Assembly: GCA_048938445.1 (NCBI GenBank)
Contig: JBHLME010000021.1
Location: forward strand, 1-43,840
DNA: 43,840 nt
Origin: Promethearchaeota archaeon
GTDB lineage: Archaea > Asgardarchaeota > Lokiarchaeia > Sigyniarchaeales > SOKP01
Direction of reading: 5' to 3'
Shown: positions 1 to 43,840 of the stretch, one piece after another
How the letters are laid out: every line of letters starts with the position of its first letter
Position numbering within the stretch: position 1 is the first letter of the stretch
Made by a program: the position numbers and the translations under genes
The notes under the pieces: model-generated
Seen by the model: only the letters and a program-made list of their open reading frames with translations
Told to the model about the DNA's origin: nothing
Databases searched by the model: none

Positions 1-807
1 TTTGAAATTTTAATTTCTATTTTATTATTAATTACTAAATTCTTCTTAATTGATTCTATAGTTAAAGAAATTATGTTCTTAATATCTTTTATTTTAACTA
101 TATTGACATTAAGTTTATTTATTTTCATCATCTCATTAAATATATTATTAATAAATCCTACAATAAAGAGAATCAAAATAAAATTAGTACCAATCGTTAT
201 TAGTCAAATTTTAATAATATTCTCATTAATTTTAGAGATCTTTACTCCAATTAACATTTATCCTAGCTTATTTTTTTTGATAGGATTAGCTTTAATTTTT
301 CTTTCTATCTATTCAGGAAGCATAATTAATGCTTTTTTAGAAATTAAAGGTAGTGAAACATTAAAAGCCCTATATATAATTAATTCAATTGACAATAGAT
401 GTCTTTATCATTATGATTTTACTCAAAAAGACCAAAATGATATTAGAATAGATAAACTATCGAGTAATTCATACCAAAAGGTTGAAGATTTATTTTTTTC
501 TCATGGAATTGAAGGAATTGAACATGTTATTGCTTCTATTACAAACACACAAGAAGATAAAATACAATCAATCTCTCAAGGAGATTCCTTATTACTATTA
601 GAACATGGTTCTAAGTCCTTTATTCCATTGACTTACGTTTTAATTGCGGATAAAGAACAAAAAAACATGAGGTTTCTTCTAAATACTTTTAAAAATCAAT
701 TTGAATCATTTTATAAAGAAATTTTGATGAATTTTCAAGTGCTGAAGGAAAATCAAGCACTCGTGTTTAGCAGTTTTGATATATTTGTAAAAAATATCAT
801 GAATTAA
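1..807 (+). CDS. Membrane protein (5'-truncated by window) with C-terminal longin-like domain
   Basis: Frame is open from base 1 to the ATG at 73. At least 3 hydrophobic helices, then a soluble domain with longin-like order (LKALYIINS..CLYHYDF / FFSHGIEGIEHVIASIT / TYVLIADK..MRFLLNTFKNQFESFY). Confidence 0.6.
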   Translation, partial: FEILISILLLITKFFLIDSIVKEIMFLISFILTILTLSLFIFIISLNILLINPTIKRIKIKLVPIVISQILIIFSLILEIFTPINIYPSLFFLIGLALIFLSIYSGSIINAFLEIKGSETLKALYIINSIDNRCLYHYDFTQKDQNDIRIDKLSSNSYQKVEDLFFSHGIEGIEHVIASITNTQEDKIQSISQGDSLLLLEHGSKSFIPLTYVLIADKEQKNMRFLLNTFKNQFESFYKEILMNFQVLKENQALVFSSFDIFVKNIMN

Positions 808-819
808 TAGTGATTATAA

Positions 820-1941
820 ATGAGTGAAGCATTTCCAATAACTGGGACTTTGAGATTACCACTATTAATCGTGGAATTAATATTTCTCATTATTTGTTTT
901 GACCTTGGAGCAACACTCTTTTCCAGGTATATCAAAACAGAAAAAACAAATAGAAATATTGAAGAACTTGGTTATTCCTTAATATTTCTTGGATTCTTCT
1001 TGATGACTTTTTTTTATATTATAAGTGAATATTATTCATCTGATGTAGAAACATCTCCATTTTTAATATGGAAAGTAGGTTCTATTAGATATCTCTTTCT
1101 TAATGCTGGTTATTTTACAATGTTCATCGTAGGAATCTTTTTTCTTTATTGTATTGAAAAAGGGAAAGTCTATTTTTACAAAAAGTACTTTTTCACCGTG
1201 CTATTTTCACTATATGCAACTGTTTTCGTATTTTTATTCATAATTGACATATATCTCACGCAACCATTCACATATGCATTCTGGATAATATACATAATAT
1301 TTTTATTAATATATTTAAAAGATTTTATTAAGAAGGTTCAAAAAAACAGGCAAAAACTTATTATAGGTGTTTTAAAGTATTTTCCTGGATTATTACTGTT
1401 AATATTTGGATTTTTTATGACGACTTTTGCTATAACCAGTATATTTGGGCACGAAGCTCGTTTTTTAGGATTTTTTCTTCAAATAATTGGTATTAGTCTC
1501 TTGTTTAACTTTTATATAACACTTCCACCATTTTCTGAATTTAATTGGTATGAAGCTATTGAAGATATTTTAATAATGAATACTGCGGGTCTTGCCATTT
1601 TTGAGAAAAAATTTCTAAAAAAAAAAGAGGAATATGATGGAGTGTTAGTAGGAGGTGTAATTACGAGCATGAAGATAATACTTGAGAGTATTACAGATAG
1701 TGACAAAGGAGGGATCTCTGTCCTGGAGAAAAAAGGAAAAACCATTATCATTTACCAATCTGATAACATGATAGGAGTAATATTTAGTACAAGAAATTTA
1801 AAAACTTTACACGTGTTATTACAAAAATTTATTTTAAGATTAGAATCCATATATGCAAATATTCTTCCTACTTGGGATGGAGAATTATCCGTTTTTGAAC
1901 CAGTTAAATTCATCTGTGATGAAATTTTTAAAGAAGTATGA
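820..1941 (+). CDS. 7TM membrane protein fused to C-terminal longin-like domain
   Basis: Seven hydrophobic segments in aa ~13-235, then IEDILIMNTAGLAIFEKKF..LVGGVITSMKIILESI..LLQKFILRLESIYANILPTWDG..F, a longin/profilin-like pattern. Confidence 0.65.
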   Translation: MSEAFPITGTLRLPLLIVELIFLIICFDLGATLFSRYIKTEKTNRNIEELGYSLIFLGFFLMTFFYIISEYYSSDVETSPFLIWKVGSIRYLFLNAGYFTMFIVGIFFLYCIEKGKVYFYKKYFFTVLFSLYATVFVFLFIIDIYLTQPFTYAFWIIYIIFLLIYLKDFIKKVQKNRQKLIIGVLKYFPGLLLLIFGFFMTTFAITSIFGHEARFLGFFLQIIGISLLFNFYITLPPFSEFNWYEAIEDILIMNTAGLAIFEKKFLKKKEEYDGVLVGGVITSMKIILESITDSDKGGISVLEKKGKTIIIYQSDNMIGVIFSTRNLKTLHVLLQKFILRLESIYANILPTWDGELSVFEPVKFICDEIFKEV

Positions 1942-1965
1942 TGTACATACTTTTGACTTGGTATA

Positions 1966-3105
1966 TTATAAAAATTTATCTAACCCCCGTTTCTGATTCA
2001 AATCTTTACTTTTTCTCAGGTAAGGTTCTATAAATTCAATGATTTTAGAATTAAAACCTTTTAAACTTGATAGCTCTCCTCGTTTATACACATTTAAAAT
2101 GGACTCATTGAGATTATTAAGATACATTCCAGCCCATAACATGGATTTATTAGATATTCCTCTTAAAGAATCATAATATTGCTTATTTAATAATAATTCT
2201 GAGATTTTATAATTCCACTTTCGATAATCTTTAGGAATCCAGCGTTTCATTCTAATCGGTAAATTATTTTTCTCAGAATAAACTAAGATTTTAGAATTTA
2301 TTTGCTTAGTATATTCATTCCATTTAATTGATTTTCCAGCATATAAATCCAATAATGGTTGAATAACATGTTTATATTGGCTATTGTTTAATTTCTTGAT
2401 AAAAAATTCTTTTTGAGAATCTCTTATGGTCAAACCAGGGGCAAATAAAATGAAGTCGGCACCTGCCTCGCTTGATTTTTGAATGACTTCCTTGATATTA
2501 TCATCATCATCTTCCATAAAGGGGATAATTGGCATGAAATTCACACCTACTTGAATATTTTGTACTTGTTCCTTAATTTTAGAGAGTGCTTCAAGTCTTT
2601 CAATTGGAGAAGAAGAGTTAGGTTCGAGAAATTTAGCAAGTTTTTTATTCATTGTGGTAATTGAAAATCCAATCGCACACCATGAGGAATCCGCAATTTT
2701 TTTAAATAATTCAATGTCTCGAGTAATTTTATTAGATTTGGTAGAAATTGTTACAGGAAACTTATGATTCGCAAGCACTTGAAGAATTTTTCTTGAATTT
2801 TCTGCTTTTTCTTCAATTGGTTGATAAGCATCGTTAACACCACCCATTGCTACTACATCTCGTAATAATTTGCGAGCGATCCTAATCTTTAAATCTAATT
2901 TTTTATGAATATCCACCTTTATCAATACTTCAGTTTCAAAATCTTGAATATCTTGTAAATAGTAGCGATCACTTCGGGCGTCGCAATAAATGCATGCATG
3001 TTCACACCCAGAATAAGGATTGATAGTATATCGACACCAAAACCATGAATCAATAAATTTCAACTTGTTCAACGCGGTTTTGAATTCTCTTTCGATATAC
3101 TTCAT
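1966..3105 (-). CDS. Radical SAM protein, spore photoproduct lyase (SplB)-like family
   Basis: NPYSGCEHACIYCDAR (CxxxCxxC), DAYQPIE and TKS motifs. Confidence 0.85.
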   Translation of the reverse strand: MKYIEREFKTALNKLKFIDSWFWCRYTINPYSGCEHACIYCDARSDRYYLQDIQDFETEVLIKVDIHKKLDLKIRIARKLLRDVVAMGGVNDAYQPIEEKAENSRKILQVLANHKFPVTISTKSNKITRDIELFKKIADSSWCAIGFSITTMNKKLAKFLEPNSSSPIERLEALSKIKEQVQNIQVGVNFMPIIPFMEDDDDNIKEVIQKSSEAGADFILFAPGLTIRDSQKEFFIKKLNNSQYKHVIQPLLDLYAGKSIKWNEYTKQINSKILVYSEKNNLPIRMKRWIPKDYRKWNYKISELLLNKQYYDSLRGISNKSMLWAGMYLNNLNESILNVYKRGELSSLKGFNSKIIEFIEPYLRKSKDLNQKRGLDKFL

Positions 3106-3840
3106 AATTTAACACTTATTAGTAAAGTTAAAGATTTAAAATTGACTAAAAAAAAAGAAAAGGAAAAAACGCCAGGTGTTAAAAATAAAAAGGGGTTTGA
3201 AAAATTTTTTAAGGTTGAAAAAAAATGGTTGTTATATTCTTTTTTGCATCACTTGAATTTACATTAGCGTTTTTTCCATGATGATCCATGGAAATTCACA
3301 CATATATTTGTATGTGTTGTTTTTTATATCAGTATTTAATAATTTCACATAAATGTATAAATTAAAGGAATAAATAGAAAAAATAAATCATCATCTTAGA
3401 AAGAGCCGGTAAATTCATACAACATATATAAAATTCTTGATTTTTTTACTTTAGGTATATAAAAATCTATTTTCTTTCAAGAGATATACAAGAAAAATCT
3501 CATTTCAATGATATACTCTAGTTAATATACAAAAAAAATGAAAATTATTAGTATCAATCAATATTCTTAAATCCTTTTCAAAAAAAAATATACTTTTTAT
3601 ATTTGATTTAATCTCTTAAAAATATAATTTCTCTAAAGTTTACATTTTTTTATCATAAAAATTAAAAGTATTTTGTATATTTCAATATCCGAAATAAATC
3701 TGATTCTTTTTACAACTTCATGATTTTAAATACATAATTTAAATGCAAAATTCTAATTAAAATTGATCAAAAGCATTTAAAAAGATTCGGGATGATATAA
3801 ATAAACATAATTATTCAGTAATTATTTAAAATTAGAGAAT

Positions 3841-4107
3841 GTGGGGAATATAAAGATGTTGTTTAGTGATTCTGAAAAGAAATTGAAAGATAAAAAAATA
3901 AAAAAACACTCCAATTATGAAAATAAAGTAATTAGATATGCCGATTATGACACAGAAAACAAGATTTTTTATGCAAATTTTTATCTTCCAGAATATGAAT
4001 ATGTATTAAAGACTATATTAGTCTCAATAGAGAATGAGAATTTCTATAATGAATTCAAATTTGAGAAATTCGAGCTCTTTAAATATGTATATATGATTTT
4101 TTACTAA
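3841..4107 (+). CDS. Hypothetical protein (possibly a fragment)
   Basis: 88-codon ORF in very AT-rich DNA; no recognisable motif. Confidence 0.3.
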   Translation: MGNIKMLFSDSEKKLKDKKIKKHSNYENKVIRYADYDTENKIFYANFYLPEYEYVLKTILVSIENENFYNEFKFEKFELFKYVYMIFY

Positions 4108-4263
4108 GTAATTTAATCTAAATAAACCAATAGAATCAATAAAAATCTACATGAACACTACTTAATAGATTTGCTGAAATTAACTTAAATCTAATAAAAT
4201 TTTAAAAACTTATTTTAAAGGTATTTCATTATTTAATTATATCTAACCTAACCAAAAAGGCGC

Positions 4264-4419
4264 ATAAAGATTTCATATTTACTAAAATTCAAGAAAAAAT
4301 TCAATTGTGATTTTTGTTTAGACAAAAAACATTGTCATACATTAAAAGCAATTATTGATGGATGGTTGTCCTTCTCAAAATGTCCAAGAAGGATTTCTAA
4401 GAAAGACCGAGATGATTGA
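4264..4419 (+). CDS. Small Cys-rich protein (CxxC-x5-C-x15-CP), non-canonical ATA/ATT start
   Basis: Manual translation IKISYLLKFKKKFNCDFCLDKKHCHTLKAIIDGWLSFSKCPRRISKKDRDD*. In-frame TAA at 4249 and no ATG/GTG/TTG before the cysteines. Confidence 0.4.
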   Translation: MKISYLLKFKKKFNCDFCLDKKHCHTLKAIIDGWLSFSKCPRRISKKDRDD

Positions 4420-4598
4420 TTAATTAGTAAAAAAATCTTTCTAGGAATTCTATAATTAATGATAAAATAACTTAATTCATTAATAAACGAAAATATTTGT
4501 TTAATCTATTGGACAAATTTTGTCAAGGAAAAAAAACTTCCAAATAATAAAATTGACAATACAGATGATTTACAAATGTTCCAAAAGAATAATATTAA

Positions 4599-4765
4599 TT
4601 AAATCTCTTTTTCTCACTCAAAAACAAAGAGTTGATGCAATCATAAAGAAAGTTTAGTACAATATTTCCAACCTTCCGAAGCCATATCATTAAAAATTTT
4701 CTCTATCTCTTCATTCTGCTTTACGACATTTTTCCATTTTAATAAAACATCTGATATTCTTTCAA
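4599..4765 (-). pseudogene. DUF4177-like small protein pseudogene
   Basis: GGAGGT SD, then TTG AAA GAA TAT CAG, a frameshift, and VLLKWKNVVKQNEEIEKIFNDMASEGWKYCTKLSL*LHQLFVFE*EKEI*. Fits the MxEY..lN.lg.eGW..vFeRek pattern with two internal TGA. Confidence 0.6.
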
Positions 4766-4957
4766 AATATTACCTCCTCTTCTTTTAAGATAATTCTAAT
4801 TTAGTTATTTATTAGTATTTTACAAAAATGTATGTCTAAATATTTTTCCCTCATATAAAGATAATAGAATTTCTACAGAATTCCAAAAATTTAAATATAC
4901 ATATTTGCACGTATTATTACAATAATATCTTATTATAATGGAAAGGAGTAGGATAAT

Positions 4958-5713
4958 TTGACGGAACAACTCATGAGTATTGGGGGGAATATTTTATTCG
5001 CTATCATCCAATGGATTATCGCATTAACTTTAATATTTAGAGCTAAAAGAACTAAAGTAAAAATTTTATATCTCTTAGCATTAGCAATTTCTCTTGATGC
5101 TTTGGCAACTTCATTTTTTTCACCAGCATTTACTATATTTTTGATAGCTTTTATCATGTTCGATATTTCCGTGTGGAGTCATTTAATCTTTATAACAAAA
5201 ACGTTTTATAAAGATAAAAAAAGCCCCATTTCGATATTATTAGCGGTTATTGTACCAATTTCAATCGTGCACTGGATCATGTCGGGTATATATGACATTG
5301 GATTGGATAGGAGTGTTTTTTTATATTTTACAGTGAGATTTATATATTCCATACTCCTGTTTATAGCATATGCTTGGATGGCTTATTCATTAATAAAATC
5401 GTACTTGAGCATTAAAAATAATAAAATGGTAGAACCATGGATAAAAGCAAGATATCTTTTAGTAATTACTTATTCTGCTTTTGGAAGAATAATAATTGGA
5501 ATACTAATACATTTTAATCCACCAGACTTTTCATTTACTCACTGGAGCATATTGGCTAGTGCTTTTGTAGGTATGATCGGTTTACTTGCACTATTTTTAG
5601 CATGGGTAATGCCAAAAGGTTTTAAAAAATGGTTAAACCGAAATTTTACCGTTCAAGTAGGTGAAGAAATCCTTACTGAAGAAGAATTAATGAAACATTT
5701 GGAGGAAGCATGA
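4958..5713 (+). CDS. 7TM membrane protein (putative receptor)
   Basis: Seven hydrophobic helices ending WVMP, then a basic amphipathic helix and an acidic tail; TTG start after a purine-rich SD-like tract. Confidence 0.7.
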   Translation: MTEQLMSIGGNILFAIIQWIIALTLIFRAKRTKVKILYLLALAISLDALATSFFSPAFTIFLIAFIMFDISVWSHLIFITKTFYKDKKSPISILLAVIVPISIVHWIMSGIYDIGLDRSVFLYFTVRFIYSILLFIAYAWMAYSLIKSYLSIKNNKMVEPWIKARYLLVITYSAFGRIIIGILIHFNPPDFSFTHWSILASAFVGMIGLLALFLAWVMPKGFKKWLNRNFTVQVGEEILTEEELMKHLEEA

Positions 5714-5716
5714 CTT

Positions 5717-5980
5717 TTGAATTATATAAATATGTTTGGACAATTGTTATCAGAAAAAATTAATAATAAATTATTAGCTTGTAATGGAATACTCAGATTT
5801 GCATTTAAGGATGCAAATCTGGATCCTGATTTGTCTACATATGATGATTTTAAAATAGTTTTTAACCAATATTTAAAAGAAAGGCTTACGCGTATTGGAA
5901 TTGAAAATGCTGATGAAATCATTAAAGATATGTTATCTGAACTTGTAAAATGTCAAGCTGTTTTTGTCATGGGGACCTAA
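5717..5980 (+). CDS. Small helical soluble protein, coupled to the upstream 7TM gene
   Basis: Starts 3 nt after the 7TM stop; GGAGG lies within the end of the upstream gene; protein-like 87-aa sequence. Confidence 0.7.
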   Translation: MNYINMFGQLLSEKINNKLLACNGILRFAFKDANLDPDLSTYDDFKIVFNQYLKERLTRIGIENADEIIKDMLSELVKCQAVFVMGT

Positions 5981-6007
5981 TTTTTCTATCATAACATCAA
6001 AAGAAAA

Positions 6008-6027
6008 TCCTCTCCTTTAGGAGAGGG
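6008..6027. repeat. GC-rich palindrome resembling an IS200/IS605-type end hairpin or REP
   Basis: CCTCTCCT-TT-AGGAGAGG perfect inverted repeat with CCTTTAGG core; no transposase nearby. Confidence 0.45.
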
Positions 6028-6566
6028 GTGAATTTTAGATTTCTTAAAGGTACTTGAGCAAATTATAATTTATAGAAAATAGCTTAAAAGTATATCATTG
6101 GAGGATTTTTTTTTCTCATTAATTTTTAATTGATTTTTATCAAATTTAAAATCAAAAAAATCAACAATCAAATCTTTAGAAAAAAATAGATCTAAAGGTA
6201 ATAATGTATATACAAAATGGATGCACCGTCTGGGATGGACCAACAATTATATACAGTTTAAATATGAATATTGAATTATTTACCCTAAAGATAAAAAGAC
6301 AAAAAAAATGCATTCCTCTCTATATCCTATAGATGATCGAGGATATTATACTTATCATTTAAAATTGTCATTTGATTGCATTATTATTAGAGATAGAAAT
6401 TTTAAAATCGTGTAAAAAATGGAATTTAGAAAGAAGGAGGAAAATGAAAAAAATTGATTTAATCATTACTTGTTATGGGATAATAATCTTCATTGATATA
6501 CTTTTTTTAGTATTTGTGAATAGAATGGATATCTTCATGATCTCAGGACCAATCTCTTTAATCCCC

Positions 6567-6680
6567 TTACGAATTCAAAAAATTCTTAGATTCACACCGA
6601 TTACATCTATTCTTCCATATATCTATAGCTTTTCTACAAATTAAACAAATTTTTATTCCAATTGGAATGTCTTGAAAAAT
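6567..6680 (-). CDS. Small zinc-ribbon ORF or gene remnant (CxxC-x10-CxxC)
   Basis: IFQDIPIGIKICLICRKAIDIWKNRCNRCESKNFLNS*, bounded upstream by an in-frame TAA (6681-6683); only ATT/ATA starts are available. Confidence 0.35.
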   Translation of the reverse strand: MFQDIPIGIKICLICRKAIDIWKNRCNRCESKNFLNS

Positions 6681-6889
6681 TTACTTGTAAGAATTTCCTT
6701 TTAAATTTTAAAATGCTTCTTAACATTCAAATGATCAAATCCAAACATAAACTTAGGAATATTGTTCAATCTCCTACAAAAGTCATTCCTTTTTTTTTGA
6801 AATATAATAAAAGCGACACTTTTTTTTATAAAAAATAGAAATTAATTATAAATGACCTAATTTGTTTAACTACTTGGGGATGTATTTTA

Positions 6890-7213
6890 ATGCATGAAAA
6901 ACAAAATTGTTGGGAGTTCAAAGATTGTGGAAGAGAACCAGGGGGAAGAAATATCAAACAATTTGGTGTGTGTCCCGCATCAACTGACTTGATTAATTCT
7001 GGGCAAAATGAAGGTAATAATTCTGGAAGAATTTGTTGGGCCGTGGCTGGAACTTTTTGTGGGGGAATCATTCAAGGAAATTATAATGAAAAGTATTTGT
7101 CTTGCATGAATTGTGATTTCTTTCATAAAGTAAGAAACGAGCAAGGTAATAATTTTAGTTTATTAAAACCAGGTCAAAAATACCAGAGGAGCACTCATAA
7201 AATTAAATCTTGA
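6890..7213 (+). CDS. Cys-rich two-CW domain protein
   Basis: NCWEFKDCGREPGG..VCPA..GRICWAVAGTFCGG..CMNCDFF, the two CW dipeptides and Cys spacing of this family. Confidence 0.75.
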   Translation: MHEKQNCWEFKDCGREPGGRNIKQFGVCPASTDLINSGQNEGNNSGRICWAVAGTFCGGIIQGNYNEKYLSCMNCDFFHKVRNEQGNNFSLLKPGQKYQRSTHKIKS

Positions 7214-7439
7214 ATTATTATAGAATAGATTATTTTATCTTCTACTTTTTTTTATTTTTAATTGAATGCTTTTTTCATTTCGGAAGAAATCAATATCACT
7301 ACAAGAAAAAAAGTTAGATAAAATTAATGACAAAATGGAAAAAAAAATGCATATAAAAATTTAGAATTATCAATATACCAATTTAAAAACTCTTATGAAA
7401 AAATGGTGATAAAGAGAGAGCATGGAATTTTATCCCAAA

Positions 7440-7463
7440 CAAGTTAGATTAAGAGCTAACTTG
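7440..7463 (-). terminator. Hairpin just downstream of tRNA-Gly
   Basis: CAAGTTAG (7440-7447) / CTAACTTG (7456-7463), perfect 8-bp inverted repeat 16 nt past the tRNA 3' end. Confidence 0.35.
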
Positions 7464-7479
7464 CCATAATTGGATTATA

Positions 7480-7550
7480 TGCGTCCGGCGGGGATCGAAC
7501 CCGCGTCACCAGCTTGGAAGGCTAGCATGCTACCGCTACACTACGAACGC
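7480..7550 (-). tRNA. tRNA-Gly(TCC)
   Basis: Reverse complement GCGTTCGTAGTGTAGCGGTAGCATGCTAGCCTTCCAAGCTGGTGACGCGGGTTCGATCCCCGCCGGACGCA folds as a cloverleaf; anticodon loop CT-TCC-AA; T-loop TTCGATC; no intron; CCA not encoded. Confidence 0.97.
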
Positions 7551-7645
7551 TACAAAGTTTTTCCCAACACATTGACCGAATTGAATGCGACTGAGAGTTT
7601 AAAGTCAAACTGTATAATATATCATTTCTTATAACTTTAGCGATT

Positions 7646-8320
7646 TTATTGTATTTCATGTAATATTTCATAAATATTTAGTATTTTACTGATAACAATC
7701 CATGCATCTAAAGAATATCGAGAAATGGATATTATATTATCAGAAAGAGCTAAAATGTCGCTAGAAAGTGTATTTTTTTGAAAACCCCCGACAAGAGCTA
7801 CGTAATTTTTGGAAAGGGGTTTTGGAAATAAGGTTTTATAGTCATTTATTAGTCTTCCCTTACTCGAAAATATTATTAACTCCTTATCTTTGATTAATTC
7901 TAACAATTGATTTAGGTTTCCTTTAATTGATGAGATCAATTCAGATTTTTCAAAACTTATATTTCCATCAATTAGTAATTTTGCCATCAATCCCTTAAAT
8001 CTATTATAATTGCGAGTTATTTTAATTTCTGGATTAAATTTAAAAATCTTGTTTTTAATTGTGTGAACATATAATCTTAAATTTCCACTTTTATTTAATG
8101 GAGAACCTAAAGCATTGAGAATACACGCATGTAAAATATCGGGTCTCCCTCTCTTATTAGAATTTTTTAGAGTTTTCATAGCAGAATGATGAAGAGCATT
8201 GTCAAGTAATTGAGATCGATAATTTTTCTCTACTAATTGTTTTTTTATAGAAGGATGGTTCCGCATATTTCGGGGAATTAATTCAAGTCCACATTCAACG
8301 AGTATTATAGTTAGAGGCAT
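7646..8320 (-). CDS. nep1: rRNA small subunit pseudouridine methyltransferase Nep1/Emg1
   Basis: LELIP, LLDNALHH, RGRPDILH, LGSPLN, RNYNRFKGLM and VGGF motifs (SPOUT fold). Confidence 0.93.
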   Translation of the reverse strand: MPLTIILVECGLELIPRNMRNHPSIKKQLVEKNYRSQLLDNALHHSAMKTLKNSNKRGRPDILHACILNALGSPLNKSGNLRLYVHTIKNKIFKFNPEIKITRNYNRFKGLMAKLLIDGNISFEKSELISSIKGNLNQLLELIKDKELIIFSSKGRLINDYKTLFPKPLSKNYVALVGGFQKNTLSSDILALSDNIISISRYSLDAWIVISKILNIYEILHEIQ

Positions 8321-8323
8321 CTA

Positions 8324-8656
8324 TCAATCATTATTTTTATTTATTTTTATAAAATATCTAGTGACATTATTACATTCAAGGCACGTCATAGATACATGAG
8401 AGCCCTTCCCTTTCCTTGAATGTAACCTCGTTCTAGAATTTAATCCGGGATATAAAAAAGCTTTACATTTATGACAAATACGTTTTTTCCATATTGTTGG
8501 AACATTGATTCTTGCTCGCTGAGCATATCTTCTAGCTAAATGAACATACCTGTTTGCAAGAGCTTTATCTTCCTCAAAAATCTCATGTGCTCTCTGGAAT
8601 AAATAGTTCATCCTTGATCGTGCTATTTGTTTTGCGATTTTTTTATAATCAGGCAT
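8324..8656 (-). CDS. rnp4: Ribonuclease P protein component 4 (Rpp21)
   Basis: IARSRMNYLF, ANRYVHLA, KRICHKC..LYPG and TCLEC zinc ribbon. Confidence 0.93.
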   Translation of the reverse strand: MPDYKKIAKQIARSRMNYLFQRAHEIFEEDKALANRYVHLARRYAQRARINVPTIWKKRICHKCKAFLYPGLNSRTRLHSRKGKGSHVSMTCLECNNVTRYFIKINKNND

Positions 8657-8676
8657 TTTGTTTAATAAAAATCAAA

Positions 8677-8949
8677 TTAGTTCTTTTTTTTTATTGGATA
8701 TTTTGATATAATAAAGGTCTTACCACGTATATCTAGAAGATGAGAGTCTGTTTTTTGTGATAGGTCTTCAGCGAGGGCTTTTATGTTTGAATTATCTGCA
8801 ATTGATTTTAATACTTTTATTTTAATAATTTTGTATTGTTTCAGCAGAGCAGACACGTGTTCCAAGAACTTCACGGTCAATCCTTTTTTTCCTAATATAC
8901 AATGAGGGTCTCCTAGCAATACTTTTTTAAAATCTTCGTGATAACCCAT
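8677..8949 (-). CDS. yhbY: YhbY/CRM-domain RNA-binding protein
   Basis: P..ILGKKGLT..V...LKQYKIIKIKVL..IRGKTFII; located next to rnp4 and rps19e. Confidence 0.85.
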   Translation of the reverse strand: MGYHEDFKKVLLGDPHCILGKKGLTVKFLEHVSALLKQYKIIKIKVLKSIADNSNIKALAEDLSQKTDSHLLDIRGKTFIISKYPIKKKN

Positions 8950-9030
8950 TTTTTGTTCTTAAAATCCAAAAATTTTTAATTTTTCCATAACTTAAAAAAG
9001 TAATTATCATAATTAAAGAACTTACATAAA

Positions 9031-9459
9031 ATGTCGATATTCGTTGTTGAACCAAAATTACTATTAGATGCGATAGCTAAGAAATTGAAGGAAGATTATC
9101 CCGAGGTAACAGCTCCCCCAAAATCACGATTTTGGAAGACTGCTTTCTTTAAGGAACTGGCACCAGTGGATTCTGAGAATTTTTGGTATATTCGATGTGC
9201 CTCACTCATGAGAAAAGTAAAAAAGCATGGGCCTATCGGAATAAACAGATTAAGAAAGTTATATGGAGGAAGAAACAGACGGGGTCCAGGTTTATCCCAT
9301 AGTGCGAGAGGATCAGGGAAAATTATTCGGGTGGCATTACAACAATTAGAAAATTCTAATTTGATTCTTAAAACTGAAAAAAACGGACGGATATTGTCTC
9401 CTGAAGGAACTAGCCTATTAGAAAGAACGGCACATTCTATTTTACGAACGAAAAAATAA
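9031..9459 (+). CDS. rps19e: 30S ribosomal protein S19e
   Basis: KTAFFKELAP, WYIRCAS, GPIGINRLRKLYGG and GSGKIIRVALQQLE. Confidence 0.97.
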   Translation: MSIFVVEPKLLLDAIAKKLKEDYPEVTAPPKSRFWKTAFFKELAPVDSENFWYIRCASLMRKVKKHGPIGINRLRKLYGGRNRRGPGLSHSARGSGKIIRVALQQLENSNLILKTEKNGRILSPEGTSLLERTAHSILRTKK

Positions 9460-9491
9460 GATCCTAAAATAAATAGATTTGGTAGTTAATA

Positions 9492-9836
9492 ATGAGCGAT
9501 GAGGATGAATTAGAAGAAATTCGCAGGCGTAAATTAGCTCAATTACAACAACAAGGATTGCAGGAAGAACTTGCCAAGCAAGAAAAACAAGCCTTTGAAA
9601 ACCAAAAATATTTAATCATGCGTAAAATTTTAGACCAAGAAGGGAGACAGCGACTAGAAAACATAAGAATGGTGAAACCTCAATTTGCAGAACAAATTGA
9701 ATTGCAATTAATTCAATTATATCAAACTGGACAATTAAGAGGAAGGATACCATTACCGGATAAAGCCTTTAAGAGGTTATTAGAGCAAGTTGCTCAATCT
9801 GGTAAGAAAAAAGATTTCAGAATTAAAAATTTTTAA
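9492..9836 (+). CDS. PDCD5-like DNA-binding protein
   Basis: DELEEIRRRKLAQLQ..RQRLENIRMVKPQFAEQIELQLIQL; canonical position after rps19e. Confidence 0.92.
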   Translation: MSDEDELEEIRRRKLAQLQQQGLQEELAKQEKQAFENQKYLIMRKILDQEGRQRLENIRMVKPQFAEQIELQLIQLYQTGQLRGRIPLPDKAFKRLLEQVAQSGKKKDFRIKNF

Positions 9837-9859
9837 TTAAGTGGAGAGATGTCATACAC

Positions 9860-10021
9860 ATGGCCAGAAATAAAGATTTACCTTCAAAATTGAGAAGAGC
9901 AAAAAAATTAAAGCAAAGTCGGTCAATCCCGAGTTGGATTGTCATGAGAACAGGTGGCAAGGTTAGAACAAACCCATACTCAAGAAGAGAGTGGCGCAAC
10001 TCTAGATTAAAACGTGATTAA
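9860..10021 (+). CDS. rpl39e: 50S ribosomal protein L39e
   Basis: Not in the ORF track. Manual translation MARNKDLPSKLRRAKKLKQSRSIPSWIVMRTGGKVRTNPYSRREWRNSRLKRD* (53 aa); canonical position before rpl31e. Confidence 0.95.
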   Translation: MARNKDLPSKLRRAKKLKQSRSIPSWIVMRTGGKVRTNPYSRREWRNSRLKRD

Positions 10022-10048
10022 GGATAATACTTAAAAAGGTAGGATAAT

Positions 10049-10513
10049 ATGGCAAAAAAAAAAATTGCACAAAAGGAGAAAGAAGTAAGTTTAGATGACT
10101 TGGAAGAAGAACTTTCGGAAGATACGGAAGATGTAGAAGACATCGAAGAAATAGACGAATTCAGCGTTGAAGATATTTCAGAAGAAGAAGAAATAAGTGA
10201 AATTTTTGAAGAAGGATTAGAAGAAATTGAAGAACGTGAACTTGTTGAAGAACCCAAGGAAGAAATAATTGATGAACGTATTTATACCGTGCCTCTTTCC
10301 AAGGCAAGGCATGGCCCAAGAAATAAATATGCAAAAAAAGCAATAAGATATCTAAGGGAATACATGACACGTCACATGAAGCCTGAGGCAATAATAATCT
10401 CTCAAGAAGTGAATGAGAAAATTTGGTCAAGAGGCATACAAAAACCACCAAGAAAGTTAAAAATAAGAGCAACAAAAAATGTTGATGGATTAGTTGTTTT
10501 ATATTTAGCCTAA
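10049..10513 (+). CDS. rpl31e: 50S ribosomal protein L31e with acidic N-terminal extension
   Basis: ERIYTVPL..AKKAIRYLREYMTRHMK..VNEKIWSRGIQKPPRKLKI. Confidence 0.95.
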   Translation: MAKKKIAQKEKEVSLDDLEEELSEDTEDVEDIEEIDEFSVEDISEEEEISEIFEEGLEEIEERELVEEPKEEIIDERIYTVPLSKARHGPRNKYAKKAIRYLREYMTRHMKPEAIIISQEVNEKIWSRGIQKPPRKLKIRATKNVDGLVVLYLA

Positions 10514-10665
10514 TAATCCTATTATATACAAATTTTAATTAAATGATTCTATAAAATTGACCTTTATTTAATTGATAATTAAAATGGTTCTTAGCAAGAA
10601 TCTATTACTGTATTTTTTACTTTTTTGGAAATTTATTTAAATATAATATTGTGTTATTATAATTC

Positions 10666-10980
10666 ATGCACAAAAATTATGATAATTTAGCCTTAGGATT
10701 AGCGATAGTGGGATTATCTGTTGCCTCATTGGAATTTTTTGTTGCATTAGGCTTATTACCCGAATTTCTAAGGTATGTTTCTTATGCTGCAAATGGAGCA
10801 AGTATGGCAGGACTTATTTTCGGAATTATATCTTTAAAAACCACTGTACATGCGTGGAAACCTATATTAGCTATTATATTCTTTTGTATAACAACTGTTA
10901 TTACTATAATAGCATTGGTTGCATTATTAATCCAATTAATTCCATTAATCCGTGAACTTATTCAACTAATCCGTTCTTAA
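10666..10980 (+). CDS. Small membrane protein (about 3 TM)
   Basis: Three hydrophobic segments; AT-rich TATA-like tract upstream and T-run downstream. Confidence 0.6.
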   Translation: MHKNYDNLALGLAIVGLSVASLEFFVALGLLPEFLRYVSYAANGASMAGLIFGIISLKTTVHAWKPILAIIFFCITTVITIIALVALLIQLIPLIRELIQLIRS

Positions 10981-11138
10981 AAATTTAACTTTTTTTCTTT
11001 ATTTTTAAAACTTTAATTGATTAGATATTAACAAGGTTAAGAAGTCAATAATTTAAAAAAATTATTAAGAAATGTAAGATTAGCCTAATTGCCCCTTATT
11101 AAATTGGGAAACTATAAATTTTAACGTTCTGTGACCGC

Positions 11139-11810
11139 ATGGCAATTTTAAAAGCCCAAGTTTTTGGTAAGAGTTTAATTGGCGTGTACTTAAGCGCAAA
11201 TAATTCATTTATTCTGTATCCTCCTAATTTATTAAAAATATCATATAATAAATTTGTCAAAACTTTTGGGGAACCATTTTATCCACTAACCATTAATAAT
11301 TCAAATTTATTAGGAGTTTATGTTGCAAGTAATAAATATGGAATTATTTTACCACAAATCATAAGAGATGATGAATTAAAGTCATTAAAAACTCATTTAG
11401 ATGATGGTATTACAATAAAAACAATAAAATCCGTCGATAATGCATTTGGTAATCTAATTTTATGTAATGATAAAGGAGCAATCATAAGTTCTTTATTAAA
11501 AGATTTTAAAAAAAAAATAGAAGATATTTTAAACGTCGAAACGTTAGTATATGAATTTGCAGGATCTTACTTACCTGGTTCCTTATCTCTAGCAAATAAT
11601 AATGGTTGTGTTGTTTCACCACTTACAAATGATGATGAAATTGACATGATTACTTCTGTATTAAAAGTTAAAGAAACCGATGTTTCTAGTATTAATCGTG
11701 GTATACAATATCTTAGTGCGGGAGCAATAGTCAATGATAGAAGTGGAATATTTGGTGTAGAAAGTACAGGACCTGAATTATCTCGAATAACCTCCATCCT
11801 TGAATTATAA
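11139..11810 (+). CDS. eif6: Translation initiation factor 6 (aIF6)
   Basis: IGVY, LLGVYVASNKYGIILP, AFGNLILCNDKGAIIS, SINRG and STGPEL pentein repeats; conserved gene order. Confidence 0.95.
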   Translation: MAILKAQVFGKSLIGVYLSANNSFILYPPNLLKISYNKFVKTFGEPFYPLTINNSNLLGVYVASNKYGIILPQIIRDDELKSLKTHLDDGITIKTIKSVDNAFGNLILCNDKGAIISSLLKDFKKKIEDILNVETLVYEFAGSYLPGSLSLANNNGCVVSPLTNDDEIDMITSVLKVKETDVSSINRGIQYLSAGAIVNDRSGIFGVESTGPELSRITSILEL

Positions 11811-11970
11811 TAAACCTAAATTTTCATTCTTTTTAAGAATTAAATAGATTTAGTTACGTGTAGTTTATAATTAAACTTTTATATATTATTAAAAAGATAA
11901 TATATCATTCGTAATTTTTTTATGTTGGGTACATCCAAAATACTTCTTTGAATGAAGGAGGTAATGAAAA

Positions 11971-12945
11971 TTGGAAAAAAATAATCAGAGGAAGATAGTA
12001 TCATCGATAATTGCACTTGCGAGACCACGAACATGGATATTTGCTTCATTAGCGTTCTTTTTCGGATATTTAATTACTGGATCTTGGGAGATCACATATC
12101 TAATACTTGGTATTATAATTTTCATGCTATTATCAGCTGCAGTTAATTTAGTTAATGCTTACTATGATAGGTTCGAGGATAAAATAAATCAACCAATTAG
12201 AACAGAAATGCTAGAAGCTATAGGTCTTAGAAACATGAAAATACTTCTAATAGGTATTTATAGTGTAGCAATTTTCCTTTCAATGTGGATAAATTTGATG
12301 TTCTTTATTGTTGCTCTAATAGCTGTTTTTGATTCAATATTCTATTCTGCACCACCACTCCGTTTTAAAAAAAATATGCTTGTTGGTATGATAGCATTTT
12401 CAGGGGCTATAGCAATTCCTTTCGTTGCTGGATGGGTAATTAATAAACCAATTTGGGAGTTATCCCCCATGTTTTACCTGATAACTTATTTCTTTTTTAC
12501 TTATTTTTCTGTAAAAAACATACCTGATTTTCTTGGTGATAAAAAAGCTAAGGTTAAAACTGTAATGACAAGGTATAATAAGTATGAAAAAGGTGTCTAT
12601 ATTAGTTTTTTCATTCTTTTCACGCCCTATGTTTTACTCCTCGTTCTATTAATCTTGAACATGTTAAGTGGCGTCTATTATACCATGTACATCTTAATTC
12701 CTGTTTTATTATATCTCCTAAAGGAAAATCTACAGCATGAAAACAATCTTCCCAGGCTTGAGAGATTACACACATATGGATTCTTATATTCAGTCACATT
12801 TCTAAACATTATCTTATTTTTAAGCGTGCTTTCAATTGAAACGATCGTTTGGATTGCTTTTAGCTATTTTTACCTGTTATTTTTCATGAAATTAAGATAT
12901 ATTGACTCAAGACACGAAGAATCTCAGGGTATGGGGAAAAATTAA
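11971..12945 (+). CDS. UbiA-family prenyltransferase
   Basis: RPRTW, NAYYDRFEDKIN (NxxxDxxxD), YSAPPLRFK and IPDFLGD motifs; polytopic; GGAGGT SD before TTG. Confidence 0.88.
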   Translation: MEKNNQRKIVSSIIALARPRTWIFASLAFFFGYLITGSWEITYLILGIIIFMLLSAAVNLVNAYYDRFEDKINQPIRTEMLEAIGLRNMKILLIGIYSVAIFLSMWINLMFFIVALIAVFDSIFYSAPPLRFKKNMLVGMIAFSGAIAIPFVAGWVINKPIWELSPMFYLITYFFFTYFSVKNIPDFLGDKKAKVKTVMTRYNKYEKGVYISFFILFTPYVLLLVLLILNMLSGVYYTMYILIPVLLYLLKENLQHENNLPRLERLHTYGFLYSVTFLNIILFLSVLSIETIVWIAFSYFYLLFFMKLRYIDSRHEESQGMGKN

Positions 12946-13061
12946 TTTTTCAATTTTTTTCTTTTTTTTTATAAAAAATAATTAGACGCATGAAAAACCA
13001 AAATTTAATATTTTTGAATACATTTAAATCCATAATCACAGAATAATAGGATTTAATTTAA

Positions 13062-13292
13062 ATGGCGTCAGAGATAAAGATATTTAAAATAATAGGAACT
13101 TATTTTAAAAATAAGAAAAAATATAAATTCAGTAAAGAGATTCGGGCATTAAAAGAAGATGACGCTCTTGAAAAAATGTATGCCATGATTACTTCAATTG
13201 GCCTATATAGACGTCAAATTACTGTTGAAGAAATTAAAGAAATTTCTCCAGAAGAATGTCAAGATTATCTTATTCGTGAATTAAATAAATAA
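13062..13292 (+). CDS. rpl18a: 50S ribosomal protein L18Ae (LX/eL20)
   Basis: KIFKIIG..FSKEIRALKEDDALEKMY..RRQITVEEIKEI; directly before pfdA. Confidence 0.92.
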   Translation: MASEIKIFKIIGTYFKNKKKYKFSKEIRALKEDDALEKMYAMITSIGLYRRQITVEEIKEISPEECQDYLIRELNK

Positions 13293-13305
13293 AAGTAGGA
13301 TTAAA

Positions 13306-13719
13306 ATGGAAAATACTGAAAATAATAATATTCAACAACAATTATATCAATTTCAATATTTAAAAGAACAAAGAGACGCTCTTGCTCAAAATTTGGGATT
13401 GATAAATGCTTCTTTACAGAATTACATGACAACTAAAGCAACTATCGAAAATTTAAAGAATGTAAAAGAAGGAGAAGAAATTTTAATCCCTATTGGCGGT
13501 TCAATAATCATTAAAGCAACTATTGGATCTATAGATAAAATTTTGACATATGTTAGCCAAGATGTCGCCATTGAAAAAAGTATTGATGAAACTAATGAAT
13601 TTATTGATAAAATAATCGAACAGCATAATGAACAGATAAATTTCTTAAATAATGAACTTTATAAGCTGGATTTAACATTACAGGGAATGTCTCAGCTAAT
13701 CCAGCAAGGATCTCCTTAA
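13306..13719 (+). CDS. pfdA: Prefoldin subunit alpha
   Basis: Coiled coils flanking EILIPIGG..IKA..DKIL..VAIEKS hairpins; conserved context. Confidence 0.92.
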   Translation: MENTENNNIQQQLYQFQYLKEQRDALAQNLGLINASLQNYMTTKATIENLKNVKEGEEILIPIGGSIIIKATIGSIDKILTYVSQDVAIEKSIDETNEFIDKIIEQHNEQINFLNNELYKLDLTLQGMSQLIQQGSP

Positions 13720-13785
13720 AATGGATGATTCACCAAGATCTTTAATTGAATTTTAAAATAAATCTAATTTTAAATGATATAACAT

Positions 13786-14682
13786 ATGAAAAATAAATTA
13801 TCTAAGATATTTTCTAATTTTGTTAAGAAAACCTTAACGGAAAAAAAATTAGATGCAATTTCGGAATTGAAATTATTATTAGTAAGTAATGATGTTGCAT
13901 TAAATACCGCTGAAGAGATCTGTAATCAATTATCCGAACGTTTAAAAGGTGAACAAATAGGACGTTTAACTTCAACAAAAAGTTTTTTATATAATGAATT
14001 GAGAGAAATAATTAGAAATATTTTAACTCCAGAACAAGAGATAGATTTATTAGCTGACATCAAGGCAAAAAATTTAAAAAACCTTCCATATGTAATGGTA
14101 TTTTTAGGAGTAAACGGAACTGGAAAGACTACTACAATGGCTAAAATTGCTCATTTCTTAAAAAAGCAAGGATTATCATCTGTTGCAGCTGCATCAGATA
14201 CATTTAGAGCAGGAGCCATTGAGCAATTATCAAAACACATGGAAAATGTGGGAATAAGAGTTATAAAACATGAATATAAATCTGATCCGGCAAGTGTGGC
14301 TTTTGATGCGGTTAATCACGCAAAGGCCAAGAATGTGAATGTTGTTTTAGTAGATACAGCAGGGAGACAAGTAACTGATAAAAATTTGATGGTAGAAATG
14401 CAAAAAATAGTAAGAATATCAGAACCAGATATGAAAGTACTAATAGTAGATAGTTTATCTGGTAATGACGCATTACATCAAGCAAAAGAATTCAAAAAAC
14501 ATATTGGTATCGATACAAACATATTAACTAAAATTGATGCTGATGCTAGTGGTGGTGCTGCTCTTTCCATTACATATGAAACAAAAAAACCAATTTTATT
14601 CATTGGAAGTGGACAAGGATATGATGATCTTAAAGATTTTTCTATTGATAAGTTTATTGAAAACATTCTCAGTATTGATTAG
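13786..14682 (+). CDS. ftsY: SRP receptor FtsY
   Basis: LLVSNDVA, GVNGTGKTTT, DTFRAGA, DTAGR, TKIDAD and GQGYDDL. Confidence 0.97.
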   Translation: MKNKLSKIFSNFVKKTLTEKKLDAISELKLLLVSNDVALNTAEEICNQLSERLKGEQIGRLTSTKSFLYNELREIIRNILTPEQEIDLLADIKAKNLKNLPYVMVFLGVNGTGKTTTMAKIAHFLKKQGLSSVAAASDTFRAGAIEQLSKHMENVGIRVIKHEYKSDPASVAFDAVNHAKAKNVNVVLVDTAGRQVTDKNLMVEMQKIVRISEPDMKVLIVDSLSGNDALHQAKEFKKHIGIDTNILTKIDADASGGAALSITYETKKPILFIGSGQGYDDLKDFSIDKFIENILSID

Positions 14683-14801
14683 AGACAATTTCATTTTCAA
14701 TAGATAAAATTTTTTAACAAAACAGTTTTAAATTAATCATTAAGGTTAGTTTTAATATTAAAAAACCAAGAATTGTATTAAATCGTATAAGTGTCGAATA
14801 A

Positions 14802-15050
14802 ATGTCAAATTATCCGAAATATGAAAAATACGCGAAATATCAAAAAGGAAAGAAACCAAGTTATCCAGAGAGATTCAGGGAGTTTTTAAGAAGCTCGAAG
14901 CGAGTTCTAAAGATAGCTACTAAACCAAATAGAAAGGAATATTTCTTGGTTTTTAAAATTTGTATCATAGGAATCGTGATATTAGGAGGACTTTACTATA
15001 TCCTACAATTAGTCTTTACTTTTGTAATGAATTTTTTAAATCCACAATAA
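14802..15050 (+). CDS. secE: Protein translocase SecE/Sec61 gamma
   Basis: RVLKIATKPNRKEY plus a single C-terminal TM helix; follows ftsY. Confidence 0.93.
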   Translation: MSNYPKYEKYAKYQKGKKPSYPERFREFLRSSKRVLKIATKPNRKEYFLVFKICIIGIVILGGLYYILQLVFTFVMNFLNPQ

Positions 15051-15075
15051 CTATTTTTAAATAACTTGAAAGAAA

Positions 15076-15498
15076 ATGAGAATATCCATTCATCTTTCAG
15101 AAAATTTACATTTTGTTGCGAAAACAAGACATTTCGATACAATCCATATTGATGAACCAGAGTCATTTCATGGAACTGATCTTGGACCAAGTTCAGTGGA
15201 GTATATATTAATTGGAATTGGTGGCTGTTTAGGTTCAACCTTATCATTTTGTCTTAAAAAGAAAAAAATTGAAATAAAAGATTTAGAAATTATAATTGGT
15301 GGTACTTTAAAGCATGAAGGTCCTAATAAGCGTTTAAGAATAGTGAGAGTAAATGCTGAAATATTTCTTGCTACTGAAAATTCTGACTCAGATGAACAGG
15401 TTGGATTTTGTATTAATAATTTCTTGGAACACTGCGTTGTATCAAATTCTATAATTCCAGGTTTTCCTATTGATGTAAAGGTTATACAAAAAAAGTAA
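15076..15498 (+). CDS. OsmC-family protein
   Basis: DEPESFHGTDLGPSSVEY..GGC and HCVVSNSI (two conserved Cys). Confidence 0.88.
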   Translation: MRISIHLSENLHFVAKTRHFDTIHIDEPESFHGTDLGPSSVEYILIGIGGCLGSTLSFCLKKKKIEIKDLEIIIGGTLKHEGPNKRLRIVRVNAEIFLATENSDSDEQVGFCINNFLEHCVVSNSIIPGFPIDVKVIQKK

Positions 15499-15511
15499 AA
15501 AAAGAGATAAA

Positions 15512-16702
15512 TTAAAAATAATAAACAGAGATATTTTCAGGAATCTTGAGGTCTTCTTCTTTATTTTTACATGCAATGAATTTAATTTTCATTTCTACAC
15601 ATAACGAAAGAAGTCGGGAAGATAAAATTCCATCGATTATCAGAAACGAGAGACTTTTATGCTCAGAAATGTTTCCAAATAGTTCTCCAACAGGTAAAGT
15701 AAAAAGTACTTCTCCTTTTTTATTAAGTCCAATACTATGAGCTGTTTGGATCTCATTTATCGCATTTTTAATAAAAGTAGAATCCTTGATTTTCAATTTG
15801 TTCAAAATTCTTTGAAGTACATCTTCTTTTTTCTTAACTTCTTTCTTAGGTTTAGATTTTTGTTCTGTATCTGTTGCTGAAATTGCAGGTTTTTTATTTT
15901 GAAGTGCTTTAATCATCTGCTTTCTGGTTAATTCTTCAACTTCATATCCTTCTGGAGCTCGAGCAATATAATCTATTTTAGCCACTTGTAAGAGTTCATT
16001 CAAGATAATCGTTCCTCCTCTATCACCATCTAAAAAAGCTGTAACCGTTTCTTTTTTCTTCGATAAATCTATTATAGACTTAGGAACTTGAGTACCTTGC
16101 ACGGCAATTGTATTTTTTATACCAATTCTCAATAGATTTAATACATCTGCACGTCCCTCAACGATAATTAAATCAGGATCTTCATCAACATCTGGACCTG
16201 CTGGTAAATTTTCAGAACCCCAAGAAGTGATTTCTGCTAATTTAATATCAGTATCAATCTTTTCTTCGATTTCACTTGATTCTAATGATTTTGAATCCCA
16301 TTCTTTGAGTAATTCGGCAGCTCTCTCTATGATTTTTTTTCTCTTTGTCTGTCTAACATCCCGAATTTCAACTAATTTTATTTCTGCTTCACAAGGTCCT
16401 ACTCTTGAGACTGTTTCAACCGTTGCCGCTAGAAGTGCTGTTTCACGACGAGTAAGACTTGAAGGAATTTTAATTATCCCCTCAGAAACTCCCTCCTTAG
16501 ATACATTTTCTACCTCAATTCTACCAATCCTACCTGATTTTTGCAAATCTCTTAAATCCAAATCCAATAAAAGGCCTTCTGTTTGACCAAAAACGGCCCC
16601 AACAATGTCTGATTTTTCAACTACACCTTTTATTTTAAATTTAGCGTCAATAATATATTTCGTTGTAAAATCTGTTTGATTTGTAATTTTATTCACTTCC
16701 AT
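15512..16702 (-). CDS. dnaG: Archaeal DnaG (TOPRIM primase-like, exosome-associated)
   Basis: GVVEKSDIVGAVFGQTEGL, LQKSGRIGRI, IVEGRADV and DGDRGG. Confidence 0.96.
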   Translation of the reverse strand: MEVNKITNQTDFTTKYIIDAKFKIKGVVEKSDIVGAVFGQTEGLLLDLDLRDLQKSGRIGRIEVENVSKEGVSEGIIKIPSSLTRRETALLAATVETVSRVGPCEAEIKLVEIRDVRQTKRKKIIERAAELLKEWDSKSLESSEIEEKIDTDIKLAEITSWGSENLPAGPDVDEDPDLIIVEGRADVLNLLRIGIKNTIAVQGTQVPKSIIDLSKKKETVTAFLDGDRGGTIILNELLQVAKIDYIARAPEGYEVEELTRKQMIKALQNKKPAISATDTEQKSKPKKEVKKKEDVLQRILNKLKIKDSTFIKNAINEIQTAHSIGLNKKGEVLFTLPVGELFGNISEHKSLSFLIIDGILSSRLLSLCVEMKIKFIACKNKEEDLKIPENISVYYF

Positions 16703-17489
16703 AATTATTCTTTATTCATATATTCATTCAAATAGAATCAATATTCCATATTCATTTAGGGTTACGTTAATTTTTGAAAATTGGAGCAACCCTTTTTTAA
16801 TCTTGCATAAATAATTCACTTATTTAGATAAAAGATCCTTATACCATCTAATTTACTAAATGAATTCATTATTAAAATGAATGAATTATTTTTATTACTA
16901 TGATTGATTATAATTATTTTATTTTGGTGAATGATGATGATTTGAATTTTTTTTTAATTTATAATAATTCTTCGTGATAATTCTTATTTCTTGCAAGCTA
17001 ACAATAATATTATGATATATTGATTAATTTTGAACGATTATTTTCTCATATATTATCATCAATTATATTGATGATTTGTATTTATAATAATGTACCTTAT
17101 AATAAAATTTTTTGTTATTTAGTATAAAAATTCAATTTTTAGCATTTTTCTGTATTATCCCAATATGATTTCTATTTATTTAAAAGTTATTCCTTACTTT
17201 TTTTTGATGAGCTCATATTGGAATAAAATAAGTTTAAACAGAATTTTAGATTCCACTTCGAAAAAAAAATCTATAAAATATAAAATAAATACGGAAATAG
17301 GAAATTTTTACTTTTTTTTTAGAAAAGAACCTAATGATGAATCGAAAATTACCGGGAAACTCATTTTTTTTCCTAAATAATAAACATCAAGTTATACTTT
17401 AAAATGAAATAGTTTTAAATCTAACTTTAACATAAATAATTTACATATTCAATTATTTTATTTTAATTAAAATTAGAAAGTGATTTAAA

Positions 17490-17675
17490 ATTAGAGTACG
17501 TGCTTGCTTGAGATGTAAGGAATATGTTGAGGTTGATGTCGATGATATTGATGTCAAAAACATGATTTATGTTTTTGAAGGGAATCATAGAGGTCATGCT
17601 CTCATTACTTGCGATCTTGATGAGGTAGAGTCATATAAAAAGGTTGTTCCACAGCTTTTACATGCTATGCATTAA
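17490..17675 (+). CDS. Small zinc-binding protein (CxxC..HxxH), ATT start
   Basis: Not in the ORF track. IRVRACLRCKEYVEVDVDDIDVKNMIYVFEGNHRGHALITCDLDEVESYKKVVPQLLHAMH* (61 aa); coding-like GC; in-frame TGA at 17481; AAGTGA SD-like element upstream of the ATT. Confidence 0.7.
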   Translation: MRVRACLRCKEYVEVDVDDIDVKNMIYVFEGNHRGHALITCDLDEVESYKKVVPQLLHAMH

Positions 17676-17732
17676 TTTTTTAATATATTTCTCAAGCGTA
17701 AAGAAGATTAAAAAAAAAATTTAGAGTTAATC

Positions 17733-20414
17733 ATGAGAAATAAGGGAATGAAAGAACCTAAACGTAATTCAATTAATTTATTGCTCCTATCCATTTCGTT
17801 AATAATATTTGGTTCATTGAGCTTGTTATTTATTACTCAAATGGACTTACAAGCGGGGTGGGTATGGGAAGGAATCTCTAATACACATCCTGGAGAAGTT
17901 CATACCATAGTTATCGATGATATGGATAACGACGGAATTTCCGATATTGCTTGTTATCTTGATGTTACGAGTGGAGATGAACGATATGGTGATAATAATA
18001 AACCTAATTTCGGGAGCATACATGTTCTAAGCGGTGCAACAGGAAATGAAATTTGGAAAAATGAGTATGGAAATCCCGTGAAAAGAGTATTTCAAATATT
18101 TGACTATGACAATGATACTATAAAGGATTTCTTTGTATGTCGTAGTAAAAATCCATCTAATTTTACAAAGGAACCCAAATATGATGAAGAAGGTTTTAGT
18201 TATCATACTGATCCTATCCCTGATAACAATTCTAATCATCTCATTAGCGGAATAGATGGTTCAGAATTAACGATAGACTATGGAATTGATTCAAAGAATT
18301 TCACGAATTATTATATTTCTGATTTAGTTTATTTTAACGAAACAGAGGATATTGTTGAGGATTTAATTTGTTTGGAATATAATTATGACTATGATGTAGA
18401 AACGTATAATGAATCAATCACGGGTTATTATATAAATGGGACGTTGAAATATAAGAAATTTATTCGTGATAATATTAATGTAGAAGAATTTGATGATAAT
18501 GATGCTCGTCCAAGAATTGAATTATTTAATTATGGGGGTATACTACACCTATTATATGTAGAAAGTGACAAATTATTATTAATAAATTTAACAAGCCAAG
18601 ATAACTATTCAACTAATATCTTTGAAGTTAAAACTGCTGTTGATTATTCTTTCAAGATTCAAGATTTTAAGGTAATTGAGGATTTAGATGGAAATGGAAT
18701 ATCCGAATTGTTCTTAGCTAACGCTTCAGGTGGAGCAATGATTATTAATGGAACTGACGGAATGCTTATTTATCAACTTTATGACATCATTACTAGTGGT
18801 AAAGATTTCGATAATGTTAAAATTAATGAAATTCCCACTACTGTTGGAGATAATTTTACTTATATTGTTATATCAATATCAAGCACAGAATCTAATCGTA
18901 GTTCCTGGACAGGAGTATATTCAATTGAACAAGGTGAATTTAACGAATTATGGCGTAAATTAACAAGTCCACAAAGTAGATCACCAACTTATGTCTTAGA
19001 CTCTGATATGAATGGTGATTCAGTAAAGGATTTATTGCTCTATGATGAATTTCAACCATTTTACGCCTCAAATTCAATAAAACGTTATACAATAGTTAAT
19101 GCATTAAATCATAATGAAGTATATGGTATAATGAATTTACGGGAAAGTATTGAGGAAGGCATAATTTTTTCAGATTTTAACAATGATGGAATAAGAGATA
19201 TAGTTGGTGTAAGCAATGTAAAAGTCATGGTAATTGCAATGGTACCCCCGATTTCTCTTTGGAATTCTCCTCGATTTATCTTTGGATTACCACTAACGAT
19301 TTTATGTATTGCCTTTTTAATATTAGGAGTGATAATCTTGATACTTAAAAGTAGAGAATTACGATTTAATATTAAAAAAAGTATAAATGAAAATAAATTA
19401 ACTCTGGTCGTTGATACTATTGGAATAACCTTAATTACAATTAGTTTCCTTTTATTTCTAATTCAAATAGATGTCTTCAATTTAACTTTAATTACTGGTG
19501 AATCCTTCTCTCAAATAGCAATTGTATTTGTTGTAGTATCTATATTATGGTATACATTTTTACCTTTAACTGCTGCTGTTTATAATCATTTCTCTCCATA
19601 TTTTGCATTTTTTATTATCAAATTGCGTGAGTTGTTTTTTAGGCTCTCTAAAGCTTATAACAAGGAAATAGTAGTATTAGATATGGGAGAGAGAAAAGAA
19701 TTGGGTAAAATTAACAAGTTAAAAAGAGTGATATTACCTACATTATTATCAATTGCTGTAGGTTTTTATTTCTATAATACTATGGCCCCAATATTAGGTT
19801 ATTCTCAGAGTTTTACATCATTTGGATCTACAGAATTCTTTAGTTTTATTTCAGGATATACTCTCTTATGTACATTACCAATGGTCTTATCATTCACAAT
19901 TTTTAGCTTTTTGATTGCAGGTAGTTCATTACTTGATGATGCAGGCATTGTATTTTATCGAGAATCAAAAACTTATAGGAGTCCAGGAGATATAGAGCCC
20001 ATCAGTATATGGGCTCAATCATTAATAAAAGGAATTGCTGGAATTTCAGCGATTATTGTTTTCGTGAGTTTCTTTATTAATGTCGATTTTTCAGGTTTCT
20101 TTTCAATAGAAATGGGAGGGATAATGTTTGTGATTTTTGGTATATTCATTGTAATCGTGATGTTTTGGGCCCAACCATTCATAACATCCTTATCTTACAT
20201 GCTTCTAGCTGAAGATGTTATGGATTTTACACATGAAGCCAATATCAAGAGGTTATTCCAAAAAATGGAAAAAAATGGATTTGATACAACACCTCGATTA
20301 TTAGGTAATCTATATCCTATGGGATATAAACCATCAAAAAGAACCCAGCTTTTAGAAAGTTCAAAAGAGAAAAGAGGAATGAAATTTAAGTTATTTTCTT
20401 TAAAAAAGAAATAA
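17733..20414 (+). CDS. Large membrane protein: extracellular FG-GAP/VCBS-type beta-propeller plus about 7 C-terminal TM helices
   Basis: N-terminal signal anchor; five DxD/NxDG-type Ca-binding loops (DMDNDGISDI, DYDNDTIKDF, DLDGNGISEL, DMNGDSVKDL, DFNNDGIRDI); many N-x-S/T sequons; hydrophobic C-terminal 40%. Confidence 0.75.
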   Translation: MRNKGMKEPKRNSINLLLLSISLIIFGSLSLLFITQMDLQAGWVWEGISNTHPGEVHTIVIDDMDNDGISDIACYLDVTSGDERYGDNNKPNFGSIHVLSGATGNEIWKNEYGNPVKRVFQIFDYDNDTIKDFFVCRSKNPSNFTKEPKYDEEGFSYHTDPIPDNNSNHLISGIDGSELTIDYGIDSKNFTNYYISDLVYFNETEDIVEDLICLEYNYDYDVETYNESITGYYINGTLKYKKFIRDNINVEEFDDNDARPRIELFNYGGILHLLYVESDKLLLINLTSQDNYSTNIFEVKTAVDYSFKIQDFKVIEDLDGNGISELFLANASGGAMIINGTDGMLIYQLYDIITSGKDFDNVKINEIPTTVGDNFTYIVISISSTESNRSSWTGVYSIEQGEFNELWRKLTSPQSRSPTYVLDSDMNGDSVKDLLLYDEFQPFYASNSIKRYTIVNALNHNEVYGIMNLRESIEEGIIFSDFNNDGIRDIVGVSNVKVMVIAMVPPISLWNSPRFIFGLPLTILCIAFLILGVIILILKSRELRFNIKKSINENKLTLVVDTIGITLITISFLLFLIQIDVFNLTLITGESFSQIAIVFVVVSILWYTFLPLTAAVYNHFSPYFAFFIIKLRELFFRLSKAYNKEIVVLDMGERKELGKINKLKRVILPTLLSIAVGFYFYNTMAPILGYSQSFTSFGSTEFFSFISGYTLLCTLPMVLSFTIFSFLIAGSSLLDDAGIVFYRESKTYRSPGDIEPISIWAQSLIKGIAGISAIIVFVSFFINVDFSGFFSIEMGGIMFVIFGIFIVIVMFWAQPFITSLSYMLLAEDVMDFTHEANIKRLFQKMEKNGFDTTPRLLGNLYPMGYKPSKRTQLLESSKEKRGMKFKLFSLKKK

Positions 20415-20538
20415 TTTTTTTTTAAAAATTTCTGGAATTATTTATTCAAATTTGATGATTTAAATTATTTAATTAAGAAGATCAGCTTTTTATGGGTTAT
20501 ATCATTCTTTTATTCATATAAAATTTTAAGTATTTTAG

Positions 20539-21600
20539 ATGATAGAACGAATAATCGTGTTGGGGGGTAAAGGCGGTGTCGGTAAAAGCACTATAAGCGC
20601 GGCTACTGCTGTTGCCTTATCGGATTTACTTCCCGAAAAAAAAATTTTATTAATTTCATTTGATATTGCTCATAATATCAGCGACTTATTCGACCGAGAA
20701 GTAGGAGACAAATTAACTAAACTCACCGATAATCTTTGGGGTATTGAACCCGATCCCGATGTATATGCTGAAGAATACACTGAAGAATTTAATTCAAAAA
20801 TGCGTGAGCTCATGAAAAGAATGCCAATCGTTGGTCAAATTCCTCAAATTAAGAATTTCATTGATACAACGATGACTTCTGATTCAATACCATTAGCTTT
20901 AAAGAATAGCATGTTTTTCCAGAAAATTTTAGACGCTGATAATAGCATTTATAGAGATCAAAACGTAGAAGCAATTGATTTCGATATTGTTGTGGCAGAT
21001 TTTCCTCCTACAGGTAACATGATCGCATTATTTGACATACCAGAGGATCAAGTTCGAGTTTTATTAAAATACACCTTAAATTTCTTTAATTCTATCAGAG
21101 ATGCTGTAAAGACATTTCGAAAAACAATGATGAAACCTCTTGCCAAGTTATTCAGCCCGATAAGTGGTCAAGATACCAGAAGAGAAATCGGTAAGGAAGT
21201 TTTTAAAATGCTTAAAGAACTCGAGGAAAGGGGAACGAGAATAAGTGAATTGATTCATAAAAAAGGTTCTCTTCGATTAGTAACCATTGCTGAAAAACCA
21301 AGTTTTGAGGAAATAAAGAGAGCGAGAGACTTATCGAGGAAATACATAACACTTGATGGTGTCCATATCAACATGCTTACTCCAAAAAAATCTGCTAAAA
21401 AATGCAAATTTTGTGGGAAAATGCATACCCAACAAAATAAATACATGACCGAAATAAAAGAAGAATTTAAAAATCTAACAATCTGGGAATCTGATAAGCT
21501 CGAAGATGAACCCATCGGTTTAGATGGATTGAGAAGGCTTGCTCGTGAAGTATATGGAGATGTTAATCCTGAAGAAATTTTAACTCCCAATAAAAAATAA
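20539..21600 (+). CDS. ArsA/Get3(TRC40)-family ATPase
   Basis: GKGGVGKST P-loop, SFDIAH (switch I variant), DFPPTG (switch II variant), CKFC and EPIGLDGL. Confidence 0.9.
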   Translation: MIERIIVLGGKGGVGKSTISAATAVALSDLLPEKKILLISFDIAHNISDLFDREVGDKLTKLTDNLWGIEPDPDVYAEEYTEEFNSKMRELMKRMPIVGQIPQIKNFIDTTMTSDSIPLALKNSMFFQKILDADNSIYRDQNVEAIDFDIVVADFPPTGNMIALFDIPEDQVRVLLKYTLNFFNSIRDAVKTFRKTMMKPLAKLFSPISGQDTRREIGKEVFKMLKELEERGTRISELIHKKGSLRLVTIAEKPSFEEIKRARDLSRKYITLDGVHINMLTPKKSAKKCKFCGKMHTQQNKYMTEIKEEFKNLTIWESDKLEDEPIGLDGLRRLAREVYGDVNPEEILTPNKK

Positions 21601-21614
21601 TCAATAAATTTATT

Positions 21615-22394
21615 TTGATAAATGTTAATAATATTATTAACATGACGTATGATGCCTATTTTCCTGGTGTTTTAACAATTTTCATTTATTATATAATCCT
21701 TATCATTTTAAGCATTTTAATAAGTATATTGATGTTTAAGAAATATTTTGAGAGAAAAACTAAAGCTACGTTTTACATGTCTCTTGTTTATACAATGGGT
21801 ACAATTGCTTTGTTTATCATAAGTATTGGCTTATACGAAGTAATACTTACAGGATATTTCAAGGAAATATATAGATTATCTCTACCACTAGGATTTACAT
21901 TTTTAAATATCGCTAGTATGATTATTTTAATTATCGCGGGTGATGTAACAGAAAGTCAAATATACAAAAAGGTGAAAATTCCGATAATAATCTTAGGTGT
22001 ACTCATCATAGTTCTACTCTTTCTTCCCACGAATTGGTGGGGAACCCCCCAAGTAGATTATGAAGGAAAGTTAAGTACTCGTTTAATAGTTACTGCATTT
22101 CTTGCATTGTACAATGTTTTAATTTATATTTTTATGGCTCGAATATACTATTTGGCCAGCCATAGAACGATAGATCCTGTTGCTCGATTTGGTTTTAGAT
22201 TACTCGATTATTCCATGATTTGCATGGTTATTTTCCTATTACTATATACCATTGACACTATATTAATTGCCCTTGGTGATAAAGGATATTCTATATTTAT
22301 TTATATTGCATGGTTTTTTGTAATATCTTTCTATGTACTTTCCTATTTATCATTGGTCATGCCACATTGGGTAGAAAAACGAATAAAAAAATAG
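21615..22394 (+). CDS. 7TM membrane protein (putative receptor)
   Basis: Seven hydrophobic helices ending LVMPHW plus a basic tail; same architecture as 4958..5713. Confidence 0.7.
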   Translation: MINVNNIINMTYDAYFPGVLTIFIYYIILIILSILISILMFKKYFERKTKATFYMSLVYTMGTIALFIISIGLYEVILTGYFKEIYRLSLPLGFTFLNIASMIILIIAGDVTESQIYKKVKIPIIILGVLIIVLLFLPTNWWGTPQVDYEGKLSTRLIVTAFLALYNVLIYIFMARIYYLASHRTIDPVARFGFRLLDYSMICMVIFLLLYTIDTILIALGDKGYSIFIYIAWFFVISFYVLSYLSLVMPHWVEKRIKK

Positions 22395-22458
22395 AAAGAA
22401 GTCTTTTTATGTGTCAAAATTTACTATTTTAAATACCAAATACAAAACGATAAAGATT

Positions 22459-23613
22459 TTATTTATTTAATCTCCTTTTTCTTGATAATGCCATGGACTT
22501 GTTCAAAATACCATTAAACGTGTTCATATTTTTAAATAAATCAATTTCTTCACCGCAACCCATTCTAAGAAGCTCAATTACAGAAAGTATTTTATACTTT
22601 TGCATTTGCATTCGATAATCCAAAGAAAAGGTCGAAATACATCCCGGACAGGTATTAATTATATATTTAGACCCTGTTTTTTTAATTTCTTTAAATCTTT
22701 TCTTTCGAGTGTTTTCCATCAGTTTACGATCCAGCAAACCCAATGATAATCCACAACATAAAGCATCCTCACGGTTATGTTCTAATTCAATTATTTCACA
22801 TCCCGTTGCTTCCACTATTTTTCGAGGATAATCCAATAATTCAGGGTATTTTTTTACAACACATGAATCATGAAAAGCAACTTTTAAATTCAACTTGTTT
22901 GTTATATTCAAATCTCCTGCTTCAATAGCTTTATAAATATATTCCCAAATTGATGTTAGTTCAAAATCATTGGATATGCTCGGATATTCATTCTTATAAG
23001 CCTCATAACATTCATTACAAAAAATTATTAATTTTTTAACTCCTAAATCAGAGAATTTTGAATATAATCTCTCTTCAATTTCGTCTTTCGAAAGAGGCAT
23101 GCTCATTCGATGATATACCTCACCACAACAAAAATCAATACCTCCAGCAAACACTTTACTTTCTAATAATCCTTCAAGCGTGGGATTTGTATATAAATGT
23201 TGCATAAAATAGGAAATAGAACACCCTAATAACACAAGCTCTTCGGAATTCGAAGGCGATTTCCATTTTGCTAGATTTTTCGCTTCCTTAGTAGTCATCA
23301 TTTCCTGTTCATAAAATTTAAAAACATTTGATTTATTGAAAGGAAATAGAAATTTACTTGATCTTGGAATTTTTCCGTTTTCATCTAATTCTTTAATTTG
23401 TAATAATCTTAACTCTTTAATTAATTCTGAAGGATTTAAATCATTTGGACAATAGAAATCACATGTTCCACAGGTTGCGCATTCATTAACAATGAAACTT
23501 GAACCAGCAATTAAATTTTCGATTTCTTGTTTAGCCCGATCAATATTTAACTCTATAACGGGACAATTTTCCAAACATATTCCACATCTTACACATTGTT
23601 CTACATCAAACAT
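22459..23613 (-). CDS. Fe-S oxidoreductase, HdrD/GlpC-like (2x[4Fe-4S] plus two CCG domains)
   Basis: CxxCxxCxxxCP twice, FCCG, HDSC, LCCG and CPGC. Confidence 0.88.
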   Translation of the reverse strand: MFDVEQCVRCGICLENCPVIELNIDRAKQEIENLIAGSSFIVNECATCGTCDFYCPNDLNPSELIKELRLLQIKELDENGKIPRSSKFLFPFNKSNVFKFYEQEMMTTKEAKNLAKWKSPSNSEELVLLGCSISYFMQHLYTNPTLEGLLESKVFAGGIDFCCGEVYHRMSMPLSKDEIEERLYSKFSDLGVKKLIIFCNECYEAYKNEYPSISNDFELTSIWEYIYKAIEAGDLNITNKLNLKVAFHDSCVVKKYPELLDYPRKIVEATGCEIIELEHNREDALCCGLSLGLLDRKLMENTRKKRFKEIKKTGSKYIINTCPGCISTFSLDYRMQMQKYKILSVIELLRMGCGEEIDLFKNMNTFNGILNKSMALSRKRRLNK

Positions 23614-23842
23614 TATTAAATTCGTAATTAATAAAGTAGAAATAAATATAAGATTTATTAAATTGCTTTAGTACCGTATTTGAAAGAAAAATTAATATTA
23701 TTATGAATAAAATTATAAATTTTTACCAGGTTTTGGAAAAATCTCAATAAATTTATTGGAAATATTAAGCATTTATAGCTTATATACATACTATTTAAAA
23801 AGTAAACACAATTAAGACTTATAAAATTATGAGGAGTTTAAG

Positions 23843-24289
23843 ATCACGAATATAGAAATACCTATAAAAAAGAAAAAAAGAATTTCGATTATAGCACATG
23901 GCGAAAGAAAGGAAGACCTAATTGAATGGGTAAAATTCAATAATAATACTTTTAGTAAACATGAATAATATGCAACAGGCACTACAGGAACACGTATAAT
24001 AAAAGAAGTTGGTCTTGAAGTTCAAAGATTTCTCAGTGGACCATTAGGAGGTGATCAACAGATTGGAGCAAAAATTACTCAAGGTGAAATTGATTTTCTT
24101 ATTTTTTTCTGGGATCCTCTTGAATCTCACCCTCATGATCCTGATGTGAAAGCATTATTAAGAATAGCAGTGGTTTGGAACATCCCAATAGCATGCAATA
24201 GGGCATCCGCGGACTTTTTAGTATCATCTCCTCTCATGCATGAAGATTATACCAGGAAAGTAATAGATTATTCAAAAAGATATGCTTAA
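23843..24289 (+). pseudogene. mgsA: Methylglyoxal synthase pseudogene
   Basis: Not in the ORF track. [76 protein letters not shown]; in-frame TAA at 23966-23968; AHD reads AHG; first codon after GAGGAG is ATC. Confidence 0.92.
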
Positions 24290-24394
24290 GGGATTTAATC
24301 AGTAAACCCTTGAATTTTCTGGCAATAATTTATCAAATTTTACTCTATTTCAGGATTTAACTTATAGGTTTTAAGCAAGAAAATTTATCATTTT

Positions 24395-24748
24395 TTAATG
24401 AGCGTGAGGTTTTGGATGACCTCCAGCAATAATAAAATAAATTTTTTCACTTTTCAGATTTTTCAATAATACATGGGAACCTTCAGGAAAAAAATAAGTT
24501 TCTCCTTCATTTAATACTATTTCTTTATCTTCATCATTAATTAAAATCTTTCCTTTTGGTAAATATAAAATTTCTTCATGTCCGCTACCAGCTCCTGCCT
24601 TTCTCCCTGATTCTTCCGGATCTAGATAACATAATCCCAAATATACATCTTTAATCTTAGCATTTTGCATTCTACCATAAAAAAATTCTCTTTTAACCGA
24701 ATTTTCACATTTCTCTTTTAAATTGAAAACCATCATAAGATTATTCAT
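24395..24748 (-). CDS. Cupin-domain protein
   Basis: GHEEILYLPKGKI..LNEGETYFFPEG..H..N cupin motifs. Confidence 0.75.
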   Translation of the reverse strand: MNNLMMVFNLKEKCENSVKREFFYGRMQNAKIKDVYLGLCYLDPEESGRKAGAGSGHEEILYLPKGKILINDEDKEIVLNEGETYFFPEGSHVLLKNLKSEKIYFIIAGGHPKPHAH

Positions 24749-25058
24749 ATAATAGAAAAATATAAATTTTTATAATTTGAAGTTTAACTTACTGTTGATC
24801 TTATAAAACTGAATATGAGCCTACTAAAAATGGTTTATTAAATGATATTGATAAATCTAAGTTCTCTCCTTATATCTATAGAAATAGGAATATTGCTCTT
24901 TTTTTAAATAATCAATTTCAATTTTATGTAATTGAAGTTATAAGTTCTATTGGATATTCCTTAAAATCGAGAGAGTTAGTTTCCATTTAGTACTTATTAA
25001 TATGAACATTTTAATTCTAATAACATCCACTTATGATATATAAGGAGCTCCTTTTCCT

Positions 25059-25130
25059 CTATGTAGAATCAACAAAAACTTTAAATATAAATAATTGTTA
25101 GATCTATATAGCACTATGTAGAATCAACAA
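25059..25130 (+). promoter_or_regulatory. Two identical 17-bp operator-like sites flanking a TATA box
   Basis: CTATGTAGAATCAACAA at 25059-25075 and 25114-25130; core TGTnGAnTCnACA is palindromic; TTTAAATA lies between them at 25080-25087. Confidence 0.7.
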
Positions 25131-25142
25131 TAAAAAAAATTA

Positions 25143-26753
25143 GTGATTAAGATGAAAATTTTATTAATATATCCAAAATATCCAAAAACTTTTTGGAGCT
25201 ATTCAGATGTTCTAAAAATAATTGATAAAAAGGCGATTTTTCCACCTCTAGGATTATTAACAGTAGCTTCTATGTTACCCGAGGAGTGGGAAAAAAAATT
25301 AGTTGATTGCAATGTTAATGATTTAACTGATGCTGATTTAATTTGGGCAGATATGGTGTTTATAAGTGCAATGATTGTTCAAAAAGACAATGTATATTCT
25401 ATTTTAATGAGATGTAGTGCTCTAAATAAGACAGTGGTTGTAGGAGGCCCTCTTTTTTCAGCTATCCCACAAGATTTTGAGGATATGGGTATCAGTCACT
25501 TTGTTCTTAATGAAGCAGAAATTACTTTACCCTTATTCCTTAAAGATCTAGAGGAAGGTAAGGCAAAAAAAATGTATCATAGTTCAGAGCGCCCCGATCT
25601 TAAAAATACTCCAATACCAATGTGGTCTCTGATTGATTTTAATGATTACTATTCTGCACTGATTCAATATTCACGGGGATGCCCTTTCAATTGCGAGTTT
25701 TGTGATATCATTGTGATGAACGGGAGGGTCCCTAGGACAAAATCTCCTAAGCAAATCATCAATGAGCTCCAAGCAATCTATGACTTAGATTTTAGGGGAA
25801 TGGTGTTTTTTGTAGATGATAATTTCATTGGGAACAAGAAAGACACCAAATTACTCCTTCCAAAAATTATTGAATGGCAACAAGAACGCGATTATCCATT
25901 TAATTTTTTCACGGAATCGAGTCTCAATCTATCAGAAGACACAGAATTGATGGAATTAATGAGTGAGGCTAATTTTACTAATGTTTTTTTAGGTATTGAA
26001 ACTCCTTCCTATGAAAGTTTGAAGGAATGCGGAAAATTTCAAAATATTAAGATAGATCTCGTTGAATCAATCAGAACAATACAAGAGCATGGAATGCAGG
26101 TAATGGGGGGATTTATTTTAGGATTTGATAAAGATCCAGAAGATATATTTGATGCAATGATTGAATATATTCAAAAAACGGGAATTGTAACTGCTATGGT
26201 GGGGTTGTTAACTGCTCTACCTGGTACACGATTATGGCATAGACTTAAAGAAGAAGGTCGTCTAATTCCCGGTTGTACAGGTGAAAATACCGATGTTGTA
26301 ACAAATATTAATCCTTTAATGGGAATGGAAAACTTAGTTAATGGTTACATCCACGTGCTTAAAACTATCTATAATCCAAAAAACTACTATAAAAGAATTG
26401 AAACTCTACTTGAACATTTAAAACTTAACCCAACAGTTTTAAATTGGGATGAAAATACATCCAATAAAAAAAAAAAAATTCAATACGGAGATAGTATGAT
26501 GGTTCTTCGGATAATATGGGAAATAGTTATTAAATCTCACAATCGTTTCCGATTTTTGAGATTATTGGTAAGGACTTTAAGGAAGAGACCAGAATTACGT
26601 TATATAGCTGCTGAACTTGCAATTTATGGGCATCATTTCGAGAAGAATATGAAAGAAGTGGTTAAAAACAAACCAAATGTAAATAATTTGCCAATTCCAC
26701 AATCTATCCCATCTAAAAATACCTTAAAACCAACAGAAATCTTGTTAGTATAA
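25143..26753 (+). CDS. B12-binding radical SAM protein (DUF4070-type C-terminus)
   Basis: PPLGLLTVA, VVGGP, SRGCPFNCEFC, FVDDNF and LPGTRL; the true start may be a downstream ATG. Confidence 0.9.
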   Translation: MIKMKILLIYPKYPKTFWSYSDVLKIIDKKAIFPPLGLLTVASMLPEEWEKKLVDCNVNDLTDADLIWADMVFISAMIVQKDNVYSILMRCSALNKTVVVGGPLFSAIPQDFEDMGISHFVLNEAEITLPLFLKDLEEGKAKKMYHSSERPDLKNTPIPMWSLIDFNDYYSALIQYSRGCPFNCEFCDIIVMNGRVPRTKSPKQIINELQAIYDLDFRGMVFFVDDNFIGNKKDTKLLLPKIIEWQQERDYPFNFFTESSLNLSEDTELMELMSEANFTNVFLGIETPSYESLKECGKFQNIKIDLVESIRTIQEHGMQVMGGFILGFDKDPEDIFDAMIEYIQKTGIVTAMVGLLTALPGTRLWHRLKEEGRLIPGCTGENTDVVTNINPLMGMENLVNGYIHVLKTIYNPKNYYKRIETLLEHLKLNPTVLNWDENTSNKKKKIQYGDSMMVLRIIWEIVIKSHNRFRFLRLLVRTLRKRPELRYIAAELAIYGHHFEKNMKEVVKNKPNVNNLPIPQSIPSKNTLKPTEILLV

Positions 26754-26906
26754 TTATTATCTTTTTAATTCTTTTTTTAAATTATTTAGTGAGATAAAAG
26801 AAGTTTAAGTTAAAATAAATGGAAGTTTAGCAAAAAAAGTTGTTGTTCGAGGTATATATTGATATCTTTTAAGAATATGAAAAAATATAAAAAATTCTAT
26901 AATAAA

Positions 26907-27111
26907 TTAAGTTTCCTCCTCATATCCATGGATGTAATTATGTTGCTTCTCCTTTAATTCATTGATTTCAATTTCTATGGATTGAAGTTTTGTAAAATCT
27001 ACTTTAACACCTATTTCAACTAGAACTTCGGTCATTCTTAGCTTTAATTTATCCTTTTTTTTAAAATAACATTTTCGATATTTAAGATTGTAAAACAAAA
27101 TATATATCCTT
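26907..27111 (-). pseudogene. ahcY: Relic of an adenosylhomocysteinase 3' end
   Basis: The last 51 codons match the AhcY C-terminus at 33/51 aa by manual alignment; homology continues upstream in another frame (DIYFVLQS* vs DMSFALQSL). Confidence 0.88.
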
Positions 27112-27376
27112 AGAATCAAAAATGAAATATCTTCCTTTATTGAAATATATTGCAACCCTCATTCTTCCAAAATATTAAACCTTTTAATTATTAATTAATG
27201 ATTTAAATATTAAACTGAAATAGATTTAATTAACTAATAAAATATTTCATGGCCAAAATTAAATCCCTACGTAATTTTTTTAGAAGATTTCAGTAAGTTG
27301 GAGAAGGTAAATAAACTTTTAAAAATTTAGGGAGAAATTTTACTTAAAATATAAACCTAGTATGAGATGATATTAA

Positions 27377-28315
27377 ATGAATGAAGATTTATGGTTTGGT
27401 TATCACGTCCCTTCTGAGGGCCTTAATTTCGAAGAGATGAAAAAAATTTGCTTAATGGCTGAAGATATTGGAATTGATCTTTTTACAACCACAGATCATT
27501 TCATGAACATGATGAATCCAATGGGTAAGGAAAACCATCCTCTTGAATGTTGGACCTTGCTAGCAGGTCTTGCGGCAGTTACTAAAAAGATTCGGTTAGG
27601 ACCACTAGTATCATGTTATGGGTATAGGGCACCAACACTACTAGCAAAAATAGCAACAAGTGTTGATATTATAAGTAACGGAAGATTAGTAATGGGACTT
27701 GGAGCAGGATGGCATCAGGCTGAATTTAATGGATTTTATGGAAAATTTCCTCCTGCAAAGGAACGAATACAAGGTTTTCAAGATACACTAGCTATTGTAC
27801 ATTCTATGTTCCGTAATGAGAATACTACATATAACGGAAAAATTTTTTCTATAGAAAATACTTTAAATAGTCCTCTTCCAATTCAGAAAGAAATACCGAT
27901 GATGGCGGGAGTATTTGGAAACCTAACTATTAAAATTGCCACTCGTTATGCTGATATTATTCATTGCATTTTTGATCCTGCACTAGATGTCTTAGAAAAT
28001 CGGAAATTTCAAATATCTGAAAGTTGTAAAGAAATAGGGAGAGCGCCCAACGAAATCCGAATCGCTGCAGGATATACACTATGGTTAAATCCAACAAAAG
28101 AAGATATTTCTAGGCGAATTATGATGTTAAAAATGAGGGGGCATTCATCTATAAAAGATATAAAAAAATATGTAGAAAGTTCTCCATCAACGCCAGATGC
28201 TCACATTGAAGCAATGCAAGAGTTAATAGATCATGGATTGAAACTTTTTACTTTTATGGGATCTTTGGACAAATTAAAAATTTTCGCAGAAGAAGTTATT
28301 CCGAAACTGAGATGA
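27377..28315 (+). CDS. LLM-class flavin/F420-dependent oxidoreductase
   Basis: TDHF, LECWTLLAGLAAVTKKIRLG, YRAPTLLAK and GRLVMGLGAGW. Confidence 0.9.
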   Translation: MNEDLWFGYHVPSEGLNFEEMKKICLMAEDIGIDLFTTTDHFMNMMNPMGKENHPLECWTLLAGLAAVTKKIRLGPLVSCYGYRAPTLLAKIATSVDIISNGRLVMGLGAGWHQAEFNGFYGKFPPAKERIQGFQDTLAIVHSMFRNENTTYNGKIFSIENTLNSPLPIQKEIPMMAGVFGNLTIKIATRYADIIHCIFDPALDVLENRKFQISESCKEIGRAPNEIRIAAGYTLWLNPTKEDISRRIMMLKMRGHSSIKDIKKYVESSPSTPDAHIEAMQELIDHGLKLFTFMGSLDKLKIFAEEVIPKLR

Positions 28316-28411
28316 TTTAAATAAAAAGGGAATTATCTGAAAATAATGTTTTTAAAGCAAAAAAAACAATAAGATGACGAAATTATAAAAAAAATAAATT
28401 AATATAAAAAT

Positions 28412-29689
28412 TTAAGTACCTTCTTCATAACCGTGAATGTAGTTATATTGTTCCTCTGTTAATTCATCAATTTCAATTCCCATAGATTGAAGTTTCAAGA
28501 AACCAACTTTATCGTCTATATCTACAGGAACATCAATCATTCCAGGTTTTAACTCATCCTTTTTTTTTACTATGTATTCTGACATTAATGATTGTAAAGC
28601 AAAAGACATATCCATTACTTCACTTGGATGACCTTCAGACAGCACTAAATTTGCCAATCTACCTTTAGCTAAGAGATAAATCTTCCTTCCATCCGGGAAA
28701 ATTAATTCTTCTACATCAGTTCGAATTGGTTTAACTTCTTTAGCATGCTCATAAAGCTCTTTTGTAGGAACTTCAATATCGAAGTGCCCTAAATTACCTA
28801 GTATTACTCCATTTTTTAATAAATCAAACATTTCTTTTGTTGGAGAAATAACATGCTTGCAGCCCGTCGCAGTAAGAACAATATCGGCTTCAGGAAGTGC
28901 TTTAGCAATTGGCATTACTTGATACCCAGCAAATCTGGCTTGAAGCCCTTTTATTGGATCTACTTCAGTTATAATGACATTTGCGCCCAAACCTCTTGCT
29001 CTTAATGCCATTCCTGATGAACAATGACCATATCCAGCAATTACCACTGTTTTTCCTGCAAATAAAACATGCATTCCATATATGGCAGAAATAATGCCTT
29101 GTCCAGTTCCTAACTCGTTATCAAATTGATTTTTACATCTTGCGTCATTCACCGGAAATAAAGGTACTTTTAAATCGCCTGCATTGTCCATTGCTTTAAA
29201 TCGCTTTACTCCAGTGGTAGTTTCTTCTTGACATCCAATAATGGTTCCGGAGGAAATTAATTCAGGAAATTCTTTATGAGCAGTCACTATCATATCAGCA
29301 CCATCATCAATCAAGATATTAGGTTTTTCTTTCAAGCATTCCCGAATACACCAATAGAATTCTTCATCAGTATTACCATGCCATGCAAAAACATTTATGT
29401 CTTCTTTTACGAGAGCCGCAGCAACATCATCTTGAGTTGAGAGAGGATTGCTTCCACACAAATATACTTCAGCACCTCCTGCTTTCAATGTTCTAGCTAG
29501 GTTTGCTGTTTCTTTAGTAATATGTAAACATCCCGCAATTTTAACTCCTTTTAGGGGTTTTTCCTTTTCGAATCTCTCACGGATAATTTTAGCAACAACA
29601 GGCATTTTATTTTCAGCGACATATAAGGATTCTTTTCCTTTATCCGCTAAATTTTCGTTTGCTATTTTGTAATTAACCATTTTTTTCAC
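28412..29689 (-). CDS. ahcY: Adenosylhomocysteinase
   Basis: CLHITKETA, SNPLSTQD, DDGAD, EETTTG, GHFDIE and GRLANL..EGHPSEVMDMSFA. Confidence 0.97.
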   Translation of the reverse strand: MKKMVNYKIANENLADKGKESLYVAENKMPVVAKIIRERFEKEKPLKGVKIAGCLHITKETANLARTLKAGGAEVYLCGSNPLSTQDDVAAALVKEDINVFAWHGNTDEEFYWCIRECLKEKPNILIDDGADMIVTAHKEFPELISSGTIIGCQEETTTGVKRFKAMDNAGDLKVPLFPVNDARCKNQFDNELGTGQGIISAIYGMHVLFAGKTVVIAGYGHCSSGMALRARGLGANVIITEVDPIKGLQARFAGYQVMPIAKALPEADIVLTATGCKHVISPTKEMFDLLKNGVILGNLGHFDIEVPTKELYEHAKEVKPIRTDVEELIFPDGRKIYLLAKGRLANLVLSEGHPSEVMDMSFALQSLMSEYIVKKKDELKPGMIDVPVDIDDKVGFLKLQSMGIEIDELTEEQYNYIHGYEEGT

Positions 29690-29842
29690 AACTTAACCTA
29701 TAAATACTTTTTTTAAGATTATATTGAATATAAGTTTAAGTTAAAATTTAAATATGAGTTTAATTAAACTCAAAATTTTTTAGGTAAAAAGGATACATTT
29801 AATTAATAAAATCTAATATGAAAAAAAATCACGTTATAAAAA

Positions 29843-30769
29843 ATGCACAATTTAATTAAAAGGCTGAATTTTAACTCCAAACCTAATATTTCGGAAATTT
29901 CAAACGATTTAAACATTTCTAGACAAACTTTTAAAAACAAGTTTAGTAAACTGGAAGAAAAAGAAGTAATAAAAAATTTTACAATTAATATTCATCCAAA
30001 CATTCAACCAAATTTAAAATATGTAATTCTGGAGATAAAGACGAATCCAAAAGAACCCGAGCTAGTAAGCGAGATGTTAAAAATTCGACAATTAAAATTA
30101 TTAGATGGAATATTTGGAGAATTTTCTCTTATCGCACTTTTTATCTTTAGAGATTCAGATGAATTTAATCAAGTGTTAAAAAGAATAGACGAGATCATGT
30201 CTAATTCTTATTTTAAGAAATATCAAATAATTGAAACGATTAAAATATTTAAAACAAATGGAATTGAGTTATCTAAAACCAATTTGAAAAAAAGGCAACT
30301 TGATCCAAGTGATCATTGGATTTTAAGGATACTACAAGAAGATCAAGGAAGTAAACTAATTTCAACCTATGATATTTCTAAATTATTGAAAAAAAGAGAG
30401 AATTTCACTATATCTCAATCAACGATCTATAATAAAATTAAAAATCTTGAGAAATCTGGAGTAATTTTGAATTATATCATAAATTTTTGTCCTCAAAAAA
30501 TAGGATATAGGGGAAAATACATAGTACGCATAAAACCTAAGGATCCTTCAAAATATGATGAACTTGCTTTAAGATTGGAAAAAAAGAAATGTATCACCGA
30601 TCTTTTTAGAATAGGGGAACAATATGGATTATTTGCTATTGTAAGAGTAAAGGAGATATCAGATTATGGAACATTTATAAGAGAATTATATGGTGATGAA
30701 ATTGAGGACACATTTACTAATTTTGTTCTTGATGAGTTAATACAATATACCAATTTTATAATTTTTTAA
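29843..30769 (+). CDS. Lrp/AsnC-family regulator with duplicated HTH-RAM units
   Basis: Two wHTH segments (ISEISNDLNISRQTF; ISQSTIYNKIKNLEKSGVI), each followed by a RAM-like domain (GEFSL, GEQYGL); divergent from ahcY. Confidence 0.85.
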   Translation: MHNLIKRLNFNSKPNISEISNDLNISRQTFKNKFSKLEEKEVIKNFTINIHPNIQPNLKYVILEIKTNPKEPELVSEMLKIRQLKLLDGIFGEFSLIALFIFRDSDEFNQVLKRIDEIMSNSYFKKYQIIETIKIFKTNGIELSKTNLKKRQLDPSDHWILRILQEDQGSKLISTYDISKLLKKRENFTISQSTIYNKIKNLEKSGVILNYIINFCPQKIGYRGKYIVRIKPKDPSKYDELALRLEKKKCITDLFRIGEQYGLFAIVRVKEISDYGTFIRELYGDEIEDTFTNFVLDELIQYTNFIIF

Positions 30770-30814
30770 TTGAAATTGATATTTTAATTGAAAGATTGAT
30801 AAAATAAAAAAAAA

Positions 30815-31804
30815 TTATATATTTAGAATTTTTACGTAGGCTAAGGTCTGATTTAACAATTGATATGCAATTTCGCCAAAGGTCATTGGTCCCGTAAAAT
30901 AACCTGTTTTCTTCCCTTCTAATTCCGCATAAAGGTAATTTAAAATACAATTACAAGAGAAAACAATATTTTCCCCGCTTTCCTCAGGCATTTCATTAAG
31001 AAAATCGGAAATGTAATCTTTTACGGGTCTTGCTTGTTTATACAATACACCTTTGAAAACTGGAGCATAAAAATCGACTTTTTTATTTTCTTCATCCACT
31101 GCTTGAAAGCTTGTGTTTATCATTGCTCCAAAATAATTAGCTACGAGGGGTAATTTAATATCGATATTATTTTCAATAATATATTCTGCAAAATTTCGTG
31201 TTTCTCCGTTTATTTGGACTTCTTGTGCCATGAATCCATCTTCGAGGAATTCAATGGCATCACCATCTCCTTGCTCGAAAATATTTAAAATTTTTATTTC
31301 TGGAAATTTATTTTCAGGAAGCCTAACATGCATAACAACAGCACGGTCATCATAAACACTTAAACTACTACCATCCATAATTTTTGCGGTTTCATTTCCT
31401 AAATCATCAAGATGGATTCCAGATATCCATCCAATTAATGCTCGAGTAGCAAATCCTTTAAAATTTGGAGATTCCAAAGCAAAGTAATAATGAATTGAAG
31501 ATGAAGCAGGTATAATGATGAAACTTAGAGTTTTGTCTGGATCATCAACATAGATTTTAGAAATTGTATCTTGGTTATATGTCTTTATAGTTATATCTTC
31601 GATATAATCGGGTAATTCAGTTACATACATCTTATCCTTTGTAGATAAGCCCCCGTCTTCAGCCATAAAGTAAGGAATTGTCCCTCCAATCCATTTTCCT
31701 TTAGGTAATTGTTTTAATAAGTTTTCATCTCCAGCAATTAATAAAGTCTTGTTGGATTCTATTTTCTTTTTTACCTCATCTAAATCAAGTAATGATCTTA
31801 TCAT
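30815..31804 (-). CDS. DUF6976-type protein (FIST-like)
   Basis: LLIAGDE..LPKGKWIGGTIPYFM and FSCNCILNYLYAELEG..GPMTFGEIAYQLLNQT. Confidence 0.7.
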   Translation of the reverse strand: MIRSLLDLDEVKKKIESNKTLLIAGDENLLKQLPKGKWIGGTIPYFMAEDGGLSTKDKMYVTELPDYIEDITIKTYNQDTISKIYVDDPDKTLSFIIIPASSSIHYYFALESPNFKGFATRALIGWISGIHLDDLGNETAKIMDGSSLSVYDDRAVVMHVRLPENKFPEIKILNIFEQGDGDAIEFLEDGFMAQEVQINGETRNFAEYIIENNIDIKLPLVANYFGAMINTSFQAVDEENKKVDFYAPVFKGVLYKQARPVKDYISDFLNEMPEESGENIVFSCNCILNYLYAELEGKKTGYFTGPMTFGEIAYQLLNQTLAYVKILNI

Positions 31805-31806
31805 GT

Positions 31807-32052
31807 TTAATTCACATCTCCTCCAAAAATTTTTTTCAAATCACTTTGAGCTATTGGAAGTTTAATAGTTTTCAAGAACAAATTGCGAATTTCTTCAGCA
31901 CTTTTATTTATTATTTCAGGGGAATTGTCTTTTTTTATATTTAATCTGATCCTGAACATAAGTATTTTTATTGCTAAGAATTCAAATTCAAAATCGATAT
32001 TACCCACTACTAATTCTTTCCATCTTTTATCAGTTAAAGGAGGTATTTGCAT
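31807..32052 (-). CDS. Small hypothetical protein co-transcribed with the FIST-like gene
   Basis: Ends 2 nt before the downstream ATG and carries a GGAGG SD-like element for it. Confidence 0.7.
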   Translation of the reverse strand: MQIPPLTDKRWKELVVGNIDFEFEFLAIKILMFRIRLNIKKDNSPEIINKSAEEIRNLFLKTIKLPIAQSDLKKIFGGDVN

Positions 32053-32255
32053 TATTCGTCCCTAAATGAAATAATTAAAGATATAATCATAGAAATGGTA
32101 TTTAAATGTATCAAATTCCAAAGGAAAAAAAAAACATGAATAAAGAAAATAAAAAGTAATTCTTTATATTGAATTTTTTGCTATAAAAGAATGTTTTTTA
32201 AGTAGTAATATCATGTTATCTATAGTCTAAAAAAATAATAAATGAGATTATAACT

Positions 32256-32543
32256 ATGACTGATAGTAATAGAGAATATCTTGATGAAATTAATGTAGCC
32301 GCCTATTATATTTCACAGGATAACAAACCTTATGATGTATTATGCTGGTTTTTAGCTGAACGCCTTTTAATTTATGAAAATAAAGGTATCCCCCCACCAG
32401 AATATATAATAAAACAAAAAGCTGCCCAAATTTATTTTGAAAAATGTCCTTATGATATACTCTGTTTTAGAATTGCAGAATTGGATATTTTGATGAAATA
32501 TAATAGGTTTGATATAGATTACTTGCAATCTAATAAATGTTAA
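32256..32543 (+). CDS. Small protein with two internal DUF2934-like repeats
   Basis: INVAAYYISQDNKPYDVLCWFLAE / IKQKAAQIYFEKCPYDILCFRIAE. Confidence 0.65.
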   Translation: MTDSNREYLDEINVAAYYISQDNKPYDVLCWFLAERLLIYENKGIPPPEYIIKQKAAQIYFEKCPYDILCFRIAELDILMKYNRFDIDYLQSNKC

Positions 32544-32711
32544 TTCAATTATTTCAATATCAAAAATAAAGATTAGGAACTATATTTTAATAAATGGACG
32601 ATTTTCTTAAAGTAAATATAGATATATTTAAAACTAAAAAATTTTTTTAATATTCTTAGCAGATTAAATTAAAATAAGAGAGATGAGGGGAGTTATAAAA
32701 TTAAAGAAAGC

Positions 32712-34976
32712 TTGTTTGATGCATTAATCGAAAACTCCCCTGATGCAATAGCTATAGCTAATATAAAAGGAATCATAATAGAATGTTCAGACAGTTTTTT
32801 GAAGCTTTTTGGGTATGAACCCAAGGAACCTAATGATTTAGTAGGAAAAGATGGATTTAATCTTCTCATTGAAGAAGACAAGCAAAGATCAGGAGAAGAT
32901 TATAAACAATTATTAAAAGATGGTTTTTTAAATGATAAAGAAGGAACATTTATAAGAAAGGATGGAACTAAATTCATAGGTTCATTAAACATGAGCATTG
33001 TTAATGATGCAAATAAAAATCCTCTTTATATTATTGGAATTGTAAGAGACATCACACGACATAAAGAATTGGAAAAAGCCTCAATTGAAAAAGATAAATT
33101 ATTACAACAATCTGAAGAAAGATTCCGGATAATTCTAGATAGTATTGTAAATATCGTTGTAGAAACGGATATTAATGGAACAATTACTTATATAAGTCCT
33201 CAAGTATATGATACTCTCGGATATAAACAAGAAGAATTGTTAGGAAAGGTTGCTTTTAATTATACACATCCAGAGGATCTTGATGGTCTTAAGATGATTA
33301 TTCAAAATTCGATATCAACAAAAAAAACTGTAATATATGAACTCAGAGTAAGACATAAGAATGGAAAATATGTTCCTATGGCATCATATGGAAATATAAA
33401 AGAGATTAATGGAGAGTTAAGGATTATTGGAAGTTTAGCAGATATTACTGAAAAAAAAGAAAATGAACTGAAATTAATAACTTCAGAAGAAAAATATCGT
33501 AGACTATATGAAACGGCTCAAGTAGGTTTTTGGACTTCCCGGATGAAGGATGACCTTATAATTAATGCCAATGATAAAATGGCAAGCATTATTGGATTAA
33601 CAAAAGCAAATGATATTATCGGAAATAGATTAGATGATTATATTAAGGATAATTTTACAGTAAACTTTTATAGTTTATTAAAAGAATTCAATGTTGTATC
33701 CAATTTTGAAGCAAAATTAGTAAATGCCAGTGGTGTTGAAAAGGCAGTATCTATAACTGCTCGCTTGTTTCAAGAACAAAATGAAGTTGATATCATCGAA
33801 GGATTCATGATTGACATTACAAATTTAAAAAAAATCCAAGATGCATTAAAAGAATCTGAAGAAATGTTTCAGTTGGTTCTTAATAATATACCCCAATTTA
33901 TTTTTTGGAAAGATATAGATTCTCGTTATATGGGATGTAATGAGAATTTCGCACGAGTAGCTGGAGTAAAAAGTCCTGAGGAAATTAAAGGAAAAACTGA
34001 TAAAGACCTAGCATGGCAAAAAGAAGAAGCAGAGTTCTTTCATGAAACTGATGCGCTCGTGATGGAATCAAATACTCCAGAATACCATATTACCGAACAA
34101 CAACTCCAAGCTGATGGAAAGCATGCATGGCTAGATACAAATAAAATTCCCTTACATAACTCTGAAGGGAATGTTGTAGGACTTCTTGGAACATATGAAG
34201 ATATTACTGAACGTGTTAATGCTGAAATTGCTTTAAAAAAATCCGAAATACAATATCGTGAAGCATTCCAGAATGCTAATCTGCTTAAGGATTTATTTTC
34301 TCATGATATCAATAATATTCTTCAAAGTATCCAAACTGCAAATGAGATTTATGATTTAGAAGTAGATAAGGGAAATTATGATAAATTAAAAGAAATTACA
34401 GATATTATTAGAATGCAAATTAATCGAGGTGCAAAATTAGTAAATAATGTAAGAAAGTTAACGTTACTAGATAATACGGAGGTGAAGCTTGAACCAGTTA
34501 ACGTGATTAAATACTTAGATAATTCTATAAACTCTATTAAAAACATATTTCCCAATAAAAATATAATAGTTCAAAAAAAAATCCCAGGAAATACCTTGAA
34601 GATTCAAGCTAATGAATTCTTATGCGATATTTTTGATAATATCCTATTGAATGCTGTTATGTATAATGATAATAGTATAATTAAAGTAAAGATTAATATA
34701 TCAAGAGAAAAAAGTAAAGATCAAAAATTCATTCGAATTTCAATTCAGGATAATGGTATTGGAGTAGAAGATATTCGAAAAGACACTATCTTTGAGAGAA
34801 TTTATAATAAAGATAAAACAATAAGTGGTGTAGGATTAGGATTGTCCTTGGTAAAAAAGATCGTGGAGAGTTTTAATGGTAAAATTTGGATAGAAGATGT
34901 TTTACATGGAGATCCTTCAAAAGGAAGTAATTTTGTCATATTAATTCCCGAAGCTTTCATAACAATGAAGTTTTAG
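32712..34976 (+). CDS. Cytoplasmic sensor histidine kinase with four PAS domains
   Basis: Four PAS units ending RDIT/ADIT/IDIT/EDIT; H-box SHDINN; N-box NILLNAVMY; DNGIG; GVGLGL. Confidence 0.93.
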   Translation: MFDALIENSPDAIAIANIKGIIIECSDSFLKLFGYEPKEPNDLVGKDGFNLLIEEDKQRSGEDYKQLLKDGFLNDKEGTFIRKDGTKFIGSLNMSIVNDANKNPLYIIGIVRDITRHKELEKASIEKDKLLQQSEERFRIILDSIVNIVVETDINGTITYISPQVYDTLGYKQEELLGKVAFNYTHPEDLDGLKMIIQNSISTKKTVIYELRVRHKNGKYVPMASYGNIKEINGELRIIGSLADITEKKENELKLITSEEKYRRLYETAQVGFWTSRMKDDLIINANDKMASIIGLTKANDIIGNRLDDYIKDNFTVNFYSLLKEFNVVSNFEAKLVNASGVEKAVSITARLFQEQNEVDIIEGFMIDITNLKKIQDALKESEEMFQLVLNNIPQFIFWKDIDSRYMGCNENFARVAGVKSPEEIKGKTDKDLAWQKEEAEFFHETDALVMESNTPEYHITEQQLQADGKHAWLDTNKIPLHNSEGNVVGLLGTYEDITERVNAEIALKKSEIQYREAFQNANLLKDLFSHDINNILQSIQTANEIYDLEVDKGNYDKLKEITDIIRMQINRGAKLVNNVRKLTLLDNTEVKLEPVNVIKYLDNSINSIKNIFPNKNIIVQKKIPGNTLKIQANEFLCDIFDNILLNAVMYNDNSIIKVKINISREKSKDQKFIRISIQDNGIGVEDIRKDTIFERIYNKDKTISGVGLGLSLVKKIVESFNGKIWIEDVLHGDPSKGSNFVILIPEAFITMKF

Positions 34977-35058
34977 ATCTTATTTATTGATGATTTCAAT
35001 TTAAAACATGTTTTATATGAAAATTTTAATCGTATCTAATAATTCATATTATTATTAA

Positions 35059-37137
35059 ATGACTATATTTTTTAACCTTTTAAAAAAAAAAATTGGATTA
35101 TCACGTATAGGACGAATCAGTTTTATAAGCGATTCGAAAAATTACTTAAAAACTCCAACAATTGCTTTACCACTCAAACCTAATTTAGTTCATCAAGTTA
35201 AATCTATTGAAGATTTTAAAGAACAATCATTATATATCATATCTGATGAGAATTATTTAAAACAAGAAGTCTCAGAAGAAATTTTTAAAAAGACATGTTT
35301 TATTTATTTCTATGAGGGAACATTAGAAAATTTTCAAGATATTTTAAATAATAACATAGAAATATTTTTAACACGAGATATTTTACCAATTATTCCTTTT
35401 AATATACCAACTACAATTCTAAATAAAGAATTTGCGATAAATGAAATCATCTTTTTTATCGAAAATGTGTCTAAACTACTTGTAAAATATCCACAATTAA
35501 ATTTTGGTATTACTATTAAGATTTTTGATTTTCCTGAACTGTTATATTTGTATTTTAAACTTATTACAGAAAATGAAAACATTACTTTACTTAATCTAAG
35601 GGATCTTTTTGATAATTTAAGTAAGTTTAGAAAGATATGTAATGCCATCTTTAAAATTAAACAGCAGCTCGATAATAATTTAGTTCTAATGGGTTCAGGT
35701 AAAATAATTCCAAAAGATTATCCAATACTAGTTTACTTAGGAATAGATATAATTGATTGTTCTTATTCTAGTTATCTTGCTTCGGAAAATTTTTATGATA
35801 CGGTTGAATACTCACTTCCCATATACAAGCTACAATTTATACCCTGTTCTTGCGTTGCTTGTGGAAAAAAACTAAAATCACTTCTAGATGATAAATACTC
35901 CCTTCAAAAAATTGAATTAGTATGTTTACATAATCTCATAACTGCTAAAAATTACATGAATAAGATAAAACAATATCTTCATACAGAAGATTTTCGTGCT
36001 TTTGTAGAAAAAACAACTCTAGATGACTTGAATTTAATATCAATATTAAAAATTTTAGACAAAGAATATTCTGAATTTATTCAAACTTACACTCCAATCA
36101 CTCAAAAAAATAAGATCATTAAGTCTCTTGGAGCGTCTTCTTATTTTCGACCAGATTTTCAACAATTCAGAGAACGATTAATCAAGTCATTTGAACCTGA
36201 ATCTTGGACTAAATTAATAATATTATTTCCTTGTTCAGCAAAAAAGCCATATTCTTCCTCTAAATCGCATAAAAAATTTAGCAGCATTCTTAGAAAATTT
36301 CCTGATTTCCCAGATTTTCAAGAAATAATTTTAACTTCACCTTTAGGTGCAATCCCAAGACAGTTAGAAGATATCTATCCAGTTAATTCATATGATATTT
36401 CAGTTACGGGTGAATGGGATCATGAAGAGTTGACATTAGCTTCATCAATGCTTATTGATCTAATTAAAAAATATGATGAGAAGGTCCCAATTATTTGTCA
36501 TCTAGAGGGAGGTTATCGTGAAATAGCAAAAATTGCACAAAAAAGCCTATCAAATGAATTTATTTTCTCCATCATAGAAGAAAGTATAACTTCTAAAGAA
36601 TCTTTAAAATCTTTAGAAGAATTAATCAATAAATATAAAAATAATTACAAATTAAATGAAGAAAATCGAGAAAGAGAATATTTATTAAAATCTTGGAACA
36701 GAAAGGTTGAAAAAATAATAGATTTTCAATTTAATTCTGGATTAGGTATAAATTTTTGTTCCAATGGAGTTATTACAAAAAAAAATAAAAATAATGATAA
36801 AATCCATATATTTGACAAGAAGCAAAAAGATTTAATAGGGATTTTTAAGATTGAATTAGGACAAATCTTCTTAACATTAAAAGGAGCCTTAAAATTAAGA
36901 CCATTTATTAAGAATTCAAATATAATAGTTTTTAATGGTGATAAAATAAAAGGAAATACATTATTTCGTCCAGGAATTATTGAATTTAGCCCAAATCTAT
37001 TTCCAAATTCTCATGTAATAATTCTAGATCAAGAAAAACAGAAGGTTATCGGTGTTGGAGAAATGATTGTTGGATCAAAGTATATAAAAAATTCAAAGTC
37101 GGGACGGATTGTGAGAGTTTATGAAAGAATCAAATGA
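35059..37137 (+). CDS. arcS: Archaeosine synthase subunit alpha (ArcS/TgtA2)
   Basis: Degenerate TGT barrel with CSCVAC..H Zn site, PCSAKKPYSSSKSH, TSPLGAIPRQLE, YDISVTGEW and a C-terminal PUA domain. Confidence 0.88.
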   Translation: MTIFFNLLKKKIGLSRIGRISFISDSKNYLKTPTIALPLKPNLVHQVKSIEDFKEQSLYIISDENYLKQEVSEEIFKKTCFIYFYEGTLENFQDILNNNIEIFLTRDILPIIPFNIPTTILNKEFAINEIIFFIENVSKLLVKYPQLNFGITIKIFDFPELLYLYFKLITENENITLLNLRDLFDNLSKFRKICNAIFKIKQQLDNNLVLMGSGKIIPKDYPILVYLGIDIIDCSYSSYLASENFYDTVEYSLPIYKLQFIPCSCVACGKKLKSLLDDKYSLQKIELVCLHNLITAKNYMNKIKQYLHTEDFRAFVEKTTLDDLNLISILKILDKEYSEFIQTYTPITQKNKIIKSLGASSYFRPDFQQFRERLIKSFEPESWTKLIILFPCSAKKPYSSSKSHKKFSSILRKFPDFPDFQEIILTSPLGAIPRQLEDIYPVNSYDISVTGEWDHEELTLASSMLIDLIKKYDEKVPIICHLEGGYREIAKIAQKSLSNEFIFSIIEESITSKESLKSLEELINKYKNNYKLNEENREREYLLKSWNRKVEKIIDFQFNSGLGINFCSNGVITKKNKNNDKIHIFDKKQKDLIGIFKIELGQIFLTLKGALKLRPFIKNSNIIVFNGDKIKGNTLFRPGIIEFSPNLFPNSHVIILDQEKQKVIGVGEMIVGSKYIKNSKSGRIVRVYERIK

Positions 37138-38212
37138 AATGGTTAATCCATTAGTTGATAAGATTTATTTCTTGAGAAATAAAGCTCTTAAAAATCGAAA
37201 AAGTATCTCTTTAGATCAGTTAAAAAAACCAGTAAGTTTTTGGATTAAAGAAGACAGGCTTCAAAATGAAATAGGAAAGGAATTTACAATAATTTTGCGC
37301 ACTAATGGCTGTAGTTGGGCTTTAAGTAGAGAAGGAGGGTGCTCAATGTGTGGTTATATTCAAGATGCGAGTATTCAAAAGGTTAATGATGAAATAATTC
37401 TTACTCAGTTTAATCATGCTCTCCAAAATAAAATAAAAGAAATAGAACAAGATGATTGTAATTATATATTAAAAATTTTTAATTCAGGTAGTTTTTTTGA
37501 TGATTCAGAAATAAATAAAGTTGCTAGAAAAGAAATTTATAGTAAAATCATTGAAATTGATGAAATTAAGGAAGTAGTAATAGAATCTAGAATTGATTAT
37601 ATTACAATTGAAAAACTTGAAGAAATAAAGGATAGTTTAAGAGGAAAGCACGTTGAAATTGGAATTGGTCTTGAAAGTGCTAATGATCATATTAGAAATC
37701 AGTATATCAATAAAGGTCTTTTATTAAGAGATTTTGAGAATATAATCGAAATGTGTAAACAATATGGTGTTGGCATTAAAGCTTATTTATTATTTAAACC
37801 CCTATTTCTTAATGAACAAAGCGCTATTGATGATTGTGCAAGTTCGATACGGTACTGCTTGGATATTGGTATTAATACCATCTCTATTAATCCAATAAAC
37901 ATACAAAGGGGATCCTTAGTTGAATATTTATGGTATCAAAATCGATATCGTCCTCCTTGGTTCTATTCTCTTTTTAATTGTCTTCAAAACACTATCAGTA
38001 ATAAAGATCTTAAAGAGTGTAGAATTGTATCAGATCCTTCTGGTGCCGGAACTAAAAGGGGGATCCATAATTGTTTAAAGAGAGATTGTAATAAAAACAT
38101 GACAGAAATGCTTAAAAATTTTGTTTTAAAACAAGATATTAATGAATTGGATATCATTAATCATAAATGCGAATGCAAGAAATTATATGATTATCAAAAA
38201 CACTTTTATTAA
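37121..38212 (+). CDS. raSEA: Archaeosine biosynthesis radical SAM protein RaSEA
   Basis: ILRTNGCSW..GGCSMCGY, KIFNSGSFFD, IGLES, KAYLLFKP and YRPPW; overlaps arcS. Confidence 0.9.
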   Translation: MKESNEMVNPLVDKIYFLRNKALKNRKSISLDQLKKPVSFWIKEDRLQNEIGKEFTIILRTNGCSWALSREGGCSMCGYIQDASIQKVNDEIILTQFNHALQNKIKEIEQDDCNYILKIFNSGSFFDDSEINKVARKEIYSKIIEIDEIKEVVIESRIDYITIEKLEEIKDSLRGKHVEIGIGLESANDHIRNQYINKGLLLRDFENIIEMCKQYGVGIKAYLLFKPLFLNEQSAIDDCASSIRYCLDIGINTISINPINIQRGSLVEYLWYQNRYRPPWFYSLFNCLQNTISNKDLKECRIVSDPSGAGTKRGIHNCLKRDCNKNMTEMLKNFVLKQDINELDIINHKCECKKLYDYQKHFY

Positions 38213-38488
38213 AAAAATTTTTAATAAATGATGATTTCATCCTTTTATTTATTGATAATCATTTAATTCTTGATCTATTTTCGAAATTAGATTTAGGATT
38301 TCATATCTCATTATAATAGATAGTAAACATTATAACTCTTTTAGTAATTACCCGACGAAAAAAATTTTATTCTTTATTAATTATTCATTTATCATGCACA
38401 TATCGAATTAGGTAATGAGTGAAAAATGCAAGAAAAGGATAATTTTTTCACAGATTATGAATCATTTGTGATAAATAGATCATGATAA

Positions 38489-38809
38489 ATGATTATCTTT
38501 ATATTGAATCCTAATTTATTTTTAAATATTCTAACTCTGCTACTCAACATATTGACAATAATGAAGAATTGGATTAGATTAACTCTGTTTTATATCGGTC
38601 GTTCAAAAAAACATGAAATTTTTAGAGTAAAAAAGTGGAATCGCAGTCTCGAGAAGATTTTTAAAAAATCTGTTTATAATGCCAATTATGAAGAAATAGG
38701 TAGAGTTAAAGACATATTTGGACCAATTGATTTACCATTCATATCTATCAAAGCTGTTCCGAGTCAAGAATTTAATCAAAATACTAATGTCTATATAAAA
38801 GTATCATAA
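38489..38809 (+). CDS. gar1: H/ACA RNP component Gar1
   Basis: VY..IGRVKDIFGPIDLPFISIK; canonical position upstream of tfb; the true start may be the ATG at 38561. Confidence 0.8.
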   Translation: MIIFILNPNLFLNILTLLLNILTIMKNWIRLTLFYIGRSKKHEIFRVKKWNRSLEKIFKKSVYNANYEEIGRVKDIFGPIDLPFISIKAVPSQEFNQNTNVYIKVS

Positions 38810-38830
38810 TAAAACTGATTACGTGTATAG

Positions 38831-39808
38831 GTGAGAACGATTACAAGTTGGAATGTAAGCAAGGTTGAACGAAAAGAAAGAAATAGTGAAGAAAGAATTT
38901 GTCTGGAGTGTGGACAAGATGTTTTTTTCGATGAAAATAGGGGTTATACTGTTTGTGAGGAATGCGGTTTGATTCATTCTGAAAAGCACATTGATCGTGG
39001 TCCTGAGTGGCGAGCATTTGATGCAGATCAAAAGAAAAAGAGAACTAGGACTGGAGCACCCATGACTTATATGATTCATGATAAAGGACTTAGTACGATG
39101 ATTGATTGGAAGAATAAAGATATTTTTGGTAAAGAAATTCCTGCTAAATTACGAGGTCAAATTTATAGATTAAGAAAATGGCAAAGCAGAATCCGAATTT
39201 CTGATGCTACCGAAAGAAATTTGACATTTGCTTTAAGCGAATTGGATCGAATGGCCTCAAATCTCGATCTTCAAAAGAATTTACGTGAATGCGCGGCAAA
39301 AATATATCGTGACGCTGTTGAAAATCATTTAATTCGGGGTAGAAGTATTGAGGGTGTTGCTGCTGCCAGTTTATATGCTGCCTGTCGTCGTTTTAAAGTA
39401 CCTCGTACATTAAATGAAATTTCAGAAGTCGCTCGAGTAGATAAAAAAGAGATTGGTAGATCTTTTCGATTCATAACTTCAGAATTAGATTTAAATTTAA
39501 ATCCAACAAAAGCTTTAGATTTTCTTAGTCGTTTTATTTCTGAGTTGAAATTAAGCACTGAATGCCAAAAATTGGCAAAAAAAATAATACTTCAAGCTGA
39601 AAGGAGAGGTCTTACTTCTGGTCGCGCTCCAGTAGGTCTTTGTGCAGCATCCATTTATGCTGCTTCAATTTTGGCAAAAGAAAGAAGGACTCAAAGATAT
39701 ATTGCTCAAATTGCTGGAGTAACTGAAGTAACTGTTCGCAATCGTCTCTCAGAATTAGTAGAAAGTTTAAATTTGTCAATCTCGTTAAAAAAGAAATTAG
39801 ATGAATAG
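38831..39808 (+). CDS. tfb: Transcription initiation factor IIB
   Basis: CLEC..CEECG Zn ribbon, GPEWRAF, HDKGLST, RLRKWQ and two cyclin repeats (GRSIE; VTEVTVRNR). Confidence 0.98.
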   Translation: MRTITSWNVSKVERKERNSEERICLECGQDVFFDENRGYTVCEECGLIHSEKHIDRGPEWRAFDADQKKKRTRTGAPMTYMIHDKGLSTMIDWKNKDIFGKEIPAKLRGQIYRLRKWQSRIRISDATERNLTFALSELDRMASNLDLQKNLRECAAKIYRDAVENHLIRGRSIEGVAAASLYAACRRFKVPRTLNEISEVARVDKKEIGRSFRFITSELDLNLNPTKALDFLSRFISELKLSTECQKLAKKIILQAERRGLTSGRAPVGLCAASIYAASILAKERRTQRYIAQIAGVTEVTVRNRLSELVESLNLSISLKKKLDE

Positions 39809-40011
39809 AAATTTTTAAAATATCTACTCAAATATTTAATTCGGTTATAATTTTAAAATTCTTTTAATACTATTCACTTCTTTAGTTTCTTACCTTATAA
39901 CATAAATACTTGTAATGTGCATATATCTACATATCACATGAGTTTATGATTATTGAATCCAACTACTTCAATACATAAGAGCACTATTTATTCAATCTTG
40001 GTGATTAAAAA

Positions 40012-40365
40012 GTGAAAAATTTGTTGGTAAGTAATACTCAAGCAGATTATTTTCTCTATAACGTGGAAAAAAGACTTTCTAGTCATTTTCATGCAGGTGT
40101 TATCTGTGATAAAGATGGTTTCATCATATCAGCAAGAATACCTAGAAAAAATCAGCATTTATTAAATGCTAATACAATAGCTTTATCAGCTATTGCCAAT
40201 AAAAAGAAAAAAGTTAAAAATTCAGAGTATATTCAAGTGATTAGAGATTTAGATGATTCAAAAAACATTCTTTTAATTGTTTTATTAAGAAGAGATAGTT
40301 TTGAGAAAATTTTAACCCATTTCAGAGAACTAAATAAAATTTTATCCGTCCAAGAAATTTTTTAG
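40012..40365 (+). CDS. Divergent Roadblock/LC7-like protein
   Basis: Helix, then AGVICDKDGFIISA, then helix (NTIALSAIA), strands and a terminal helix. Confidence 0.5.
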   Translation: MKNLLVSNTQADYFLYNVEKRLSSHFHAGVICDKDGFIISARIPRKNQHLLNANTIALSAIANKKKKVKNSEYIQVIRDLDDSKNILLIVLLRRDSFEKILTHFRELNKILSVQEIF

Positions 40366-40559
40366 TAAACATATAATTAATTTATCATCTAATAGTTATT
40401 CGTGCTATTTGGAATAACATGTATTTTATTAATTAAATTTATTTAAATGTATTTTCATTACATTCTTAGATTAAAAATTTGAGTTCAATTTGAATAATTT
40501 CATAATTAAAATAATAGAACAATATTTTACTAATAATTTAAGAAGAAGTATTTTATGAG

Positions 40560-41030
40560 TTGATATGTTTGAGTTATTCTCGGGATGAACAAATATTAAA
40601 AAAAATTATAAATACGATTATTAATAGCACGGCAGGATTGATACATGTTCTAATCGTAGATGATACGGGAATAACCATTTTAAGTGAGTCTAAATTCCAT
40701 TTCATGGATAATGATACTACAGTGGAGAAAATCGGTGCTATAGGAAGCGCAGTATTCATTGCTAATGAAGAACAAGGGCAAATTTTAGGATATGGAAATA
40801 TAGGAATTCAAATAACGGAATACGAGGATGGAATGATTTTTTCAGCAAAAGCAGGGAATGGTGTATTATGCATTGCCACAGATCCGAACGTTCAAATAGG
40901 ATTCATACGAGCTATATTAAAGAAGTATGCTCCAACGGTAACTAAAGTATTGTCCAGTTATTTAAAGCAAGAACAAGTTTCATTAAGTGACGATATAAAA
41001 GAAATTTTATCAGAAGATTTGACATCCTAA
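40560..41030 (+). CDS. Roadblock/LC7 (MglB/LAMTOR-like) protein
   Basis: LIHVLIVDDTGITILS..EKIGAIGSAVF..QITEYEDGMIF..GVLCIATDPNVQIGFIRAILK. Confidence 0.85.
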   Translation: MICLSYSRDEQILKKIINTIINSTAGLIHVLIVDDTGITILSESKFHFMDNDTTVEKIGAIGSAVFIANEEQGQILGYGNIGIQITEYEDGMIFSAKAGNGVLCIATDPNVQIGFIRAILKKYAPTVTKVLSSYLKQEQVSLSDDIKEILSEDLTS

Positions 41031-41081
41031 ACAAAAATTACTTATTTTTAAAATTAAGTTCCAAATTTAAAAGAATAATCA

Positions 41082-41367
41082 GCACGTATTGTTGCCTGAG
41101 GCACTAACACAATTTTTTCACTTATAGGGAATACCAAATAATCAAAAATGTTCTCTCGTGTCAGGCGATAATTTTCATGCCTTTTTGGGACATAATCTGT
41201 TAGCAACCTGGGTACTGACTCACACCTCATCGCTTTGGTACTTACCTTTGCTTGGTAAAGAGCCCATTTTGTTTGCCTATAATGATTATTAAACTCAGGA
41301 TGTATGCACTTCTTTGCACTTATAATCATCTAAGCATCATATAAGTCCTCGATAATGCAGATGTTCC
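41082..41367 (+). ncRNA. Candidate structured non-coding RNA of unknown family
   Basis: About 38% GC (114/300 counted over 41081-41380). Nested helices with G-U pairs that work only on the + strand, including a 12-bp stem 41088-41099/41161-41172. Confidence 0.5.
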
Positions 41368-41416
41368 TTCATTGCTTTCCCAATATACATATAACTTATG
41401 TTAAATAAAAAGATTT

Positions 41417-41869
41417 TCATCTATTTTCCATTCTATCAATTAAGCTACTCAGACAATTTAATAATACATTTTTTATCTTTTCATAGCATATGTCAATCTC
41501 TATATCATCCTCACGAAAATCATCAAATTTGTAAAAAGCTTTAAATATTTTTGGTGTAGAAATAATTTTTTGAGTCGCATCTACTAAAAATGACCACGTT
41601 AGTCTTGAATCATATTCGATTTTCATTATTAAGGATAACATGGCCATTTCTCTATTACCTCTAGCCCACTCTGAATGAACTTCGAAATACAAATTTAAAA
41701 TTCTCTTTTTCCTATTAATTAGAACGATTTCAAAAAAGGTTTCATTTATGTCCAAATCAAAAAACTTCATGAGCCTAAGTATGATGTCTTCCTCTAACTG
41801 TGCATCTGGGAATGATAAAAAAATTGATGGACCTTTGATTCGATTGAAATATGTAAGAACTAAATGCAT
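41417..41869 (-). CDS. Longin/uDENN-like protein
   Basis: N-terminus MHLVLTYFNRIKGPSIFLSFP resembles the F-x4-GP hairpin of uDENN/NPR2-type longins; later strands LNLYFEV and MLSLIM. Confidence 0.55.
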   Translation of the reverse strand: MHLVLTYFNRIKGPSIFLSFPDAQLEEDIILRLMKFFDLDINETFFEIVLINRKKRILNLYFEVHSEWARGNREMAMLSLIMKIEYDSRLTWSFLVDATQKIISTPKIFKAFYKFDDFREDDIEIDICYEKIKNVLLNCLSSLIDRMENR

Positions 41870-41977
41870 AATAATATACTATCTGAAAAAATTCTAAACT
41901 ACTCTATTAAAATAAACGTGAATATAAAATTTTAACTAATATGTGAAATCATAGAAAAAATAAAAAAAATAAAGAAT

Positions 41978-42730
41978 TTAGGCTTTACCATATCTTTTAA
42001 ATAATTCTATACCAATCACGATAATTATAGCACTTATAATTGAAACTATTACTAAATTAGTCCATATACTTGGTTCTGTTAAGAGTTTACCCTCAAAAAT
42101 GTTTATTAACGAGTCAGTTACATAGTAACTTGGAAGGAACATTGCAATTGGTCTAGTCGTATCAGTCAATGGTACAAATGTTCCGAAAAACATCTGAGGT
42201 AAGATAAATATAAATGCTAATCCCGTTGCAATTCCAGAATTTTTGGAAATTGTGGCAGTTATCAATCCTAATCCCACGGAGCATATTGAAAGGATACCTA
42301 CAAAGACAAAAGCCAATAAATATCCAAGAAGACCTCCTTTAGGATTGAATCCCATTATGAAAGTAAATAAAGCTACAATAAATACCTGTAGAAGTGAAAG
42401 AAGGGTATTTGAAATGACATGGCTCCCCATAAATTCTCCAGAAGTTGTTGGAGTGACATTTATTCTTTTGAGTAATCCTTGTTCTCGATCATCAGTGAAA
42501 GCTTGAGCTACAGTCATTATTATAAAAATACACGCATAGGAAAATAAACCTGGTACCATAAATGTAAATTGAGATACATTAGGTTCTCCACTCGGAATAC
42601 TACTAAATGTAAGCCCAAATATTAGAGTTAATGCTGCTGGAAATAATATCATCAAGAAAAGATAAGCAGGTTCTCTTATGATCTTCTTTAGCTCCATTTT
42701 TACTAAGGCTGAAATTCTTTGCATGTTCAT
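41978..42730 (-). CDS. ABC-2 type transporter permease
   Basis: About six TM helices; FMVPG, DREQGLLKRINVTP and PQMFFGTFVP. Confidence 0.92.
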   Translation of the reverse strand: MNMQRISALVKMELKKIIREPAYLFLMILFPAALTLIFGLTFSSIPSGEPNVSQFTFMVPGLFSYACIFIIMTVAQAFTDDREQGLLKRINVTPTTSGEFMGSHVISNTLLSLLQVFIVALFTFIMGFNPKGGLLGYLLAFVFVGILSICSVGLGLITATISKNSGIATGLAFIFILPQMFFGTFVPLTDTTRPIAMFLPSYYVTDSLINIFEGKLLTEPSIWTNLVIVSIISAIIIVIGIELFKRYGKA

Positions 42731-42732
42731 TT

Positions 42733-43539
42733 TTAAATCCCCTCCATAATCCTTCTCCCTGTAATTTTCATAAATACTTCCTCTAAATTTTTTGCTCCAT
42801 GTTTCTCCATTAATTCTTTGGGATGTCCGAGTTCTATTAACTCACCATAATCAATTATTGCAACATTATCGCTAAGTGCCTCCGCTTCCTCGATATAATG
42901 AGTTGTTAAAATAACAGTTTTATTTTGCTCTTTAAGAGAACTTATAAATTCCCATGTTTTTCTTCGAGCTCGAGGATCCATTCCAACAGTAGGTTCATCG
43001 AGAAAAACTATATATGGATTATTTACTAAAGCTATCAATAGATTTATTTGACGAAGCATTCCACCACTGTAACCTTTTGTTTTTCTTTTGCTAGCTTCAT
43101 TAAAAGTAACCGCATTTAAGAGATCATCTACTCTTTGTTTTAATTCCTTTTTATTCATAGTGTGTAAATTGCCAAAGAGTTCTATATTTTCTCTTCCTGT
43201 AAGGAATTTATATATTGCTGCTTCTTGGGGGCAAACACCAATGAATTTTTTAACCTTTTTCAGAGACTTTCTTACATTGTATCCTCCTACATATGCATCT
43301 CCACTTGTAGGTTTTAACAAACCAATCATCATATTAATTGTGGTAGTTTTTCCAGCACCGTTGGGTCCTAATAATCCAAAAATTTCACCCTCTTTTACTT
43401 CAAAGCTTAGATCATTTACCGCTGTGATATTATCGAACTTTTTTACGAGATTTTTAATAACAATAGCTTTACCATGTTCCGGATCATAAACATCTTCAGG
43501 GCCATTTAAAGTCCTTTTTTTTTTTAATTTTTTTAACAT
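42733..43539 (-). CDS. ABC transporter ATP-binding protein (multidrug exporter type)
   Basis: GPNGAGKTT, YSGGM, LDEPTVGMDP and LTTHY. Confidence 0.95.
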   Translation of the reverse strand: MLKKLKKKRTLNGPEDVYDPEHGKAIVIKNLVKKFDNITAVNDLSFEVKEGEIFGLLGPNGAGKTTTINMMIGLLKPTSGDAYVGGYNVRKSLKKVKKFIGVCPQEAAIYKFLTGRENIELFGNLHTMNKKELKQRVDDLLNAVTFNEASKRKTKGYSGGMLRQINLLIALVNNPYIVFLDEPTVGMDPRARRKTWEFISSLKEQNKTVILTTHYIEEAEALSDNVAIIDYGELIELGHPKELMEKHGAKNLEEVFMKITGRRIMEGI

Positions 43540-43677
43540 TTTTTTTTATCACCTTATCTTCTATTTAAAAAGGTAATTTTAATATTTAATATTAAAATAT
43601 TAAAAACAACATATAATATTAACGCGTTGGTCTTATGGGTAAAAAGGGTAAAAATTATGATGAAAATGGGCGATCTT

Positions 43678-43693
43678 TCACCCTAAAGGGTGA
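43678..43693. repeat. Palindrome sharing the CCTTTAGG core with the 6008 hairpin
   Basis: TCACCCT-AA-AGGGTGA; the reverse complement reads TCACCCTTTAGGGTGA. Confidence 0.35.
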
Positions 43694-43840
43694 TAAAATG
43701 TACATGAAAAAAAAAGATTTTTTTTTAATTCCTAATAATTAATGGTTTGACGGCTACATAGAATTATTTATAACTATTATATTTAAAGAAAATTTTAAAA
43801 AATGATACTCTTTTTTGAACTTGAGATATTAAAGATATCC

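What the first reader, a model, noticed from the sequence alone, without database searches (positions are those of the whole stretch)
1..1941. Tandem membrane-longin fusion genes: a possible heterodimeric receptor-GEF module
Seen in sequence: two adjacent co-oriented genes 12 nt apart, each a polytopic membrane domain (7 TM in the complete one) fused to a C-terminal longin-like domain. Established: eukaryotic longin domains often act as heterodimers that regulate small GTPases (Mon1-Ccz1, TRAPP, NPRL2-NPRL3), and Asgard archaea encode longins and many small GTPases. Inference: the pair could couple a 7TM sensor directly to GTPase regulation, a GPCR-like logic built from different parts.
Basis: partly seen in the sequence, partly recalled or inferred. 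Interest (0 to 1): 0.7.

Follow-up and report, generated by a model that had tools for sequence, protein, structure and literature searches.

The report
Paired Asgard membrane-longin genes near GTPases
Two neighbouring genes of an Asgard archaeon encode related membrane proteins that each end inside the cell in a longin domain, the fold eukaryotes use to dock small GTPase switches; relatives keep this pair together and often place a Ras-like GTPase gene right beside it.

Summary
Gene A (1..807, cut by the contig end) and gene B (820..1941) are co-oriented and 12 nt apart. Each encodes a helical membrane bundle followed by a C-terminal longin fold. B has 7 TM helices; A's complete paralogue has only 5.

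A and B are old paralogues (hhalign E 1.6e-16, 16% identity). The locus is a tandem array A'-B'-A-B that the assembly split.

The A-then-B order is conserved. In the 40 related genomes searched, 30 of 33 A-type genes have a B-type gene directly downstream, and the other 3 lie at contig ends. The A and B trees mirror each other.

The new point is a Ras-family GTPase gene immediately beside the pair in 14 of 33 relatives' loci. GTPases fill 17 of 60 adjacent slots against 3 of 223 other flank ORFs. There is none at the window's own locus, and none beside 20 B-like genes in other families of the phylum.

GEF activity and ligand sensing are also untested.

This scan has noted 7TM-longin proteins before on other DNA. 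I found no description of them in print.

The parts
1..807 (+). Gene A (A-type membrane-longin protein). It lacks its first ~54 codons because the contig starts here; 268 aa are present, about 322 aa when complete.
   Evidence: ORF. The window is G000:C94:1-43840. The missing 5' end lies on contig C215: 107 of 108 nt overlap. A 4287-nt Logan contig of run X1 bridges B'-A-B, and a contig of run X2 runs 421 nt beyond window position 1.
1..312 (+). Membrane part of A: the last ~3.5 of 5 predicted TM helices.
   Evidence: The A' model has helices 2-36, 43-71, 75-106, 109-137 and 142-160. A residue n corresponds to A' residue n+56. The ~70-residue deletion relative to 380-aa A-type relatives is seen in alignment A4.
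361..804 (+). Longin domain of A (residues ~121-268).
   Evidence: By homology to A' residues 177-323: beta-beta-alpha-beta-beta-beta-alpha-alpha. VIA gives Bet5 Z 12.3, TRAPPC1 11.9 and Ccz1 11.6. The top Foldseek hits are all longins, best 2.6e-3.
808..819 (+). 12-nt spacer TAGTGATTATAA with a Shine-Dalgarno-like GTGAT at 810-814, 5 nt before B's ATG.
   Evidence: Sequence read. Reading GTGAT as an SD-like site is my inference from recalled knowledge of the archaeal 16S 3' end. No terminator-like site lies between the genes.
820..1941 (+). Gene B (B-type 7TM-longin protein, 373 aa, complete).
   Evidence: ORF. There are 18 close homologues and 1175 representative clusters at E<=1e-3.
853..1521 (+). 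7-TM bundle of B (residues 12-234). N-terminus outside and C-terminus inside is inferred from the K/R-rich loops 35-48, 113-123 and 167-186.
   Evidence: AF2 helices. Loop composition read from the translation. VIA gives ACER3 Z 12.6 and adhesion or class C GPCRs Z 11.6-12.2, which is not above the tool's stated background for helical bundles.
1558..1926 (+). Longin domain of B (residues 247-369), preceded by the conserved junction motif PPFxEFxW (residues 236-243).
   Evidence: Secondary structure. Matches: synbindin Z 13.2, Sec22 12.1, VAMP7 12.0, Lokiarchaeota longin 8yqg 10.6; AP-2 sigma 2.3e-4. The family profile against Trs23 gives E 0.0014. Motif conservation is seen.

Best explanation
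A and B are the two subunits of one membrane-embedded complex of an Asgard (Promethearchaeota) archaeon.

B is a 7-helix membrane protein and A is a 5-helix derivative of the same ancestor. Each carries a longin domain on the cytoplasmic side. I infer that the two longin domains pair, as in every solved longin or roadblock GTPase platform, and that the pair docks a soluble Ras/Rab-like small GTPase at the membrane.

Which role the platform plays (exchange factor, GAP scaffold or plain membrane anchor) is open. My odds:
- A and B form a heteromer: about 0.6.
- The complex binds a small GTPase: about 0.5.
- It is specifically a GEF: about 0.2.
- The TM bundle senses a ligand: about 0.3.

Shown: the architecture, the fold, the ordered-pair conservation, the co-duplication and the GTPase gene adjacency in relatives.

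Inferred: the dimerisation, the GTPase binding and any catalysis or sensing.
For: 1. Fold. Both C-terminal domains have longin topology, and their best structural matches are the Rab-GEF longins: synbindin/TRAPPC4, Bet5/TRAPPC1, Ccz1/Mon1, BLOC-3 and CPLANE, at Z 11-13.
2. A and B are ancient paralogues over their full length: hhalign probability 98.7, E 1.6e-16, 16% identity.
3. Ordered pair. In 40 related genomes, 30 of 33 A-type hits have a B-type gene directly downstream on the same strand, mostly 25 nt or less apart. The other 3 lie within about 230 nt of a contig end. The window spacer is 12 nt with an SD-like GTGAT.
4. Co-duplication. The A and B trees share 12 of 26 splits. Random relabelling gives a mean of 0.2 and a maximum of 3. 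Swapping partners only within genomes gives a mean of 5.85, and 0.15% of 2000 swaps reach 12. Genomes hold up to 5 pairs, from two old pair lineages.
5. GTPase neighbours. In 20 relatives' loci, 9 have a Ras-family gene (PF00071, E 1e-20 to 1e-38) as immediate neighbour: 10 of 38 adjacent slots against 0 of 160 other ORFs. In 13 further loci fetched afterwards, 5 do: 7 of 22 against 3 of 63. The arrangements differ (upstream, downstream, divergent, convergent, both sides).
6. These GTPases have no C-terminal Cys motif. Dey et al. 2016 (PMC4917890, Table 1, passages read) list CAAX and prenyltransferases as absent in Lokiarchaeum. A membrane-fixed platform would supply the missing anchor.
Against: - No GTPase gene lies beside the pair in the window, in the 3.9 kb of C215 that was read, or in the two syntenic loci G013:C50 and G010:C186. 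The genome has 88 Ras-family matches, and the nearest to an A-B pair is 18 kb away.
- At 20 loci from five other families of the phylum (23 genes: 17 loci with one gene, 3 with a tandem pair), no 7TM-longin gene has an adjacent GTPase, so neither pairing nor adjacency is general to the family.
- The relatives' loci share ancestry, so the Fisher values (2e-8, 0.0024, 3e-10) overstate the case.
- Tight linkage and mirrored trees are also expected for any co-transcribed tandem genes. They do not prove contact.
- A has lost two TM helices and the conserved FPxFLEFxW junction motif, which could mean decay rather than specialisation.
- Longin domains also serve without GTPases (SNAREs, sigma/zeta coat subunits), and those score as well as the GEF longins for B.
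Confidence: 0.5

Rival explanations
1. A and B are two separate receptors or membrane proteins that each work alone or as homodimers. They are neighbours only because tandem duplicates stay together and are co-transcribed.
For: Most members of the wider family stand alone: 17 of 20 loci in other families of the phylum. All 23 of those genes are B-like, so a single-gene, presumably homomeric form works. G010:C186 has an A-B-B arrangement. Asgard roadblock proteins crystallise as homodimers (PDB titles; Tran et al. 2024, passages read).
Against: The order A-then-B is kept in 30 of 33 cases despite 16% identity between the two types. Pairs, not single genes, are what duplicates. No A-type gene was found without a B where the contig allowed a check.
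Confidence: 0.2
2. The longin domains are not GTPase platforms. They act as adaptor or regulatory modules, like sigma-adaptin, zeta-COP or SNARE-type longins, or as an autoinhibitory lid. They would serve a membrane bundle whose own activity (transport, lipid hydrolysis as in PAQR/ceramidase-like 7TM enzymes, or scaffolding) is the real function.
For: The best Foldseek hits of B are coat sigma/zeta subunits and Sec22b. The TM bundle's top VIA match is alkaline ceramidase ACER3 at Z 12.6, with adiponectin receptor 2 at Z 10.2. There is no GTPase at the window locus.
Against: No conserved His or Asp set typical of PAQR-type metal sites appears among the invariant or near-invariant columns. Of the 9 such columns in the broad alignment A3, only E113 and G197 lie in the TM part (the closer B family keeps more TM and loop residues). 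The Ras-family adjacency in 14 of 33 relatives' loci has no place in this reading.
Confidence: 0.2
3. Gene A is a decaying duplicate, a pseudogene in the making, and only B is functional at this locus.
For: In this genus, A-type proteins have lost about 70 residues (two TM helices). The junction motif FPxFLEFxW is degenerate: INAFLEIKG.
Against: The shortened form keeps an open frame in 5 sequences from at least 2 genomes and 2 metagenome sources at 51-62% identity. Its longin residues remain conserved. Five TM helices still place the longin domain in the cytoplasm, and the model is confident (pLDDT 77.7).
Confidence: 0.07

Closest known systems
TRAPP core longin heterodimer Bet5/TRAPPC1 with Trs23/TRAPPC4 (synbindin), the catalytic centre of the Rab1/Rab11 exchange factor
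   Same: Two paralogous longin domains are encoded as separate chains. The best structural matches are A' to Bet5 (Z 12.3) and TRAPPC1 (Z 11.9), and B to synbindin (Z 13.2). The family profile reaches Trs23 at E 0.0014. Relatives show weak Pfam Sybindin hits in 5 of 73. The partner genes nearby are Ras/Rab-like. The role of C1/C4 is taken from Galindo and Munro 2022 (PMC10152722, passages read).
   Different: TRAPP subunits are soluble and are flanked by Bet3-family subunits, and no such gene is in the pair's neighbourhood. Here each longin is fused to a polytopic membrane domain. Z-scores among the longin subfamilies are tied within about 1-2 units, so no orthology is claimed.
Tri-longin Rab GEFs: Mon1-Ccz1, BLOC-3 (HPS1-HPS4), CPLANE (Fuzzy-Inturned)
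   Same: These are heterodimers of paralogous longin proteins that bind Rab GTPases through the first longin pair. VIA gives Z 11.3-11.6 to A' and 11.5 to B. Weak Pfam Fuz_longin_1 (2 of 73, best 4.7e-5) and Intu_longin_1 (1 of 73) hits appear in relatives.
   Different: They have three longin domains per chain and no TM segment, and they are recruited by lipids or other proteins. Here there is one longin per chain, and it is fixed in the membrane.
SRP receptor: SR-alpha SRX (longin-like) domain bound to the membrane-anchored Arf-like GTPase SR-beta
   Same: A longin-type domain and a small GTPase are held together at a membrane by a TM anchor. VIA gives Z 10.7 (B) and 10.1 (A') to 5ck3_A.
   Different: In SR the GTPase carries the TM anchor and the longin domain is soluble. 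Here it would be the reverse. SRX acts as an effector, not as a dimer platform (recalled, not tested).
G-protein-coupled receptors, including obligate heterodimeric class C receptors such as GABA-B
   Same: B has seven helices, with N-out and C-in inferred, and the cytoplasmic face is coupled to a GTPase-regulating element. VIA gives Z 11.6-12.2 to adhesion and class C GPCRs.
   Different: There is no Pfam 7tm hit. The Z values are within the tool's background for helical bundles. A has 5 helices. The GTPase would be Ras/Rab-like and not a heterotrimeric G-alpha. The exchange element would be a fused longin domain, not the receptor core.
Asgard soluble longin and roadblock proteins and their GTPase fusions (Tran et al. 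2024, PMC10933270; Liu et al. 2020 preprint 10.1101/2020.10.19.343400)
   Same: They come from the same phylum and have the same fold. VIA gives Z 10.6 to the Lokiarchaeota longin 8yqg_B. They are thought to regulate the many Asgard small GTPases.
   Different: Those described are soluble or fused to GTPase, TRAPPC3 or two-component domains. The passages and main texts I read mention no transmembrane fusion. Tran et al. state that MK-D1 GTPase genes are generally not in operons with roadblock or longin genes, whereas here 14 of 33 loci show adjacency.

Membership tests
Longin fold (longin/roadblock/profilin-like superfamily) | Topology beta1-beta2-alpha1-beta3-beta4-beta5-alpha2-alpha3, without the N-terminal helix of roadblock | tested here: met
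   B: E247-254, E259-264, H276-293, E298-304, E307-313, E317-323, H328-345, H356-369. A': E177-184, E190-195, H215-237, E246-258, E266-273, H279-299, H308-323. A' also has a linker helix 163-176 before beta1, which lies outside the structural matches.
Longin fold (longin/roadblock/profilin-like superfamily) | Structural similarity to solved longin domains over most of the domain | tested here: met
   B: synbindin Z 13.2 (rmsd 3.4, 123 aligned), Sec22 Z 12.1 (2.9, 118), VAMP7 Z 12.0, Foldseek 2.3e-4 to AP-2 sigma. A': Bet5 Z 12.3 (2.8, 128), but Foldseek best only 2.6e-3.
Pfam longin-clan families (Longin PF13774, Sybindin PF04099, Clat_adaptor_s PF01217, Fuz_longin_1 PF19036) | Sequence match above the curated cut-off | tested here: not met
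   There are 0 families for A and B even at E<=1. Among 73 relatives only weak hits appear: Sybindin 5, Clat_adaptor_s 3, Fuz_longin_1 2, Intu_longin_1 1, Longin 1.
TRAPP core Bet5/Trs23 heterodimer | Physical heterodimer of the two longin chains | not testable with these tools
Only gene order and tree congruence speak to it.
TRAPP core Bet5/Trs23 heterodimer | Association with Bet3/TRAPP-domain subunits | tested here: not met
   No conserved neighbour other than the GTPase was found in 20 loci. No TRAPP-domain Pfam hit occurs in the window's 34 other ORFs. Genes elsewhere in the genome were not searched.
Rab/Ras GEF | Nucleotide-exchange activity on a cognate GTPase | not testable with these tools
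   This needs biochemistry. Only gene adjacency to PF00071 genes in 14 of 33 relatives' loci is available.
GPCR-type 7TM receptor | Seven TM helices with N-terminus out and C-terminus in | tested here: inconclusive
   B has 7 helices, and its topology is inferred from positive-inside loops only. A' has 5 helices.
GPCR-type 7TM receptor | Sequence or structure membership in a GPCR family | tested here: inconclusive
   There is no Pfam hit. VIA Z 10-12.5 to GPCRs is below the tool's caution line of about 13 for helical bundles. The A-type profile gives a weak hit to bovine rhodopsin TM1-TM2 at E 0.026.
Roadblock/MglB | alpha-beta-beta-alpha-beta-beta-beta order with the N-terminal helix packed on the sheet and no second C-terminal helix | tested here: not met
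   Both models end in two C-terminal helices. MglB and LAMTOR chains score lower than the longins: Foldseek 1.9e-3 to 9e-3 with 78-112 aligned columns.

The most novel reading that the evidence does not exclude
The A-B pair is an archaeal receptor-exchange factor. In this reading an asymmetric 7TM/5TM heterodimer has an extracellular or membrane face that senses a signal. Its paired cytoplasmic longin domains then load GTP onto a lipid-anchor-less Rab-like GTPase. That would be a GPCR-like signalling logic built on the same longin platform that eukaryotes later used, in soluble form, for TRAPP and Mon1-Ccz1.
Probability: 0.15. Interest if true: 0.9.

Novelty: new variant of a known kind. Interest (0 to 1): 0.68.

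Why it matters
Asgard archaea encode dozens of eukaryote-like small GTPases; this genome has 88 Ras-family matches. Their regulators and their route to membranes are unknown.

Tran et al. 2024 note that gene layout rarely pairs a GTPase with a longin or roadblock gene. Lokiarchaeum is listed as lacking prenylation machinery.

A conserved two-gene membrane-longin module that repeatedly sits next to a Ras-like GTPase gene names concrete trios. They can be expressed and tested for binding, nucleotide exchange and membrane recruitment. If the link holds, GTPase platforms were membrane-integrated before eukaryotic endomembranes existed.

Tried and rejected
- Complex prediction on the A and B longin domains (alignments A5 and A6) was answered 'not available'.
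- The search for related loci with alignments A3 and A1 failed for lack of a conserved stretch. With B alone it found 166 pattern matches but no relative. I then used FtsY only to name the phylum.
- The listing of cluster members gave no names beyond 'hypothetical protein'. NCBIfam gave nothing.
- No RNA holder was listed for window:1-3200, so co-transcription could not be examined. The laid DNA contigs served only to bridge the contig gap.
- The sigma-70 promoter scan is not meaningful for an archaeon: 28 sites against 23.1 expected.
- I looked for a unique G000 orthologue of the neighbour GTPases. The profile scores fall smoothly (C244:9341 at 2.4e-66, C73:6860, C75:22333 and so on, 49 matches), so none can be singled out.
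- PAQR/ceramidase-like enzyme idea for the TM bundle: no conserved metal-ligand residues.
- Literature. Searches found no paper describing a transmembrane-longin fusion. Term searches inside six papers found none either: Tran 2024, Dey 2016, the Liu 2020 preprint, the Nat Microbiol 2026 modelling paper, Eme 2023 main text and 6 supplements, and the 2026 structural-clustering preprint. That preprint lists '7TM proteins' and 'TRAPPC2-like longins' as separate ESP families credited to Eme or Liu. bioRxiv supplements are closed, so Liu's asCOG table, which may annotate such fusions, was not seen.
- One search's hydropathy scan read gapped rows by mistake and is not used.
Full report
**What is at the site**

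The window is the start of contig C94 of a 4.63-Mb, 256-contig genome. The window holds archaeal housekeeping genes: S19e, L31e, eIF6, prefoldin, FtsY, TFB, Gar1 and archaeosine TGT. Its FtsY is 66-84% identical to MAGs, most of them titled Promethearchaeota archaeon. So this is an Asgard archaeon, about 20-33% G+C here.

ORF A (1..807, +) is open at the 5' end. ORF B (820..1941, +) is complete at 373 aa. The spacer is 12 nt, TAGTGATTATAA, and contains an SD-like GTGAT. Neither protein matches any Pfam or NCBIfam model.

**Fold**

An AlphaFold2 model of B (pLDDT 75.8) has seven TM helices. A beta-beta-alpha-beta-beta-beta-alpha-alpha domain follows at residues 247-369.
- The Foldseek list is led by AP-2 sigma (2.3e-4), zeta-COP and Sec22b, followed by roadblock proteins.
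- The Foldseek-independent VIA search gives synbindin Z 13.2 (rmsd 3.4, 123 aligned), Sec22 Z 12.1, VAMP7 Z 12.0, CPLANE Z 11.5 and a Lokiarchaeota longin (8yqg) Z 10.6.
- The TM part matches ACER3 (Z 12.6) and adhesion or class C GPCRs (Z about 12). The tool warns that Z below about 13 is common for unrelated helical bundles, so I read it only as 'a 7-helix bundle'.

A is truncated, so I modelled its complete paralogue A' (324 aa, 62% identical; pLDDT 77.7). It has five TM helices, a linker helix and the same longin topology.
- VIA gives Bet5 Z 12.3 (rmsd 2.8, 128 aligned), TRAPPC1 11.9, Ccz1 11.6 and 11.4, MON1A 11.4, BLOC-3 11.3 and CPLANE 11.3.
- Foldseek's best is 2.6e-3, and no hit reaches 1e-3, though every top row is a longin.
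- Sequence profiles give only marginal support: Trs23 at E 0.0014 with the 73-sequence profile and 0.27 with the 18-sequence one.

K/R-rich loops after TM1, TM3 and TM5 of B suggest N-out and C-in. This is an inference.

**A and B are old paralogues and the locus is an array**

BLASTP sees nothing between A and B. Profile-profile comparison aligns them end to end: probability 98.7, E 1.6e-16, 16% identity over 324 columns.

Contig C215 carries A' and B' (62-65% identical to A and B) on its minus strand, followed by the first 90 codons of another A-type gene. Its last 108 nt match window 1-108 at 107 positions.
- A 4287-nt Logan contig of run X1 covers window 1-2091. After 357 further letters it continues into B-like sequence.
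- A contig of run X2 runs 421 nt past window position 1.
- Both contigs carry C at position 32, as C215 does.

So the genome has A'-B'-A-B in tandem, and A is complete in reality. X1 may be the source sample, so it is not independent. X2 is another sample of the same study.

**Family**

B has 18 close homologues and A has 6-8 in the 5.8-billion-protein set, none with a functional name: the one source name is 'hypothetical protein'. A full HMMER scan of 1.84 billion representatives finds 1175 clusters at E<=1e-3, 451 at 1e-10 and 133 at 1e-30, mostly about 360 aa.

ESM Atlas neighbours are 'hypothetical protein' clusters, 93-100% Archaea, commonest Promethearchaeota or Thorarchaeota.

The window's genome has 33 matches to the family profile. 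They include two more neighbouring pairs (C93, C159), TM-only relatives, and the longin module inside proteins of 686-1489 aa.

In a 201-genome sample of the phylum, 55 genomes have a hit at 1e-15. This is a lower bound, because only 9 candidates per genome were scored.

**The pair is conserved and duplicates as a unit**

In the 40 nearest genomes (one order, four families), 33 A-type hits lie outside G000.
- 30 of the 33 have a B-type ORF directly downstream on the same strand, usually 25 nt or less away.
- Two more end within about 230 nt of a contig end.
- One, at a contig start, was not fetched.

G013:C50 also has A-B-A-B, and G010:C186 has A-B-B. Both sit beside the same EMG1-Rpp21-S19e-L31e-eIF6 block as the window, and G013:C50 also beside the radical-SAM gene, so these loci are syntenic.

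I built trees of the 29 paired A and B proteins. Rows without a partner were left out: P0020, L079, L080 and five metagenome A-types.
- The trees share 12 of 26 splits, including the deepest split into two pair lineages.
- Random relabelling gives a mean of 0.2 and a maximum of 3 in 2000 trials.
- Swapping partners only within genomes gives a mean of 5.85, and 0.15% of trials reach 12.

Seven genomes hold pairs of both lineages. This fits long-term co-inheritance of specific partners, but adjacent genes would show it in any case.

Outside the order the picture differs. At 20 loci from five other families, 17 genes stand alone and 3 are tandem. All 23 proteins score higher with the B-type than with the A-type profile: 117-159 against 65-105 bits. 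The B profile was built from a somewhat broader set.

My reading is that a B-like single gene is ancestral, and that A arose as a faster-evolving partner in this order. In the window's genus, A then lost about 70 residues (two helices) and the FPxFLEFxW junction motif.

**Small GTPase neighbours**

Clustering the flank ORFs of 20 relatives' pair loci (about 6 kb either side) gave one recurrent non-syntenic neighbour family of 140-215 aa ORFs.
- Pfam calls eight of the nine first found Ras (PF00071, E 6e-20 to 3e-38) and one Arf.
- A stop-to-stop rescan added one more.
- The result is 9 of 20 loci and 10 GTPase ORFs, all immediately adjacent to the pair: 10 of 38 adjacent slots against 0 of 160 other ORFs.

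Because I formed the idea on these loci, I fetched 13 further A-B loci from other genomes of the family.
- 5 of the 13 have an adjacent GTPase.
- GTPases fill 7 of 22 adjacent slots against 3 of 63 others. Two of those three are second genes of a GTPase cluster next to the pair.
- All are PF00071, at 1e-34 to 1e-48.
- In two genomes of one genus the pair is flanked on both sides, partly by about 525-aa proteins with a central Ras domain.

Combined, 14 of 33 loci have an adjacent GTPase, and GTPases fill 17 of 60 adjacent slots against 3 of 223 others. The loci are related, so the Fisher values overstate the case. However, the arrangements vary (upstream or downstream on the same strand, divergent, convergent, both sides) and occur in both pair lineages.

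The GTPases have intact G1, G3, G4 and G5 motifs and no C-terminal cysteine motif.

Against this:
- There is no GTPase next to the pair in the window, in the part of C215 that was read, or in the two syntenic loci.
- Of G000's 88 Ras-family matches, the nearest to an A-B pair is 18 kb away.
- No adjacent GTPase was found at the 20 out-of-order loci.

**Mechanism**

The best-supported reading is a membrane-fixed longin pair that docks a soluble Ras/Rab-like GTPase. It rests on four things: the fold, the resemblance to the longin pairs that form Rab-GEF cores (TRAPPC1/C4, Mon1-Ccz1; role of C1/C4 from passages of PMC10152722), the obligate-looking A-B linkage, and the GTPase adjacency. Exchange factor, GAP scaffold and anchor cannot be told apart here. 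The dimer itself was not tested.

Rivals are independent or homodimeric receptors, a non-GTPase adaptor or regulatory role for the longin domain, and decay of A.

**Novelty**

Asgard longin and roadblock proteins and their GTPase fusions are known. I found no printed description of a polytopic membrane-longin fusion, of its paired form, or of its GTPase neighbourhood (searches; papers read as listed under Tried and rejected). Liu et al.'s supplementary asCOG table could not be seen.

This scan has reported 7TM-longin proteins on other genomes. None of those notes mentions the GTPase adjacency.

I class it as a new variant of a known kind, a longin GTPase platform in a membrane-integrated, two-gene form.

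**Verdict**

Interest is 0.68.

Noticed in passing
L096:2021-2587:-, L092:280-885:-, L098:6181-6726:+, L085:5172-5759:-: Four of the pair-adjacent Ras-like GTPase genes have an intact P-loop in frame but no ATG, GTG or TTG between the preceding stop and the P-loop. The shared N-terminus (I-S/T-x-D-x-AFK) suggests an ATT/ATA-type start or another unusual initiation.
   Followed up: partly
alignment A5 (A-type proteins), profile positions 15-69; not in the window's truncated A: The A-type profile gives a weak hit to bovine rhodopsin TM1-ICL1-TM2 (E 0.026, 16.7 bits, bias 2.5), with the stretch L-P-L-N-x-I-L-L against rhodopsin's T-P-L-N-Y-I-L-L. It is below significance and may be TM composition, but it lies at the same topological place.
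   Followed up: partly
alignment A7 (neighbour GTPases), G3 motif: Several pair-adjacent GTPases of family f1 have Glu or Asp in place of the catalytic Gln of DxxGQ (WDFGGE, WDLVGE, WDFIGD). Those of family f4 keep GGQ.
   Followed up: no
L134:2643-4232:+, L134:7491-9068:+, L135:588-2159:-, L135:5418-7007:-: In two genomes of one genus the A-B pair is flanked by proteins of about 525 aa with a central Ras domain (residues ~175-340) and unassigned N- and C-terminal parts, besides a small Ras-like gene.
   Followed up: partly
window 40560..41030 (+): A 156-aa ORF with a weak Pfam MAPKK1_Int (LAMTOR3/MP1, roadblock-type) hit: E 1.9e-4, below the cut-off.
   Followed up: no
G000:C93:16925-19210 (-), G000:C159:16306-18913 (-), G000:C38:5418-6846 (+): The same genome has two more neighbouring pairs of family members. 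One C93 member has an in-frame TAA. On C38, a longin-module protein (686-aa frame) is followed within 600 nt by a Ras-family gene.
   Followed up: no
window 4958..5713 (+) and 5717..5980 (+): A 251-aa polytopic membrane ORF with no Pfam hit is followed 3 nt later by an 87-aa ORF. Neither matched the 7TM-longin profile in the own-genome search.
   Followed up: no
window 32: The window has T where contig C215 and the Logan contigs of runs X1 and X2 have C. This is probably an assembly-end error or a strain variant, and it changes one residue of A (I to T).
   Followed up: yes
window 20539..21600 (+) and 32712..34976 (+): An ArsA/Get3-type ATPase (PF02374, 3e-54) and a 754-aa histidine kinase with four PAS stretches lie in the same window. 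No link to the pair is evident.
   Followed up: no

Follow-up and report, generated by a model that had tools for sequence, protein, structure and literature searches.

On the minus strand, the gap at positions 41031-41416 of the window (the whole 43,840-nt stretch of DNA that was analysed) very probably encodes a single-copy, three-hairpin box H/ACA guide sRNA that diverges from its archaeal homologues HgcG, Pab40, Pf7 and Afu4. Judged by its letters and those of its relatives, the non-coding RNA gene in this gap is real; it is about 310 nt long and runs on the minus strand from about 41381 to 41074. This assignment removes an apparent orphan. The RNA would be a housekeeping guide for rRNA modification rather than a new class of RNA, and would be unlinked to the GTPase-regulator-like genes beside it. 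The features on which the argument is built are collected in Table 1.

Table 1. Coordinates of the RNA gene, its parts and its surroundings in the window
Feature	Position	Strand	Details
Plus-strand gene	40560-41030	+	Weak Roadblock/MAPKK1_Int Pfam matches, below curated cut-offs
91-aa ORF overlapping the RNA	41054..41329	-	Judged to be chance, not a gene
Whole H/ACA sRNA gene	41074..41381	-	Match of covariance model R1 at 41074-41383, 315.8 bits
H/ACA hairpin 3	41090..41166	-	9-bp lower stem (6 + 3 bp, 2-nt bulge); pocket GAGAGAAC / GUGUUA; upper stem AUUUUU/AAAAAUU; tandem GA 41142-41143 with 41118-41119; apical 4-bp stem; ACA 41090-41092; helices 12-15
Variable linker between hairpins 2 and 3	41167..41191	-	Partly deleted in e.g. 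L014, L017, L045, L061, L065, L074
Outer helix B1, 3' strand	41192..41197	-	GAUUAU; right after ACA box 2
H/ACA hairpin 2	41198..41278	-	Lower stem AGGCAA/UUGCU; 5' guide ACAAAAUGGGC; 3' guide CAGUACCCAGG; K-turn (GAUGAGG with ACCAA); apical stem-loop; ACA 41198-41200
Outer helix B1, 5' strand	41283..41289	-	AUAAUCA; pairs with 41192-41197
Basal K-turn, 3' half	41291..41300	-	D-like UCCUGA 41295-41300 right after ACA box 1; C-stem GUUU 41291-41294
H/ACA hairpin 1	41301..41359	-	Lower stem UGCAU/GUGCA; pocket UAUCGAGGA / UGCAAAGAA; 6-bp upper stem; K-loop (UGA ... AUGAU); ACA 41301-41303
Basal box C/D-like K-turn, 5' half	41365..41378	-	C-stem AAGC 41374-41377; C-like box AAUGAAGGA 41365-41373
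TATA-like putative promoter box CTTTTTATTTAA	41401..41412	-	Overlaps the region around the stop codon of the gene upstream (41417-41869)

A conserved element between two genes

The gap had been singled out in an earlier note for a base composition unlike that of the other intergenic DNA, and this description holds: its G+C content is 38-40%, against 15-25% in nearby intergenic DNA and 30-37% in genes. The letters quoted in that note were all found where it had placed them. The minus-strand gene on the far side of the gap (41417-41869) gave no match below E 0.1 in a Pfam search. A 27-aa ORF (41337-41420) begins with an ATGA overlap on the stop of this upstream gene. The element is single-copy in its own genome. 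BLAST found it, once per genome, in 121 of the family's 134 other genomes, with 13/13 genera represented; the BLAST search of three other families of the order recovered it in 0/19 genomes. With nhmmer, 19/19 fetched loci matched over approximately 320 nt. The conservation seen by both programs stops at the borders of the RNA gene.

The 91-aa ORF that overlaps the RNA on the minus strand raised the question of a small protein gene, which would consist of this frame, perhaps frameshift-joined to the 27-aa ORF. Both frames are open in the window's genome, and the G+C content and GC skew of the region resemble those of minus-strand genes. However, a Pfam search with the 91-aa ORF at E up to 1 returned no match. 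A six-frame search with the same ORF matched 29/36 genomes of the same family and 0/24 outside it, and every one of the 16 relatives' matches that cover at least 60 residues contains 2-9 in-frame stops. Because the frame is broken by stops in the relatives, the conservation resides at the DNA level. Moreover, the indels in the relatives' alignment are not multiples of three, and the changes are paired rather than codon-wise. A protein gene thus retains hardly any probability, and the preference of the earlier note for a structured non-coding RNA over this ORF is borne out.

Structure supported by covariation

Folding of the single sequence did not surpass that of shuffles. RNAfold gave z = -0.93 on the plus strand (40/200 shuffles equally good) and z = +0.03 on the minus strand (99/200 shuffles equally good). 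The fold is therefore at the level of chance for one sequence, and since folding no better than shuffles was what that note had itself named as speaking against a structured RNA, this result alone would have told against it. The case for structure comes from the alignments. We defined 15 helices comprising 60 pairs on an alignment of 58 sequences (A3). Within this family set, 92.6% of the cells are paired and 39/60 pairs show compensatory changes; 0/500 shuffles match the structure in any of five measures, and slid controls are paired at 34-40%. The phylum set of 29 sequences, whose alignment was fitted to the model and hence leans towards it, has 88.3% of its cells paired, with compensatory changes in 54/60 pairs and 0/500 shuffles doing as well. 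The top mutual-information pairs all fall inside the 15 helices.

Of the fold that had been drawn by eye from the one sequence, three helices are real, and much of the remainder is wrong. The helices GCCTGA/TCAGGC (C1), CAC/GTG (C2) and ATGATTAT/ATAATCAT (B1) covary, whereas AGGGAATA/TGTTCTCT, GGGACA+TCTGT / GCAGA+TGTTCC and TGGGTACT/GGTACTTA are unsupported and show no compensation. On the plus strand these unsupported helices can pair in 64-79%, for the most part by G-U pairs that never change, and the partner column of one of them covaries with another column (174-182: GC 41, AU 11). The loop TCACACCTCAT, which had been likened to an anti-Shine-Dalgarno sequence, is the complement of the box GAUGAGGU in the K-turn of hairpin 2.

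A covariance model of the whole RNA, R1, was used to follow the element beyond the family. In the class sample it gave full-length, one-per-genome matches in 127/151 genomes; by family, the matches were 6/13 (f2), 2/3 (f4), 2/2 (f5), 2/2 (f7), 0/1 (f3) and 0/3 (f6). In the phylum sample, 62/151 genomes matched, again at full length and once per genome. The matches outside the family amounted to 37/125 genomes, in 13 further families, and R1 found no match in the other 88/125 non-family genomes.

Strand, probable ends and putative promoter

The earlier note had placed the RNA on the plus strand, with its G-U pairs as the argument. The count points in the opposite direction: read on the minus strand, the covarying helices hold 201 G-U cells against 66 A-C cells. 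The near-invariant GA/GA letters of the K-turns, together with the ACA motifs, are legible on the minus strand only, and RNAalifold on a set of 20 sequences gave -33.5 kcal/mol for the minus strand versus -21.7 kcal/mol for the plus strand. A TATA-like box ahead of the minus-strand 5' end likewise favors this orientation. Among the 58 sequences examined for this box, the GGG of a conserved GGGAAA could be placed in 54, and a TTTWWW word begins 28-31 nt upstream of this GGG in 49/54 of them, at exactly 30 nt in 39. This positional constancy suggests that the box acts as a promoter. The 5' end of the RNA would lie at GGGAAA, and the 3' end probably a few nucleotides past ACA box 3, in the T-rich tail. 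A four-T run is present within the 3' tail and flank in 37/58 sequences.

A structured 3' UTR or non-coding RNA of the plus strand, tied to the operon of the Roadblock gene, was weighed against these observations. The position of the element would fit, as the Roadblock gene is convergent to the RNA's 3' end, and the element follows directly on its stop codon in 35/37 family loci; furthermore, Watson-Crick helices are identical on either strand. Yet this neighborhood recurs in 2/12 class-level loci only, the neighbors being different in 10/12, and it is the minus strand that carries the favorable balance of G-U over A-C cells (201 to 66), the lower RNAalifold energy, the K-turn and ACA motifs, and the fixed TATA-like box. 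In 4/4 loci from two other families of the class, a gene for a TRM5/TYW2 methyltransferase occupies the place of the Roadblock gene. The probability of a plus-strand RNA is in our estimate very slight. We read the Roadblock adjacency as inherited gene order with no functional link. The proposed tie to small-GTPase-regulator genes, or to a 3' UTR, is not sustained, given the positionally fixed TATA-like box of the RNA itself and the rarity of the Roadblock neighborhood at class level.

Anatomy of the three hairpins

The minus-strand RNA consists of three hairpins, each made up of a lower stem, an internal loop, an upper stem and a tandem-GA K-turn or K-loop, with an ACA box right after the lower stem (Table 1). 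On the evidence of the aligned sequences, the layout is that of archaeal H/ACA guide sRNAs. At the sequence level, the K-turns keep their G and A in 48-58 of the 58 sequences at twelve tandem-pair columns of four motifs; column 165, which faces A193 in hairpin 2, varies (A 27, U 15, G 15).

Each hairpin is marked by a combination of paired changes and fixed letters. For hairpin 1, compensatory changes were seen in 5/5 pairs of helix 4 and 6/8 pairs of helix 5 in the family set. The K-loop letters are retained in 55 (G55), 57 (A56), 57 (G76) and 58 (A77) of 58 sequences, and the two A columns of ACA box 1 (103 and 105) are identical in 58/58. The same pattern is found in hairpin 2, where 5/5 pairs of helix 7 are compensatory in the family set, the K-turn letters G192, A193 and A166 are kept in 58, 53 and 57 of 58 sequences, respectively, and the outer A columns of ACA box 2 (222 and 224) are identical in 58/58. 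In hairpin 3, ACA box 3 reads A357 in 57, C358 in 53 and A359 in 58 of 58 sequences, and the tandem-GA letters count 48 (G284), 58 (A285), 54 (G319) and 54 (A320). The loop letters GAGAGAAC and GUUAGUG of this hairpin are invariant.

The rules for archaeal H/ACA units, as set out in the relevant part of Muller 2008 (PMC2377435), call for an upper stem of 5-6 bp and for 14-15 nt between the ANA box and the target U. We counted the distances from ACA to pocket by hand from the printed letters. Hairpin 1 fits these rules, with its 6-bp upper stem and a 3' pocket 14-15 nt from ACA. The distance in hairpin 2 is 17 nt in the window, beyond the rule, and 15 nt in the G184 homologue. Hairpin 3 also exceeds the rule, at 17-18 nt, or 15-16 nt if the 2-nt bulge of its lower stem is left out.

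Relationship to HgcG/Pab40

At the gathering thresholds of Rfam, nothing was found on the gap, and the window held a tRNA elsewhere only; at E-value thresholds two chance matches were added, Lnt and CncR1, with E about 4. To this extent the earlier note was right, as no Rfam family reaches threshold there. Its description of the RNA as undescribed, on the other hand, gives way before the distant homologues, which match the H/ACA family RF00064 (HgcG/Pab40). Nine of the 20 fetched phylum-level homologues match RF00064 along the full model (E 1.3e-11 to 0.015), at scores of 21-50 bits that all fall short of the gathering cut-off of 77 bits. The window's own copy shows no match to RF00064 at E up to 10, nor do any of the 12 class-level homologues (0/12) at E up to 1. 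The scores of the two models run in opposite directions: the loci that match RF00064 best (L133 and L136 being the top two) are the weakest for R1. This is what a continuum of divergence would look like.

A comparison of the alignments disclosed the three H/ACA motifs in the order of RF00064 and with the same pocket letters, namely cGAgGa and GCGA in hairpin 1, uAACCC in hairpin 2 and UGUUA in hairpin 3. We regard the RNAs as homologous because of the two-step link, from the window to its distant relatives by R1 and from these to RF00064, in conjunction with the shared anatomy. As it stands, the HgcG/Pab40 model of Rfam overlooks the entire class that includes the window's genome; H/ACA RNAs are therefore under-annotated in these AT-rich archaea. 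The 58-sequence alignment and R1 could seed a wider family. A search of the literature for Asgard non-coding RNA of this kind returned nothing specific within the limited set of papers that was covered.

Other known RNAs were considered for the gap. RNase P RNA is encoded elsewhere in the genome (RF00373 at C161, 120.5 bits), as is SRP RNA (RF01857 at C135, 67 bits, below its cut-off). Both lie on other contigs and neither model matches the gap, so both were discarded, in agreement with the earlier note. An MRP, U3 or U6-like RNA, considered from the motifs of such RNAs, was likewise set aside; the mutual-information scan of the alignment revealed no long-range pseudoknot.

Predicted targets in the ribosomal RNA

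As the window's own genome has no rRNA contig, the rRNAs of other family members were used for the target scans, the LSU of G029 and the SSU of G137. The predicted target of hairpin 1 is the 23S U that lies two nucleotides 5' of the conserved CCUCGAUG in the peptidyl-transferase centre (U2717 in the G029 LSU). The 3' strand GCAA pairs with UUGC and the 5' strand UAUCGAGG with CCUCGAUG, at the site CGGCUUGC[U]UCCUCGAUGUCG, where a U and one more base stay free of pairing. The two duplexes of 4 and 8 bp amount to 12 bp, 11 of them Watson-Crick, and constitute the top bipartite match for the window's pocket. This site is conserved in 5/5 LSUs examined. For the RNA of G029 itself, hairpin 1 has a 3' guide duplex of 3 bp only. 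The site presumably corresponds to position 2588 of P. abyssi, the target of Pab40 motif 1.

Hairpin 2 is predicted to target the A-loop U in GCUG[U]UCGCCCAUU (U2776 in the G029 LSU). Its pairing at U2776 is composed of AAUGGGC/GCCCAUU (7 bp) and an 8-bp 3' duplex with one bulge, with UNN. In the latter, CAGU(A)CCCA is matched to UGGGGCUG around GCUG[U]UC; this one-bulge duplex was paired by hand from the printed letters. The bipartite scan found 4 + 7 bp at U2776, a site that came second with the pocket of G029 and sixth with that of the window, and the energy scan for hairpin 2 ranked U2776/U2777 first. In one instance the guide and its proposed target have also changed together. The guide CAG and target CUG of G029 are replaced by CAA and UUG in G197, G184 and G280. 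These three genomes have GGGGUUG in the rRNA and CAACCC in the guide, versus GGGGCUG and CAG(UA)CCC in G029. We take the A-loop site to be that of the proposal for Afu4 motif 2, A. fulgidus 2601, and we likewise assume that the predicted peptidyl-transferase-centre and A-loop sites are pseudouridines in eukaryotes as well. The assignments amount to two testable predictions of pseudouridines in the large-subunit rRNA.

Scans by energy alone put the real guides only modestly ahead of shuffled ones, which were as good in 4/40 cases for hairpin 1, 2/40 for hairpin 2 and 34/40 for hairpin 3. A blockwise comparison of eight conserved stretches with the rRNA by RNAduplex was not above shuffles. For the pocket of hairpin 3, nothing beyond chance was found in the SSU, the LSU, 39 tRNAs, RNase P RNA or SRP RNA. 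Two unproven candidates for this hairpin may be mentioned, an 11-bp match at LSU U986 and a 4-bp GUUA/UAAC match by the helix 69 loop U; the helix 69 candidate would also involve a non-canonical GAGAG/CUCUC pairing.

The invariant loop letters of hairpin 3, which has no canonical target, and two outer helices with an extra K-turn that are superfluous for guiding (see below) could also be accommodated by an H/ACA-type RNP whose main role is that of a chaperone or scaffold in ribosome assembly, its conserved loops binding pre-rRNA or proteins. Hairpins 1 and 2, however, show canonical bipartite complementarity to LSU sites that are conserved, and in one case guide and target have changed in a compensatory way; the homologous motifs 1 and 3 of Pab40 are active guides in vitro according to the account of them in PMC2377435. 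A chaperone or scaffold as the main role is, in our judgment, decidedly improbable, and we retain the modification guide as the preferred reading.

Outer helices and the C/D-like K-turn

Around the H/ACA units of this guide RNA are two further helices. Hairpin 1 with its ACA box is nested inside a C/D-like K-turn, and hairpin 2 with its ACA box inside helix B1. When tested for C and D boxes, AAUGA(N)GG and C(N)GA were found to form the letters of a K-turn, closed by a covarying 4-bp stem (7-13/112-115). G17 and A18 in the 5' half of this basal K-turn are invariant (58/58), and the 3' half retains G110 in 56/58 and A111 in 58/58 sequences. The stem pair 13-112 occurs as CG in 26, UA in 19 and UG in 12 sequences. 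In the phylum set, 7/7 pairs of helices A1/A2, which make up the basal K-turn, are compensatory, and so are 6/6 pairs of helix B1, with 94.8% of its cells paired. Both outer helices are missing from the consensus structure of RF00064 and from L125, L133 and L136. Covariation thus supports an arrangement that lies outside the Rfam consensus, in which outer helices, one of them with a C/D-like K-turn, surround H/ACA units.

We also considered domain A as a C/D methylation guide. A single-stranded guide of 10-12 nt immediately upstream of box D or D' is found nowhere in the RNA. The D-like box abuts ACA box 1, and what precedes the D'-like UGA is hairpin 1's upper stem, which covaries. As this leaves no room for a methylation guide, domain A was rejected in that capacity and the RNA is not filed as a C/D guide. 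The outer helices may instead serve as a clamp for the short AU-rich lower stem, or as a further site for L7Ae.

Eukaryotic scaRNAs such as U85 are composite C/D and H/ACA transcripts. A more speculative proposal, to which we assign a low probability, is that in this phylum an ancestral RNA of three H/ACA hairpins has turned into a composite particle. Hairpin 1 and its ACA box would be enclosed by a true box C/D K-turn, which would recruit L7Ae and perhaps Nop5-fibrillarin, and a second clamp helix would enclose hairpin 2. If this were true, the particle would parallel, in a prokaryote, the nested C/D-H/ACA architecture of scaRNAs, and would install pseudouridines at positions of the peptidyl-transferase centre and the A-loop.

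Proposed mechanism

From the conservation, covariation, motifs and complementarities of the H/ACA RNA, we infer its transcription, its protein partners and the modifications that it would direct. Proteins that exceed the Pfam cut-offs are encoded in the genome for Cbf5 (DKCLD domain, 67 bits) and Nop10 (51 bits), and two for the L7Ae family. The RNA would be transcribed from its own TATA promoter. L7Ae would bind to the K-turn or K-loop of each hairpin, and Cbf5-Nop10, possibly with Gar1, to its lower stem and ACA box. Both strands of the internal loop would pair with the rRNA on either side of a uridine, which Cbf5 would turn into pseudouridine.

Comparison with known H/ACA RNAs

In what PMC4652768 says of it, Pab40 is HgcG and is RF00064. 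The passages of PMC2377435 that concern these RNAs describe three H/ACA motifs each in Pab40, Pf7, Afu4 and Pho40. There, Pab40 motif 1 guides a pseudouridine in domain V (P. abyssi 23S 2588) and motif 3 guides position 2016 in stem-loop 69, whereas the earlier proposal of Afu4 motif 2 for A. fulgidus 2601 is disputed. The window's RNA resembles HgcG, Pab40, Pf7 and Afu4 in that three H/ACA motifs are united in one RNA of ~270-320 nt, with ACA after each motif and a K-turn or K-loop atop each. It differs from HgcG/Pab40 in being AT-rich, in the 5' guide of hairpin 3 and in the addition of the two outer helices.

The individual units are comparable to the single-hairpin H/ACA sRNAs Pab91 and Afu46, which possess the same lower stem, pocket, upper stem of 5-6 bp, K-turn or K-loop, and ANA box, the last being 14-15 nt from the target U in the descriptions of such units given by PMC2377435 and PMC4652768. 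Unlike these, the window's RNA joins three units, two of them with 17-18 nt from ACA to pocket and with elaborate apical parts. The combination of a C/D-type K-turn and an H/ACA unit in one RNA also has a parallel in Pab21 with snoR9 of Pyrococcus. Pab21 occurs with or without the C/D motif, as far as its treatment in PMC2377435 and PMC4652768 goes. Where the motif is present, the C/D RNA of Pab21 stands beside the H/ACA motif, whereas in the window's RNA the C-like and D-like boxes enclose hairpin 1.

Genes flanking the RNA gene

The Roadblock gene convergent with the RNA gene (40560-41030, plus strand) scored below the curated Pfam cut-offs for both MAPKK1_Int (21.7 vs 25) and Robl_LC7 (18.2 vs 23). 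The upstream gene (41417-41869, minus strand), called "longin/uDENN-like" in the earlier note, gave no match at E < 0.1 in the Pfam search. Both the putative promoter and the 5′ end of the RNA lie inside the span of a short ORF that overlaps this upstream gene (see the table), and the ORF is probably a chance reading frame. At all four loci from two other families of the class (L105, L106, L108 and L113), a convergent TRM5/TYW2-type methyltransferase gene directly adjoins the RNA 3′ end.

Coordinates of additional features in the window and in other genomes (genome:contig:positions)
Feature	Location	Strand	Remarks
tRNA gene	7480-7550	-	RF00005, 65.8 bits (Rfam)
27-aa ORF	41337-41420	-	ATG shares ATGA with TGA stop of gene 41417-41869
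Partial second copy, hairpin-3-like	G125:C17:42365-42489		in L041/L076; nhmmer 42 bits, 50.8 bits with R1 (covariance model of the whole RNA)
Gap in LSU rRNA match	G184:C1:2005467-2005854		
Gap in LSU rRNA match	G280:C86:16591-16970		
Break in LSU rRNA match	G197:C5:339181-339554		

Insertion in hairpin 3 and partial second copy

In one genus, a 10-nt insertion resembling GUUUCGGCUC is placed at the 2-nt bulge of the lower stem of hairpin 3 (columns 339-348 of the family alignment A3; carriers L029, L006, L034, L010 and L016). The partial copy in G125 is located approximately 470 nt away from the full RNA gene.

tRNA and rRNA genes

The tRNA gene was the only over-threshold Rfam match in the window. 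The SSU and LSU rRNAs were searched for in the assembly of the genome that carries the window (96.5% complete) and neither was found; an SSU match at E <= 1e-100 was obtained in only 27 of the 135 family genomes. In G184 and G280 the LSU rRNA match is split by ~370-390 nt at an identical query position, and the match in G197 is also broken. The interruption in these three genomes may represent an rRNA intron or an insertion in domain V.
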